Source of the DNA: a virus
Lineage: Duplodnaviria; Caudoviricetes
Virus record (IMG/VR): IMGVR_UViG_3300022602_000102
Location: 1-59,984 of that record
DNA: 59,984 nucleotides
Direction: 5' to 3' (one strand)
Shown: positions 1-59,984 of the stretch, one piece after another
How the letters are laid out: every line of letters starts with the position of its first letter
Numbering within the stretch: position 1 is the first letter of the stretch
The notes under the pieces: model-generated
What the model was told of the DNA's origin: nothing
Seen by the model: only the letters and a program-made list of their open reading frames with translations
The model's database searches: none
Made by a program: the position numbers and the translations under genes

Positions 1-188
1 TGAAAAATACTACGATGGAAAAATTCACAATTAAACGTGAAGTAGGTGATAATTGGATGCCAAATGGCACTATTCCATTTGACCTTCGAGCCAGTAAAGG
101 TATAGCTACATTTGAAGTATGGGCTGAGAGTATTCAAGATGCAGAAGATCAAGTAAGTCAATTTTTAGAGAAAGACGAAGATGAGTAA
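1..188 (+). CDS. Small hypothetical protein, probably truncated at the window start
   Basis: Open frame read by hand: (M)KNTTMEKFTIKREVGDNWMPNG...EKDEDE*, in-frame ATG at 15, TAA at 186-188, overlapping the queE start. Confidence 0.55.
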   Translation, partial: KNTTMEKFTIKREVGDNWMPNGTIPFDLRASKGIATFEVWAESIQDAEDQVSQFLEKDEDE

Positions 189-1038
189 AATTAAGATTGC
201 CGAGTTATTTTATAGTGTGCAAGGCGAGGGTAGATATATGGGAGTACCTAGCGTGTTCCTTAGAACTTTTGGCTGCAATTTTTCTTGTAGGGGCTTTGGC
301 ATGCCACGTGGCGAACTAAGTGCGGAAGCCGAAGACATTGCTACAGTAGTACATCTATATAACAAATATGAAGAACTTCCTTTGGTTAGTACGGGGTGTG
401 ATAGTTATGCTAGTTGGCATCCTAGCTTTAAAGAACTTAGCCCAATGCTTACATCAGATGCCATCGCAGAGAGGATCGGAGAGATTCTACCCTTCGGAGA
501 ATGGAGAGAAGAACACCTCGTCATCACAGGAGGAGAGCCACTACTAGGTTGGCAACGTGCATATCCAGATTTGTTAAATCATCCTAAGATGCAAAATCTT
601 AAAGAGATTACATTTGAAACAAACGGTACTCAACCGCTTACTCAAGAATTTAAAGATTATTTAAAAGACTGGGGATACAAAAACGGACGTACTTGGTGTC
701 AAGGTCTTACCTTTAGTGTTAGTGCTAAATTGCCAGGTAGTGGTGAAGCATGGGAAGAAGCTATTCGACCAGAAGTTGTTTGTGATTACGAACAAGTAGG
801 TTACACATATTTAAAATTTGTAGTTGCAACAGAAGAGGATATTAAAGATGCAAAACGAGCAGTTGAACAATACAGAGCGGCTGGCTTTGAAGGTCACGTA
901 TATCTTATGCCTGTTGGCGGTGTTGAGTCTGTTTACAGTCTCAATGCTAAGTCCGTGGCCATTGCCGCAATGAAGAGAGGGTGGCGCTATAGTGATAGAC
1001 TACAAGTGCCATTATTTAAAAACGAATGGGGGACTTAA
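181..1038 (+). CDS. queE: 7-carboxy-7-deazaguanine synthase QueE (radical SAM)
   Basis: ELFYSVQGEG..G.PSVFLRTFGCN..C, LVITGGEPLL, ITFETNGT, YLKFVV, GWRYSDRLQ motifs; cluster Cys at 32, 36 and 73. Confidence 0.9.
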   Translation: MSKIKIAELFYSVQGEGRYMGVPSVFLRTFGCNFSCRGFGMPRGELSAEAEDIATVVHLYNKYEELPLVSTGCDSYASWHPSFKELSPMLTSDAIAERIGEILPFGEWREEHLVITGGEPLLGWQRAYPDLLNHPKMQNLKEITFETNGTQPLTQEFKDYLKDWGYKNGRTWCQGLTFSVSAKLPGSGEAWEEAIRPEVVCDYEQVGYTYLKFVVATEEDIKDAKRAVEQYRAAGFEGHVYLMPVGGVESVYSLNAKSVAIAAMKRGWRYSDRLQVPLFKNEWGT

Positions 1039-1039
1039 T

Positions 1040-1195
1040 ATGTTCTTTTGGATCTGTATTATATGCGGTTGGGTACTACTTAGTTTTCCACTAGGTATTT
1101 TGATTGGAAGGATCTTTAAACTTCCAGAAAGTAGTTGCACAGGCGATTGTAATCAAGGTCGTAATTGTACATGTATGGAAAAGAAAAATGATTAA
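1040..1195 (+). CDS. Small membrane protein with Cys-rich C-terminus
   Basis: ATG at 1040 just after the queE stop; hydrophobic N-terminal helix, then CTGDCNQGRNCTC. Confidence 0.6.
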   Translation: MFFWICIICGWVLLSFPLGILIGRIFKLPESSCTGDCNQGRNCTCMEKKND

Positions 1196-1622
1196 AAAAT
1201 TATTTAAAAAAATTCTGGGTATTGATAAGTTAGAAGAAAATTTAAAAGTACTCAAAGAACTAGAAGAAAAGGCTGTAGCATCAACAGCAGAAGCACAAAA
1301 AGCAGAAGAACACGCTAAGGCTAGCCCAAAAGAACGTGCTACTGAAAGAGGCGAGCCATATGTTGCTGTTTTGGACACGCATGTAAACAAAGACAATATT
1401 AGAAATGGCTTCTTTGAGCTTGACTGGAACGACGAGTTTATAGTACAATTGAAAAAAGCTGGATACGGCTTTGAAGGCGATCCAGACGAAGAAATCGTAG
1501 ACCGATGGTTCAGAGACTTAGCCGGCAATATGCTTGCAGAGGCTGGTCAGGATACAAGTCGCGTCTTTGGTGGTTATATTAATGTAAACAGACTTGGTAA
1601 CGGTAAAGCTTCAGTAGAATGA
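1188..1622 (+). CDS. Hypothetical phage protein
   Basis: Likely start ATG 1188 (MIKKLFKK), coupled to both neighbours; coiled N-terminus and FFELDWNDEF..WF motif. Confidence 0.7.
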   Translation: MIKKLFKKILGIDKLEENLKVLKELEEKAVASTAEAQKAEEHAKASPKERATERGEPYVAVLDTHVNKDNIRNGFFELDWNDEFIVQLKKAGYGFEGDPDEEIVDRWFRDLAGNMLAEAGQDTSRVFGGYINVNRLGNGKASVE

Positions 1623-2320
1623 ACATTTTTAAAATACGCAGTCCATTGCCTAGAACAGACTTTGCACCTTACTGGGACATCTCATTAGGGCAAACACAAT
1701 GGCACGAAACTGCTAAAATAGATGCTATCCGTAATTGGATGATTTCCAATGAACAGAACATTTTAGACAAGTTTCCTGTTTATAACGATGGTGGAACAGG
1801 ATTAGGTAATAACAGTACTACTAGTAGATTTGGATATTATAATACATTTGATTTTGTAAATGAATGTCCAGAACTTGCCGACTTACTAACATTTTTTAGA
1901 AAGTCTTACGTTAATTTTGTTGCGTCTAATTATTTTGATCCTATTGATCTATATTTCGAGTCCTGGTTTAACATCGTACACAATGGACAAGCTATAACCG
2001 AACATATTCACGGAAATCAAGCAGATACGTATCTAAGTGGTAATATACATTTAGACAACTATCCAACACATACTTATTACCGAACACCGTATGATGTAAC
2101 CACTCCAATTCCTTTTAAAAATATCAAAGGCGGTTTGACTATATTCCCCGGTTATGTTCCGCATTTTACCGATCCGTATGAATCAAATGGACAACCGCGT
2201 GTTAGTATTGCATTTGACTTATGGACTGTAGACACGTATAATGCTACTAAGGGCAAAAGCACTAGATTATTTTTAAACAGAGAGATTATTCAGGAACTTC
2301 ATAGAAGTAATAAACAATGA
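1619..2320 (+). CDS. Putative 2OG-Fe(II) oxygenase
   Basis: SWFNI...EHIH...YLSGNIHL...IFPGYVPH...RVSIAFD pattern of phage 2OG-Fe(II) oxygenases. Confidence 0.75.
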   Translation: MNIFKIRSPLPRTDFAPYWDISLGQTQWHETAKIDAIRNWMISNEQNILDKFPVYNDGGTGLGNNSTTSRFGYYNTFDFVNECPELADLLTFFRKSYVNFVASNYFDPIDLYFESWFNIVHNGQAITEHIHGNQADTYLSGNIHLDNYPTHTYYRTPYDVTTPIPFKNIKGGLTIFPGYVPHFTDPYESNGQPRVSIAFDLWTVDTYNATKGKSTRLFLNREIIQELHRSNKQ

Positions 2321-3309
2321 CATATATTATAGTCGATACTGCTAACACATTTTTTCGTGCTAGACACGTAGTTCAAGGTTCATCCGATATCAAACTTGGT
2401 ATGGCTTTTCATATCACTTTTAACAGTATCAAAAAAGCATGGCAAGACTTTGGCGGAACCCATGTAGTGTTCTGTCTCGAAGGTCGCTCGTGGCGCAAAG
2501 ACTATTACAAGCCTTACAAGGCAAATAGGCAAGAAACTCGTGCGGCTATGACACAAAAAGAACAAGATGAAGATAAATTGTTCTGGGAAGCGTTTGATGA
2601 GTTTAAGAATTTCATTACAGAAAAGACTAACTGTACTGTAATGCGTCATGAGAACTTAGAAGCAGATGACTTAATTGCAGGTTGGATTCAATCTCATCCA
2701 GATGCAAAACACGTTATTATTTCAACAGATGGCGACTTTGCACAATTAGTAAGCCCTACTGTTAGTCAATATAACGGTGTAGGCGACTTGCATATTACAC
2801 ACGAAGGAATCTTTGATGCCAAAGGTAAACCCGTTAAAGACAAAAAGACAGGCGAGCCAAAGCCAGCACAAGATCCAGAATGGATGCTATTCGAAAAATG
2901 TATGCGTGGTGATACCAGTGATAATGTCTTCTCGGCGTATCCAGGTGTGCGTACTAAAGGTTCTAAAAACAAAGTTGGTCTTATTGAAGCGTTCGAAGAT
3001 CGTAAAGCCAAAGGATTTGCGTGGAACAATCTCATGCTGCAGAGATGGGTTGACCATAATGGATTAGAACACAGAGTCTTAGAAGATTATCAACGTAATG
3101 TACAGTTATGCGATTTAACTGCACAACCAGAAGATATTAAAGAGAAAATTCGAGAAACAATCGAAGCTAATGCCAAACCAAAAGACGTTAGCCAAGTTGG
3201 TATCCGTATGCTTAAATTCTGCAACGCATGGGATATGAAAAAGATAGCTGATAACATTCAGCAGTACGCAGAGCCATTTCAGGCAAAATATCAAGGAGAA
3301 ACAAAATGA
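2317..3309 (+). CDS. rnh: T4-type RNase H / 5'-3' exonuclease (FEN-like)
   Basis: IIVD.AN, SWRKDYY..YKANR, EADDLIA, IISTDGDFAQL, GDTSDNV motifs. Confidence 0.88.
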   Translation: MTYIIVDTANTFFRARHVVQGSSDIKLGMAFHITFNSIKKAWQDFGGTHVVFCLEGRSWRKDYYKPYKANRQETRAAMTQKEQDEDKLFWEAFDEFKNFITEKTNCTVMRHENLEADDLIAGWIQSHPDAKHVIISTDGDFAQLVSPTVSQYNGVGDLHITHEGIFDAKGKPVKDKKTGEPKPAQDPEWMLFEKCMRGDTSDNVFSAYPGVRTKGSKNKVGLIEAFEDRKAKGFAWNNLMLQRWVDHNGLEHRVLEDYQRNVQLCDLTAQPEDIKEKIRETIEANAKPKDVSQVGIRMLKFCNAWDMKKIADNIQQYAEPFQAKYQGETK

Positions 3310-3500
3310 GTGCAATTACAAATAAACTAGCCAAGGCAAATGAGAGCTTTACGATTAATCGGTATGACAACGGTTTTATGATCGAAGTCGGTGGACGTGA
3401 TGATAACGATGACTGGAAAACAGCCAAAGTCATTGTCGGTACAGAAGATGAACTTATCGATTTGATTCGCGAAACTCTAGCATTGCCAATCGCAGAATAA
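3306..3500 (+). CDS. Hypothetical protein
   Basis: 64-aa ORF with AGGAG RBS and ATGA overlap with rnh. Confidence 0.7.
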   Translation: MSAITNKLAKANESFTINRYDNGFMIEVGGRDDNDDWKTAKVIVGTEDELIDLIRETLALPIAE

Positions 3501-3510
3501 GGAGAACAAC

Positions 3511-4014
3511 ATGGCTCAATGGACTGTTAGCACATACTACAAGAAATCTTGTCAAGAAGTTGAAACATACGTACAACGTGAAGGTAATGGTAAAGTTACT
3601 GTTGTTAACGGATTCCGTTGGGGCAGTTGGGACGTTGAAACAACCGACGACAATCCTCCAGAATTTGAATTTACATTTGTACCCGGTGGAGATGGTAAGA
3701 AAGACAGCATCAATATGCTAGATTGTTCTTACAATAACATCGAAAATGTAGAGCTAATTAGCATGGATGACGGTGGATGTTGGTATGATGTTGATATTGA
3801 AGGCTTAGACGAAGAAGCTGAAGAAGAAATTCGCGAGTTTCTCGAAGACAATAGTCCATATGAACTAGAAGAACGTGAAACAGATTCCTGGTACCAGGAT
3901 GACAGTGAATGGTGGATCTGGGGTCCTATTAAAATCGAAGATGCTGACGGCAATACTGTACGCATTATTTGTGCAGATGCTGACGGCAATGTCGTAGATT
4001 TTATCGAAGAATAA
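3511..4014 (+). CDS. Highly acidic hypothetical protein
   Basis: AAGGAG RBS; about a quarter Asp/Glu by manual count. Confidence 0.75.
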   Translation: MAQWTVSTYYKKSCQEVETYVQREGNGKVTVVNGFRWGSWDVETTDDNPPEFEFTFVPGGDGKKDSINMLDCSYNNIENVELISMDDGGCWYDVDIEGLDEEAEEEIREFLEDNSPYELEERETDSWYQDDSEWWIWGPIKIEDADGNTVRIICADADGNVVDFIEE

Positions 4015-4016
4015 GA

Positions 4017-4024
4017 GATAAATA
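4017..4024 (+). promoter_or_regulatory. Putative late promoter GATAAATA
   Basis: Variant of T4 late TATAAATA; intergenic; recurs upstream of several genes. Confidence 0.6.
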
Positions 4025-4075
4025 CGTACATTACTCGGGTGCCGTCAGGGCCCTTGTAATACTAAGGAGAATAAT

Positions 4076-4555
4076 ATGACCGAAATACACGCCAAGCCAA
4101 TTGTGGATGGTAAGTTTTGGATCGTAGAACAAGATGGTTCTAAGATCGCAACACTACACAAAAAAGAAAATAACAAATTTGTTATGAGCAGTACTACTGG
4201 TGAAGTTATGTTTAATCGTAAACAAGACTTAACCAAACAGTTTGGGGAAGGATTTTTCCTAACTAGTACAAAAGTAAAAGTTACTACACCAGACATTCAT
4301 GAATGCCATGGATTCCCTACTAGCGTAAAACCATACAACAGTATGTACGATGTACGCAACAAATTACCCCTATTCACTAAAAGTAATGCAAGTAAAAGTT
4401 TGTATTGCGCCGGGTACTATGTAATTAAATTCAATAAAGGGTGGGTTAAATCATTCTGTCCTAAAGTTATTACATTAGAACGTAATGAATATAAAGGCCC
4501 ATATAAAACTGAATTCGAAATGAAACAGGTATTGTCCAATGTCAAATCAGATTAA
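4076..4555 (+). CDS. Hypothetical phage protein
   Basis: 159-aa ORF with AAGGAG RBS. Confidence 0.75.
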   Translation: MTEIHAKPIVDGKFWIVEQDGSKIATLHKKENNKFVMSSTTGEVMFNRKQDLTKQFGEGFFLTSTKVKVTTPDIHECHGFPTSVKPYNSMYDVRNKLPLFTKSNASKSLYCAGYYVIKFNKGWVKSFCPKVITLERNEYKGPYKTEFEMKQVLSNVKSD

Positions 4556-4784
4556 TCTTACACCTATTACACAATTTATACAATTACTACGTGCTAGTGA
4601 ACTAGCACAAGGTAAAGAAGTAAAAATTCCTATTCAACAGGCTAGACTATTGAATATGGCATTAACAGAGTTACTGGATAAGATGAATCAAGATTATGAA
4701 ACAATGTATAACACTCTTAAAAACAGTACAAATACAGAAATTGTTAGTGTAAGTATGGATGGCGGAGGGTTTGGCGACTCTTAA
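4539..4784 (+). CDS. Hypothetical protein
   Basis: 81-aa ORF in operon context. Confidence 0.65.
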   Translation: MSNQINLTPITQFIQLLRASELAQGKEVKIPIQQARLLNMALTELLDKMNQDYETMYNTLKNSTNTEIVSVSMDGGGFGDS

Positions 4785-4792
4785 GATAAATA
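4785..4792 (+). promoter_or_regulatory. Putative late promoter GATAAATA
   Basis: Intergenic copy of the recurring motif. Confidence 0.6.
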
Positions 4793-4817
4793 TATGCGTA
4801 TATATCGAGGATACGCA

Positions 4818-5102
4818 ATGAGTCGCCCAAAGCCAAAAGTACTGTTAGAACACACTAACAAAAGAACTTATAAATCTGAACAGATTTTAGAAGCCGAAGC
4901 CATTTGGGCAGTATTTTATAAAAATGAGCCTTTTAATCTAAAATCGTTTAATAGTCTTACCTCTTATCCTGGACCTAAATACAAAAAAACAAGTTTTAGT
5001 AATCCTGGACACGCTATTAATCTTGCTAAAAAACTTAATCAACAATTTGGAACAGATGAGTTCCAAGTAGTTAAGTTAACGCAAGGCACCATAATGAAAT
5101 GA
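4818..5102 (+). CDS. Basic hypothetical protein
   Basis: ATG 4818 preceded by GAGGA (MSRPKPKVLLEH...). Confidence 0.7.
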   Translation: MSRPKPKVLLEHTNKRTYKSEQILEAEAIWAVFYKNEPFNLKSFNSLTSYPGPKYKKTSFSNPGHAINLAKKLNQQFGTDEFQVVKLTQGTIMK

Positions 5103-5494
5103 TTACAAGAGATGCATTAACTCAAATATTCTTACAACAATGGGGTAAGAGTATCGATGAGGCTAATATTAAAATTTTTAGTCGTAAATGGTGGCAAAGT
5201 ACTCGTGCTGGCAAACAAACCAATTTTAGACTTAGTGAGGAAGGTTACGAGTTTTTGGTAAAAGAATTGGATTTGAAAGAGTACGAAATTCCATTTACCG
5301 AACCTATCGAATTAAGTCCCCAAACTATCATATTTTTAGAAAGGTATGTGGATTGTCCATACTACCTAACTCCAATGTCAATCACTGTCTTTTCAGAACG
5401 CAAAGGTTTTGAGCTAATGTTGTTTTCAGACGACATCAGAAAATTTGGCTTGATTAAAGCCATGAATGAGCGAGAAAAAGATTTAGCAGAATAA
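5099..5494 (+). CDS. Hypothetical protein
   Basis: 131-aa ORF, ATGA coupling to the upstream gene. Confidence 0.7.
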   Translation: MITRDALTQIFLQQWGKSIDEANIKIFSRKWWQSTRAGKQTNFRLSEEGYEFLVKELDLKEYEIPFTEPIELSPQTIIFLERYVDCPYYLTPMSITVFSERKGFELMLFSDDIRKFGLIKAMNEREKDLAE

Positions 5495-5502
5495 AAAAAT
5501 TG

Positions 5503-5531
5503 TTGACATACTAGGCAAAGTGCCGTATAAT
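5503..5531 (+). promoter_or_regulatory. Consensus sigma70 (early) promoter
   Basis: TTGACA (5503-5508), 17-nt spacer, TATAAT (5526-5531), A-tract upstream. Confidence 0.9.
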
Positions 5532-5590
5532 ACATACATAGACAGCGTTATTCGTAACAACAATTTTTTTAACTAAAGATAGGAAATAAA

Positions 5591-6679
5591 ATGGCAGAAA
5601 TCAGTAGCCGTACAGTGGGCCCAAGTAGCGCCAAAAAGTCTTTGCGTAAGGCTTTCAAAAATCAGCGTCCAATCTTCCTTTGGGGTCCTCCAGGTATTGG
5701 CAAGTCTGACATTATCAAACAACTTGGTGCTGAGACAGAAGCTCATGTTATCGACGTTCGTTTGAGTTTGTGGGAACCTACAGACATTAAAGGTATTCCA
5801 TATTTCGATTCCAACGATAGCACAATGCGTTGGGCACCTCCATCAGAATTGCCAAGTGCAGAAATGGCAAAACAACATAAAAATATCATTTTGTTCTTGG
5901 ACGAAATGAACTCTGCGGCTCCTGCTGTACAGGCTGCAGCTTACCAATTGATTTTGAATCGCCGTGTTGGCGCATATAACTTGCCAGACAATGTTGTAAT
6001 TGTTGCCGCAGGTAACCGTGAAACTGACAAAGGTGTTACTTTCCGTATGCCTGCTCCGTTGGCTAACCGTTTTGTTCACTTGGAAATGACTGTTAACTGG
6101 GATGACTACTTTGAGTGGGCTGTTGAAAACAAAATCCATAAAGACGTAGTTGGCTTCTTGAGCTTTTCTAAAAAGAGCTTGTACGACTTTGATCCAAAGT
6201 CTAGCTCACGTGCGTTTGCTACTCCACGTTCTTGGAGCTTTGTAAGCGAATTGCTAACAGATGACGATGTCGATGTAGATACACTTACAGACTTGGTATC
6301 AGGTTCTGTAGGCGAAGGTCTTGCAATCAGCTTTATGGCTCACCGCAAAATTGCAGGTAAAATGCCTAACCCAACTGATATTCTTGGAGGCAAAATTAAG
6401 AAAATGGATTCCAAAGAAATCTCAGCTATGTACTCTTTGACTGTGTCATTGTGCTACGAGTTGAAGGACGCTTGCGATAAGAAAGCTAAAAACTGGAATG
6501 AACAAGTTAACAACTTCTTCGAATTTATGATGAATAACTTCGAAACTGAATTGGTTATTATGGGCACTAAATTGGCTTTGAGTACTTACAAGTTGCCGTT
6601 GGACCCAGATGAGATCAAGTGTTTCGATGATTTCCATGCTAAGTTTGGCAAGTATATTAGCGCCGCAACTGAGAAATAA
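5591..6679 (+). CDS. MoxR-like AAA+ ATPase
   Basis: Walker A GPPGIGKS, Walker B LFLDEMN, AAGN sensor, PLANRF arginine finger, TPRSW. Confidence 0.88.
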   Translation: MAEISSRTVGPSSAKKSLRKAFKNQRPIFLWGPPGIGKSDIIKQLGAETEAHVIDVRLSLWEPTDIKGIPYFDSNDSTMRWAPPSELPSAEMAKQHKNIILFLDEMNSAAPAVQAAAYQLILNRRVGAYNLPDNVVIVAAGNRETDKGVTFRMPAPLANRFVHLEMTVNWDDYFEWAVENKIHKDVVGFLSFSKKSLYDFDPKSSSRAFATPRSWSFVSELLTDDDVDVDTLTDLVSGSVGEGLAISFMAHRKIAGKMPNPTDILGGKIKKMDSKEISAMYSLTVSLCYELKDACDKKAKNWNEQVNNFFEFMMNNFETELVIMGTKLALSTYKLPLDPDEIKCFDDFHAKFGKYISAATEK

Positions 6680-6695
6680 TTGGATTTAGCACTAT

Positions 6696-6724
6696 TTGAC
6701 ACCACCTTCGGGTGGTGTTATAAT
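6696..6724 (+). promoter_or_regulatory. Consensus sigma70 promoter whose spacer is a UUCG hairpin
   Basis: TTGACA (6696-6701), 17 nt, TATAAT (6719-6724); ACACCACC-TTCG-GGTGGTGT at 6699-6718. Confidence 0.85.
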
Positions 6725-6749
6725 ATATACATATAGGAAAGGAACATTC

Positions 6750-7940
6750 ATGTCACATACAGATCCAATTATCGATAAAATTATTGTAGCTCGAGTAGGC
6801 CTGCTACTTCGCCACCCATTCTTTGGTAATATGGCTACACGTTTGAAAATCGAAGAAGGTACAGGCTGGATGGGTACTGCCGCAACAGACGGCCGCACCA
6901 TTTATTTTAATCGTGAATTTTTTACTCCTCTTAGTGTTAAACAAGTTGAGTTTGTTATTGCTCACGAAATTTTGCATAACGTATTTGACCACATGGGCCG
7001 TAGAGAAGGTCGTAACCCACGCATCTTTAATATTGCCGCAGACTATTGTGTAAACGGACAATTAGTACGTGATCGCATCGGCGAGCATAATATCGAAGGT
7101 ATTAAAATTTTCCACGATACTAAGTATTACGGTATGGGTGCGGAAGAAGTATACGATAAAATTTATGACGAAATGGACGAAGACGAGCTGAACCAATTAG
7201 GTCAGCTATTGGACGATCACATTGACTGGGACAAAGACGGCAATGGTAAAGACGGTCAGCCAAAGTTCACTAAAGAAGAATTGAAACAAATTCGTGACGA
7301 GATTCGTGAAGCTACAATGCAAGCGGCTCAGGCGGCGGGTGCAGGAAATACTCCTGCTAGTGTACAACGCATGATTAAGGAACTTACAGAGCCTAAAATG
7401 AATTGGCGTGAAATTTTGCGTCAACAAATTCAAAGCACTATTAAGAATGACTATTCATTTATGCGTCCTAATCGTAAGGGCTGGCACATGAACGCTATCT
7501 TGCCTGGAACTCAATTCCAAGATACTATCGACATCTGTGTTGCAATTGACATGTCAGGTTCTATCGGAGATGAACAAGCTAAAGATTTCTTAGGGGAAAT
7601 CAAAGGCATTATGCAAGAATATAAAGACTTTAAGATTAAAGTTTGGTGCTTTGATACAAAAGTTTATAATGAAGCAGACTTTGACGGCTACAACATCGAC
7701 GAGTTTGACTACTACGAACCTATGGGTGGTGGCGGTACAGAATTTGATGCTAACTGGAATTACATGAAAGAACACGATATTCAACCTAAAAAGTTTATCA
7801 TGTTTACTGATGGATACCCTTGGGGTAGCTGGGGAGATGAAGACTATTGCGATACGGTATTCATTATCCACGGCAATGATAAGATTGTTCCACCTTTTGG
7901 AGAACACGCTTACTATCAGTTTGCTACGGAATCAGCATAA
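6750..7940 (+). CDS. HExxH metallopeptidase-like plus vWA domain protein (DUF2201-like), MoxR partner
   Basis: TAATDG, AHEILH, NIAADYCVN in the N-domain; MIDAS IDMSGS, GGGGT and FTDG in the C-domain; ATG 6750 after AAGGA. Confidence 0.85.
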   Translation: MSHTDPIIDKIIVARVGLLLRHPFFGNMATRLKIEEGTGWMGTAATDGRTIYFNREFFTPLSVKQVEFVIAHEILHNVFDHMGRREGRNPRIFNIAADYCVNGQLVRDRIGEHNIEGIKIFHDTKYYGMGAEEVYDKIYDEMDEDELNQLGQLLDDHIDWDKDGNGKDGQPKFTKEELKQIRDEIREATMQAAQAAGAGNTPASVQRMIKELTEPKMNWREILRQQIQSTIKNDYSFMRPNRKGWHMNAILPGTQFQDTIDICVAIDMSGSIGDEQAKDFLGEIKGIMQEYKDFKIKVWCFDTKVYNEADFDGYNIDEFDYYEPMGGGGTEFDANWNYMKEHDIQPKKFIMFTDGYPWGSWGDEDYCDTVFIIHGNDKIVPPFGEHAYYQFATESA

Positions 7941-8227
7941 TGGCATTAAAGAACGGCAAGCCCAATCCTCTGGATTATTACAACTTAAGGAGGGTTGAGT
8001 TTGCCTGCCCTCATTTTAAATACACTACTGTAGACAAATATAATCCTACTATAATCAAATCTATCGATACTTGGATACGCAAGCATTTAAATAATAGGTA
8101 TTACATAGGGCAAGGCATTGCACTGGATAATACCAATACAATAGTGTATAATACACGTATCGGTTTTGAAAGTGAGAAAGAACTCAGTTTTTTCACAATT
8201 GCCTGTCCTTTGTTACAAAGTAGATAA
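7940..8227 (+). CDS. Hypothetical protein
   Basis: 95-aa ORF, TAATG coupling. Confidence 0.7.
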   Translation: MALKNGKPNPLDYYNLRRVEFACPHFKYTTVDKYNPTIIKSIDTWIRKHLNNRYYIGQGIALDNTNTIVYNTRIGFESEKELSFFTIACPLLQSR

Positions 8228-8262
8228 TTAAGTTAGTACTTTATCAAACAAGGAGATTCTAA

Positions 8263-8529
8263 ATGGCTGATGTACAAAATCAACAACCCGCAACAGATGC
8301 ACAAGGTTCTACAGAACTAACAATCAATGACCTAAACGCAATGAAAGTTATCATTGATATCGCTAGCTCACGTGGCGCTTTTAAACCAAACGAAATGGTT
8401 GCTATAGGTCAAACTTACACCAAACTAGAAACATTTTTAAATGCTGTAGCCGCACAACAAGCCGCAAATCCAGCGCCAGCTGCTCCAACAGCCGCAGACG
8501 CCGCAGGTGCAGTATCCGCAGGAGCTTAA
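8263..8529 (+). CDS. Hypothetical protein with Ala/Pro-rich tail
   Basis: AGGAG RBS, 88 aa. Confidence 0.7.
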   Translation: MADVQNQQPATDAQGSTELTINDLNAMKVIIDIASSRGAFKPNEMVAIGQTYTKLETFLNAVAAQQAANPAPAAPTAADAAGAVSAGA

Positions 8530-8530
8530 T

Positions 8531-9127
8531 ATGGCCGAAATTAAACACGTAGGCCGTGTTATTGCCACTAACAAAAAATGCTTAGTGGCATATCGTACCC
8601 TACCAGGCGATGCAAGTTTCTGTTTGATCATTCCAACAGAAAATTTACCAGATATCTACCACGATGCTATTATCAACTTAGTTGAAAGTCAAACAGGACA
8701 AGATGCTAATGAGTTTGCAGATGCGTTGGCAAGATCGCAATTCCCCGATGGTAACAATATGTTACGTTCCTTACATGGTTCAAATCGATTAATCAAAGCG
8801 CCGACGAGTGCGATCGAAATGCTTCCTGCTCCTGGAACTAGTATTGTCCTAAGTGAATTGAATCAGATGATTGCCGAAATGCGCGGTGTAACCGTAGATG
8901 ACCTAAGCATTAAAGAAAGCTTTGAAAAGAAAGTTGAAGAACCGAAAGCTACTGCTACAGTAAAAGAAACACCTGCTATTGTTAACGCTGAAGTAATTCC
9001 AACAACATTTGAAAGCCCAGAAGCTGAGGCAAAATTCTATCGTAGCCAAGCTGATAAATTAGCTAAAGAGGCGGCTAACTTCCGTCGTAAAGCAGAGGAA
9101 CTGGCTCCGACCAAGAAAAAGGCGTAA
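8531..9127 (+). CDS. Hypothetical phage protein
   Basis: ATG 8531 after GGAG; C-terminal coiled coil. Confidence 0.75.
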   Translation: MAEIKHVGRVIATNKKCLVAYRTLPGDASFCLIIPTENLPDIYHDAIINLVESQTGQDANEFADALARSQFPDGNNMLRSLHGSNRLIKAPTSAIEMLPAPGTSIVLSELNQMIAEMRGVTVDDLSIKESFEKKVEEPKATATVKETPAIVNAEVIPTTFESPEAEAKFYRSQADKLAKEAANFRRKAEELAPTKKKA

Positions 9128-9448
9128 ATGACAAAATCGGGAAGAGTACTTCCCAAGGATGTCATAGCGCATTGGCCGGAAGTATTCGGTGATGTAAGAC
9201 TAAATGTAGTACCTCTTAGGTACTTACATTCCGTGCTGGTCAATTTTAAAGATGGTAAAACTTGGGAAATAAAAGTAACAGCGAAAACAAAACGTGAAGG
9301 TTGGAGTACGTTTGAAAGAAATCTCTCCGAACTGGTAAAGAACTACGAGGCTAATATAGACAATGTAGATTTTAAACTAGATACTGACCGTGTAAGAAAA
9401 GATGTCGAAAAAGGCACCGAGAAATTTTTAAAGAAAAAGAAGTTATAA
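9128..9448 (+). CDS. Hypothetical protein
   Basis: 106-aa ORF abutting the upstream stop. Confidence 0.7.
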   Translation: MTKSGRVLPKDVIAHWPEVFGDVRLNVVPLRYLHSVLVNFKDGKTWEIKVTAKTKREGWSTFERNLSELVKNYEANIDNVDFKLDTDRVRKDVEKGTEKFLKKKKL

Positions 9449-9451
9449 ATA

Positions 9452-10129
9452 ATGAATGTCCGACTACTTAGCTACAGCCAGCCAACAGCAGAATTCTCCA
9501 ATATGGGAATCGCTGATGCCCAGGAACTTATTGCCTATTGCGCCAGAGTTTCAAACCCAAGTAATCAATTCAACACAGAAACTAGTGAGAAGCTTATCAA
9601 GTACCTCATTAAACATCAGCACTGGAGCCCTCTTGAAATGGTCTCAGCTTGCATTGAAATTACAACAACTCGAGACATTGCCCGTCAGATCCTTAGACAC
9701 AGAAGTTTTAGTTTCCAAGAGTTTAGCCAACGCTATGCTGACCCGACAAAGGATCTCAACTTTGTACTTAGAGATGCCAGAAAACAAGACCTCGAGAATA
9801 GACAAAATAGTGTAGAGTTAGATGTTCATAATAATGACGAAGATCGATTCCTTGCCTATCAATGGGAACGTATGCAAGAGCTAGTTATTAAACAAAGTCG
9901 TGAAGCATACGAATGGGCTATTCTAAAAGGTATCGCCAAAGAACAAGCCCGTGCTGTACTACCAGAAGGGTTGATTGAAAGTAGAATTTATATGAATGGT
10001 ACTCTACGCAGTTGGGTACATTTTATAGAACTACGTAGTGCCCACGGCACACAAAAAGAGCACCAACTAGTGGCGCTCGAATGTGCTCGTGTTATTAGCG
10101 AAATATTCCCAATGCTGGGTGATCTTTAA
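9452..10129 (+). CDS. thyX: Flavin-dependent thymidylate synthase ThyX
   Basis: HWSPLE, QILRHRSFSFQEFSQRY (RHRx7S), EQARAVLP, LRSWVHFIELR. Confidence 0.95.
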   Translation: MNVRLLSYSQPTAEFSNMGIADAQELIAYCARVSNPSNQFNTETSEKLIKYLIKHQHWSPLEMVSACIEITTTRDIARQILRHRSFSFQEFSQRYADPTKDLNFVLRDARKQDLENRQNSVELDVHNNDEDRFLAYQWERMQELVIKQSREAYEWAILKGIAKEQARAVLPEGLIESRIYMNGTLRSWVHFIELRSAHGTQKEHQLVALECARVISEIFPMLGDL

Positions 10130-11289
10130 ACTACTACAGTCCAAGAACTATTTAAATAAATCATTAAATGCTGTTTGCCATCGCTAGCTGGATTCCATCC
10201 AGTGCCGTTGGCAACTGCCATTTGTCCGGCAATAGGGGTAGCAGGAGCTGTACCTAACGGTAACAATGTTGATGAAACACTATAGAAATTATTATAGTAA
10301 GCAGTACTTGTACCTAGTGTAGTTGTTCCGCTATTACCTGGATATATTGTATTACCTAATAATTGTAAAGTTGTAACCGCTGTTGACCCTGTCTTAGTTT
10401 GAAATACTAATGGAACTCCAGCAGTGGTACTAGATAGTACTGGAGTAGTTTGTTGCGATCCGCCATTGAAACTAAACTGAGTAGTTGCAACATTTAACTG
10501 ACTGCCTACAGTTAAGCCTGCTCCAACAAAATTCACAGCCGCTGTAAAACTAGCACTACCCGCTTGAATATAACTGTTTGCAGGTTGGCCACCTAGTGAG
10601 TCTGAATCGCTAGCAGTTCCCCAAAATTTATAATTAGTGCCTCTAGTAGAATAAACTGTAGTTCCGCTAACAGTAGTTTCAACTAACGAATTTAATGTAA
10701 TACCTTGGAATATACCATTTGTAGTAAATCCTGAAATATTACCACTACTAACACTAGTGTTTAATGCAAATGCAGTATTACTTACTGTGAATACTGTGTT
10801 GCTTCCATTTACAATAGCTTGAATAATTGGATAAGATCCGCTTGGACTTGCACTAGCTTGGTTAATTTGAAACTGTGTTGTACCGCTGTTTGTACTAGTA
10901 GTAAATGGGCCAATATGTACGTATGTTGAACCATTATACACATTCAATTGTTGGTTTGTGCTGTCCCACCAAAAGTCGCCAGTAGCTACATCACTAGGAG
11001 GTGCTGTACTTGCGGCTACTTCTGCGCTACCTGCTACTCTGAAACGTAGTCCGTCATAAAATCTTAATTTGTTTGAAGTAGTATCATACCAAATTTGACC
11101 AGCGATAGGTTGCGGAGGTTGTGTAGAGTTGGCAAAATTTTCCAACATATACACAAAATTCTCATTTTGACTTTGCCCATAGCCAGCATAATTTTTACCA
11201 ATTAGAGTAATATCTAAGGTATTATTAATTGTACCGTCTTGAACAGTGGCAATGCTGTTCCCGTTGTAATGATTGATTGTGTATGACAT
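10126..11289 (-). CDS. Tail fibre-like protein (paralog 1, shared N-terminal domain)
   Basis: N-terminal LIGKNYAGYG..NENFVYMLENFA..P..P..GQIWYD domain; T/S/G/N-rich. Confidence 0.7.
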   Translation of the reverse strand: MSYTINHYNGNSIATVQDGTINNTLDITLIGKNYAGYGQSQNENFVYMLENFANSTQPPQPIAGQIWYDTTSNKLRFYDGLRFRVAGSAEVAASTAPPSDVATGDFWWDSTNQQLNVYNGSTYVHIGPFTTSTNSGTTQFQINQASASPSGSYPIIQAIVNGSNTVFTVSNTAFALNTSVSSGNISGFTTNGIFQGITLNSLVETTVSGTTVYSTRGTNYKFWGTASDSDSLGGQPANSYIQAGSASFTAAVNFVGAGLTVGSQLNVATTQFSFNGGSQQTTPVLSSTTAGVPLVFQTKTGSTAVTTLQLLGNTIYPGNSGTTTLGTSTAYYNNFYSVSSTLLPLGTAPATPIAGQMAVANGTGWNPASDGKQHLMIYLNSSWTVVV

Positions 11290-11309
11290 TCTACTCGTTC
11301 CTTATTCTA

Positions 11310-11317
11310 TATTTATG
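11310..11317 (-). promoter_or_regulatory. Putative late promoter CATAAATA
   Basis: TATTTATG on + strand, about 20 nt upstream of the 11289 start. Confidence 0.5.
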
Positions 11318-12002
11318 CTGGATCTGTTGAGCCAGGTGCTGGCTGTGTAGCTGCCCAGGCATTCAATGCCGCTAATCCGTCAGAATTGTAAGCATATAAT
11401 TCTGGATAAACTGATAACCATGTTGTTGTAAGCTCAGGAACAAGCACTTTAAAACGTATAGTTACACGCCCTTGGTCTTGTAGAGTTAACGTTACCGGTT
11501 GGGTGTTTGTACATGTTCCTTTATAATCGCTTGTAGGTTGTCCAGCGATACTAACCGCAAATTCTGTTTTAGCCATATTTTTAATTTGCACAGTTGTGAC
11601 ATCATTCCATACAGCGCCATTTTGATCTACACACTGAGGAATTAATGTGATTGTGTTGTTTAACCCTACAATGCACTGTCTTTGACCATCTAAGTAAGTA
11701 TTAGGACCAAAATTAACAATAATTTTTCTAATTTTTAAAGTAGAATTAGCAGGATTCCAAAATGCTAAACTAATAGGATTGTAAATGCTGTTGGCAATAG
11801 CGTCGTACATATCTTGTGTAATTGCACCAAGATAATGATTATCTGTGTTTGCAGCAGTGTTTATAATATCGACAAATGGAGCTATAGCGCCGTATAAACC
11901 GACAATCAGCCCGCTGGACAGATCATATGTAATGCTGTATAAGTTAGTTTCAGACCAACCTGCTGCTAGTGTAGTTGGTGCTGCTGATACGGTTGTAGTC
12001 AT
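11313..12002 (-). CDS. Hypothetical protein, possibly fibre-associated
   Basis: 229-aa ORF translationally coupled inside the fibre operon. Confidence 0.65.
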   Translation of the reverse strand: MTTTVSAAPTTLAAGWSETNLYSITYDLSSGLIVGLYGAIAPFVDIINTAANTDNHYLGAITQDMYDAIANSIYNPISLAFWNPANSTLKIRKIIVNFGPNTYLDGQRQCIVGLNNTITLIPQCVDQNGAVWNDVTTVQIKNMAKTEFAVSIAGQPTSDYKGTCTNTQPVTLTLQDQGRVTIRFKVLVPELTTTWLSVYPELYAYNSDGLAALNAWAATQPAPGSTDPA

Positions 12003-12997
12003 GCGTAATTCCTTGTTATTTGTTTATATACTTTATCACAGTGGTCGCATTCTATTCCGCACACTGTTTTACAATTTTTAGTTAATTCGTTAAATCCTAA
12101 ATCTGTAATTTGATTAACTGAAATAGTAGACAATTTTAAATCGCCTGTAGTACTTAATAATTCACCAAATCTTATATTTCCGCTACGTTTTTGATAAGCA
12201 TCGATTACACGAAACCATCTATCCAACGGAAATCCACGTCCGGCAATTTTTATTGTATTCACTAACCCGTCAAATTTATCTATATCATTAGGAAATGTAA
12301 AAGCTGTTTTTAGCCACTCAGCTGGATTATTTTTAAAATAACTTATACATCCAAGTTTACTATGAACATCGTCTGTTCTGGTTCTATCGTCTTGGAATTT
12401 AATTTGACTAATAATAATATCGTCCCATTGTTTCCATTTACAATCGACTATACATCCTTCATTGACTAACATAGTTATTTTAATATCATGCTGTTTAGCA
12501 TAATTACTCATTTTAGTTAGTGTATCTAAATCTCTATTTAAACTACGGTCAACTATGATGCTTTTCATGTGCAAAACTTCGTGCATAAACACAAAATCTT
12601 TTAATGTGCGAACTAAATTGTTTACACTATTTTTTAATTCTAAATCAGGATTTGCAACACGAAAATCATTTATAATATTTGCTCTTAACAAATAAGTGTT
12701 ATTAAGTGTAACAATATCTGCTTTGATATTTTTTACATGTTCGATTAATTCCGGAACTTGTCCATAAAAATCATTGTCATATACACTAGGATTTACCAAA
12801 TAGTGTACCTTTATTCCATATTTGTCTCTTATGGCATAAAGTTCGTCGAACATATCTTGTCCATTAAAAATACTTCTGGCACTACCAAATCTATTATCGC
12901 TAAAATATATATCCGTAATGGTGCTAGTATCCAAAGAGGCAAGTGGTTCTGACATACCTTGTGTATAAGGTATGCTAAACTTATGGGTTATAGACAT
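11999..12997 (-). CDS. Peptidase U32-family-like protein (putative Fe-S enzyme)
   Basis: SVN..V, IIVDRSLNRDL, LVNEGCIVDC, IKIAGR and a C-terminal CKTVCGIECDHC cluster. Confidence 0.65.
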   Translation of the reverse strand: MSITHKFSIPYTQGMSEPLASLDTSTITDIYFSDNRFGSARSIFNGQDMFDELYAIRDKYGIKVHYLVNPSVYDNDFYGQVPELIEHVKNIKADIVTLNNTYLLRANIINDFRVANPDLELKNSVNNLVRTLKDFVFMHEVLHMKSIIVDRSLNRDLDTLTKMSNYAKQHDIKITMLVNEGCIVDCKWKQWDDIIISQIKFQDDRTRTDDVHSKLGCISYFKNNPAEWLKTAFTFPNDIDKFDGLVNTIKIAGRGFPLDRWFRVIDAYQKRSGNIRFGELLSTTGDLKLSTISVNQITDLGFNELTKNCKTVCGIECDHCDKVYKQITRNYA

Positions 12998-15900
12998 TTG
13001 TTGTTCTCGATCCTATTCCAATCCACCCAGCTTGAACATTAGTTCCATGGTACCAGTGTCCGGCATCTAATACATTAACAGTTATTTGAAATTGTCCGTA
13101 AGAACCGCTAGTGTTACTTGTAGTTACAGGAGCGCAACTTACTGACCAATTACCCTCTCCCATACCATAGTATGCATTACGAAAATCTTGAACTCTAGTT
13201 AAACTAGGTGCAATATTAAATTGATAATTGCCTTTCCAATTTACAGCAGTACTATCACTACTTAACCCCATAAATGCCGCTAGATCCACAGTTAATGTAA
13301 TAGTTGGATTTCCGCTGTAACTTCCGCCAACCACTGTATGATTGCCAGAACCGTTCATATAGCTGTACCAACTACTTACTTCACCAGAAATTGAAGGAAC
13401 GCCTGAGACTGTGCCGCCGTTACTCTGTGGACTTAAATATAAATCAATAGTGCCAACTATACTTTGTACAATGGCTGCTAAATTTTGATTTAAACGAGTT
13501 ACGTTTACTGGGTCTGGAATGCTTGGCTGATTACTTAAATCAGTATAGCTACCTGTAGCAGCTACTCTGGCTAGTGTATTTCCAAAGTTTACATCAGTAA
13601 GAATTTTTGCCCATGGACTCCAAGTAGTGCCAACATCTCGACGACTACGTACAAAATTATCAGCGTGTGCGCCTGTTACGCCACTCCAGCCAATTAATAA
13701 TTCACCACCGCCTTCACCGCCCAACGATAATAAATTACCATACGTGTCTGGATATCCGTTAGCATAAACATCTCGTAAAGTTAATACATTTCTAGGTTCA
13801 TATGTATTATTATCTTCAATAGTTACACGGCCTTGGTTGTTAATAACAGTAGCAGAACTAGCATTACCATACAAACTACCAGTTACATTACCAGTTACAT
13901 TACCAGTTACATTACCAGTTACATTACCAGTTACATTACCGCTAAAGTTAGGAGCTGTTACAGTTCCTACCATTGTTAATGCGCCGCCTGGTCCAAATTG
14001 TCCAGAATATTGACCGTTATTGGTCATATTTGTATAACCGTCTCCGCCCCAATAAAATCCAGTATCTTGAGCGCCATCGCTGGACCATACAAGACTTGGA
14101 TTGGTTGCAGTGCCATCAGCTAAGAATATTCTACCAGCTTGTGCATATACGTTTCCAGTTACGTTTCCAGTTACGTTTCCAGTTACGTTTCCAGTTACGT
14201 TTCCAGTTACGTTTCCAGTTAAATTACCGCTAAAATTTGGAGCAGTAACAGTTCCAACCATATCTAAGTTTCCGCCTGGACGGAATCTACCCGAATACAC
14301 ACCGGCATTAGTCATTGCTATATAACCGTCAGTATTTCCATAAAATCCAGTTGCTTGGTTAGTACTGTTATACCATGCAATACTTGGTGCCGATGCTGAG
14401 CCGCCACCGATGAATATTCTTCCACCTTGTGCATATATCGAGCCAGTGACGGTGCCATTTAAAGGACCAGTAAAATTTCCAAGAACTTCTGCACCTAGAT
14501 AGCCAATTATTTTTCCAACAGCATCAATCATAAGTGTACTGTCTGTAGCGTATACTGATCCAGTTACGTTTCCAGTTACGTTTCCAGTTACGTTTCCAGT
14601 TACGTTTCCAGTTAAATTACCAACAACGTTTGCATTAGTATAACCTATTTGTCTTGTTGTAGAATTAACAATAACAGTTAAATTATCTGCGGCTAACAAA
14701 TTGCCAGTCACATTACCAGTTAAATTGCCAGTCACATTACCAGTTAAATTACCAACAACGTTTGCGTTGGTATATCCAAGTTGTTTAGTGCTAGAATTCC
14801 AAATACGTGTAGAATCAGCAGCTAATACATCACCAGTTAAATTACCTAATACATTACCAGTTACATTACCAGACAAAGGTCCGGTAAAGTTACCTATAAC
14901 ATTAGCATTTGTATACCCAAGTTGCTTTGTTATAGCATTCCAAACAGTCGTGCTATCATTTGCTTTTAGACTACCAGTTAAATCACCGATGATATTTGCA
15001 CTTGTATATCCAATTGTTTTGTTGTTAGATATAGTGTTAATCATTACAGTACCATCCGAAGATACTGTATTACCTGTAATATTAATATTGTATAAACCGT
15101 TGTCGTTATAAACAAAATCTAAAGGTTTGTCTGCAACATTTGTCCATTCTACTAAACTTGCTACCGCAGCTAATTGAGCTGTTCCAGCTGCATTTGAATA
15201 ATTTGCTGTATCTGCACTAGTAGCATGTCCGTAAAAATTAGCAGCTGTAACAGAAGTTGCTGTAATGCTTCCAGAACTGTTAATGTTTCCAGACGAAATT
15301 ACCGCTGTAGATAAATTGTTTACAGCCGTATTACCTAAACTATCACGTCCAACAACAGTATTTGGAGTATTAGTAGTTGTTGCGCTTACATAAGCACCGC
15401 CTAAATTTAATTTATCTGATTTTTGTGCTATAGAATATACATAGCCTGCATAGATATTTTGAAACTGTAGTGTACTACTACCGATGTTACTAGTTGCTGT
15501 TGTGCTTGGTAATATATCGCTTCCAGTAAGTGTTACAGTACCATTACTATTAGTTCCTAAAGTTAATACGTTGCCAACGGCTTGAATACTAGAATTGTTA
15601 ACAACTGCTCCGCCTGTAGTAAGTCCTGCTGAAAATGTTGTTAGTGTTGGAAATACTGTATTACGTAAAGGTGCATAATAACTTGCAGGTTCATTACCTA
15701 AATTATCTGCGTTAGTTGCAGTTCCATATACTTTAAAATTAGTGCTTAATGTTATACCTGGATAAATTATTGGAAAATTTGTTGCTATACCCGAGTCGGC
15801 TGGTGTAAATTCTGGATCTGCACTAACAATATATAATAACTGTCCATTGGCGTATGCTTGTTGAACAGCGTGTATCGCTGATGGAACTGCATTATCTGCT

Positions 15901-16331
15901 ATTCCTGCAGATACAGTTTGTGTTTGGCCGAACCCGGCAACACTTTGTGGTCCTACAAGAAGATAAGTTGTGCCATTCCACACATTTAATTGGTTATTTA
16001 CGCTGTCATACCATAAGTCGCCAACTGTGTGCGCTGTGGGAGCAGTAGCACTAATATTACTAACTGCTAGAGTTTTCCATGCTGCGCCATCATATACATT
16101 GATTTTTAAATTAGCAGTAGTGTTGTCAAACCATAACTCACCTGCAATTGGTTTTTTAGGAGGTTGATTACCGGCAAAATTTTCTAATAGCCAAACAAAA
16201 TTGTCATTTAAACTTTGACCGTAGCCGGCATAATTTTTTCCAATTAATGTAAGATCCAGTATTGTACTAATTGTTCCATCGACAACAGTAGCTACCGGTG
16301 TTCCATTATAATTGTTTATTGAGTATGCCAT
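12981..16331 (-). CDS. Long tail fibre protein (paralog 2) with GNVT/GNLT repeats
   Basis: Shared N-terminal domain; G-N-V/L-T arrays; duplicated modules; VAATGSYTDLSNQP and WSPWAKI fibre motifs. Confidence 0.8.
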   Translation of the reverse strand: MAYSINNYNGTPVATVVDGTISTILDLTLIGKNYAGYGQSLNDNFVWLLENFAGNQPPKKPIAGELWFDNTTANLKINVYDGAAWKTLAVSNISATAPTAHTVGDLWYDSVNNQLNVWNGTTYLLVGPQSVAGFGQTQTVSAGIADNAVPSAIHAVQQAYANGQLLYIVSADPEFTPADSGIATNFPIIYPGITLSTNFKVYGTATNADNLGNEPASYYAPLRNTVFPTLTTFSAGLTTGGAVVNNSSIQAVGNVLTLGTNSNGTVTLTGSDILPSTTATSNIGSSTLQFQNIYAGYVYSIAQKSDKLNLGGAYVSATTTNTPNTVVGRDSLGNTAVNNLSTAVISSGNINSSGSITATSVTAANFYGHATSADTANYSNAAGTAQLAAVASLVEWTNVADKPLDFVYNDNGLYNINITGNTVSSDGTVMINTISNNKTIGYTSANIIGDLTGSLKANDSTTVWNAITKQLGYTNANVIGNFTGPLSGNVTGNVLGNLTGDVLAADSTRIWNSSTKQLGYTNANVVGNLTGNVTGNLTGNVTGNLLAADNLTVIVNSTTRQIGYTNANVVGNLTGNVTGNVTGNVTGNVTGSVYATDSTLMIDAVGKIIGYLGAEVLGNFTGPLNGTVTGSIYAQGGRIFIGGGSASAPSIAWYNSTNQATGFYGNTDGYIAMTNAGVYSGRFRPGGNLDMVGTVTAPNFSGNLTGNVTGNVTGNVTGNVTGNVTGNVYAQAGRIFLADGTATNPSLVWSSDGAQDTGFYWGGDGYTNMTNNGQYSGQFGPGGALTMVGTVTAPNFSGNVTGNVTGNVTGNVTGNVTGSLYGNASSATVINNQGRVTIEDNNTYEPRNVLTLRDVYANGYPDTYGNLLSLGGEGGGELLIGWSGVTGAHADNFVRSRRDVGTTWSPWAKILTDVNFGNTLARVAATGSYTDLSNQPSIPDPVNVTRLNQNLAAIVQSIVGTIDLYLSPQSNGGTVSGVPSISGEVSSWYSYMNGSGNHTVVGGSYSGNPTITLTVDLAAFMGLSSDSTAVNWKGNYQFNIAPSLTRVQDFRNAYYGMGEGNWSVSCAPVTTSNTSGSYGQFQITVNVLDAGHWYHGTNVQAGWIGIGSRTTNVYNP
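13877..13940. repeat. 12-bp tandem repeat (TACCAGTTACAT)x5 encoding GNVT
   Basis: Five perfect copies plus a partial, read directly. Confidence 0.95.
14149..14220. repeat. 12-bp tandem repeat (ACGTTTCCAGTT)x6 encoding TGNV
   Basis: Six perfect copies. Confidence 0.95.
14566..14613. repeat. 12-bp tandem repeat (ACGTTTCCAGTT)x4
   Basis: Four perfect copies. Confidence 0.95.
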
Positions 16332-16348
16332 TTTTTTCGCCCCTTATA

Positions 16349-17455
16349 TTACCAAGTTGTTAATGCTGATCTTTTCCATGTGTTTGTCGATGTACACACA
16401 TAAACGTAATTTTCGTCCCATGCAATTTGGCCTGCTACGCCTGCTGAACTACTTGTAGCAGGAGCTTTGCCAGATGCAATTCTAAATGTTCCGCCTACAT
16501 CAAGAGTTGCTTGTGGGTTATTATTGTAGAATCCAGCGTATTCTAATTGTGCGTTAATAAAAAATGCACTTGTAGAACCGTTAGATGAATTATTTAAATT
16601 AATATCAAAATTTTGGTTAGCTGTATTTGATTTAATTTGGAATGCTTGAGCTAGTGTGTATTCAGGTTGAACACTAATTTCAATGTCGTTTCCTGGGCCT
16701 AAAATTAATTGTATCGCAGAAGTAATTGATAATGCACCAAGACCAGTTGTATCTGGAGCGATAATAGAAGATCCTGTTGTTTTTACCAATGCACTTGGAG
16801 GATACAGAGTATTGCCATCGTATAATGCACTAGCTTGGCTTGACAATACATTGAATTGTAACCCAGTTAGTGTACTAGCATTAAACCCAACAACTACATC
16901 GCCTGTAAATCCAGCTATAGGAGACTGAGGAGTAAACGCATCTTTACTAAAAAATCCAATTAATGCGCCTGCTACATATACATTAGCGATAGTATGGCTA
17001 ATGTTATATACATCTAAAATATCTTCCGGAACTTCAAATCCGCAAACACCTTGACTTTGTGAATAAACTGGACCTGCTAATATATCCCCGGTACCTGCAT
17101 TAAAATGCAGTTGTCCATTGACACTATCGATCCACAAATCGCCTGCTGAATAAGAACTAGGTGGTGTAGATGAAACAGTTGTTCCTCCTACTGGAGAAAA
17201 TGTATTGTTGTTATAGACTTTTAAAACAGCATTTTGTGTGTCATACCATAACTGACCTTGAATAGGATTCGAAGGTTGGTTAGTGTTGGCAAAATTTTCT
17301 AACAAATGAACAAAATTATCATTTATAAAAAGTCCGTATCCTGTGGCATTTTGGCCGATTAAGGTTAAATCGGTTGCAGTTTGATTTACTTGTCCGTCAA
17401 TTAACCCACCTTGTATTAACTGGTCGCCGTTAGTTTTAAGTATTTGGTAAGCCAT
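16349..17455 (-). CDS. Tail fibre-like protein (paralog 3)
   Basis: LTLIGQNATGYG..NDNFVHLLENFA..P.NP.QGQLWYD; C-terminal PATSSSAGVAGQIAWDENYVYVC..NTWKR. Confidence 0.7.
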   Translation of the reverse strand: MAYQILKTNGDQLIQGGLIDGQVNQTATDLTLIGQNATGYGLFINDNFVHLLENFANTNQPSNPIQGQLWYDTQNAVLKVYNNNTFSPVGGTTVSSTPPSSYSAGDLWIDSVNGQLHFNAGTGDILAGPVYSQSQGVCGFEVPEDILDVYNISHTIANVYVAGALIGFFSKDAFTPQSPIAGFTGDVVVGFNASTLTGLQFNVLSSQASALYDGNTLYPPSALVKTTGSSIIAPDTTGLGALSITSAIQLILGPGNDIEISVQPEYTLAQAFQIKSNTANQNFDINLNNSSNGSTSAFFINAQLEYAGFYNNNPQATLDVGGTFRIASGKAPATSSSAGVAGQIAWDENYVYVCTSTNTWKRSALTTW

Positions 17456-19596
17456 TAGATTCCAACTCCAGTGTAAATGATATAATTTATAGTTAAGTAC
17501 GGATTCATAATGTTGATTGCTTGTCCAGTCAATGTAGAACCACTTGACTGATTCAATACAGGACCAGCATCTGCTAATCCTCGATTAGTTCCACTTGGAG
17601 TAATACCGTATCCTGCTCTTGTTGCAGCATCTGAATCTGAAATACTTGAAGTATCGCCAACTGCATAGTATTGCGTGTTTCCATTGCTTTTTAAACTATG
17701 TGTATGCTGTGGTATTTGACTTGTTGTCAATGTTAATGTGCTTGCTCCTGGTCCAGATAAAGCATCTGAACCGGCTCCAATATTATCTGCTGTAGTATCT
17801 GTCACACGGTTAGCCGCTGATCCAACTGTACTAATCAAATTATTAGCATTACCACTGCTAGGTACTTGAATATTATTGTTCATATTATCAGCACCTAATG
17901 GGAAACGGCCTCTTAAGTCTGGTAATTTAAATGTTGCAGCACCTTTTAAATCGTTTGATGTTCCGTTACTATATGTGTATCCAATTAATTTAAAAAGTAC
18001 AGGGTATGTTTGTTGTAAAACTTCGCTACCGTCACATAGTAAATATCCAGCAGGTACATTAGCTGCCGGGCCTGCAAAAGGAAATATACAACCAACAGGA
18101 ACTAACGGTACATGATTAAAGAATGTAGTCTTACTCATCTGTACCAACGACTGTGTGCCTTGTTGATAAACTACTAATTTGTCTGGAAATACAGAATTTA
18201 ATGATGACGAATCTGTTGCAACTATTGATTGCCCTGTAACAAACGATGAAGTTAATTTAGTATTAAATGTAGCTGTACCGTTAACTGTTGCTCCATTAAA
18301 ATTAATAGAATTACTTGTTACATCGCCTTGTAAACTAAAAATTGTAGGATTAGCCAATTGTGTAGCTGCACCATCAACTGATCCTGAAAAATATCCAGAA
18401 AAAGTTCCGCTAAAATCTCCTACAAAGTTTTGTGCATATATGTTTCTAAATTGTGCAGTCGGTGTTCCGATATCGTATTGAGATGAAGCACTTGGCTGAA
18501 TTGCAACACCACTTGAATTGCCAACTATTAATTCGCCCGATGTAGTAATATTTCCGCCAACTGTTGCATTTCCGGTAATTGTTGCATTTCCAGTTGCGGC
18601 AATATTACCACTAGTTGTAATCCCAACGCTTGAATTAATAGATCCGACTACATCTAATGCTACAATCGGACTAGGGTTGTTTATACCTACATTGCCATTT
18701 GCGCTGATTTGAATTGCATTGCTAGTAGTGCCTACTGAAAACGCCACGCTATTGTTTGGATTAATAGAATTAAAAATTGTACCGGTACCAGTAGTTTTTA
18801 TTTGAAAACTTAAATCGCTACCAATAACTAGACCATCATTATTTCTAACATTCAACACAGAATTAGTAGTATTAGTTCCACCAACATACGTTGTTAAAAA
18901 ATTTGTTGACGCTACAACTTGATTATTAACTAATAATCCGTTAGCTGAACTAGCAGTTCCCCACACTCCAGCAGAATTTCCATTACTAGGATTGAGACTG
19001 TTTGGAGATGTGTAAAGATTAAGACCTTTATTAATAGATGTAAAACCCACTAGTGTTTGTTTAGGAGTAAAACTATCTTGACTTACTATTGCAACTCTGT
19101 TATTATTTGAATATAAACTAATAACATAGTGTGTAGTATTTGTAGTATCAACTATTTCTTCTGCTTGAGGGCCTGTATTAGAACTTGAACTAAATTGAGG
19201 GCCAACTAAGACCCAGCTAGATCCTGACCACACGTATAGTTGACTTGTATCAGTACTAACCCAAACATCGCCTGTATTAGCAGTTGAAGGAGGATTGTTA
19301 CTTAAAGATTTTTTAATTGCGCCTGCTGGATTCCATGTTCCGGCGCCATCATAAACTTTAAGTAAATTGTTAACATTATCATACCATAACTGCCCTTGAA
19401 CAGGAGTAGTAGGTGCTGTAGGATTTGCAAAGTTTTCTAATAAATGCAAAAAATCTGTTGCAAACACAGGAGCGTAACCACTGTAACCCTGGCCAACAAA
19501 AGTCATGCTAGTGGTAGTATCTAAACTTTGATCCTGTACTGTAATAGGAGGCTTGTTTGGATTATTAGTTTCTGTATAGGTAATGGTATACGGCAT
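17455..19596 (-). CDS. Tail fibre with tail-collar domain (paralog 4, gp12-like C-terminus)
   Basis: VPVGCIFPFAG..PAGYLLCDG..YPVLFKLIG..TFKLPDLRGRFPLG collar motif; ends PYLTINYII. Confidence 0.82.
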   Translation of the reverse strand: MPYTITYTETNNPNKPPITVQDQSLDTTTSMTFVGQGYSGYAPVFATDFLHLLENFANPTAPTTPVQGQLWYDNVNNLLKVYDGAGTWNPAGAIKKSLSNNPPSTANTGDVWVSTDTSQLYVWSGSSWVLVGPQFSSSSNTGPQAEEIVDTTNTTHYVISLYSNNNRVAIVSQDSFTPKQTLVGFTSINKGLNLYTSPNSLNPSNGNSAGVWGTASSANGLLVNNQVVASTNFLTTYVGGTNTTNSVLNVRNNDGLVIGSDLSFQIKTTGTGTIFNSINPNNSVAFSVGTTSNAIQISANGNVGINNPSPIVALDVVGSINSSVGITTSGNIAATGNATITGNATVGGNITTSGELIVGNSSGVAIQPSASSQYDIGTPTAQFRNIYAQNFVGDFSGTFSGYFSGSVDGAATQLANPTIFSLQGDVTSNSINFNGATVNGTATFNTKLTSSFVTGQSIVATDSSSLNSVFPDKLVVYQQGTQSLVQMSKTTFFNHVPLVPVGCIFPFAGPAANVPAGYLLCDGSEVLQQTYPVLFKLIGYTYSNGTSNDLKGAATFKLPDLRGRFPLGADNMNNNIQVPSSGNANNLISTVGSAANRVTDTTADNIGAGSDALSGPGASTLTLTTSQIPQHTHSLKSNGNTQYYAVGDTSSISDSDAATRAGYGITPSGTNRGLADAGPVLNQSSGSTLTGQAINIMNPYLTINYIIYTGVGI

Positions 19597-19599
19597 CTA

Positions 19600-20208
19600 T
19601 TATACTCCTACTAAGCCAGTTAAACTTTGAATACGTACTGTGTAGTCAACTTGAATAAGTCTGTTTAAGCTCTTTAATACTGGGTGAAAAATAACATGTG
19701 TTAATAACAAACTTTCGCCTGTAGAACTATAACTTTGTAGTCCTAATTCGTCAAATACGTAAGTAGATGTGCCATCACTATTAGTATCATATGCAGCTTG
19801 ACCGCTTGGCTCACCGTAATCTAACAAACAACTTACAAATATATCTGTATAATTTTGCCCTGTTGTATGTCTAACTTCAGTGAAATTACGAGTAGAATCG
19901 ACGTTGGTACTTGAATTAGGATCAACTATCTTTTGATATGTTTGATTGTACAAACTTGCGTTAGTACCACTGGTATTTGGTGTAAGATATGTAATAATAC
20001 CAGTGGGATCAATACTTGTCCCGCCGTTCCCGAAGGCCATTTGGTATACAAATCCCTGGCCGCTGTTGGTCATTGCTTCCACAATAGCGACGCTGATGTT
20101 TTCATAGTGAATGGCATTACGTTTATTAATATAAACTTCGTCTGAAATAGGGTCATAAATCTTAATATGGCCCTCAATATGAATTCCGGTTTCGTCTTTA
20201 GTCTGCAT
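19600..20208 (-). CDS. Putative virion/baseplate structural protein
   Basis: 202-aa ORF in the tail block with late promoter; FDELGL..LLTHVIFHPV.KS motif. Confidence 0.6.
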   Translation of the reverse strand: MQTKDETGIHIEGHIKIYDPISDEVYINKRNAIHYENISVAIVEAMTNSGQGFVYQMAFGNGGTSIDPTGIITYLTPNTSGTNASLYNQTYQKIVDPNSSTNVDSTRNFTEVRHTTGQNYTDIFVSCLLDYGEPSGQAAYDTNSDGTSTYVFDELGLQSYSSTGESLLLTHVIFHPVLKSLNRLIQVDYTVRIQSLTGLVGV

Positions 20209-20228
20209 ATCAATCTCTCTTTATCTTA

Positions 20229-20236
20229 TATTTATC
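20229..20236 (-). promoter_or_regulatory. Putative late promoter GATAAATA
   Basis: TATTTATC on + strand, about 20 nt upstream of the 20208 start. Confidence 0.6.
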
Positions 20237-20256
20237 TTGTACTATAAACCGATAGT

Positions 20257-23200
20257 TTAATCCTTAAATCCTGTGTACCAAACACCCGGTTCTGCTTTGA
20301 TAAAATCAGGTATTGTACCAGAATCATTGAGGATATTTACTGGATTATTCTTATTTCCGTCCCATGCTACACCGGTAGTTTGAACTACTGAAACCTGAGT
20401 ACCTTGTGTCATTGGGTTAGTCAATGTTAATTCAGCTGTAGTCGAAGAAACGTTGGAAATAGTGAAATCAGCTGGGTATGTAACATCCCCGGCAGGGCTA
20501 TATGGTGCTTGATTTATGTCAAATATCTTATAAGATGATTTTTTCAAACGAACCATGTCACTAGTTCCACCGACAAATACCTCGTATAAAGATCCGTAGT
20601 TAGTAAACTTAGATCCAACAACTGCAACGTTGGTTAATGTAAGTGTATTTGTAACACCGTCTGCTATGAAATTCTGTACAGAAACTGTATCAGTATATGG
20701 AACTGTTGAACTAGACCCAATATCTTGTACATAAACTCCTGCTCTGTATAAATTACGCATGCCAGTACCCAACGTTCCGCGTCTTAATTTACTTAATGTA
20801 TTACCATTAATTGCAAAGAACTCTATACGTTCGCCCTGTATCTCAATAATACCTGGTCTGTTTGTCGAAACATTAGGAATATCAAAAATAGAACCATTAT
20901 CGACAACGATTTCTGTGTCATTCCAATTTAAATCTTGAGCTAACTTAGTTTGCTTGTTAAGACTTAGACGTTTATAACTTACTCTATTAAGCATATCTTT
21001 AAATTGCATGTAAGAAACATTACCTACTACAGAACTGACCCCGTACGTCATTAAGGAATATGTGTCACTGCTAATCGGAGTAACATTTAGTCTTACTGAC
21101 TGTCTATCATCTTGTACAATATAATCAACTCCTGGAATTAATAATGTCTTATTTTTACTCAACCATACGTATTGATCATCGAATACTGGTCTATCTAATG
21201 GAATTACTCCACTAGCTAGTTGTTGATAATAAGAATACTGTACTGTGCCTGGTGTTAATGTTGAAGTAGTTGAAATAGTCACAGCGGTTCTTTCAATATC
21301 AATGATTGAATTATTATAAGAACTGAATACTTGTATCTTTTTCGTAGGATCTGGTGCTTGTGCAAGATTTAAATTTGCAGAGCCTGTTTTGGTATTTGTA
21401 ATATTAACAGTATAATCAGCGTTAGTGTTTATAGTAACAATTAACTGATTTCCGATATTAGCATTATATATTTTATTCAATAATGTAACAGTAATTGTTG
21501 TTAAATCAATAGTGTAATCTTTTGTCAACGATAGTTTAGTTCCATTAATGTAAACTCCAACATCGGTAAACTTTGTTGTATTATCTGGAACATATTTTTT
21601 AGTATCGAATATATATGTTTTTACACCTTTTTCAATTGTAAAATAATCTGCTACTGGAGGTGTTAACACGGTATTACCTAACATAACAACCATACCTAAT
21701 TCAACTGGTAATCCAATTCCCTGAGGAGTTGATATCGGATATGTTGTTACACCCGACTGAACAATAATATCACTAGTTGTAGTAACTGCAAAGTTTTGTT
21801 GCAACCCTTCTGTAATAATATAAGTTATAGTCGAATTTAATGAAGGTGCTACTGCAAATCTAAAACCAATTAACCCACTCACTGTGTATGTGGAATCTGT
21901 TTTAAATAACAATGGTGTAACAACATTACCGTTTAAGTAGATTAAAGATGTAATGTTAGTTAACCAAGGAGCTTTGGTTACAAATTCTGTAGTAACCCCA
22001 TCGCAAATAAAATAATCACCATCCAAAGTATTTTTACTATTATGTCCTAAACTAAAAATACTTACAAGTTGTCCAGCTGTTAACCCTGTAACAAAAACGA
22101 TTGTATTATTAGAAGTATTAACGTTATAATCTGTTGCAGAAACTGCAATTTCATTATCTACTTTAACAATAACACCTGTTGAGCTTGTAGGAGATTGTGT
22201 TATATTAAAAACTGATTGGCCGGCAGATGCAACATACGTATCAGTTTTAACTGACGCATAAACATCGTATGGCTGGTCAAATACTTTAATAGCTAAAGTG
22301 TCTACTACTTGGCCCGGAACTACTTCTTCAGGTGCTGGGCTTGAAGTCGGTGTTACTAAACCGTCACCATCTATCACTATATCATCTGCTAGTAACCCTG
22401 TAGCAGTTGAATAAGCTAGATCGCCGCCCGATATAGCGGTATCGTAATCTTGCACTGGCGGAGCGATTGAACCATCACTAGTACTCTTACGCAATATAAA
22501 TTCATCACCATCGTTAACTGTATAAGATTGAGGAATACTTATAATAGTTTCTGGTAAGCCGCTATTGAATTGCTGAATTGTTGCAGTTGCAGTAGCGGTT
22601 TGAATTCCAGAACTAATAGTAACTGTTGGATTGTTTAAGTAGCCACCACCTGGATTAGTAATAGTTATTGAACTCAAACCATATACTATCGATATAGTAG
22701 CATACTGGCCTGTGCCGCCAGTTAAAGTTAAATGTGATTCATCTAACGATCCAGTAAATGTAGTTGATGACACAATAGACATTGTGTCAATTGGGCCTAC
22801 TGGAACTACTTGGTTGCTAGCTACTCTAGTAACTTCAAATATAACCGCACCGCTACCAGTAATCGTAGTAGAAGAATGTCCGCTTAATAATGCTGTAGTT
22901 TGTTTAAGGTTAACGGTCCAAGTACTACCAGCACCTGTACCACTTATATTTCCAGTAATATAGGTAATAGCATTACTTGTTATAATACCTGCGGTAATTT
23001 GAGTTGCTACACTAGACATGTAAATAGTACCGTTGATAGAAAGTGGTGTATTAATAGTGTAAACTCCCACTCCTCCTGCGGTTCCAGATACTTGACTTGT
23101 AATTGATACAGTATTTGAAGGTATATTACTACCTGAAATCACTTGTCCAACTGCTATTGTACCGCTTGATACACTGGTTACAAATAAGTATTCACCAGTT

Positions 23201-26200
23201 CCAGAACCACTAGATGAACTAATTGTACCTGCAAAGTTAGATAAAGTAACAACTTTAGAATAAGAAACAGTAGTATCTGTTGCAGCTATTACTGTAAAGG
23301 TACCGTTATATGCAACTGGTGCTATACCCGATACTGTAATTAGTTGTCCTATTGCAAAAGGCACATAGCCTGCGCTTAATGCTGTAAATGTTAATGTAAC
23401 AGTACCAGTTGTTGTATCACAACTTGCGCCAGTTGTTGTAATTCCACTATGACTCTGTGCAATACCCGAACCAGTAAGTATCATACCAACTTGTACAGTG
23501 CCGGATGCAACAGTGCCTACTGTTAATATTGTGTTAGAAATTACAGAATTATTCAATACCGCAGGAACAACACCGTCAGCTGGTTGGGCAACTAGTATAT
23601 CACCTACGTTATAACCAACTCCGTTGTTACTTCCATCATAATTAACGCCAATAGCAGTCATGACTGCTGCACCAGTTGCAGTATATAAAGGAGCATTTAA
23701 ATCACTAGGACTAAATGTTACCGTTGGAATTGTAACATACTGTCCTGCATTAGTAACAGTTGTAGATAATACAGGGAAAGGCGTTTGCATTATAGCATTA
23801 CCGTTGGTCTGATTAGATGTTCCAAATTTAGAATCGTCTAATCTAATTGGATTTATGTTGCCAGTAATAACTAAATTGGATCCTATTGTCAAAGGTTTAA
23901 GTAACTGTATTGTTCCATCACTAAACACATCAACATCGATAGTTTCTTCCAATACTCTAGTAAATGATATAGTCGAACCATCTGGGATATCTTGATAAAC
24001 AATGGTATCAATAACTTTAGTAATGCTACCATACCCTGTAACGCTAGCAGTTAGTGTACTTGCAAAAGTTACACTGTTGGTGGTGTAATTTGTTACTACA
24101 AATAATCCATTGTATTTGTCTGGAGTGAATCCAGTAACGCTAATTAAATCTCCAGTAATATAAGGAGCTGTAGATTTAGTTGCAAAAGTCATTGTAACTG
24201 TAGTACCGTTACTTGTTACTGTTAATATATTCAAACTTGTGGTTATATCCAACACACCAAGTTTGACAGTATTTTCAGAACTGTTAACTGTTTGAACTAC
24301 TGTGTTATAAGAAATTGCTGGGATTGTTCGACCATTAACTGTTTGGTTAATAGTAGAAGTTATTACATCGTTAATAGCTATATCAGTCGTGCTGGTCAAA
24401 CTCAACAAGTTACTTCCTGGATAATTAAATCTGAAATTTAAAGGTATTGCTGGAGGAGAAGTAAACACTGTTCTAACAGAGGTTATTGCTCCTGTAGATG
24501 ACACACCTGTAATTACAACCAACACATCGTTACCTGGTGTAACACCGTCGACGAAAGATGTTCCTAGAATCTTAATACTATTAGTAGTAGCTTGATTTAT
24601 ATTTGCAACATAATTTGATCCGCCGTTAACAATTACAGCAGTATAGCCGGTGTCAGTTGCTACTATGTTAAACACGGCACCTGAACCTGGAATGCTTCCA
24701 ACTTTTGTACCAGTTAAATTTAAATACTCTCTACTTGCCGGATTGCTATCAGGAGCAGCACTAATTTTTAAAGTATGACTGTCAATTACAGAAACAACTG
24801 TTTGATTGGATGCAAATCCGTTACCGATAATAGTCATTCCTAAATTACCGTCAACACTTCCGATAATCCCAGTAGTACTTGAAACTTTCAATGTTGTATA
24901 GTAACTACCAGTTGCAATATAGTTTGTCGATGTGCTGGTTGTTTCGACGGTAATTACATTTGTCACCACTGGAGCAGATGCATTGATATTGTAATCATAT
25001 TTTAATTCTGATACATCGGTTATAGTATGAGTATCAACGCTAGTAGATTTTTTGTAAATGTTAATTTCTGTTCCAAGAGCTGCTGAATTAGGCAAAATAA
25101 TTGAATGAGTGTTAGAAGCTACAGTTACAAAATAATTGTTATCTGTAAATGAAGTATCAAAATTGTCCCATTTATCTGTATAGTATGGAGTAGTTCCCCA
25201 TCCGCCACTAACATTAAATCCTAATCCTGTAACTTGAACGCCACCGTAGTCAACTCCTGTCATTAATTGCGACAACTCTTTTCCTAGTTGTCCAGTAGTT
25301 GGATTATAATAATATTGAATACGATCCGTTGCAGATAACACAGATTGATCGATAGTATAGTTAACTACGATTGTACTTCCAGATGCTGGCGCATTAGTAA
25401 ATGTAATAGTGCCTGAATATTGAGTGTAACCGTTACTAGTTGATGTAACTATTGCAAAAGAATACAATTCACGGAGGACTGGCACACCATTAATTGTTAC
25501 CGATGAAGTTCCAACGGTAGAATCTGGGGCCCATGTTAATGCAAATTGTATTTTAGATCCTGTACCTGTAAATGTCTGAGACTGAGTAAGATTAGTAATA
25601 ACATAATTACCACTAGTTCTATCAAACTTTATACCAATTAATGAAGATCTGACAACACTGTCTCCGATAATAGCTGTTGCAGTTGCAGGAGTTCCTCCAA
25701 TGCCAACACCGCCAGATATAGTAATTGTTGGAGCTGATAAGTATCCACTACCTCCAGATATTAATACAATTCTGTTAACAACACCGTTAGCGATAAATGC
25801 GGTAGCTGAGGCGCCGGATCCACTAGAACCTGTAAACACAACCTCTGGAGGTGTAACATACCCAGATCCACCATTAACTAAAACAATTTCGGTTATACTA
25901 AATCCAACATTATCCAACCAAAACTTCCAAGGATATGTCTGTATAGCAGTATTATCCGCATCGATTAAACCGTTAGCGACTACTGTATTAATCGGAACTA
26001 CCCTATTTGTATAAATTGGTTGCAAATCAAAGTCGGAAATTGCAGTAGATCCTAAATCTAAATTAGTATAGTTACTGATATACTCGCGCAGTTTTGTTCT
26101 GTAAGGTTTTACTTCACTTACATAATCTTCAAAATTGGCAATATTATCTACAGGATAGTTCACTGGTTGATCTAGATTGCCAACATTGTGTGTAGCACGT

Positions 26201-29200
26201 ACAAAACTAGTTTTGAACGCCCAGTCAATAAACACTTGCTCGCTATGTGCATATTTTATTGCGGCAATAAACAAATCTAGATAGTTTTGTTTTAAATCAC
26301 CGATGAAAATATCTTGTTTAATAGCATTTAAAATAATACGTAATTCTGTAGAAGCTACAACGTCGAACCCGTTATCGTAAATATCAGAATCATATCCAAT
26401 ATTAGTAGTTTCAAAGTTGTATAATTTAGTGCTTAGTTGAATTGTTCCGTTTTGTATACCAACTACATTGTAACTTTGTGTCCAGTCAACGCTAGTACTG
26501 TTAGCATATTTTTCTAACAATAACCAGCCGCCGGAGTTTACAGTAGAAACTTTTACAAGCTCTCCAATTTTAGGCTGAATTGAATTTAATTCAACTAAAG
26601 TAGAAATTAAATAATCAGCAGATGTATACTGACTATATCCAGTTGCATACCAATCTGCATAATTCCAATAATTTCTAACATCATACGCTTGTGTTAGAAT
26701 TCTTGACCATGTGCCGGCGCCTGTGCTAGTTGAACTAGGTGTCCAGGAATAGATACTCCAGTTACCATTAGCCTGACTATCGCTAGATACTAACACACAA
26801 TAACTTCTTACAACAAGTGTAGTATTATCAGGATCATATCCTGCGCCGCCGTTATATACTGAAACTCCTGTTATTTTACCATTAGTAATAGTTGTAGTAA
26901 TCTTGGCGTTTTTACCAGATCCTACAATTTCAACACTTGGGCCAATACCGGTATTGTCATCAGTACCATTACCATAACCGCTACCTGCAAATGTTATAGT
27001 AACGTTTGTAATCGTTCCATTTACAATTACTGGTGTTAATTGCGCTTGTCTAAACGAATTAATGTTAACGTATGCTAAATCTGCATCTGTATTTTGTGTT
27101 TGGTCGTATAAACCTGTAACAGTAGTAGGAGTTGTGTCATAACTTTCTAACTGAGTAAGATTATAATTTTCACTTATTTGATTTAGTAGTAGTGTAACGT
27201 TAACACGTTCAACAAATTCTTTCAATGCCTCAATGCGATTTACAAACATGCTTTGACGAGGTCTATTTAAAATACCGTAACGTAGTTTAACAGGTTGTTT
27301 AGGATCCGGTACAGGGCGGCCTGCGCTGTCAACACCGCATAAACTATCAAACCATTTTTGTTCAATCGTTGCTGGCAAGTCAACATTTGTATCATCGCTG
27401 ATTAAACTCCACTGACTATGTACATTTTGATCTGTCTTATCTGTTAACCAATATTCTACAGCTAGGACTACATCTTTTGATTTCAAATATGAACGAGCAT
27501 TTACTAAACTAAAGCTATCAGCACCTAGTAGTGCAAGATATGTATATGCTTGACCTCGAGGATTTGATATTAATAAAGACACATCCAGAGCAGACATGTT
27601 TCTGCCTGGGGCTGCTGGTGTAACGTTTTTATTTTTTACCCAGAAATAGTAAGTATTTGTAAATTTCTTAGTAATGTTATTATATTTTTGTGTAGTACAA
27701 TAAGCATTATTTCCGTACAAACTTGTTCCACTAATACCCTGTGCTAAACCAGCAGGAGTGTCTGCTTGAGCATCCCATGCTTCTGGTAACAATTTTGTGC
27801 TTACCCATTCGTAAATATCTACACTTGCGCCAACAGCCAATGTATTCCAAGAATTGTTTCTGTAACTTACATCATCTAGATAAGCGTTAACAAACTTAGC
27901 TGTTGATAGATTCCACCATAGTTGACCAACTTGCGCTGGGCCCCAGAATGATTTAGTATCTGTATTCACAGGTGCATTATTAGCTGAGTAAGAGTATGTA
28001 GAAGGATCATAGAATGATTTATATTTTATTTCTTCATCAGCTGGGCCTGGTATTTTTCCCTGATTTGGATCAATAACATCTAGATAAGTCGACAATGTGC
28101 CAAGTGCTTTATTGTATAAGAACGCTTTTTTAATTTTCTTAACATTGGCTATTGATACACCTGTTCGACCTACAGTCCAAGAAAGAGCACTCTGAGGTTT
28201 ACTATAAGCATATATTAAACCAGAATGTGTGTATGTTCTATCAGTTGCATACGGTGCGCTGACTATAATTTGATTATTACAAACTGCAAATCCAATACCG
28301 TATCCATCAGTTGAACTATTAGTTGTTGATAAACTTTCACTGAATACCCAAGTGTTTGCATACATGTCATATATGTCTACTCGTCCACTGCCTGGATGCT
28401 GTGTTACGAAATCAGTACTTGATTTATCAAAGGTTGTTGTATTCTTATCTAATGTAGTTGTAATACTTGTATTGCCATGCTCGCTATAGACTATCAGTGT
28501 TTGATAGTCGTTCATGAAGGCAATCTTACTACCAAAATTACTGTATGGTTGCGGATATTGATTAGTTATAGTAAACACAGGATTTTGATTATAACTACCA
28601 TTTACACGTTGATACACATATACAGCGCCTACTGTATAATCCGATACGGCAATATATGTTCCGTTGTTAGAAACTGCAACAGATTGTCCGTATGAACTGC
28701 TATATCGAATAGTCTCTGTAGAGCTTAATTGCTCCGAAGTATTAGAATTAAGGTTGTATATAAATGCGTTGTAAGGAGGAGCTCCTGCCGATGTTGTAAC
28801 TACAAGTGTTGAATTATCAGCACTTACTGTTAAATTATTACCAAAACCGGTATTAGTAATCGATGGCGTTGGATCAAATGTATTGCCAAAACTCCAACTT
28901 TCTTCAACAAATTTTAATGCTCCAGTAGGTGTTGAGTCTGGAGCAGCATTTAATGTAACTGTGTTAACGCTAGTTATAGCAGTAACATACTGTCCCGAAG
29001 TAAATCCAGTACCTTGAACGTACATTCCAACTGAAATTCCATACACAGGAACAGCGACATTGCTTGACAACACTAGTTGATAAGGGTCTGCTGTTGTAAA
29101 ACTTCCAACAGGATTATAATTTGCTGGTACATAGTTTGTTATTCCGTAATTTAATGAATACACTCTACCTGTACTGCTATTATAACCTTCTGCCGATATG

Positions 29201-32200
29201 TATAGGGTGTTGCTTCCAAACTCTAAATTAGATCCAAACAATTCATAGTCAACAGGTACTGGGCTTACAATAGTATCCACTAGTGAATAAAAATTGTTGT
29301 TGTCTTTCTTATACAATGATACAACACCTTGTTGAACATGTATAGATTGATTTGCTAATATTTTTAGTATTGCAGTTCCAGATCCTTGATATGCATAACC
29401 AGTGCCTGGAGTAACACCTGAACTGCTAGCAGTTGCAGTAAAAATAGTACCAACTGCATTAGGAGTTGAGCCAGATGCACCAACAAAGGCAAAATTAGTT
29501 GTTCCTGGGTTTACAATAATATATGTTTTACCTACAACAAATTGTCCATCTGCAACTAACCCTGTACCATTAGCTACAAAAGTAGTTCCAATGTTGTTAT
29601 TAGAAGCACCAATCAAAGTAAAATCAGTTAACAACCCAGCAGAGCCTACACTATTAATCTGATAAGTGTTACCTATTTGGAAATTTCCTGATTCAATAAT
29701 ATCACCATAAGATGTAATGGCGCTTGATAGATAGTTAATTTTTGTCCACGCAGATTGTCCAGTTTGGCTTTGAGATACAAACCCATATATAACTCCGTTA
29801 GTTGCTTGAACTTCAAATGTTAAATCATTTATAATATCCTGGCCGCCGAGATCACTGCCCGAGATTACAATTTTGTCGCCAGTTAAGTACCCAGTACCGC
29901 CATTTGTAATACCTTGTGAAACAATACTATATCCACCGATATATGTAGATACTGTAAATGTTGCGCCAGTTCCAGGAACTATTACACCGCTTACATTAGC
30001 TTTAGTAGCGGCAAGTAACACAGAATTTTCTTTAGAACTAGGCACTCCACTCACAATAGAAATTGCAGAAATTCCTGATACTGAATTCAAACTATTCACT
30101 TGAATTAAAATATCATCATTAGGACTTATTCCGCCGAGCTGTGTTCCAACAATTTTTATTATGTTGCCAACTTTATAGCCAATGCCTCCATAATTTACAT
30201 TCACTTGATAAGTTCCATTTGTAGGAACACTTATGCCGTTTACTACAGTAGTAGTTGTAGGAACAACAATTACATCAAATATTGCGCCTGTTCCAGTTAC
30301 AGTAACAGTACCTGTTACACTAGTATATTGAGGAGATATAGCATTTAAAGTTTCATAATAATTTGTGACACCGTCAACAGTGTATGAAACAATAGAACCT
30401 GAACTATAAGTGTGAGTTTGATCGTAAGTACCAGCATATCTAGTAGATACTTCGCCTGCTGTTTTTGATCCTACTGCCAACCATGTGCCATCAGAACTAA
30501 ATTTAACTGCACTTGGTAACGTATTACCAGAACCCCATGTCACTGGAGACGCAATCAGTTGGTGTTCTGCCCAACTAGTAGTTGTGCCCGATTTATAGTA
30601 TACTGTAACATCGCCACTATTATCTGCAACTGCTAATAAATTTCCAATTTTAGATACATCTAATATGCTACCAAATGCTAAATTGTTAGAAGGAAATTCA
30701 TTAATTACAGATGATTCGCTGTAAACACGGTTGTATTGCCATGATGCCCAATTGCCATCTCCCGGGAATGTGTTGTCTACCCAAATTATTTCACCATTGT
30801 TAAGTTTAGGTGTTAAGATAGAATCAATACTATCCATGTCACTTGCACGTTGACTAATTAACGCAAATATTGTAATGCTGCTTAACTGTGTAAACGGTTC
30901 TGGGAATCCTTTAATAGTAGTGTTGATAGAGATTGAATTTAAAGTTACACTTGAAACTTGATAAAAACCGGCAAACACACTTACTTGACTAATTCCTATA
31001 TACGATCCAGCAGTAATATTAACAATTTCATTTGCTTTGATTGTTAATACATTTTTAGTCGAATCATAAGTAACACTTTCAACTTTTAAATTAATATCTG
31101 TAAAACGATATACATTCCAGAATCCAGCCTGAGGAGTATCAAACGTTACCCAGATGTAATCGCCGTTGTTAAAAGTTGTAATATCTTGGCTTGTAAGATT
31201 TGATAAAGAACTTAATGTTACATGCACATCTGAAGGATTTACATAACCAGCACTACGTAACAACGGTTTATAGTTTGTAACTGTAGGGAAAGGTGTTGAA
31301 GAATATCCAACAGGTGCTAGGTAAATGTCATTTGGTGTTTGTTGTATAACAAATGGGTTAATAGAAACATCTACTCTAGGAACTAACAAAATTCCTTGAG
31401 GGTTATTTTTAAATTTGTTTTCGTCTAATACAAATTCAATGTCTTCAAATGCGTTGCTTGCACCATATTGCCCAACACGTAACGCCCACTCTTCGTAAAA
31501 TACTAAACTTTCTTCTTGGTCCGAACTTAATACATTAAACAATTTATTAAGTACGTTCTGTGTACCTTTTTCACGAATCATTCCTTGATAGAATTTAAAT
31601 TCGCTAACATCATCTTGAATAATATTATCAAGATATTGACGTTTTTGGTAACCAATTAAATGTTGTGCAATTTTTTGTTGCTCTGAATTAAAATTATCAA
31701 CTTCTGTACTGTAAAAATCTACGAATTGTGTAGCCACAGTTGTCCAGTTAGGCAGTATTTGACTACTTGGTTTAGAAGGTAACTGAGTCCAGTTACTAGA
31801 TTCAAAGGTACTAGTACCTGGTAAAAACTCGTTAGCACTATAATAATAACCTTGATAGGCTATAATATCTCCCATATTATAGTCTTTCCATGGTTGCCAA
31901 TTTTGTATCTTAGCAGCATCAAAAATAAATCCTGGGATATCTAATCCGCCGTACCAATCAATAGTTACATAGCCACTGACTTTAATTCGCTCTCTGCGGT
32001 AGCCGCTTGGAGGATTATAAATCACATCATTAAAGATGTCAGTGTTATTAAGAATAATAACATGTTCGTTTTGTATTAGATAAAAACTAGCACAATAAAT
32101 TCCAGATGTAGTACGTGGAGCATAAGTTACTAAATTTCCATTTCTGTAACTATCTAATTCATTTGGTGTTATCGGAGTGCCGTCAACTTTAAAAATTTCA

Positions 32201-35200
32201 TAACTATTGAACTTATTACTAATGTCATCAACTACAGTCAATGCTGTTTTAAAAGTTATAGATGCTGCGCTAGGACTTAAACTAATAACACCTGCGCCGA
32301 CTGGGCTTAGTCCATCTAATTTTTCAAAATCGTCTGGATTAAAATCAGGACTAGCTGGAATGCTGGTTATTGCACTATAATATTCGCCTTCATAACGAAC
32401 TATTGTACCATAGGCAATAGGTTTATTAGGCAACCAGTCACTCCATTTATCTTGTCCTGTACTCCAGTTTTGTGTGCTCCAGAACATAAATTCTTTTGCA
32501 CTAGTTGTCCAGTTTGCTACTAATCCAAGATTACTGTTAAAATCATCAAAGATAAACCCTTGGTCTGTTAGATATTGCTCGTAGCCAAGTAAAAAGTCAA
32601 TAACTTCTTGTACTGTACCTAATTCTGTTCCGTACGGTATTGTTAAAACTTCAGTACGGTCAAAATTAGTTCTAAATTGAGCACTTACTCCGCCTACTAC
32701 AGGCAAAGAACTTAGTACTTGGAAATACATAGGTTCAAAACTATCGCTGGCAACATTGGCTACAACTGTATTATAGTATCGTCCATTATAAACAACAATA
32801 GTTCCTGGAACATATTGTTCGTCAGTAGTCCATTGTGTATAACTTTTACTAATGCCGCCAATATTAACTGTTGATCCAGATTCAATATAATTGTAATAAT
32901 TAAAATAAGGTTGTGTTCTGCTGTAACCTTGTATTTGGTATCCAGTTGATAACTTAGTAATACGAACACCACTATAAGTTAAACGTGTAACTGGACTGCT
33001 AGTGTTTAAAAATACTTGATAATCTTCTGGTGGAATAAAAATACTACCAGTACTCATTGGAGTTTTAGACTCCAATAACAAATTAAACTGGCTTTGATTT
33101 GTAAATGCACCCACACGATAACTTAATTGTGGAGTCATCGTAGCTAAATCATTCGCATAGCTATTGTATGATTCAATATTATTACTAAAAATATAATTTA
33201 AGATAAGATCAACAACATAGTTAATAATACCTGCTGTTTGTGTTCTAGTAGTATTACTATATAAATTTGGTAGCCTGATATCTGCGGGTCTTACACGCAA
33301 ACCTGTATCGGCGTAAACTAACTGTCCTGCTAAGTTACGAACAATTCTAGATCTATCAATTAATGTACCAAATGTTTTTGCAGGAGTTAATAACATACTA
33401 GTAATCAATACGCTAAATGGATAATGACTACTTCTTCTCCAAGCAGATTCGACAGGAGCTACATCTCCAAATACAAAATCAGATGCCGATTGGTCTGGTT
33501 TAATTAGACCACGTGCTAGACCCGAAGTTGTCGGATCTAATAAATTTCCTGATTCATCAACAGGAATGTGTTGTAATAAAAATGGTTTTGCAAATTTAGT
33601 AGAATAAATTACAGGTACACCCGGTTCTTTAATTGCTCCTAAACTGATATCTGTCCACATTGGAAGATTATCACTAGTATACGGAGCTGGTCCATACAAT
33701 TTAATCCACCAACTTGGCATTACGCTAAACCCTAACATTTCCCATGGAGTTAAATGAGGGCGATCAGTGTCTAGTAACCAACGATAAATTCCACGCCAGT
33801 ATCCTGGAACGTTTGTTCCATTAGGTGCCAGACTAGTAGAATAGTTATAGGTAAAAGGATTACTTAGATTATAACTTAAAGGTTTAGTAAAGTCGCTGCC
33901 AATTAACCCAGTCCATTTATAAAAGTTAGGAGACAATACTTGATTAAATTCTGCCAAACTGTATGGATTTGTTCTATTGTAACTAGGAATAATTTCAGAT
34001 ATATCAAAAATATCAGGATTATATTTTACTTTGATGTTGTTGTAAATTCTAGTTTCTAATTCTAAAATAATATCATCTCTGTAATCACCGTAGGCTAATA
34101 TAATACTGCCATCATGGCCTTGTATAACATTTTGCGGTGTTAATAATGTAGTATCTAAATAAATTTGAGGAATATACGCAGGCCAAATACCTAATTTAGT
34201 CGGAGTTTCTGGAACAAAACAACCGTCAGTATTATCATATTCATATGTAGTTAACACATCTCCGTTGTTAAGTTGCACATTTGAATCAATAATAAACATT
34301 GATTGGTCATTAAATGTATAATCTCTTCCATATACAAGCTGTGTTGTTACACCAGCTGTAGTTTGATATATGCAAACTGCTTTATTAGATAACTTGTTTA
34401 AATCAAAACTAGTTGTTAGAGGATAATATTTTATTCTGTAATCAACAACATCAATATTCGAGACGATTGCAGCACCGTGCGGTACCATATCGCTAAAATA
34501 ATATGGAGCAGTATTAGGTAAGGTTGAATTTAATTTTGATAAAATTAAATCTACCATTTTAACTGGAGTAGTATCGACTCCTAACGAACCAGCTATGGCT
34601 ACAAATTTACGTTTAAAATTACTATAATCATCTCTAGCTGTTTGAATTGCATCGATAACATTAGTAGACTCGCTAGTCATATGATATAAACTAAGACTTA
34701 ACGGTCCGCTGTGTTGTACAAATTTAGTACCATATTGTGTTATGTTGCCGAGGTCTCTTAAATTACTAGTTCCTGGAAATACTCCAATAAATGTAACACC
34801 ATTAACATCGTTAGATGTTTTATCATATCCAAGATTATCGATATCAGATGCATCGTTTCCTTGTTCAGGATTGTATACGTTATCAATAATACTATTAACA
34901 TGGTCAATGACTTCGCCTAATGTAAATGTTCCCATTACATCGTTCATTGGATTATTTTGAAGATTTACTGGAATTTCATAATAGCCATTTGAATTAATTG
35001 GCTCGGTTGAATAAACTTTAATTGTTACAATGTCAGTCAACGCCACAGGTTGTGCAAATACAACTTGATAGTAAGTAGGTGCAGAAACAAGTGACCAGTG
35101 ATCTATCGCAACTCTATTTGAATTAATATAAACTCTAACATCGTCTTGATCTAAATCAAATGCAGTATTTGGTGTATCAAAAATATCAATATTAAAATTA

Positions 35201-37233
35201 TTAGTTAAACCCGAATTATTATAAATTCTTATTGCAGCTTGTACATATCTAGCATTACATTGTTGCCATCCATTTTGATACAAAGTATTTCCTGCATAAT
35301 CTAAACTTAACAAGTATCCACGTTCGACATTTGTAGTAACTAGAGAAGTTGATTGTTTGTATTGAAATGTATCAGTTGCAAAATTAAAATCAAAAACAAT
35401 GTCGCCAATGTTTCCAACGTTTTGATAACTTAAATTAAATCCTAATACAGAGTCTGCTGAGCCGGTTGTTCCTACTTTATAAGAAAAAAGTTTAGTACCT
35501 AAAAATGTTGTACCAGCATATACGGTAGTATCTCCGTAACTAACGCCGTTATCATCAACTACATCAAATAATGGTGGCTGGTTAGTATCAGTTTTTTGCT
35601 GTCCTTTAACCCAGATAGTGCCGTTAAACCAATACATTAGGCTTTGGTTCGCTGTACCTGATTTTACAATTACACACTGATTTGCACTAGGTGTTTCCAC
35701 TTCTACTAAGTGAATTTGTTTACTTGTTGATACGCCTGTGCTGTCAGTTAAATGTTTTACATCAACAAATTCCACTTGATAGATTTTGTTTATTACCAAT
35801 GGATCTGTATCAGCAGTAACTAAAATTCTATGGCCGTCGATTAATGCAACACCGTCAATGCTATATCCAACTGTTCCTTCTATTTTTGAAAAGATATCAG
35901 TTGTATAATCGTCTATTAAATCAACATCTGCTATTGCTTTAGTACCAAAATTAAATAATTTTAAATCTGCTGAAAATTCAATAATAGGTCTATTAGCACG
36001 AGCTAATTGATCTAAACTTGGAATATCATTATTGTAAGCGGCCGCAACATTAATCACATCTTTATGGAACCATCTATTATAACGACTCCATGGATTGTGG
36101 TCTCTACTTGCACGGTTAATAGTAATATAATCTTTTTCGCTGGCATATCCAGTAGCATTACTAAAAGGTAATGATCCAAAAGGATCACTGGCAAACTCTA
36201 CTGTTTGATCAGTAGTATAAGGAGTTATAATTTCTAATACGTTTGTCGGTACTAATTTGATAGCACTACCTACGCCTTCAACATAGTACTCGCCGGTGGC
36301 ATACGTTGCAGGGGTAACATTTCCGCCAAACGATACTTTCATACCGTTACTGATTTGTGTGCCGTCAGTTAATTTGTATGTAACTTTACCTAAGAAATCT
36401 TTTTCAACATCAATATAAGTAGCATCGTTAACACCGGATACTTCTATACTACCGCCTAAATTAATATCTGTTTCACTTTGATAGTATAGCACACTAGGTG
36501 CATCTAATGGAACTGTAAAAGTAATAGACCCGTTAGTTACGCCATGCGCATTAATTCCGTCGGTGATATATCTATAAATTGTTCCAGTAGAACGTTCAGT
36601 CATAATGCTAAACGGGTTACCAGCACTGGTAATATTAAAAGTGTAAGTGTGACCTTTATAAAGTTTCAATCTTGGATTAGGGCTAAATCCATCCGGTGTG
36701 AACACGTATTGATTATTTGCACCTTCATTTTGCATTTGTACTGTATAAGTACTTGTAACTGTTAAAGGTTGGCCGTAGATAGTAATAGTATCAGGGCCGT
36801 ATGGAACCCAATAATAATTTTGAAAGTTTGTAAATTTATCCCAATCGATATGCGGATCCCAACTATAAAATTCTTGCGAATTTAATCGAGCATGGTTAGT
36901 AGTATTGCCGCCAAACACTCCAATCTGATTGATATAATCGATGTAATCTTTAAAGAAAGTCACATTGTTTAAACTGTCTTTAACAACGATTCCTGGTTCT
37001 AATTGATAATGTTGTCGTGTTGCATCTGCCGCAGTAACATAAATGTCTTTTCCGGTAGCTGCTTTGGCATTTTCTCTGCCAACAAACCCGTTAACTTTAG
37101 TTAATGTACCTGGTTGATATAATTGATCAAGCGTTGCCTGTAAAAATTTCTTATTGGTAGAAGTTTGATAAAAATCAGGCAATAAATTTGCCGTTAATCC
37201 TGTGTTTCCTAGTGGATTTTTGGTGTTAGCCAT
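20257..37233 (-). CDS. Giant (5658 aa) multidomain virion protein, probably baseplate wedge/adhesin
   Basis: Uninterrupted 17-kb ORF directly after the gp6-like gene; beta-propeller-like blades, CBM-like W..Y..G..V.Y.G..Y modules and GGSGY beta repeats. Confidence 0.75.
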   Translation of the reverse strand: MANTKNPLGNTGLTANLLPDFYQTSTNKKFLQATLDQLYQPGTLTKVNGFVGRENAKAATGKDIYVTAADATRQHYQLEPGIVVKDSLNNVTFFKDYIDYINQIGVFGGNTTNHARLNSQEFYSWDPHIDWDKFTNFQNYYWVPYGPDTITIYGQPLTVTSTYTVQMQNEGANNQYVFTPDGFSPNPRLKLYKGHTYTFNITSAGNPFSIMTERSTGTIYRYITDGINAHGVTNGSITFTVPLDAPSVLYYQSETDINLGGSIEVSGVNDATYIDVEKDFLGKVTYKLTDGTQISNGMKVSFGGNVTPATYATGEYYVEGVGSAIKLVPTNVLEIITPYTTDQTVEFASDPFGSLPFSNATGYASEKDYITINRASRDHNPWSRYNRWFHKDVINVAAAYNNDIPSLDQLARANRPIIEFSADLKLFNFGTKAIADVDLIDDYTTDIFSKIEGTVGYSIDGVALIDGHRILVTADTDPLVINKIYQVEFVDVKHLTDSTGVSTSKQIHLVEVETPSANQCVIVKSGTANQSLMYWFNGTIWVKGQQKTDTNQPPLFDVVDDNGVSYGDTTVYAGTTFLGTKLFSYKVGTTGSADSVLGFNLSYQNVGNIGDIVFDFNFATDTFQYKQSTSLVTTNVERGYLLSLDYAGNTLYQNGWQQCNARYVQAAIRIYNNSGLTNNFNIDIFDTPNTAFDLDQDDVRVYINSNRVAIDHWSLVSAPTYYQVVFAQPVALTDIVTIKVYSTEPINSNGYYEIPVNLQNNPMNDVMGTFTLGEVIDHVNSIIDNVYNPEQGNDASDIDNLGYDKTSNDVNGVTFIGVFPGTSNLRDLGNITQYGTKFVQHSGPLSLSLYHMTSESTNVIDAIQTARDDYSNFKRKFVAIAGSLGVDTTPVKMVDLILSKLNSTLPNTAPYYFSDMVPHGAAIVSNIDVVDYRIKYYPLTTSFDLNKLSNKAVCIYQTTAGVTTQLVYGRDYTFNDQSMFIIDSNVQLNNGDVLTTYEYDNTDGCFVPETPTKLGIWPAYIPQIYLDTTLLTPQNVIQGHDGSIILAYGDYRDDIILELETRIYNNIKVKYNPDIFDISEIIPSYNRTNPYSLAEFNQVLSPNFYKWTGLIGSDFTKPLSYNLSNPFTYNYSTSLAPNGTNVPGYWRGIYRWLLDTDRPHLTPWEMLGFSVMPSWWIKLYGPAPYTSDNLPMWTDISLGAIKEPGVPVIYSTKFAKPFLLQHIPVDESGNLLDPTTSGLARGLIKPDQSASDFVFGDVAPVESAWRRSSHYPFSVLITSMLLTPAKTFGTLIDRSRIVRNLAGQLVYADTGLRVRPADIRLPNLYSNTTRTQTAGIINYVVDLILNYIFSNNIESYNSYANDLATMTPQLSYRVGAFTNQSQFNLLLESKTPMSTGSIFIPPEDYQVFLNTSSPVTRLTYSGVRITKLSTGYQIQGYSRTQPYFNYYNYIESGSTVNIGGISKSYTQWTTDEQYVPGTIVVYNGRYYNTVVANVASDSFEPMYFQVLSSLPVVGGVSAQFRTNFDRTEVLTIPYGTELGTVQEVIDFLLGYEQYLTDQGFIFDDFNSNLGLVANWTTSAKEFMFWSTQNWSTGQDKWSDWLPNKPIAYGTIVRYEGEYYSAITSIPASPDFNPDDFEKLDGLSPVGAGVISLSPSAASITFKTALTVVDDISNKFNSYEIFKVDGTPITPNELDSYRNGNLVTYAPRTTSGIYCASFYLIQNEHVIILNNTDIFNDVIYNPPSGYRRERIKVSGYVTIDWYGGLDIPGFIFDAAKIQNWQPWKDYNMGDIIAYQGYYYSANEFLPGTSTFESSNWTQLPSKPSSQILPNWTTVATQFVDFYSTEVDNFNSEQQKIAQHLIGYQKRQYLDNIIQDDVSEFKFYQGMIREKGTQNVLNKLFNVLSSDQEESLVFYEEWALRVGQYGASNAFEDIEFVLDENKFKNNPQGILLVPRVDVSINPFVIQQTPNDIYLAPVGYSSTPFPTVTNYKPLLRSAGYVNPSDVHVTLSSLSNLTSQDITTFNNGDYIWVTFDTPQAGFWNVYRFTDINLKVESVTYDSTKNVLTIKANEIVNITAGSYIGISQVSVFAGFYQVSSVTLNSISINTTIKGFPEPFTQLSSITIFALISQRASDMDSIDSILTPKLNNGEIIWVDNTFPGDGNWASWQYNRVYSESSVINEFPSNNLAFGSILDVSKIGNLLAVADNSGDVTVYYKSGTTTSWAEHQLIASPVTWGSGNTLPSAVKFSSDGTWLAVGSKTAGEVSTRYAGTYDQTHTYSSGSIVSYTVDGVTNYYETLNAISPQYTSVTGTVTVTGTGAIFDVIVVPTTTTVVNGISVPTNGTYQVNVNYGGIGYKVGNIIKIVGTQLGGISPNDDILIQVNSLNSVSGISAISIVSGVPSSKENSVLLAATKANVSGVIVPGTGATFTVSTYIGGYSIVSQGITNGGTGYLTGDKIVISGSDLGGQDIINDLTFEVQATNGVIYGFVSQSQTGQSAWTKINYLSSAITSYGDIIESGNFQIGNTYQINSVGSAGLLTDFTLIGASNNNIGTTFVANGTGLVADGQFVVGKTYIIVNPGTTNFAFVGASGSTPNAVGTIFTATASSSGVTPGTGYAYQGSGTAILKILANQSIHVQQGVVSLYKKDNNNFYSLVDTIVSPVPVDYELFGSNLEFGSNTLYISAEGYNSSTGRVYSLNYGITNYVPANYNPVGSFTTADPYQLVLSSNVAVPVYGISVGMYVQGTGFTSGQYVTAITSVNTVTLNAAPDSTPTGALKFVEESWSFGNTFDPTPSITNTGFGNNLTVSADNSTLVVTTSAGAPPYNAFIYNLNSNTSEQLSSTETIRYSSSYGQSVAVSNNGTYIAVSDYTVGAVYVYQRVNGSYNQNPVFTITNQYPQPYSNFGSKIAFMNDYQTLIVYSEHGNTSITTTLDKNTTTFDKSSTDFVTQHPGSGRVDIYDMYANTWVFSESLSTTNSSTDGYGIGFAVCNNQIIVSAPYATDRTYTHSGLIYAYSKPQSALSWTVGRTGVSIANVKKIKKAFLYNKALGTLSTYLDVIDPNQGKIPGPADEEIKYKSFYDPSTYSYSANNAPVNTDTKSFWGPAQVGQLWWNLSTAKFVNAYLDDVSYRNNSWNTLAVGASVDIYEWVSTKLLPEAWDAQADTPAGLAQGISGTSLYGNNAYCTTQKYNNITKKFTNTYYFWVKNKNVTPAAPGRNMSALDVSLLISNPRGQAYTYLALLGADSFSLVNARSYLKSKDVVLAVEYWLTDKTDQNVHSQWSLISDDTNVDLPATIEQKWFDSLCGVDSAGRPVPDPKQPVKLRYGILNRPRQSMFVNRIEALKEFVERVNVTLLLNQISENYNLTQLESYDTTPTTVTGLYDQTQNTDADLAYVNINSFRQAQLTPVIVNGTITNVTITFAGSGYGNGTDDNTGIGPSVEIVGSGKNAKITTTITNGKITGVSVYNGGAGYDPDNTTLVVRSYCVLVSSDSQANGNWSIYSWTPSSTSTGAGTWSRILTQAYDVRNYWNYADWYATGYSQYTSADYLISTLVELNSIQPKIGELVKVSTVNSGGWLLLEKYANSTSVDWTQSYNVVGIQNGTIQLSTKLYNFETTNIGYDSDIYDNGFDVVASTELRIILNAIKQDIFIGDLKQNYLDLFIAAIKYAHSEQVFIDWAFKTSFVRATHNVGNLDQPVNYPVDNIANFEDYVSEVKPYRTKLREYISNYTNLDLGSTAISDFDLQPIYTNRVVPINTVVANGLIDADNTAIQTYPWKFWLDNVGFSITEIVLVNGGSGYVTPPEVVFTGSSGSGASATAFIANGVVNRIVLISGGSGYLSAPTITISGGVGIGGTPATATAIIGDSVVRSSLIGIKFDRTSGNYVITNLTQSQTFTGTGSKIQFALTWAPDSTVGTSSVTINGVPVLRELYSFAIVTSTSNGYTQYSGTITFTNAPASGSTIVVNYTIDQSVLSATDRIQYYYNPTTGQLGKELSQLMTGVDYGGVQVTGLGFNVSGGWGTTPYYTDKWDNFDTSFTDNNYFVTVASNTHSIILPNSAALGTEINIYKKSTSVDTHTITDVSELKYDYNINASAPVVTNVITVETTSTSTNYIATGSYYTTLKVSSTTGIIGSVDGNLGMTIIGNGFASNQTVVSVIDSHTLKISAAPDSNPASREYLNLTGTKVGSIPGSGAVFNIVATDTGYTAVIVNGGSNYVANINQATTNSIKILGTSFVDGVTPGNDVLVVITGVSSTGAITSVRTVFTSPPAIPLNFRFNYPGSNLLSLTSTTDIAINDVITSTINQTVNGRTIPAISYNTVVQTVNSSENTVKLGVLDITTSLNILTVTSNGTTVTMTFATKSTAPYITGDLISVTGFTPDKYNGLFVVTNYTTNSVTFASTLTASVTGYGSITKVIDTIVYQDIPDGSTISFTRVLEETIDVDVFSDGTIQLLKPLTIGSNLVITGNINPIRLDDSKFGTSNQTNGNAIMQTPFPVLSTTVTNAGQYVTIPTVTFSPSDLNAPLYTATGAAVMTAIGVNYDGSNNGVGYNVGDILVAQPADGVVPAVLNNSVISNTILTVGTVASGTVQVGMILTGSGIAQSHSGITTTGASCDTTTGTVTLTFTALSAGYVPFAIGQLITVSGIAPVAYNGTFTVIAATDTTVSYSKVVTLSNFAGTISSSSGSGTGEYLFVTSVSSGTIAVGQVISGSNIPSNTVSITSQVSGTAGGVGVYTINTPLSINGTIYMSSVATQITAGIITSNAITYITGNISGTGAGSTWTVNLKQTTALLSGHSSTTITGSGAVIFEVTRVASNQVVPVGPIDTMSIVSSTTFTGSLDESHLTLTGGTGQYATISIVYGLSSITITNPGGGYLNNPTVTISSGIQTATATATIQQFNSGLPETIISIPQSYTVNDGDEFILRKSTSDGSIAPPVQDYDTAISGGDLAYSTATGLLADDIVIDGDGLVTPTSSPAPEEVVPGQVVDTLAIKVFDQPYDVYASVKTDTYVASAGQSVFNITQSPTSSTGVIVKVDNEIAVSATDYNVNTSNNTIVFVTGLTAGQLVSIFSLGHNSKNTLDGDYFICDGVTTEFVTKAPWLTNITSLIYLNGNVVTPLLFKTDSTYTVSGLIGFRFAVAPSLNSTITYIITEGLQQNFAVTTTSDIIVQSGVTTYPISTPQGIGLPVELGMVVMLGNTVLTPPVADYFTIEKGVKTYIFDTKKYVPDNTTKFTDVGVYINGTKLSLTKDYTIDLTTITVTLLNKIYNANIGNQLIVTINTNADYTVNITNTKTGSANLNLAQAPDPTKKIQVFSSYNNSIIDIERTAVTISTTSTLTPGTVQYSYYQQLASGVIPLDRPVFDDQYVWLSKNKTLLIPGVDYIVQDDRQSVRLNVTPISSDTYSLMTYGVSSVVGNVSYMQFKDMLNRVSYKRLSLNKQTKLAQDLNWNDTEIVVDNGSIFDIPNVSTNRPGIIEIQGERIEFFAINGNTLSKLRRGTLGTGMRNLYRAGVYVQDIGSSSTVPYTDTVSVQNFIADGVTNTLTLTNVAVVGSKFTNYGSLYEVFVGGTSDMVRLKKSSYKIFDINQAPYSPAGDVTYPADFTISNVSSTTAELTLTNPMTQGTQVSVVQTTGVAWDGNKNNPVNILNDSGTIPDFIKAEPGVWYTGFKD

Positions 37234-40200
37234 TAGTTATCTGCTCCAAGCGGTGCGCTAATTACGTTTTGTGATGTGACTACTGAATTCAATGCGTTTC
37301 CAGTGACTGTTTTAAGATTGGTTGCTGTTAACCCAGATACAATTACTATGTTATCTGTTGTGGCACAACTGATGAATATCTGATTGCTAGGGCATTGTAT
37401 TTCAAACAAACTACCAAAATATAAGTTTGGTTGTGTTGGGACAATAACAAAACTGATTACATCAGGTGCTAGCTGTGTTAATACATAAGTTGACAACTCT
37501 GAGAAATAAAATGTATCGCCAAAGTTCCAATTATCTAAACTAAAGAATGTATTAATAGCTGCTAATATTCTTGCACTAACATCTGCACTAGATGTAGCAC
37601 TAGCAGGATTAATCACCACATTAAAATTAGCTTGTAAACTAGGATCTGCGGCAGCACCAAACAATAAATTATAACTTACTGGGTGATAGATAATTTCATC
37701 GCTGATAGATTTAATTAAATTTAAACTTGGACTCAACAACACATTTAATTCGTCCGAACTTGGAGGTAACGGTTCTTGACCATCAGGTGCTCCGGCTGTG
37801 ATCCATAATCTAAATGCTGTATCATAATCATTAGTTAATACATATAAATCCATAATGTTGCTTGCGCCTGGATCTATACGACTATCATAATCTGCACTAT
37901 GAATATACTGGAATTTTAAATTATCTCGGCCTTTATAAACAATATAATCTAATGTAGGAACAAATTTACCAGTTGATGCATTGTATTTTGTAACTAGGTT
38001 AGTGCCAGCAGTATAATAATAGCTTCCGTCTACTGGATTAGTTTGACTAAAAAATACAGGGCCTGTTAATTGATTATTAGAAACATATCGATAATCTTCT
38101 TGACCTTGGCTGATAGAATATAATTGTTGAACAACATAAGAACTATTAGGAACAATGTCGTTAAACAGTTGTGGATTATCTACTACTCCAGTATTATTAC
38201 TATCTGCAAAACTTAAAACAATTTTAGTTGGATCAATATAGCCATCTTGTCCCAGATATTCGCTGACAATTTGCCATGTCAAATCAGTTGTATATGGCAG
38301 TGCTCCGCCTGCTGTAGACGGATTAATGTTAATACTTAAAACTTTTAAAGTGTCCGTAACAGTTGAGCTTGAAACAGTATCATAAATTTTAACATTTGAA
38401 TCAAAGTAGAAAGTAACTTCCTGATTACTTTCAAACACATAACGCAATTGTCTTGAAGTTATAGTATAGTACTCATTGTTTGTAGTAAACAATAAGAACC
38501 AGCTAGCATCAAGTTGAAGCGGACTTGTACTACCTTGATTAGCGAGACTAAACGGGCTAGACTGATCTAAATTATTTTCAAAAATAACTACCCAGGTTTG
38601 TGTAGTCACATCGTAACGTAGACCAAAAGGAACATTAGCGAATATCAAATCAATCATTGTAGTAATAACTGACGAGCTAATAGTTGTAGTAAATTTAGGT
38701 ATAATTTGCGATAATGTCGAACCTGTTGGAATAATTTTATCCAACACAATAGGACCAAATCCAGTTGATAATACGCCAGTACCAGATGCTGTTCCATCGT
38801 TATTTACAGACACTACTTGTGCCCACAGATAAGTCGCAGCGCCTGCCGGCAATATGCCATTCATAGGCACACTAGTTAATGTGTTATTGTTAGTTGTATC
38901 AAAATAAAATCCGCTAGGTGGCAAGAATTTAATTATCGAGTTTAATGTAACATATTTTAAATCTGTATATGTATAACTGCCTACCGAATTTATTACGTTA
39001 CTAGAAATATCATAAATGTAACCACTCACAGTATTACTATCGGTAGTAACACTACTCCATGCAACATTTAAACTTGTTGTAAGTTGGTCAATAAATTGTG
39101 TATAATAAAAATCTCGTAAACTTGGAGTTTGAAGAATGTCGTACACTGTGTTGTAAATTACATTTTGAATGTCAGTTTGTGTAACGTATGTAAAATTAGT
39201 TGTTGTAGTAAATAAATCTTGATACAATACACCATCATCTGCAAATAAATTAGTACTACTATATTTGCCGGTTGGATCTGTTAAATCAAAATAACGACTG
39301 ATTCCGCTACTAGCTCTATTAAGAGCTTTAATTTTTGCAACACTAGTTGAAGCAGACAACGGACTAATATTATAGTCTTCACCGGTAACCATTCTATTTT
39401 GTGTATAGTAAGTCTGCGGAGCATTTGTTTTAATGCTAGCATTAGTTTCTGTTGCAGTTGCATTGGCTACTGTTGTTGCTAAACTTAGGCTTAGTGATAA
39501 TGTTTGAGCTTGGTTGTTTACATTTAAATATGGAATATTAATAATAATATTAACAACGTCTGCCGGGTTTATGGTATAAGACAACCCATTACTAACTCTG
39601 TAGTAAACTCTAAAATTGCCTAGGGGTAATTGTCCAAAGACACCATCGCTAAAATTCAAAGTGATGGCATCATTTACTCTGCTGATTACACTATAAATTG
39701 TTTTAATTTTACTACTTAAACTGTTGTATATAATATTATTACCAGTTAACGCAGGAACTTTTGTCCACAATGTATCTTCTAGTCCAGTACTCTGATTTAA
39801 ACTATACAACCATACATCTGAATTGTTAATGTTCTGAGTAGACACATCCAACGTTTGATTACTTGTTGGCTGACTAATTGTAAATGTACCTTGATTTAAT
39901 GTACCTTGTGTAAAATTAAAAAAGAAACCTGTTCCAGGACTTCCGGCGCCAAAGCCGTCATCTCTATACACACATGCAATACTGTTTCCTAATTTTGGTG
40001 CTTCTTCATATATAAAAGATTCATTTGCAAATGTTGTGCTGGTGATTTCAAACACCATGTTTCGTCCTGATATAGACTTAGTAAAACTATAAATTGGAAT
40101 GTCTGTATTAGTTGCGTTAAATCTATACTGCGCTGTCGGTATTCCGTAAATTGTAGCTTGGTCAACAGGATTACCAAATTGTTGTGTTTGTGGAAGCGCG

Positions 40201-40685
40201 GCATTAACTATGCTAATAAACTGATCATACCAATTAGCATTGCTAGGATCGTTCCAATTAATATATTGCCCTGCTAAATTTCTACCATTGCTATCAAGAA
40301 CATTTTCTGTAGTTTGTATACTATTAACTTTTAATAAGCCTGCTGCAGGTGTATTACGACTAGCATTATAGCTAATCATACGTGCTAAACGTAACACGCT
40401 GTCACGGCGCTCGGCTAACTCTAAGAAGTTTTCACGAGCATTTAAGTCAACACGGAAAGCTATGCTTTGGCCCACATAGGCAATAAGATCGATTAGGGCA
40501 AGGTATTCGCTAGACTCAATATAATCGTTAAAATCTTCAGGAAAATTAGTACGGATATAATCAATCATCGTACGGCGCAAGTTATCAAAATCGTAACTTG
40601 TAAAGTCGGCGTTCTTAAATGATTGGTAAATTTTCTGCCAGTCTTCACTGACTAGCAGGTTATTTTGACGATCCGTTGAGCTCAT
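37233..40685 (-). CDS. gp6: Baseplate wedge protein (T4 gp6-like)
   Basis: DFDNLR...DFNDY..S...LIDLIAY...ENFLELAERRDSV..LA..ISY; FSDGVFG.LP; QNRMVTGEDY. Confidence 0.8.
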   Translation of the reverse strand: MSSTDRQNNLLVSEDWQKIYQSFKNADFTSYDFDNLRRTMIDYIRTNFPEDFNDYIESSEYLALIDLIAYVGQSIAFRVDLNARENFLELAERRDSVLRLARMISYNASRNTPAAGLLKVNSIQTTENVLDSNGRNLAGQYINWNDPSNANWYDQFISIVNAALPQTQQFGNPVDQATIYGIPTAQYRFNATNTDIPIYSFTKSISGRNMVFEITSTTFANESFIYEEAPKLGNSIACVYRDDGFGAGSPGTGFFFNFTQGTLNQGTFTISQPTSNQTLDVSTQNINNSDVWLYSLNQSTGLEDTLWTKVPALTGNNIIYNSLSSKIKTIYSVISRVNDAITLNFSDGVFGQLPLGNFRVYYRVSNGLSYTINPADVVNIIINIPYLNVNNQAQTLSLSLSLATTVANATATETNASIKTNAPQTYYTQNRMVTGEDYNISPLSASTSVAKIKALNRASSGISRYFDLTDPTGKYSSTNLFADDGVLYQDLFTTTTNFTYVTQTDIQNVIYNTVYDILQTPSLRDFYYTQFIDQLTTSLNVAWSSVTTDSNTVSGYIYDISSNVINSVGSYTYTDLKYVTLNSIIKFLPPSGFYFDTTNNNTLTSVPMNGILPAGAATYLWAQVVSVNNDGTASGTGVLSTGFGPIVLDKIIPTGSTLSQIIPKFTTTISSSVITTMIDLIFANVPFGLRYDVTTQTWVVIFENNLDQSSPFSLANQGSTSPLQLDASWFLLFTTNNEYYTITSRQLRYVFESNQEVTFYFDSNVKIYDTVSSSTVTDTLKVLSININPSTAGGALPYTTDLTWQIVSEYLGQDGYIDPTKIVLSFADSNNTGVVDNPQLFNDIVPNSSYVVQQLYSISQGQEDYRYVSNNQLTGPVFFSQTNPVDGSYYYTAGTNLVTKYNASTGKFVPTLDYIVYKGRDNLKFQYIHSADYDSRIDPGASNIMDLYVLTNDYDTAFRLWITAGAPDGQEPLPPSSDELNVLLSPSLNLIKSISDEIIYHPVSYNLLFGAAADPSLQANFNVVINPASATSSADVSARILAAINTFFSLDNWNFGDTFYFSELSTYVLTQLAPDVISFVIVPTQPNLYFGSLFEIQCPSNQIFISCATTDNIVIVSGLTATNLKTVTGNALNSVVTSQNVISAPLGADN

Positions 40686-40703
40686 AATATGTCCTAATAA
40701 TGA

Positions 40704-40711
40704 TATTTATC
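40704..40711 (-). promoter_or_regulatory. Putative late promoter GATAAATA
   Basis: TATTTATC on + strand upstream of the gp6-like start. Confidence 0.6.
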
Positions 40712-40735
40712 GATTAAAATTATGTGCGTAGTTAA

Positions 40736-41164
40736 TTAACTTGTTAGCCCATTCACCTGATCGAACTGTATTTTTAGTTGGTCTTGGATGTTATACAACA
40801 GATAAGTCAGTGTGGCTTGTATTTGTAACCCAGTGTCATACGGAGTAACAACAATATTACTGGCTTGAATCCTAGGTTCATTATTAAAAATGTTGTTAAC
40901 ATCTGATAAAATTAAATTTTTAACTTCGTCAGTTAAAGGTTCAAACAATAAATCCCATATAACTGTTCCGTATGTAGGGTTCATTAAACGTTCGCCCTGT
41001 TTTACGTGAAAATTATTAATTAAATCTTGTTTAATCAATTCAAAATCATATAACGCAAAGTTATTAGTTGCACCACTTACTGTACTAAATCCTCTGTATC
41101 GTTGAATTCTTTGTGCAGGTGGTGTTCTTGTTTGTGGAATGTTTGTTGTAGTATATAAGGCCAT
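40736..41164 (-). CDS. gp25: Baseplate wedge subunit (gp25-like)
   Basis: LIKQDL....GERLMNPTYG..IWDLLFEP...EPRI motif. Confidence 0.85.
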   Translation of the reverse strand: MALYTTTNIPQTRTPPAQRIQRYRGFSTVSGATNNFALYDFELIKQDLINNFHVKQGERLMNPTYGTVIWDLLFEPLTDEVKNLILSDVNNIFNNEPRIQASNIVVTPYDTGLQIQATLTYLLYNIQDQLKIQFDQVNGLTS

Positions 41165-41165
41165 A

Positions 41166-42785
41166 TTAATTTCCTTTTAAGAATGTATCCATTGGGACAC
41201 CGTAAGTTTTCCAAGCATCGGGCGGCTCTATAGCACTACCAGACTCTCTATCTGTTTGATCCGGTTTAAAACTTGTAGGATCTAAATTTTCATGACCAGG
41301 ATAAGGCTCAGTAGTTGGAACACGTAGCATAATGCTGGTAATTGTTGTGCCGTCTGTTTCTGTAGGATTATCAAATGTGCTTAAAGGATCAGGCGGAGTT
41401 GCTGTTGTTGCTGTTGGGGTCCCGCTAGCTGTGCCAGAATTGAGATTGATATTGCCTCCGTCAATCGCAGTATTTGCGGCTTTGATATGTGTATCACCTG
41501 AGGTATTAATATTTAATGCCGATCCCGATGTCAATTGTGTTATACCCGTAGCATTGATATCTAAAGTGTCTTCAACAGTAATCTTAGTAGCACCTGTTAT
41601 TTGTTCATCATGTGTGCCATCTATTTTAATGGCAACGTTGCCATTAACAATTAAATTTTTGTCGCCGCCAATTTCTGTTTGATGACGTTCTGCCACTTTA
41701 AGATTAAAATTACGACCACATTCTATGTTTATATCTCTGTCAGCATAAAAATTCATATCGTTGCCTGTATGCACACTAATACTGTCAGTTGCAAAGATAT
41801 CTATTTTACCATCGCTAGTCATTTCAATCCAACTAGTGCCTCTGGAATTAGTAATGTATATTAAATCCTCAGTATTATGCATCAATATTTGATGACCAGT
41901 TCGAGTACGTAATCTAATTAATTCATTAGCTGGTCTTGTGACATCACCGTCTGTATCTCCTGCATCGATACTAGCGTAATCTGGTGGACCAGAACTAGCA
42001 TCGGTCCTACGTAACCAGTTAGCGTCACCGTCATCCATAACAAATGTGCTACCGCCTAAACGGCTTACAAATGCATTTAAAACTTTCCATTCCGCTTTAC
42101 CGATATCTGCTTGTTTTGCACCTGATTGCTTATCAACTGGTCCCGGTGTGCTGATACCAAATACAGTACTAGGAGTTTCTCTTCGAGCACTACTACTAGT
42201 AATGCCTCGCACATCATCTAACAACAAACCTTGATCATCAAGTACTTTAGAAAAAGGATGAATTGGTTTTTTATTTGTATCTGGATCTTTAAGATTATTA
42301 TTACTTGTCACAGATTTATCATATTCAGCAGTTGGTGCTCTACCAGTATTGCCTGAATTATCTGCTGATACATCTTCTACTACACTTTGCGTTGCCGCAA
42401 GACCTGGTAACATGAAATTCATGCCTTCATCAGGAACACACCCTATCCAATAACCACGTTTAGGATCACCGTCAATGAAAATAATTACAACTGTCACTCC
42501 TACATCGGGAGGAACCATCCACATACCATAACTTTTTTGTGTATCATTGTAATCATTGTTTGGGCCAGTAGCGCCAACTGGTGTGACACCATAAAAAGGA
42601 CTCATGTATCGTACTTGGTGTAGTTGACTTTCTGAACTCGAAGCACCAACTGGTCTAAGAATTTCAACCTCAAGTATACCCATATAAGTAGGATCAAGAT
42701 TACTTACTACAGTCGCAAGAAAGGGCCCCGGTTTTTGTTCTTTAGGGGACGAGCTATACTCTTCATTTTCGTGTTCAACTGCCAT
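41166..42785 (-). CDS. Baseplate hub / central spike (gp5/VgrG-like, no lysozyme domain seen)
   Basis: OB-fold-like N-terminus (V..N.DP...G...V; PPDVG..V...F..GDP...YWIG), RTGHQILM, then beta-helix repeats. Confidence 0.7.
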   Translation of the reverse strand: MAVEHENEEYSSSPKEQKPGPFLATVVSNLDPTYMGILEVEILRPVGASSSESQLHQVRYMSPFYGVTPVGATGPNNDYNDTQKSYGMWMVPPDVGVTVVIIFIDGDPKRGYWIGCVPDEGMNFMLPGLAATQSVVEDVSADNSGNTGRAPTAEYDKSVTSNNNLKDPDTNKKPIHPFSKVLDDQGLLLDDVRGITSSSARRETPSTVFGISTPGPVDKQSGAKQADIGKAEWKVLNAFVSRLGGSTFVMDDGDANWLRRTDASSGPPDYASIDAGDTDGDVTRPANELIRLRTRTGHQILMHNTEDLIYITNSRGTSWIEMTSDGKIDIFATDSISVHTGNDMNFYADRDINIECGRNFNLKVAERHQTEIGGDKNLIVNGNVAIKIDGTHDEQITGATKITVEDTLDINATGITQLTSGSALNINTSGDTHIKAANTAIDGGNINLNSGTASGTPTATTATPPDPLSTFDNPTETDGTTITSIMLRVPTTEPYPGHENLDPTSFKPDQTDRESGSAIEPPDAWKTYGVPMDTFLKGN

Positions 42786-45043
42786 TAATCATCCTTAGTA
42801 TCGTTAGGTTTCTGATCTGTAGTGTTAAGAGTATTAGCACTGCTTCCAGTTCCTGCATACTCTTGGCCATTTCTACGTGGGCCAGTTAATGTTTGTGTAA
42901 ACTGGCCGCCATCAAAGTAACTCTTAACTGTAACAACTCTATAAATTCCACTCCAAGTCATTACAGGAGCAGTTTTTGCACTTTTACCAAAATCAAATAA
43001 ACCAGTAGTTTGATTTAAATCAACAGGTGTTCTAAAATTTACCTTAATGTCGACTTCACTATTTTGATAACTCACACTACCATCTTTATTTAGGTTAGAA
43101 AATTGTGTAGGAGAACTTGTATAATTGCCCATACCGCTTTGTGCAATAAAATATGGATCTCCAATAATTTTTAAATCTAAATTTAGCATTCCAGCAGCAC
43201 TGGTGATAGCATCATGGAATTGTTTAGCGGCTCGGGTTTGTTCAGTTTCTTGACCGCCGCCACCTTTTCCGTCATTAAATTTTGTACCTGTAAATCTTAC
43301 TGCTGTTGGTACATCACCTAACTTCTTAGGTGGTGTTTGTCCGTCTGGTAATGGTTGATCATTTTGTTCTTTTCCGCTACTTGCACCGTTTGCCGCTTCT
43401 TGTCGTTTAGCATCAGTTGTTCTCTTAGACGAAGTTGCAGCCATTTTTGCTGTAAATCCTGTTTTAAATTCAATATGGAAACTTAAAACATCAACGTTCT
43501 TTCCTGTGTAAATGTAATCATATACTTTAACAACTTGTTTTTCAAGTTCATCAAACCCTGGGGCTTTTGTGCCAGGAGCAGTTACAGCACTAGTATGGAC
43601 TCCGTATGGAACAACACGATATACAATAATTCTAGGAGAAGTTCCTTGTTGTTGTACTGTTTTAGGATCATCGATCTGATAAACTTGTGTATCAATTCTC
43701 CACCACTTTCTCATCCCAGCAGAATCGATATTTTGTTCTTGCAGTTGTGCCGTTGAATAATCACTGTTAAGTAATACCGCATCAATAGCAGTTGTAATAT
43801 CAGTATCTTGACTAAATCTCATATCACTGATTTGTCTGTTTATTGTATTATTACTTCTAATCGGATTTCCATTAGAATCATACACTACGTTATCTTTTCC
43901 TATAGGAGCGTCACCTTTACGAGTATCGCCAAATCCCATTTTTGCTTTACCAATTAAATTAACACTGCCTGCATCTTGTACTAATGTGTCATTGCCCACT
44001 ACCGTACTTTGAGATAAGCCAAGTTTAGTTGCAATAGCATCTTGACTAGATGCTGACATTAAAGTTGTAGCACCATCTGAATTTTCACCAGAGCTACCTT
44101 GGCCTTCTGAAGAAATATCTGTTGGAAATAATATAACAATTTGGTCAGGAGTGTTAACAACTTTATCATCTTTCAATTGTTTTAAACGTTTGTTTAACAT
44201 TACTTGGAGACTTTTTTCTCCTGTTTGTAAAACTTCTTGTACAGTAAGTCCAGTAATACTGCCATCTGTTTTTAATTCAGAAACATGGCTGCTTAATGCT
44301 TCGCTGTTAACAGGAAATCCTTCACACTGATAAACTGCGCCGGCTTCTGTAACTGTCATTACCACATTACGCAATCTAAAAGGAATTTTACGAGCACTAT
44401 TTGGTACATTAACCATTGTGCCAGTTTCAGTATTTCCTCTGAAATCAATAGTCATTAAAAAAAATGCTTGCGTATAATTGGCATGGCCCGCATCCCATGC
44501 CGCTTGTTGTATACTCATCATAAACATGCCCATACTGTATGGTTCAGTTACCTGAAAACTGATCTTGTGCATGTTTGTATTGTGGCCTTTTTCAAAACCA
44601 ATAGTACTTTCAATTTCTAGCTTGTCTATGAAAAAGTCAAATTGCCCGTACTCTGTTTGTATTCTATTTGTTGGATCTGCATTTGCAGATTTAGCTATTA
44701 AAGGTAATCTTTGACCTTTCATATAGCCTGTATCAGGTTTGTTTAATTGATCTTTAGTTAGTACTGCCATGCCTAAAACATAGTCGTATGTTGCATAGGC
44801 AAATAATGGATTAGGCAGTGGAAGAGTTACGCCCGATATAGATTTAAATGCTGTACCAAAAGAACTTAATGCGCTACCGATACCGCCTACTACACCACTA
44901 ATTGCACTGCCAATACCAGACAATGCGCTTGCAGGTCCCGAACTTAAGAATCCAGCTACTCCGCTAACTGCTCCGCTAACTGCATCACTTACTGAAGTAG
45001 TTGCAGAATCTACCGCACCTGAAATATCTCCAAATAATGACAT
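42785..45043 (-). CDS. Putative baseplate hub / tail protein
   Basis: Between the gp53-like and gp5-like genes; C-terminal L.IIGDPYF and SGIYRV..V.S.F..GQFTQTL hub-like motifs. Confidence 0.55.
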   Translation of the reverse strand: MSLFGDISGAVDSATTSVSDAVSGAVSGVAGFLSSGPASALSGIGSAISGVVGGIGSALSSFGTAFKSISGVTLPLPNPLFAYATYDYVLGMAVLTKDQLNKPDTGYMKGQRLPLIAKSANADPTNRIQTEYGQFDFFIDKLEIESTIGFEKGHNTNMHKISFQVTEPYSMGMFMMSIQQAAWDAGHANYTQAFFLMTIDFRGNTETGTMVNVPNSARKIPFRLRNVVMTVTEAGAVYQCEGFPVNSEALSSHVSELKTDGSITGLTVQEVLQTGEKSLQVMLNKRLKQLKDDKVVNTPDQIVILFPTDISSEGQGSSGENSDGATTLMSASSQDAIATKLGLSQSTVVGNDTLVQDAGSVNLIGKAKMGFGDTRKGDAPIGKDNVVYDSNGNPIRSNNTINRQISDMRFSQDTDITTAIDAVLLNSDYSTAQLQEQNIDSAGMRKWWRIDTQVYQIDDPKTVQQQGTSPRIIVYRVVPYGVHTSAVTAPGTKAPGFDELEKQVVKVYDYIYTGKNVDVLSFHIEFKTGFTAKMAATSSKRTTDAKRQEAANGASSGKEQNDQPLPDGQTPPKKLGDVPTAVRFTGTKFNDGKGGGGQETEQTRAAKQFHDAITSAAGMLNLDLKIIGDPYFIAQSGMGNYTSSPTQFSNLNKDGSVSYQNSEVDIKVNFRTPVDLNQTTGLFDFGKSAKTAPVMTWSGIYRVVTVKSYFDGGQFTQTLTGPRRNGQEYAGTGSSANTLNTTDQKPNDTKDD

Positions 45044-45044
45044 A

Positions 45045-45347
45045 TTATAAACCTAACACAGTTGTTAAATCAGCATTTTTACAAAGATATATTTGAACCC
45101 CTGGTACAAAATCAAGAATAGGATCTTGAATTACATCTAAATTTCGTTGCATAAACACCCACCATAAACTTGAAGTACCATACAAATCGTATGCTAACAA
45201 GTCTGGACGAAATGCATATTGCGGTTCTAATGTATACAAAAAATCATTTGTAGATTTACTAACCGGTCTAATGGTCAACACATCTAAGTATGTGTTTGTT
45301 ATTTGAGTAGTGTACCAAGGACTTGTGTTAGTGTATTTTGCAGTCAT
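45045..45347 (-). CDS. gp53: Baseplate wedge protein (gp53/LysM-like)
   Basis: RPDLLAYDLYGTSSLWWVF...N motif. Confidence 0.75.
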   Translation of the reverse strand: MTAKYTNTSPWYTTQITNTYLDVLTIRPVSKSTNDFLYTLEPQYAFRPDLLAYDLYGTSSLWWVFMQRNLDVIQDPILDFVPGVQIYLCKNADLTTVLGL

Positions 45348-45349
45348 GA

Positions 45350-46351
45350 TTAAATGTATCCAAATGAATTATTAAGATAGCCGCCGCCAACAAATCTATC
45401 AAGACTAAAGTTACGAGCACTGTTTCTACTGTATACTGGTTGTAATGTTACACTGAAACTACTCTTAGTAGGAACATGTGTTACTCCGCCACTTGTTGTG
45501 CCGCCAAGACCTAAACTGCCAGCTAGTCCTGCTATCTGTCCAACACCGCCGGCTATGGTACTTATTTCGCCGGTAATGCTACCTAACCCAGGAACGGCAC
45601 TACCTAATGCGCCGCCAATCGATCCTGCTAAACCACCAATACTGTCCGATACGCCTTGAATATTTCCAGCCATGCTTCCTACAACATTACATCCGATGTA
45701 ATCACAATCGTTAGGCAAAGTACAATTAAAACTAGTAACTACCACTGGTACGTTTTTAAAAATATAATTCCCATATCCGTTTAGCATAATCACAGGGGGA
45801 GGGTTACCTGCTTTAGGATCAGATCCAGTGAACATTTTGGTAAGACTTCTTAAATAATGAACTGCTGCAATCCAATATAATGCTTGAGTAGAATCTTCTA
45901 CGTTCATCGGTGCTGTAACTGAAATGCTTCCAGGGTCACTGTTTTTGTATGCTTGAAAAGTATAGTTGGTATGTGTAGTAGTAACTGCTTGATAGCTTGC
46001 AGTACTGTTAATTGTAATCTGAGGAGTGTATGGAAATATGAGTCCGCCGGCATCTTTTAATGGTTTTAAAACAGGACTACCTTTAAAACTAGTCCATTTT
46101 GCAAGACTTAATCTTACACGCCAATCAGCAGGATCTGCATCTCCACCAAAACTAGATATAGCACTCATAACATCACCAGCGCCTTCTGCTAACCCACTAA
46201 GTGCTCCGCTTAAACGGCCAGATGACGCAAAATCTGCTAGGGATCCGCTATCTGCTAAACCTGATGCAAAGTTAGAAATTGCATTTCCACCGCTTGCAGC
46301 GGCGTTTACAAGCTGGGATGCATCGGTTAATGAACTAAGGTCTAGTGCCAT
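45350..46351 (-). CDS. Putative tail-tube/baseplate junction protein
   Basis: FPYTPQI, GNPPPV..LNGYG..FKNVPVVVTSF tube-initiator-like motifs; first gene of the tail block. Confidence 0.5.
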   Translation of the reverse strand: MALDLSSLTDASQLVNAAASGGNAISNFASGLADSGSLADFASSGRLSGALSGLAEGAGDVMSAISSFGGDADPADWRVRLSLAKWTSFKGSPVLKPLKDAGGLIFPYTPQITINSTASYQAVTTTHTNYTFQAYKNSDPGSISVTAPMNVEDSTQALYWIAAVHYLRSLTKMFTGSDPKAGNPPPVIMLNGYGNYIFKNVPVVVTSFNCTLPNDCDYIGCNVVGSMAGNIQGVSDSIGGLAGSIGGALGSAVPGLGSITGEISTIAGGVGQIAGLAGSLGLGGTTSGGVTHVPTKSSFSVTLQPVYSRNSARNFSLDRFVGGGYLNNSFGYI

Positions 46352-46383
46352 ATAATATTATTTCCTTTTGGTATAATATTTAG

Positions 46384-46412
46384 TTGACTTTATTAAGTGC
46401 GTAGTTTATAAT
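46384..46412 (+). promoter_or_regulatory. Sigma70 promoter for the late sigma factor gene
   Basis: TTGACT (46384-46389), 17 nt, TATAAT (46407-46412). Confidence 0.8.
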
Positions 46413-46435
46413 TACACAAACGAGGATTGTTCTGA

Positions 46436-47266
46436 ATGACACCAACGAAAGTAAATTACCTAAACAACAAGGATATGTTGTTAGAAATACATAGAAGTAA
46501 AAGCTCATATTGTAGCTTTACACAACCAGAATATCACCAATACGACATAATTGTTCCAAGTTTGGATAAAATTAACATCCGAACGATTGCAGAGGCCAAA
46601 CGCAATAGAGCAAAACGAATCGGTGATTTAGATTATCAAACACGTAAAAAGGCTGGAGAAAAAGTTAAACAAGCTGACTGCGAAATTGACTATAAAAAGA
46701 TTCTTAAAACAGATGTAGTTTTTAGAGTCATGACGTTTGATCATATTCCGCTTAATAACACCCGTAAAAAGAATCCAAAGAGTCTAGCCGACCATAGAGA
46801 TAAAGTTAATTTTCCTCCGTTCCAACACTGGAAATTTGATGAAGAAGATAATCTTATTTGCGTGGGCAAAAGCCATTGGAAGGGAGATTTGGTTAAAGGA
46901 CACTTTGATAAAGATGCCGGCCAAATAACTAACACCTTAGCTAGGATGATGTTAAAATTGTGTGAACGTTATGCCACACGTGGCAACGTGCGTGGCTACA
47001 CATATAACGACGAAATGAAAGGACAAGCCATTTTGCAGTTAACACAAATTGGATTACAGTTTGATGAAAGTAAATCGGATAACCCATTTGCATATTTTAC
47101 TGCGGCTGTTACTAATAGTTTCGTTCGTATTATTAATATTGAAAAACGTAACCAAAATATCCGTGATGACATTTTAGAAATCAACGGTATGAACCCAAGT
47201 TATAGTAGAACTGGTGCAGGCGAACATGCGGCCGCACTAAAACGAAACGAGGAAGCTAGTGAGTAA
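46436..47266 (+). CDS. gp55: Late-transcription sigma factor (T4 gp55-like)
   Basis: NYLNNKDML N-terminus; GYTYNDEM..AI...FDESKSDNPFAYFT....NSF.R.I..EK; upstream of gp47/gp46 as in T4-like phages. Confidence 0.85.
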   Translation: MTPTKVNYLNNKDMLLEIHRSKSSYCSFTQPEYHQYDIIVPSLDKINIRTIAEAKRNRAKRIGDLDYQTRKKAGEKVKQADCEIDYKKILKTDVVFRVMTFDHIPLNNTRKKNPKSLADHRDKVNFPPFQHWKFDEEDNLICVGKSHWKGDLVKGHFDKDAGQITNTLARMMLKLCERYATRGNVRGYTYNDEMKGQAILQLTQIGLQFDESKSDNPFAYFTAAVTNSFVRIINIEKRNQNIRDDILEINGMNPSYSRTGAGEHAAALKRNEEASE

Positions 47267-47283
47267 TAAGTACACAATGCCAA

Positions 47284-47310
47284 TCGCCTATGATAAATAA
47301 TTATAGGAGA
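47284..47310 (+). promoter_or_regulatory. Late promoter GATAAATA (47292-47299) inside an RBS-sequestering hairpin
   Basis: CCTATGA (47287-93) pairs with TTATAGG (47301-07) and covers part of AGGAG. Confidence 0.7.
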
Positions 47311-47318
47311 CATTAACT

Positions 47319-47975
47319 ATGAAATATAAAATTGATTATTATGGATACGTTTACGAGTGGACAAATACTAAGAATGAGAAAAAGTATATTGGATCTCATT
47401 ACGGATCTGTGGATGATTATTATATAGGATCTGGTAAGGCATTTAAGCCAGCATACACTCGAAATCCAGATCTTTTTAAGATGAATGTATTAGAATATCT
47501 TATTGAAGACGATAAAAAACTACTGTTAAAAAAAGAGCAAGAATGGTTGGACCGTATTCCCAATATTAGAGAAAATAAAACTTATTATAATCTAAATAAT
47601 TATTCTTTAGGCGGGTCGAGCCATATAACAAGAAAACATATTGAAAAAAGATCAAATACATTAAAAGAAAAACACGCAAAATTAGGTCTGAGCGAGGCGG
47701 AACGATTATCCTACAAAACTAAAATTGAAACAAGACTAACAAGAATCGCGTCCGTAGGGTTTACAAAAAAAGAAAAAGAACAACATGCAAAATACGGATT
47801 CCAGGTACAAGTAACTACACCCAACGGCGAGATTAAAATATTTGATTCATGCGGGCAAGCAACAAGAGCATTAGGAATAGATGTACAATACGGATTAAAA
47901 GTTTGCATCAAAAATCTTGATTTTCGAGGTTATAAGATAGTAAAATTAAGAGATCCATTAGTGGATTGTAGATAA
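47319..47975 (+). CDS. Free-standing GIY-YIG homing endonuclease (Seg-like)
   Basis: GYVYEWTN..N.KKYIGSH, Y.GSG, EQEWL, YYNLN; C-terminal FDSCGQATRALGI helix-turn-helix; inserted between gp55 and gp47. Confidence 0.82.
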   Translation: MKYKIDYYGYVYEWTNTKNEKKYIGSHYGSVDDYYIGSGKAFKPAYTRNPDLFKMNVLEYLIEDDKKLLLKKEQEWLDRIPNIRENKTYYNLNNYSLGGSSHITRKHIEKRSNTLKEKHAKLGLSEAERLSYKTKIETRLTRIASVGFTKKEKEQHAKYGFQVQVTTPNGEIKIFDSCGQATRALGIDVQYGLKVCIKNLDFRGYKIVKLRDPLVDCR

Positions 47976-47983
47976 AGGAAAAT

Positions 47984-48997
47984 ATGGAAAATTTATTTAA
48001 GAAAGCGGCTGTATTTACAGATCTCCATCTTGGACTGAAAAGTAATTCGTCAATTCATAATCAAGACTGCGAAGATTTTGTTGACTGGTTCATATCTAAA
48101 GCAAAATCCGAAGGATGTGACACAGGATTATTTCTTGGAGATTTTCATCATAATCGAAATACATTAAATGTAGTTACAATGGATTACTCGTTGAGAGTTC
48201 TGGAAAAGCTCGGTCAGGCGTTTGATAACTTCTATTTCTTTCCTGGTAATCATGATTTGTATTACAAAGACAAACGGGACATACACAGTGTGGAGTTTGG
48301 AAAGTATATACCTGGTATCACTGTGGTACATGAGCCTACTACTATTGGAGATGTCACGCTGTGTCCCTGGCTGGTTGGTGAAGAATGGAAATCAATAAGC
48401 AAAAAAGGTGGCAAGTATTGTTTTGGACATTTTGAATTACCTAAATTCTTTATGAATGCCATGGTACAAATGCCTGATCACGGCGAACTTCAAGTAGATG
48501 CGTTCAAGGGGTTTGAACTAGGATTCAGTGGGCACTTTCATAAACGCCAACAAAATGAAAATATGATTTATATTGGCAACGCATTTCCGCACAATTATTC
48601 AGATGCTTGGGATGATGAGCGTGGTATGATGGTGTTAGAGTGGGGAGGCACTCCCACGTATTTTACTTGGCCTGGACAACCTACATTTCGTACAGTTAAA
48701 TTAAGCCAGCTAATCGATGAAGCTGATAAAATTATTAAACCTAAACAACATCTTCGTGTGACTTTAGACATTGATATTAGTTTTGAAGAAGCTAGTTTTA
48801 TTAAAGAAAAATTTATTGGTGATTATGACATTCGTGAACTAACACTAATTGCAGAAAAGAAAGAAGCTGAAATTAATACTAGTATTGATATCCAGGCTTT
48901 TGAAAGCGTAGATCAAATTGTAAGCAATCAGATTATTAGTATTGACAGCGAAACATATAACAAAAACACCTTGTTGGAAATTTATAATAGCTTATGA
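47984..48997 (+). CDS. gp47: Recombination nuclease subunit (gp47 / Mre11-SbcD-like)
   Basis: FTDLHLG, LGDFHH, PGNHD, FGHFE, SGHFH phosphoesterase motifs. Confidence 0.92.
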   Translation: MENLFKKAAVFTDLHLGLKSNSSIHNQDCEDFVDWFISKAKSEGCDTGLFLGDFHHNRNTLNVVTMDYSLRVLEKLGQAFDNFYFFPGNHDLYYKDKRDIHSVEFGKYIPGITVVHEPTTIGDVTLCPWLVGEEWKSISKKGGKYCFGHFELPKFFMNAMVQMPDHGELQVDAFKGFELGFSGHFHKRQQNENMIYIGNAFPHNYSDAWDDERGMMVLEWGGTPTYFTWPGQPTFRTVKLSQLIDEADKIIKPKQHLRVTLDIDISFEEASFIKEKFIGDYDIRELTLIAEKKEAEINTSIDIQAFESVDQIVSNQIISIDSETYNKNTLLEIYNSL

Positions 48998-50775
48998 GTA
49001 TAAAACTTAAAGAATTAACAGTTAAAAATTTTATGAGTGTGGGCAACCAGACCCAGGCAGTAAACTTTGCCCAAGAAAATCTAACCCTTGTACTGGGTGA
49101 AAATTTAGATCAAGGCGGCGATGATAGTGGTTCACGTAACGGTACAGGTAAGACAACTATTGTAAATGCCTTGAGTTTTGCCCTGTTTGGCAATGCATTA
49201 ACTAATATTAAAAAAGATAACTTGATTAATAAAACCAACAATAAAAATATGTTGGTAACACTGGCTTTTGAAAAAGATGGCACAGACTATCGAATTGAAC
49301 GTGGCCGCAAACCTAATGTACTACAGTTTTTTGTTAACGACCAAGCTCAAGAAACTGAAGAAACAGATGATGCACAAGGCGACATGCGTGAAACACAAAA
49401 GGATTTAGATGACCTGTTAGGCATGAGCCATGACATGTTCAAACATATTGTTGCTCTTAACACATACACTGAGCCGTTTTTAAGTATGCGGGCCAATGAC
49501 CAGCGTGTGATCATTGAGCAATTACTAGGTATTACGCTTCTTAGTGAAAAAGCAGATGCACTCAAGGAATTGGTCAAACTGACCAAAGATGCTATTACAC
49601 AAGAAACAGCTAACATTGAAGCTACCAAACGCAGTAACGAAGGCATACAAAAAAGTATTGATAGTCTACTGACTAAACAAAATGCCTGGAATACACAACA
49701 TGCACAAGATTTAGAAAAGATTGGTCGTGCTATTGTAGAACTTGAAAGTGTGGATATTGAAACTGAACTTGCGAAGCACAGCGAGCTGAAAGATTTTTCT
49801 GAAAAATCAGCGAAGCTGAAAAGCCTAGAAAAGGAGCAAGCTACTTTGAATAGCGCGATAGCGCAAGCAGAGCGAAGCGTTACGAAGTATAACGGCGAGC
49901 TTGCCAAGTTGGCTAACAAGACCTGTCACGCATGTGAACAAGAACTACATGATCACAAACATGAAGAAATGACCACTGTTGCACAGGGTCACCTCGATGA
50001 AGCAAAAAAATACTATGACAAAGTTTCAAAAGACTTAGAAAAAATTCAAGCCGAGATTCAAGCAGTGGGCGAAATACCCCGCAAGCCTGTTACTTACTAT
50101 GATACAATTGAGCAAGCTCTTAAGCATCAAAACAACTTAAAGACCTTGGAAAATCAACTGGTACAAAAAAGCCACGATGCTGATCCTTATCAAGAGCAAA
50201 TTGACGAACTAACCGACACAGCTCTCCAGGAAATTTCATGGGACCGTGTTAATGAACTTAGCAGTCTCAAGGATCATCAAGAGTTCTTGCTTAAACTGTT
50301 GACATCAAAAGATTCGTTTATTCGTAAAAAGATCATAGATCAAAATCTAGCCTACTTGAACAATCGTCTAACCTATTACTTGGACAAGATGGGTTTGCCA
50401 CACAGCGTACTATTTCAAAATGATCTTACAGTTATGATTACTCAACTGGGGCAGGACTTGGATTTTGACAACCTATCACGGGGTGAGCGCAATCGTCTTA
50501 TCTTGGGTCTGAGTTGGGCGTTCCGCGATGTATGGGAAAGCCTATATCAAAACATCAATTTACTGTTTGTAGATGAACTAATTGACAATGGCTTGGATGC
50601 TTCGGGTGTAGAAGGCGCACTGGCTGTATTGAAAAAAATGGCTCGTGAACGCAAAAAGAACATATTCTTGATATCACACAAGGACGAACTAATTGGTCGT
50701 GTGAACAATGTGCTAAAAGTCGTTAAGGAAAATGGCTATACTAGCTATGCCAACGACTTAGAGATCAATGAGTAA
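48994..50775 (+). CDS. gp46: Recombination ATPase subunit (gp46 / Rad50-SbcC-like)
   Basis: KNFMSVGN, NGTGKTT, CHAC zinc hook, LSRGE signature, LFVDE, ISH. Confidence 0.92.
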   Translation: MSIKLKELTVKNFMSVGNQTQAVNFAQENLTLVLGENLDQGGDDSGSRNGTGKTTIVNALSFALFGNALTNIKKDNLINKTNNKNMLVTLAFEKDGTDYRIERGRKPNVLQFFVNDQAQETEETDDAQGDMRETQKDLDDLLGMSHDMFKHIVALNTYTEPFLSMRANDQRVIIEQLLGITLLSEKADALKELVKLTKDAITQETANIEATKRSNEGIQKSIDSLLTKQNAWNTQHAQDLEKIGRAIVELESVDIETELAKHSELKDFSEKSAKLKSLEKEQATLNSAIAQAERSVTKYNGELAKLANKTCHACEQELHDHKHEEMTTVAQGHLDEAKKYYDKVSKDLEKIQAEIQAVGEIPRKPVTYYDTIEQALKHQNNLKTLENQLVQKSHDADPYQEQIDELTDTALQEISWDRVNELSSLKDHQEFLLKLLTSKDSFIRKKIIDQNLAYLNNRLTYYLDKMGLPHSVLFQNDLTVMITQLGQDLDFDNLSRGERNRLILGLSWAFRDVWESLYQNINLLFVDELIDNGLDASGVEGALAVLKKMARERKKNIFLISHKDELIGRVNNVLKVVKENGYTSYANDLEINE

Positions 50776-51037
50776 ACACGTTGAGCCCACTCCATATCAA
50801 AATGAAGAGTCGCATGAGCAACTCATGGCGGCGTTTAGGGAATATTTTAAGGCAAATCAAGATTGGCAAGCAAAAGGCACTCGCAGGGCAGGTGAAAACA
50901 TGCGCTACTGGCTAGCGCAGATTCGTATAATAGCTCGTGATCGCAGAGCACATGTACAGCAGTACCGTGTATGGCTGGATCGAGACAAGGCTCTACGCAA
51001 GGCAAACCAAAAGGCAAAGGGTACCAATGAAGAATAA
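50768..51037 (+). CDS. Hypothetical protein
   Basis: 89-aa basic helical ORF overlapping the gp46 stop. Confidence 0.65.
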   Translation: MSKHVEPTPYQNEESHEQLMAAFREYFKANQDWQAKGTRRAGENMRYWLAQIRIIARDRRAHVQQYRVWLDRDKALRKANQKAKGTNEE

Positions 51038-51049
51038 TATACATACATT

Positions 51050-51475
51050 ATGTCTTGGTACTATAACAATGAAATCGTTGAATCGCTTCCGGAAGAATGT
51101 GTTGGGTTTGTATATTTGATAACAAACATGACTTCTGGGCGTATGTACATAGGCAAAAAATTAGCAAAATTCTCAAAAACTACTTACAAAACAGTAAAAC
51201 TCAAGAACGGCACTAAGAAGAAAAAGAAAATCCGTAGCAAAATTGATTCAGACTGGCGGGACTATTACGGTAGTTCGCCTGAATTAACCAAGGATGTTAC
51301 GCAGTTAGGTACAGAAAATTTTCGCAGAGAAATACTTTTCTATTGTAAATCAAAGGCAGAGTGTAGTTATATCGAAGCTCGTGAACAGTTTTCACGCAGA
51401 GTTCTTGAATCCGATCTCTATTATAATGGTCATATTCAAGTGCGTGTACATGGTTCACATATACTCAAGTCCTAA
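51050..51475 (+). CDS. Small GIY-YIG nuclease (single catalytic domain, endonuclease II-like)
   Basis: GFVYLITN..SGRMYIGKK, SDWRDYYGSS, FRREIL, YIEAREQ, YYNG; Lys-rich insertion. Confidence 0.78.
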   Translation: MSWYYNNEIVESLPEECVGFVYLITNMTSGRMYIGKKLAKFSKTTYKTVKLKNGTKKKKKIRSKIDSDWRDYYGSSPELTKDVTQLGTENFRREILFYCKSKAECSYIEAREQFSRRVLESDLYYNGHIQVRVHGSHILKS

Positions 51476-51955
51476 TAATTCAGGCCGTTTAATCACCAAA
51501 TAAGCCCGCACTGGCGTTGTTAAAGTGCCCGAAATCCGTTCTGATGTGTGACGGTAAGGTAGTTCTGCTTGGTGACAGAGTTATACATTACTATCCTTTA
51601 CAGGACGATGATCAGATACGCCGCTAACTGGTTTAATGTGTAAGTAGTTGAGAATAAGGCTAAAAGAGGGGTAGTAGCCCCACGGTTTAATATGTGTTAG
51701 CGTATGTATTAAGCCCGCCGTCATATAAAGACATAGCTCGTGGTACCGGATGACCGCCACTGTAATGCTATAACGCTAAGGTGATATTGTGCAACTCAGA
51801 TAATGTCCATTTCGCTTTGCCCGCCAGGGCAAAGTGTGACTGAACAATCTAGATAATATCTTAACGCTTCGCGTTTTAATTAAAAGATTAACTACTCCTT
51901 AATAGTTCGAGCTCAAGCGAAGAACAGAAGAACGCAAGTTCTTCTTCCAGTACTA
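51476..51955 (+). ncRNA. Candidate large structured non-coding RNA, family unknown
   Basis: ~480-nt gap without a credible ORF; more than 12 helices, G-U pairs favouring the + strand, GCAA tetraloop, two possible loop-strand pseudoknots. Confidence 0.65.
51926..51945 (+). terminator. Hairpin AGAAGAAC-GCAA-GTTCTTCT, possible terminator or RNA 3' end
   Basis: Perfect 8-bp stem with GNRA loop just before the next late promoter; U-tract weak. Confidence 0.4.
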
Positions 51956-51963
51956 GATAAATA
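51956..51963 (+). promoter_or_regulatory. Putative late promoter GATAAATA
   Basis: 18 nt upstream of ATG 51982. Confidence 0.6.
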
Positions 51964-51981
51964 TCACATAGGAAACAACAA

Positions 51982-52992
51982 ATGCGTGTTATTGACATTA
52001 TAAGCCAAGATCTCAATGAGGGTAAAATCAGTACTCCTGTTGAGTTTATATGGGATTTATTTTTAAAATCTGAAGGACGTGCGGCTGCTCGAGAAGCAGT
52101 TGCGGCTACTGAAGCAGTTACCAAAGCGGCTGTTAAAAAAGGTGCTCCGTTAACTCCGGCAGAAATGGAACGTCTTGGCATTAAACCTGAACTACGTAAT
52201 AATCCTCAATGGACTAGACAAACCGAAGACAATGTTCGTATAGAGCTGGCCAAACGTGCTCCTAAACCTAAACCAATTAAAGAACCTAAGGCAACTGCCA
52301 AACCAACTACGGTCAAAGGTGCTCTCTCAGCCGCTGGTCTTTGGACTAACAAGGCCACAAGTCTGCTGAGCAAATTGGCCGCAGTGGGCATCAGTGTTGC
52401 TCCTTTTTATACCTACAACGAGAGAGTTGACATGTGGAAGGCCAAATTAGATGCAGGCGAATTACCAGGTGGACAAACACAGTTTGAAGAACTACGTCAA
52501 AAAGAAATGAGCATTGCTATTGCTACCTTTGCGGCCAGCTTAACTGGATTTTTTGCCATCAAGAGTGTTGGCCGTGGATCTAGTTGGTTGCTAGGATGGA
52601 TTCCAGGATTTAAACCTCTAATGAGTGTGGGCACAACTGTAGGCGGTGTTGCCCTAGAAGAATGGTTGCGTGGAGATGAAGGACGTAAATTGATTGCTCG
52701 AGCATTTGCCGAAGAAATATTCAAGTTGGACGAAATACTTGGTGCACCTGTTATACACGCAATAGATTTGTTTAAAGATAAAATTAAAGATGTTGTACCA
52801 CAAGCTGACAATAATATACGCAGTGACACTACATTGACTCCTGCAGACAAGGCTAGAATTGATGCTACCAGTGCTAAAGAACCTGATCAAAGCATGCCCA
52901 GTACAGATCCTAAAACTCAAGAATATCTAAAAGCCTATGGGTTTAAACAAACTCCAGGAACAGGTGGCGGCTTTAATTTTAAAAAGAATTAA
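51982..52992 (+). CDS. Hypothetical late protein with hydrophobic helices
   Basis: 336-aa ORF with AGGA RBS and late promoter. Confidence 0.7.
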   Translation: MRVIDIISQDLNEGKISTPVEFIWDLFLKSEGRAAAREAVAATEAVTKAAVKKGAPLTPAEMERLGIKPELRNNPQWTRQTEDNVRIELAKRAPKPKPIKEPKATAKPTTVKGALSAAGLWTNKATSLLSKLAAVGISVAPFYTYNERVDMWKAKLDAGELPGGQTQFEELRQKEMSIAIATFAASLTGFFAIKSVGRGSSWLLGWIPGFKPLMSVGTTVGGVALEEWLRGDEGRKLIARAFAEEIFKLDEILGAPVIHAIDLFKDKIKDVVPQADNNIRSDTTLTPADKARIDATSAKEPDQSMPSTDPKTQEYLKAYGFKQTPGTGGGFNFKKN

Positions 52993-53228
52993 ATTAAAGG
53001 CATTTGACTATTTTTAGTCAGTTCAATATTTTCTTTTACAACTTCATACATAGCCTGGCGATCATCGTGGCTGTATCGATCCAGTAGGTCATTAACACTA
53101 ACTCCACCACGCATGTACCAACTGAGTCTGAATAATTCTTCTTTGAATTTTTTAATTTGTGTATCTAGCCTAACTAGATATTCAACTATAGACTCATTAT
53201 CCAGTCTAATTAGGCTTTCGCGAAAAAA
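52989..53228 (-). CDS. C-terminal frameshift extension of the gp26-like chaperone (gp51/gpT-like)
   Basis: Lies in the -1 frame of the upstream gene, entered at T_TTT_TTC (53228-53222); WYMRGG..DR...VKENIE. Confidence 0.65.
   Translation of the reverse strand, partial: FFRESLIRLDNESIVEYLVRLDTQIKKFKEELFRLSWYMRGGVSVNDLLDRYSHDDRQAMYEVVKENIELTKNSQMPLI
53167..53228 (-). other. Programmed -1 ribosomal frameshift signal
   Basis: Heptamer T TTT TTC, 5-nt spacer, 12-bp stem AGCCUAAUUAGA/UCUAGUUAGGCU. Confidence 0.7.
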
Positions 53229-54037
53229 CTTGATTCGTCTAGTTCCAAGTAAACTGAATTCTTTTCGCCACATGAATCGCAAACACCTTCAAAAGGAGGA
53301 GCTCGCATGCTGGATCTATTTTTTTCAAACTGTAGTTTAATACGATCAAATATTTCTTTATCGCAATTGATCATGAATTCTTCAATAAATTCACGTTCAG
53401 TAACTGTCTTGTCTGCAATTTCAACACTTTCAACACTGCTGGTAAAAATTTGATTTTGTAACACACCTAATTCTTTAAACAGTTCTTGGATTATAGCTGT
53501 TTGCTCTTCTTCATTTTCCAGTGCGCTGGCCTGTGCAAGACGTCTTTGTAAATGATAATTTTTAAGATTGTATTCAGTGGCCTGTTTGTAAGTCAACGGT
53601 TGAAGATTAATAGTCAATTGTTCGCACACAACTTTACCATCATATGCAAATGTCTTGAAATGTTCAATGATTTTGCTAAGATCCAAGGTGTATTCATTTT
53701 CAGTTTTGCAACTAGGACAAGTATGACCAATGGTTATCTCATTGCCGTAGGTAGCAATGCGTATGGCGGCCAGCACAGCTTCAAGATCTAGACTACTTAG
53801 TGCCCAAGCATCTTTGATTGCAGGACAACAACTTTGAATTACACGCACTGTACTTTCGCCAGTCATTAAACTGTCTGGAGTTTTTACAATAATTTCGTCC
53901 ATGCCAGTCATACCAAACACGGGCATATTGGTAACATCTCCTTGCAATGTGCCTAGTTGATTAAAGACTCCTTGGCTGGGAAGTCCAATATAGACTTTAG
54001 GCTGTCTAAAGTACTGCTGTAAAGGATTTGTGGGCAT
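53210..54037 (-). CDS. gp26: Baseplate hub / tail assembly chaperone (T4 gp26-like)
   Basis: LPSQG, MT..DE, DL...L.AIRIATYG, CPSC and CDSC Cys pairs, ends SFF; next to the tape-measure-like gene. Confidence 0.7.
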   Translation of the reverse strand: MPTNPLQQYFRQPKVYIGLPSQGVFNQLGTLQGDVTNMPVFGMTGMDEIIVKTPDSLMTGESTVRVIQSCCPAIKDAWALSSLDLEAVLAAIRIATYGNEITIGHTCPSCKTENEYTLDLSKIIEHFKTFAYDGKVVCEQLTINLQPLTYKQATEYNLKNYHLQRRLAQASALENEEEQTAIIQELFKELGVLQNQIFTSSVESVEIADKTVTEREFIEEFMINCDKEIFDRIKLQFEKNRSSMRAPPFEGVCDSCGEKNSVYLELDESSFFAKA

Positions 54038-54048
54038 TTTTAACTCCA

Positions 54049-54074
54049 GATAAATATACTGTATAGTATTTATA
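54049..54074. promoter_or_regulatory. Face-to-face late promoters: GATAAATA (+, 54049-56) and TATAAATA (-, 54067-74)
   Basis: Both motifs lie in the 62-nt gap between divergent genes. Confidence 0.6.
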
Positions 54075-54099
54075 TACGTATATTTTCAGGGATTTTTTT

Positions 54100-56712
54100 A
54101 TGGCCAATGAACCGCCGATTAGTAAAGAGGACATGCGACAACTGCTGAATCAGCAGGCTCAAATGTTAGCTGGTTTAATTAGAAGTAATACCAAAGACGG
54201 AAATACATCTTATACTCCGCCTACTTACAATCCTTACGACTATAGCTCAAGTGGCAGTTTGTTTAAGACTGCAACTACTGGTATTATTTCTGATCTTGGT
54301 AAATTAGGTGCGGGCACGTATGATGTATCGGCAGTATTAAAAGATGCTACCGGCATTGTTAGTGAATTTGGCACAGCAGGACAAATTACCGCACAACTAC
54401 TAGGTCAAGTTGGTCAAGGTGCTATTGGTGTTAACTTTGCCATGCAAGAAACTGCCAGATATGGCATGAGTTTTGGACTAAACATTGCAGGATTCAATGA
54501 AGCAATATTAAAAGCTGGACTAACTGTTCCTGAATTTGTAGGCATTGTACAACAAAGCAGTAGACAACTAACAGGTTTATTTGGTGGTGCTAGTACATCA
54601 GGTAAAGCATTTTTAGATCTGCTACAGGACTTTCAAAAATCTGAAGTAGCAAAAGATCTTAAAGAAGCCGGAGTACAAGGTAAAGAACTAGCAGATGCTA
54701 TGGTACTGCAAAGTTCTACAATGACATTTGCTAATCTTAAAGATGCAGATTCAAAAAGGTTAGTTTATATTGCTGCCGGTGGACTAGCAGAAGAACTACT
54801 TAAAGTTTCAGACCTAACAGGTAAAAATAGAAAACAACAAGAAACTGAACTACAAAATATACAAAGTAGAGCAGATGTACAGGCCGCAGTGCTTAAGAGC
54901 ATGAAAACAGATGCCGAATTTGGCACAAAATTAAACGAAGCTACAACAGCAATTGGTCCATTAGGACAACGAGCCCAGCAAGCACTGGCTGAAATTGCCA
55001 CAGCTGGATCGGTACATACACCTGCATTGATAGAATACATGGCCAGCTTAGGTCCTGCTGGTGATCAAATAGAACAGTTAGGTCTAGCTGTTAAAAATGG
55101 TACAGTAGCTCAAGTAAAAGGTATGGAAGCTACAGCAAGAGCCGCTGTAGTTACAGAAATGACATCGGATCAGTATCTGGACAACATGAGTTTCATGAAT
55201 GGTTCTATACTTGGCGCTGGTAAAGATCTAAATGATGCCAACAGTTATCTCAAAGCGGTGCAGGGCGAACGATTAAGACTAGCTGAAGAAGAATCTAAAG
55301 CTACTGGTAAGAAAATTAGTTTAGATCAAATCGATGTGGCTCGTGCTGAAAAAAGTTTAATAGATAAAGGAGAGCTTGATCGCAAGGGTAAAGTACTTAA
55401 ACCATCTGGTGATATTGAAGATGATCCAAGAGCGGCTTTGGCTAAAACACTTAATAATTTAAATCAAATAGGTAAAGCTGCCAGTGGTGTAACAGCTGGT
55501 ATGTTTGATGAACTGAATACTCAACTGAGTACTGTGAATAAAGAAGGATTAACTAATTTTAATAATACACTTAAAAAATTAAGCGATCCTGCAAGCCTAA
55601 GCGGTGATCTTAAAGATTCCATAGATGGTCTAAGACGAGATATTCTTACAGCCGCTGGTATTAAACCTGCAACTAGAACACCTGGCACCAATGACTTATT
55701 AATTAATACACCAACTCCTAAGAAAGAAACTGGCAGTCCAGGTACTGTAGGCAGTATGGTAGAAGACTTTGGCAAAGGAACTTTGATTGAAACACACGGT
55801 CGTGAAGGCGTACTTACAGAACAACAACAGCTAAACCTAGTTCGCGGTAGTGTAGATACTGGTTCAAAGGATGCATTTGCCAATATGCAACGAACTTTAA
55901 CTGCTATGATCAGTAGTTTTAGCAATAAAGAACCTAGTGCTAATCCCGAAACTAGAGAAACTGTTAAAATTGATAGTGATGTGCTGGCAGACAAGATCAA
56001 TAATATTAAAGTACCCGATTTTACAGAACCATTAAATCAATTTATTAGTCAGTTTAGTAAAATAACTCCTCCTGATTTTTCTGAAGTAGAAGGGCATCTA
56101 ATTAAAGAGGCAAGTAACATCAAGTTCCCCGATCTTGCTCCTATATTCAATGATCTTACCAACAGAATGAGTCAGGTGCAGATCCCAGACTTTACAAAAC
56201 CATTGAATGATCTTACTAATCAAATAGGCACATTTGAAATACCCAATCCTGTTGAGCCAAATAGCGATGGCATAAAAGATTTGACCGGTAGAATGGAGTC
56301 AATTTTTAAACAGCTAGCTGGAGATTTTGATGCTACTATCAAAGGACCAGATAGATTAACGGATTTTCTTGATAAATCTAACATTAATACAGAAGAACTA
56401 AACAATCAGATCACTCAAATCAAAGCTCCTGATTTTAATAACCTTCCGGTGTTTAGAGATATACTGACTACACTAACTACAAATAAGACAGAAACGACAA
56501 CTAAGACAGAAACTGAAACTGCTAAACGCGAAGATACAGAAAGATTAGCTCCTGTACAGCGAGATGCTAGTCTAAAAGACGTAGTAGACCATTTAGATAA
56601 GTTAAATAAGAGCATAATGCAAATGGTAGGGCATACCGAGAAGCTAACAGACTATAGCAATAAGCAGATTAGAGCTACTCAGAGCTTGTCAAATAACCGC
56701 TTTGCCGTTTAA
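54100..56712 (+). CDS. Tape-measure-like protein
   Basis: 870 aa, Ala/Gly/Leu-rich helical composition; between the chaperone and portal genes; C-terminal PDF repeats. Confidence 0.55.
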   Translation: MANEPPISKEDMRQLLNQQAQMLAGLIRSNTKDGNTSYTPPTYNPYDYSSSGSLFKTATTGIISDLGKLGAGTYDVSAVLKDATGIVSEFGTAGQITAQLLGQVGQGAIGVNFAMQETARYGMSFGLNIAGFNEAILKAGLTVPEFVGIVQQSSRQLTGLFGGASTSGKAFLDLLQDFQKSEVAKDLKEAGVQGKELADAMVLQSSTMTFANLKDADSKRLVYIAAGGLAEELLKVSDLTGKNRKQQETELQNIQSRADVQAAVLKSMKTDAEFGTKLNEATTAIGPLGQRAQQALAEIATAGSVHTPALIEYMASLGPAGDQIEQLGLAVKNGTVAQVKGMEATARAAVVTEMTSDQYLDNMSFMNGSILGAGKDLNDANSYLKAVQGERLRLAEEESKATGKKISLDQIDVARAEKSLIDKGELDRKGKVLKPSGDIEDDPRAALAKTLNNLNQIGKAASGVTAGMFDELNTQLSTVNKEGLTNFNNTLKKLSDPASLSGDLKDSIDGLRRDILTAAGIKPATRTPGTNDLLINTPTPKKETGSPGTVGSMVEDFGKGTLIETHGREGVLTEQQQLNLVRGSVDTGSKDAFANMQRTLTAMISSFSNKEPSANPETRETVKIDSDVLADKINNIKVPDFTEPLNQFISQFSKITPPDFSEVEGHLIKEASNIKFPDLAPIFNDLTNRMSQVQIPDFTKPLNDLTNQIGTFEIPNPVEPNSDGIKDLTGRMESIFKQLAGDFDATIKGPDRLTDFLDKSNINTEELNNQITQIKAPDFNNLPVFRDILTTLTTNKTETTTKTETETAKREDTERLAPVQRDASLKDVVDHLDKLNKSIMQMVGHTEKLTDYSNKQIRATQSLSNNRFAV

Positions 56713-56723
56713 GGATAAACTAG

Positions 56724-58469
56724 ATGACTTGGAAAAAGTATTTTTCTCCGGTACAAACCACTGGACAACTCAGCACAATATCAGGACTTAACTCTGGTAA
56801 TCGTCCAGGCCCGGCTAGAACTAATTATTCCAGCTATCTTCCTGACGTTTATACAGGTAGTCCAAATCGTATAGAGCGATATGCTCAATATGAAGTCATG
56901 GATTCGGATCCAGAAGTCAATGCGGCATTGGATATTCTAGCTGAGTTCTGTACACAAAAATTAAAAGATTCTAAAAGCCCATTTGCTGTTAAATGGCGTA
57001 GCAAAGCAACTAATGTAGAAGTTCGTGTGCTAGGTGAATATCTACAGCAATGGTGTAAATTGCAAAAGTTTGATACACGTATTTTTCGTATTGTACGTAA
57101 CGTATTCAAATATGGAGATGCGTTCTTTATCCGTGACCCAGAGAATCAAAAATGGTCTTGGGTAGATACTGCACAAGTTATCAAGGTCATTGTTAACGAA
57201 AGTGAAGGCAAAAAGCCAGAACAGTTTGTTATTAAGAATCTAGCACCCAACTTTGAAAATTTAGTTGCTACACAAATTACTCCAAACATAAATCCACGCA
57301 ATGCAGGCGGTGGTGTTGTTGTACCTGCTAGCGGATATACTGGATCAAGCGGTGCAAGTCAAGCTGGTGCTGGTGGCGCAAGCACTAGTTCAAGTAATCG
57401 TTTTGGATTACAGCAAACAGAGCATGCTATTAATTCAGAGCATGTAGTTCATTTGAGTTTAAGTGAAGGTTTAGATAACAATTATCCATTTGGCAATAGC
57501 TTATTAGAAAACATCTTTAAGGTCTACAAACAAAAAGAACTATTAGAAGATGCTATTCTTATCTATCGTATACAACGTGCTCCAGAACGTCGTGTTTTCC
57601 ATATTGACGTAGGTAATATGCCCAGTCACTTAGCCATGGCATTTGTGGAACGTGTTAAAAACGAAATACATCAACGCCGTATTCCTTCGCAAACAGGCGG
57701 AGGACAGAATGTCATAGACTCTGCATACAACCCTCTAAGCATTAACGAAGATTATTTCTTCCCTAAAACAGCAGACGGCAAAGGTTCCGACGTAACAATG
57801 CTAGAAGGCGGTAAGAATATTGGCGAAATTGACGACTTAAAGTACTTTACTAACAAGTTATTCCGTGGATTACGTATTCCAAGTAGCTATTTGCCTACAG
57901 GACAAGACGATAGTCAAAGTAATTTCAATGATGGTCGTGTAGGTACTGCTTACATTCAAGAGCTACGCTTTAACAAATACTGTGAACGACTACAAAGTTT
58001 ACTAACAGATGTATTTGATGAAGAGTTTAAAATGTTCATGCACAGCAAAGGCATGAATATCGACCCTGCGTTGTTTGAATTACAATTCAATCCTCCAATG
58101 AACTTTGCTAGTTCACGTCAAGCAACCATTGACGCAGAACGTATTAACACATTCAATACCATTGTTGCGGTACCATTTATGAGTAAACGCTTTGCTCTTA
58201 AACGATTCCTTGCCCTAACAGACGAAGAAGTAGCAGAAAACGAACGTTTATGGGCAGAAGAAAACGGTAAAGGACAGCCAACTACTACAGATAGTGCTGG
58301 AGAATTGCGTAGTGCAGGACTAAGTGCTGCCGGAATTGAAAATGACATGGGTGATGCTAGTGACATGACTGCTCCTGAAGATTTAACTGCTGAAGCAGGA
58401 GAAGGAGAAGAAGGCCAACAAAGTCCAGCGGCAATGCCACAGCCAGCAACTCCAGGTACTCCTACATAA
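56724..58469 (+). CDS. gp20: Portal vertex protein (T4 gp20-like)
   Basis: PEVNAALD, LLEDAILIYRIQRAPERRVFHIDVGNMP, EDYFFP, EIDDLKYF..KLFRGLRIP.S. Confidence 0.93.
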   Translation: MTWKKYFSPVQTTGQLSTISGLNSGNRPGPARTNYSSYLPDVYTGSPNRIERYAQYEVMDSDPEVNAALDILAEFCTQKLKDSKSPFAVKWRSKATNVEVRVLGEYLQQWCKLQKFDTRIFRIVRNVFKYGDAFFIRDPENQKWSWVDTAQVIKVIVNESEGKKPEQFVIKNLAPNFENLVATQITPNINPRNAGGGVVVPASGYTGSSGASQAGAGGASTSSSNRFGLQQTEHAINSEHVVHLSLSEGLDNNYPFGNSLLENIFKVYKQKELLEDAILIYRIQRAPERRVFHIDVGNMPSHLAMAFVERVKNEIHQRRIPSQTGGGQNVIDSAYNPLSINEDYFFPKTADGKGSDVTMLEGGKNIGEIDDLKYFTNKLFRGLRIPSSYLPTGQDDSQSNFNDGRVGTAYIQELRFNKYCERLQSLLTDVFDEEFKMFMHSKGMNIDPALFELQFNPPMNFASSRQATIDAERINTFNTIVAVPFMSKRFALKRFLALTDEEVAENERLWAEENGKGQPTTTDSAGELRSAGLSAAGIENDMGDASDMTAPEDLTAEAGEGEEGQQSPAAMPQPATPGTPT

Positions 58470-58476
58470 ATACAAT

Positions 58477-58719
58477 ATGATTTTAAGAGAATTGTTTTAT
58501 ATTGATCCTGATACTAGGCACATAGCCAACGATTTGCGCTATGAGCCAAGTCGCGATACGAGTCAATTGCATAGAAGTGATGCACGTAAGACAAGATTAA
58601 CCTTAAGACAACTTAATGAACTACGCAAAAGTAGTGAAGCACACATACTGGAACAGGAAAGTGAGTTAGAGTTTATTCACGCAATGTACGCAACTCCCGA
58701 GCCTGCACCAGCACAATAA
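58477..58719 (+). CDS. Small head-associated hypothetical protein
   Basis: 80 aa after the portal gene; RKTRLTLRQLNELRK; CATAAATA at 58465-58472. Confidence 0.65.
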   Translation: MILRELFYIDPDTRHIANDLRYEPSRDTSQLHRSDARKTRLTLRQLNELRKSSEAHILEQESELEFIHAMYATPEPAPAQ

Positions 58720-58723
58720 ATAA

Positions 58724-58747
58724 AAAACGGCCAAAACAGGCTGTTTT
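58724..58747 (+). terminator. Putative intrinsic terminator
   Basis: AAAACGGCC-AAAACA-GGCTGTTTT directly after the stop codon. Confidence 0.5.
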
Positions 58748-58826
58748 CATGCCTTATCTATACACTTTTTTAACAAAAGTGTAAATATAATACAGCCTTG
58801 TAACACAAATCACAGGAGAAATAAAC

Positions 58827-59726
58827 ATGACTGACCGCGCTCAATTTGAAGCAATGCTAGAAGCCTTGATCAATGAAGATCATGAGCAAGCAAAAGAAAT
58901 ATTCCACAACATCGTTGTTGGAAAATCACGTGAAATTTATGAAGAATTACTAGCTGAAGATTTCAGCCCAGAAGAAGCCAACCGTGCTGCCGGCGGACAC
59001 ATGCATTCTGAAAGTTCAGAAGAGGAAGAAGAGTCTGTAGAGGAAGGCGCTGAAGAAGGCGAAGAGGAAGAAGAAGGCGAAGAGGAAGAAGAAGACGGTG
59101 AAGATGATGCCGAAGATAATCCTTTTGGCGGTGAAGACGATGGCGAGGAAGACGGTGAAGAAGACGGTGAAGAAGACGACATGGGCGGTGACTCCGATCT
59201 AGAAGCCAAAGTATACGATTTAGAAGATGCATTAGAAGATCTAAAAGCAGAATTTGAACAGCTAATGGCTGGCGAAGAAGCAGAAGAACATGATCACCCA
59301 GGTATCCATGACATGGGCGGTGCTGATGCAGACATGGGTGGCGACATGGGTCCAGATGATATGGGCGCAATGGGCGAGCCAGACGAATTAGCAACAATGA
59401 TGGAGTATGTTAACAAAGTTGGTAACGTACAACACGGCGACAATGGACAAAACACCAAGTCAATAATTGATAACATGAAGAACGATATGGGCGGTACAAC
59501 TGCTAATATTGCTCAGAACTTTAGCACAACAACTGGTGGTACACAAGGTGGATTGGCAGCGCCAACTACTAAGCCTTTAATTGGCAAAGTACAAAACAGT
59601 CCAGATGCAAAAGCAGGCAAGACAGCGTTCAAGAAACAAGAACCAGGTCATGGTGCTGAGAAGAAAGGCAAAGGCGAAATGGGCGGCACTGATAAGAAGA
59701 GTCTTATCGGCGGACGCATTCGTTAA
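58827..59726 (+). CDS. Acidic prohead core / scaffolding-like protein
   Basis: AGGAG RBS; long Glu/Asp/Gly tracts; between portal and prohead protease. Confidence 0.65.
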   Translation: MTDRAQFEAMLEALINEDHEQAKEIFHNIVVGKSREIYEELLAEDFSPEEANRAAGGHMHSESSEEEEESVEEGAEEGEEEEEGEEEEEDGEDDAEDNPFGGEDDGEEDGEEDGEEDDMGGDSDLEAKVYDLEDALEDLKAEFEQLMAGEEAEEHDHPGIHDMGGADADMGGDMGPDDMGAMGEPDELATMMEYVNKVGNVQHGDNGQNTKSIIDNMKNDMGGTTANIAQNFSTTTGGTQGGLAAPTTKPLIGKVQNSPDAKAGKTAFKKQEPGHGAEKKGKGEMGGTDKKSLIGGRIR

Positions 59727-59749
59727 TTAACACAGAGTACATATAATAT

Positions 59750-59984
59750 ATGTCACTATACCTCCGAGAGAATCTCAGTTTCAACGAAGCAAAAATGATC
59801 GTTGAGTCTGATGACAAAGATGGGAAAAACTTATACATGTCTGGGATTTGCATCCAAGGCGGTATTCGTAACGCTAACCAGCGTGTTTACCCTGTGAATG
59901 AGATTGGCAAGGCTGTCAAGACCCTAAACGATCAGATTCAAAACGGTTATTCAGTTCTCGGAGAAGTAGATCATCCAGATGATC
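59750..59984 (+). CDS. gp21: Prohead protease (T4 gp21-like), truncated by the window end
   Basis: Translated by hand: MSLYLREN...LYMSGICIQGGIRNANQRVYP...VLGEVDHPDD. Confidence 0.88.
   Translation, partial: MSLYLRENLSFNEAKMIVESDDKDGKNLYMSGICIQGGIRNANQRVYPVNEIGKAVKTLNDQIQNGYSVLGEVDHPDD

Follow-up and report, generated by a model that had tools for sequence, protein, structure and literature searches.

The window, a 59,984-nucleotide stretch of viral DNA, carries on its + strand a conserved structured RNA of approximately 445 nt (51503-51945) that is built from several domains and contains three pseudoknots. Its 5' third had already been described as an RNA motif without an assigned function, Polynucleobacter-1 (Rfam RF01718), while the remaining ~300 nt belong to no Rfam family. 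That this is a real RNA which extends Polynucleobacter-1 is close to certain. The outcome is that a 141-nt orphan motif becomes an RNA of ~445 nt with three covariation-supported pseudoknots, and that the tentative label "cis-regulatory" is removed from it. To our knowledge, bacteria and phages have few RNAs that exceed 400 nt and adopt an intricate, conserved tertiary fold, and those that we can name (RNase P, group I and II introns, OLE, GOLLD, ROOL and HEARO) have all proved, or are expected, to be biochemically unusual.

Covariation was assessed in an alignment of 120 distinct homologues that share 51-87% identity with the window. Predicted pairs are formed in 91.0% of cases, compared with 77.8% in shuffled alignments (none of 500 shuffles was as high), and sliding the partners in the same alignment left a pairing of only 35-43%. 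Changes on both sides were seen at 73 of the 103 predicted pairs. Some G-U pairs are invariant, for example 51610/51633, which is GU in 118 of the 120 copies, and the RNA is therefore assigned to the + strand. An initial annotation, made by a model from the letters of the window, had proposed a large structured RNA on this strand; covariation and the one-strand G-U pairs agree with it, as they do with nearly all of the hairpins it listed. Folding of the single sequence, which had been put forward as a check, was not distinctive against shuffled controls (z = -2.11 on the + strand and -1.91 on the - strand). The locus had also been called the only large ORF-free gap. This holds for ORFs of at least 60 aa, where 51476-51887 is the sole internal ORF-free stretch of at least 250 nt, but not for ORFs of at least 100 aa, which leave further ORF-free stretches at 7941-8506, 50776-51049 and 58470-58826. 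A scan for promoters and terminators found none above shuffles, and none inside the RNA on the + strand. The RNA occurs in many freshwater T4-like phages and in some bacteria, probably Polynucleobacter, and a single 17-nt pattern matched at least 119 viral contigs. No match to 51050-52100 was found by blastn among 50,697 cultured phage records.

Domain A (51503-51643) is Polynucleobacter-1. The match by cmscan scored 73.1 bits against a cut-off of 37 and covered model positions 1-141 of 141; all 13 relatives containing the domain score as well, at 80.9-121.1 bits, and in the relatives pairing in the helices of the model is 87-100%, with both sides changed in most of them. The domain begins with an H-type pseudoknot, 51504-06/51513-15, formed around the hairpin 51508-12/51524-28 (98.5% paired, with both sides changing at 5 of 5 pairs). 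Pair 51504/51515 is GC in 100 copies and AU in 17, and bacterial copies have GAG/CUC at the site of the pseudoknot. Two more hairpins (51535-42/51547-55, 87.2% paired, and 51564-66/51577-79, 93.2%) are followed by a long-range helix, 51581-90/51634-43 (94.9%), enclosing the CC/GG pairs 51595-96/51603-04 (99.6%) and a covarying hairpin, 51610-14/51625-33. The initial annotation was right that the RNA is pseudoknotted, but the partners differ from both of those that it proposed. For one proposal, 51540-45/51611-16, 49.8% of cells are paired, compared with 48.4% after shuffling (52 of 500 shuffles reached the observed value), and 51610-14 pairs instead with 51625-33. In the other, 51513-17/51618-22, two G-C pairs are kept (75%) and 33% of the remaining cells are paired.

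Table 1 of Weinberg 2010 (PMC2864571) lists Polynucleobacter-1 as a likely RNA and as cis-regulatory, with its status as a riboswitch left open. A cis-regulator upstream of a gene is not what the loci here display: in 10 phage loci the RNA is immediately followed by a convergent gene, and downstream genes are variable. The cis-regulatory position is a tentative label and no defining structural feature, and membership in RF01718 stands. The earlier description of the RNA as novel fails for the 5' third, which the Rfam cmscan suggested with that description placed in RF01718; the 3' two thirds are in no Rfam family.

Domain B (51656-51779) is likewise composed of covarying helices and is in no Rfam family. 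Next to a helix at 51658-60/51717-19 and a hairpin at 51668-71/51678-81 (87.3% paired), it contains a 13-bp stem (51684-96/51703-15; 90.0% paired, with 12 of 13 pairs changing both sides) and a three-part stem (51734-37/51767-70, 51740-43/51757-60 and 51747-49/51754-56), whose nested helices between 51734 and 51770 are 88-100% paired. A near-invariant core, GGUACCGGAYRACCGCC, is found at 51742-58. A mutual-information scan located two pseudoknots in this part of the RNA. The loop of the 13-bp stem, 51697-703, pairs with 51773-79 (51700/51776 is GC in 102 copies and AU in 17; 51701/51775 is CG in 101 and UA in 18; 51702/51774 is GC in 88 and AU in 29), and the loop of the three-part stem, 51750-53, pairs with 51721-24 (51722/51752 is UA in 68 and CG in 52; 51723/51751 is GC in 76, AU in 37 and GU in 7). 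For the three tertiary helices together, counted on the same alignment in which the scan had found them, 97.1% of cells are paired against 85.9% in shuffles, and cells with a double change number 210 against 58.

The 3' part of the RNA contains a small variable hairpin, AACGC-UUC-GCGUU (51863-51875), which is missing in about one fifth of copies. Its inner GC/CG pairs are 91.6% paired; the full hairpin as it had been listed (51863-67/51871-75) lies in a gap-rich region and has only moderate support, its pairing being 70.9% and that of shuffles 64.5%. The 3' end (51906-51945; 94-98% paired) has a helix at 51907-08/51922-23 with 51911-12/51917-18, which forms a conserved GAGC..GCGAA block, and then a terminal 8-bp hairpin with a GCAA loop (51926-33/51938-45; 98.2% paired, with both sides changing at 8 of 8 pairs). 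No U-tract follows this hairpin, and no terminator-like site is present there on the + strand.

Between these parts lies domain C (51780-51861), with two similar modules. At the end of each stands a 7-nt word, X, preceded by CUC or UCU. The words X1 (51798-51804) and X2 (51851-51857) are both AGAUAAU in the window, and they flank a hairpin, 51814-21/51827-34 (86.4% paired). Of 119 phage copies, 118 have X1 equal to X2, across nine different words, and the same is true of the bacterial copies, which have five additional words. Normalised mutual information is 0.94-1.00 at 51798/51851, 51799/51852, 51802/51855 and 51804/51857, while the columns between the two words are unlinked to the X columns (at most 0.29). 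With independent pairs taken from a FastTree phylogeny of the 445-nt RNA, X1 and X2 switch together in 18 of 18 (p = 7.6e-6), and also in 7 of 7 independent pairs, although phage recombination could inflate the number of events. The pairing of X1 with X2 by identity is a new feature. Guide or specificity segments give a signal of this kind, in which two words remain the same over at least 18 independent switches, and the words offer an experimental handle.

A helix between the words, 51796-801/51847-52, was rejected as the cause of their identity: none of its pairs changes both sides, and it is broken in the GCAUAAU variant (10 sequences, ~5 events), where both repeats are altered alike. A 17-codon ORF from an AUG in X1 to a UAA in X2 is not conserved, the X1-X2 spacing being 47-61 nt in all phases. 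A DnaA box or a -10-like element was rejected by eye on account of variants such as GGAUGAA, AGAUGAG and, in bacteria, AGCGAAA, which are incompatible with either. The complement of X was sought within the RNA, where the best own-minus-control score was 0.37 of 7, and in flanks of up to several kb, where 74 sites compared with 39-85 in controls and none was at a fixed place. No extended complement was found in the window, the best stretch (12 nt with G-U pairs) being at chance level. Nor do the words covary with residues of the GIY-YIG protein encoded upstream, whose columns each account for at most 15% of the variation at 51798.

That protein is the product of a 141-aa gene on the + strand (51050-51475), directly after which the RNA lies, as the initial annotation had noted. 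It belongs to the SegE-type family PF19835 (115.4 bits against a cut-off of 25, E = 2.5e-33, whole profile covered) and is a predicted nuclease; GFVY, YIGKK and other residues are kept across 151 distinct sequences. It consists of the bare catalytic domain and has no DNA-binding domain. A sequence search of the PDB with this protein gave no match, and PADLOC reported no system and only a weak homing-endonuclease match. The RNA follows the gene in all 72 loci of this phage clade, with its start -46 to +43 nt from the stop codon in 66 of them, and a GIY-YIG nuclease is the gene preceding the RNA in 94 of the 97 phage loci with upstream room. In two loci (L042 and L047) another + strand gene, different in each, is inserted between protein and RNA, and the RNA follows the inserted gene. 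One phage locus (L138) has a PD-(D/E)XK nuclease (PDDEXK_15, E = 5.6e-30) in place of the GIY-YIG gene, which makes some link of the RNA to a nuclease slot possible. Full autonomy of the RNA does not explain this replacement together with the linkage in 72 of 72 loci. Downstream genes vary, in phages and bacteria. In the 10 phage loci with a convergent gene, the RNA occupies the entire 431-532 nt between that gene and the GIY-YIG stop codon; in the window a 336-aa gene begins 36 nt past the RNA. No relatives of the latter were found beside other RNA copies, and of its 21 pattern matches in viral contigs none was confirmed.

The protein family extends far beyond the RNA. A PF19835-type protein is present in 406 cultured phage records, and in Melnitz-3, P-HM1 and phiM12, the three loci examined, no such RNA comes after it. 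The gene is widespread and syntenic in cultured cyanophages and other T4-like phages that lack the RNA. Across loci, its amino-acid identity is 74-91%, compared with 48-86% for a Rad50-like neighbour (as low as 48-57% in some). The GIY-YIG gene is a conserved syntenic gene of the phage clade and no part of the RNA.

In a sample of 151 genomes from a single bacterial genus, probably Polynucleobacter, 17 also carry the RNA. The bacterial copies align to the phage profile in the 5' domain and again in the 3' block with its terminal hairpin (profile positions 385-448), and the spacing of these two parts fits an RNA of 460-510 nt. The bacterial RNA stands ~165-200 nt from a divergent gene, which encodes a DUF6641 protein of 145-146 aa in 18 of 19 loci, and no co-directional gene precedes it. 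PF19835 was found in none of five RNA-bearing bacterial genomes in a search whose positive control worked. DUF6641 has no similarity to the GIY-YIG protein, is absent from the window and had no PADLOC match; a protein atlas returned only its own family, and it did not appear in the literature searched. All 10 of the other neighbouring proteins that were tried lack a Pfam family. In bacterial and archaeal contigs, the 17-nt pattern gave 120 stretches, of which two (L303 and L315, short contigs from Bacteroidota bins) contain the RNA and the others are chance matches in GC-rich DNA. RF01718 was absent from 25 genomes of the order of one of these bins, and 1 of 151 genomes in a family-level sample was above the cut-off. 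Polynucleobacter strains can be cultured, and the bacterial copies thus make the function testable.

RNA libraries from lake water provide some indication of transcription in the phage. Contigs span 51040-51536 and 51263-51554 and so bridge the stop codon of the GIY-YIG gene, at a depth of 2-4, unstranded and with DNA carry-over possible. The starts of two contigs, which come from two studies, fall at 51506 and 51507, a weak hint at low depth. In the four runs, whose cover is too thin for an absence to carry weight, no contig lies over 51809-52200, and no joint or end was seen at the X sites.

Our best explanation is an autonomous multi-domain RNA with two equivalent trans-acting recognition sites, to which, taken as a whole, we give an even chance. 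In the phage clade, the RNA would be made as a 3' continuation of the GIY-YIG mRNA and may be trimmed near 51506, while in the bacterial genus it would lie in chromosomal islands, divergent from the DUF6641 gene and presumably with a promoter of its own. The compact pseudoknotted body could then present X1 and X2 as structurally equivalent single-stranded words. Since each word would touch one and the same kind of partner in trans, X1 would have to equal X2. The simplest such partner would be a nucleic acid recognised through base pairing, either at two sites or as two copies. We hold this two-site mechanism only tentatively, as a proposal that may well be wrong, and a dimeric protein or a pair of cleavage sites could account for the identity of the words just as well. 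The RNA itself is independent of the GIY-YIG protein, and it is neither a 5' UTR element nor a DNA origin.

Several other readings centre on the neighbouring nuclease gene. Free-standing endonucleases take up positions next to strongly conserved sequences, which they cut in rival genomes, and SegB of phage T4 lies in, and acts on, a tRNA gene cluster. With this precedent, the RNA gene could be the homing target or insertion slot of the nuclease, which would explain the linkage (94 of 97 loci, and PDDEXK_15 in the slot at L138) and make use of the long near-invariant stretches such as 51742-58. It would leave the role of the RNA unexplained and is compatible with autonomous trans-recognition. 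We consider it unlikely, though worth keeping in view: the gene is more conserved than its neighbours, it is widespread and syntenic in phages without the RNA, unlike a sporadic selfish endonuclease, and its product is the catalytic domain alone. The initial annotation suggested a possible ribonucleoprotein with the adjacent nuclease, and in such a complex the RNA would be a guide, scaffold or inhibitor. The complete linkage within the clade, the lack of a DNA-binding domain, the different nuclease at L138 and the similar association of the bacterial copies with one small protein, DUF6641, would all suit it. The idea is weakened because the protein family occurs without the RNA in the three cultured phages examined. 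The RNA in turn exists without PF19835 in the five bacterial genomes searched, variation at 51798 is not explained by the protein, and two different genes have come between the partners, so that this reading now appears distinctly unlikely. Still more doubtful, and in our judgement highly improbable, is a programmable two-site recognition RNA of mobile DNA, whose body would dock a bare catalytic-domain DNA enzyme (a GIY-YIG or PD-(D/E)XK nuclease in phages, DUF6641 or a small tyrosine recombinase in the Polynucleobacter islands) and whose words would pair with two copies of one sequence in DNA or RNA, such as a core common to two sites of recombination or cleavage. If this were true, a swap of words would retarget the system, and this would account for their frequent but always joint changes.

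Other readings place the activity in the transcript or the DNA itself. A cis-acting 3' UTR element could stabilise, terminate or process the upstream mRNA where the unit meets convergent baseplate genes, and the close spacing to the stop codon in 66 of 72 loci, the position after the inserted genes in L042 and L047, the contigs that bridge the stop codon and the 10 loci in which the RNA fills the space between convergent genes speak for such an element. On the other hand, 445 nt with three pseudoknots and conserved unpaired cores far exceed the needs of stability or termination, the end is not terminator-like, the bacterial RNA has no co-directional gene before it, and nothing in this model calls for X1 to equal X2; we regard the reading as rather unlikely. 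A ribozyme might cut or join at CUC|X and UCU|X and release the ~50-nt hairpin unit between them, consistent with two identical sites in equivalent modules around a hairpin and with near-invariant unpaired nucleotides in a pseudoknotted core. It is improbable, since Rfam searches relaxed to E up to 10 retrieve no ribozyme or intron model, no tandem units are present and there is no reason for the site words to vary yet stay equal. Very improbable indeed is a riboswitch-like 5' UTR regulator or a DNA element such as a replication origin. The former has the tabulated cis-regulatory label (PMC2864571, Table 1) and the gene 36 nt past the RNA in its favour, but that gene has no relatives beside other copies, and elsewhere the downstream genes differ or are convergent. 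The origin, raised earlier as the main alternative, is contradicted by strand-specific G-U pairs and compensatory changes, which are features of RNA, and by an X1-X2 spacing that takes all phases and hence implies no helical phasing.

Among known RNAs, Polynucleobacter-1, as far as Table 1 of PMC2864571 and RF01718 describe it, shares the same hairpins and habitats (fresh water, Burkholderiales). The Rfam model has 141 nt, whereas the conserved RNA here is ~300 nt longer, with two further pseudoknots and the paired X words, and its copies are mostly in T4-like phages and not in a 5' UTR position. Cow-rumen-2 (RF02947) scores 17.3 bits in the window and 22.9 bits in another copy (L111), against a cut-off of 66 (E 2-4), and membership is not indicated; weak full-length alignments over domain B match a UUAGC-loop hairpin, GCCGCC and UAGC..AC.GGAUGACC..GUAA.GC, and by this resemblance cow-rumen-2 is a possible distant relative. 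The initial annotation had recognised no tRNA, tmRNA, RNase P, intron or hammerhead core, and Rfam models likewise gave no match to tRNA, tmRNA, RNase P, introns or small ribozymes. For group I and II introns and small self-cleaving ribozymes there was no Rfam match, and the flanks are separate genes, variable or convergent, not one interrupted gene. A type III toxin-antitoxin RNA does not fit either: 51400-52050 has no tandem full repeats, its repeats being the 7-nt words with short flanks only, and PADLOC found no toxin system.

The RNA resembles GOLLD, ROOL, OLE and HEARO in exceeding 400 nt, in its many helices and pseudoknots and in its location on phages and mobile islands. We know of no counterpart in these four to a pair of words that covary by identity. 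Unlike them, it has no tRNA genes near it and no match to their Rfam models; GOLLD, ROOL, HEARO, OLE and raiA were not matched at the gathering threshold in the window nor at E up to 10 in 51300-52100. GOLLD, ROOL and OLE are reported to form homo-oligomers (PMC12286853). By analogy only, short variable segments inside a conserved fold also recall the IS110 bridge RNA and the IscB/TnpB omega RNA. Both are structured RNAs found beside small DNA-cutting or DNA-joining enzymes on mobile DNA. None of their genes is present here and no Rfam model matches, and the two variable segments of this RNA are identical to each other, not different.

The only internal stretch of the window that is at least 250 nt long and free of ORFs of 60 aa or more is a 506-nt gap following a small nuclease gene, and it encodes, as the initial annotation had proposed, a large structured RNA on the + strand. 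Upstream lie the Mre11-like (47984-48997) and Rad50-like (48994-50775) genes, an 89-aa ORF and the gene for a 141-aa SegE_GIY-YIG protein (51050-51475; PF19835, E 2.5e-33), and downstream a 336-aa gene without family, all on the + strand; beyond it a 97-aa gene and then a baseplate-hub gene (phrog_150) are on the - strand. Since the 59,984-bp record is estimated to be 17% complete, the genome would be approximately 350 kb, and relatives of the locus were found on contigs of 346,856 and 345,154 bp. A weak second SegE_GIY-YIG match (47331-47402, +; 18.8 bits, below cut-off) sits in a 222-aa open frame just 5' of the Mre11-like gene; this frame may be another GIY-YIG endonuclease gene. Two segments free of ORFs of at least 100 aa, 7941-8506 and 58470-58826, may harbour small genes or other RNAs; neither has an Rfam match at curated thresholds.

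Searched with Rfam release 15 at curated thresholds, the whole window gave a single match, RF01718 (Polynucleobacter-1), at 51503-51643 on the + strand (73.1 bits, cut-off 37, spanning model positions 1-141 of 141). Relaxing the threshold over 51300-52100 brought up only two further matches, both below cut-off, rli36 (17.8 bits) and cow-rumen-2 (17.3 bits), and neither tRNA nor tmRNA was found in the window. The table row for this motif in Weinberg et al. 2010 (PMC2864571), the one paper naming it in the literature searched, rates it as likely RNA and likely cis-regulatory, leaves riboswitch status open, and places it in Burkholderiales and in fresh water or estuary. Polynucleobacter-1 is the 5' domain of a longer RNA, three times the length of the Rfam motif and conserved from 51503 to 51945. 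The RNA had been called undescribed, with novelty to be lost on a match to a known Rfam family; the 5' third is therefore already known, while the other two thirds, without an Rfam match, are new.

Copies were collected by two routes. Relatives of the GIY-YIG protein numbered at least 586 in viral contigs, from which 80 loci (74-91% identity) were kept, and an nhmmer profile of the gap detected the RNA in all 72 that had at least 500 nt downstream of the nuclease gene. It starts between -46 and +43 nt from the stop codon in 66 of these, 127 nt past it in one, and at 949-1035 nt, behind an inserted gene, in five. Using the RNA alone, a core pattern from 51742-58 matched at least 119 viral stretches, and the RNA was present in 114 of the 119 listed. 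The alignment A1, made on sequence only, contains the window and 119 other distinct copies out of 139 full-length ones, with 51-87% identity to the window (median 60%). The structure counted on it was the RNAalifold consensus plus the initially proposed pseudoknot 51513-17/51618-22. In A1, 91.0% of cells are paired versus 77.8% in shuffles (0 of 500 as high) and only 35-43% when partners are slid by 1-3 columns. Both-sided changes occur at 73 of 103 pairs, the covariation score is 0.402 versus 0.165 shuffled and 0.06-0.09 slid, and the strand is fixed as + by invariant G-U pairs. The structure would not have been seen from single-sequence folding energy alone (z of -2.1 and -1.9 for the + and - strands).

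Some copies (for example L018, L036, L090, L091 and L137) carry an optional 30-55 nt insert, rich in repeated UUAUAG/AUUAUAG units, in the stem region of domain B, at A1 columns of about 401-453, between 51766 and 51767. At columns 51594 and 51606, U..C alternates with C..U (81 versus 39 sequences); with 51593 and 51605 this looks like an A-C mismatch moved one step beside a CC/GG hairpin (UAUCC..GGACG versus UACCC..GGAUG). Two direct repeats also lie within the RNA, UAAGCCCGC at 51501-51509 and 51710-51718, and GGUUUAAUGUGU/GGUUUAAUAUGU, 54 nt apart, at 51630-51641 and 51684-51695.

The RNA is pseudoknotted, as had been suggested, although not through the two pairings put forward. Pairing at 51540-45/51611-16 stays at chance level (49.8% versus 48.4% shuffled), and 51610-14 pair instead with 51625-33, covarying (51613/51630, for instance, is CG in 84 copies, GC in 22 and AU in 7). 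At 51513-17/51618-22 two G-C pairs are kept at 75% and the remainder at 33%. A mutual-information scan revealed three alternatives, each a contiguous Watson-Crick interaction: 51504-06 and 51513-15 form an H-type knot around the first hairpin, 51721-24 pair with the loop 51750-53, and the loop 51697-703 pairs with 51773-79. Pooled, they are paired in 97.1% of cells (85.9% shuffled, 0 of 500 as high; 23-56% slid), and double-change cells number 210 versus 58 shuffled; scan and counts share one alignment and so are not independent. An outside check on the first knot comes from bacterial copies, which have GAG...CUC where phage copies have GCY...GGC.

Domain C (51780 to 51861) consists of two similar modules, each following a helix and ending in CUC or UCU plus a 7-nt word, X1 (51798-804) or X2 (51851-857). 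Of 119 phage copies, 118 have X1 identical to X2, despite nine different words being in use (AGAUAAU, GGAUAAU, GGAUGAU, GCAUAAU, GGAUGAA, AGAUGAG, AGAUGAA, AGAUGAU and GAAUGAU), and bacterial copies add five more, again with X1 equal to X2 (AGCGAAA, AGAGAAA, GGAGAAA, AACAAAA and AUCAAAA). Normalised mutual information is 0.94-1.00 between matching columns and at most 0.29 for intervening ones, so recombination linkage is unlikely to account for the identity. In a tree that leaves out the X columns, 25 changes are needed at 51798 and 26 at 51851; these positions switch in the same direction in 18 of 18 independent pairs on supported branches (p 7.6e-6), as do 51802 and 51855 in 7 of 7. Mutual pairing of X1 and X2 has no covariation support in A1, no complement of the word occurs inside the RNA, at a fixed place in its flanks or in the window, and no GIY-YIG residues track the words. 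A spacing of 47-61 nt led us to reject both a small ORF and helical phasing. We infer that X1 and X2 serve as equivalent sites for a single kind of partner in trans. The copy at L084:8263-8654 lacks approximately 70 nt (51771-51840 of the window), with X1, its module and the hairpin gone and X2 present; it may represent a natural deletion or an artefact of assembly.

Outside phages, 17 of the 151 genomes sampled from one bacterial genus had RF01718 matches above cut-off, four of them with two copies. The genus is probably Polynucleobacter; one homologous protein cluster carries the source name Polynucleobacter sp. In these copies the 3' end of the phage profile is matched as well, at the expected spacing. 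A divergent DUF6641 gene (145-146 aa, with a basic N-terminus) lies 165-200 nt from the RNA in 18 of 19 bacterial loci (L326 and L330-L347; also, for example, L328:8184-8621, -), and the literature searched contained no papers on DUF6641. Integrase genes are near the RNA in some loci. None of five RNA-bearing bacterial genomes searched contained PF19835, which the same search detected in the window, so the RNA exists without the GIY-YIG protein. Short contigs (1.5-9 kb; L303, L315, L324 and L335) with a phage-type nuclease and the RNA were binned in Bacteroidota MAGs and one MAG of the probable Polynucleobacter genus; they are probably phage fragments and thus offer no safe host clue.

In ten phage loci the RNA occupies all 431-532 nt from the GIY-YIG stop codon to the end of a convergent 97-aa gene. 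No relatives of the window's 336-aa gene were found at other RNA copies, and the genes downstream of bacterial copies vary in family and strand. Convergent or varying downstream genes rule out a 5' UTR element. The replication origin initially offered as an alternative was also dismissed. Seven lake-water metatranscriptome runs contain parts of 50900-52200; the four examined gave assembled contigs of depth 2-4, identical to the window and unstranded. Two of the contigs run across the stop codon (51040-51536 and 51263-51554), one extends to 51808, and starts at 51506 and 51507 come from two studies. The contigs are compatible with transcription of the RNA together with the nuclease gene, possibly with trimming where the conserved RNA begins. 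This evidence is weak, because they are unstranded and may derive from carried-over DNA, and the stretches they leave uncovered carry no meaning. No promoter-like or terminator-like sites stood out. That the RNA is a 3' UTR element seems unlikely.

Linkage of RNA and nuclease is complete within this phage clade, which would suit the ribonucleoprotein suggested initially, but three observations argue against the RNA depending on the nuclease and make that reading quite unlikely. The protein family reaches well beyond the RNA: 406 cultured phage records gave tblastn matches to it, none as high as 60% identity (from Synechococcus and Prochlorococcus myoviruses, from Melnitz, from Sinorhizobium phiM12 and from others). 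In the three phages inspected, what comes after the gene is 148 nt in Melnitz-3, an overlapping ORF in P-HM1 and 28 nt in phiM12, with no RF01718 or RNA profile match. The RNA occurs without the protein in the five bacterial genomes, and two different inserted genes between protein and RNA in phages indicate that their junction is not fixed. Many homologues in GenBank phage records are labelled 'NAD synthetase' or 'T4-like GC 213' (the former at NC_015280.1 157848-158333 and NC_027204.1 162711-163124, and in phrog_447); those labelled 'NAD synthetase' match the GIY-YIG SegABCDEFG domain, and the label is probably a propagated misannotation. Full independence from nucleases is in turn opposed by locus L138, where a 188-aa PDDEXK_15 'phage putative PDDEXK endonuclease' (L138:8819-9382, +; E 5.6e-30) replaces the GIY-YIG gene between a homologue of the 89-aa ORF and the RNA (L138:9401-9686). 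Nucleases may be drawn to the slot, or its occupant may use the RNA gene as a homing target, a rather unlikely reading that has a precedent in T4 SegB and tRNA genes.

The initial annotation thus described a real feature, with observations mostly right and an interpretation partly so. Most likely the locus encodes a large, structured and autonomous RNA that belongs to mobile DNA. Tentatively, a rigid pseudoknotted body would present X1 and X2, identical as they are, to one shared partner; a two-site ribozyme is very unlikely, and so is the boldest reading, in which the RNA would be a programmable guide with two sites for DNA enzymes that consist of a domain only. Beyond the new sequence, the three pseudoknots, the distribution across phages and bacteria and the paired words are the additions made here. 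In style the RNA is similar to GOLLD and ROOL, although it matches neither Rfam model.
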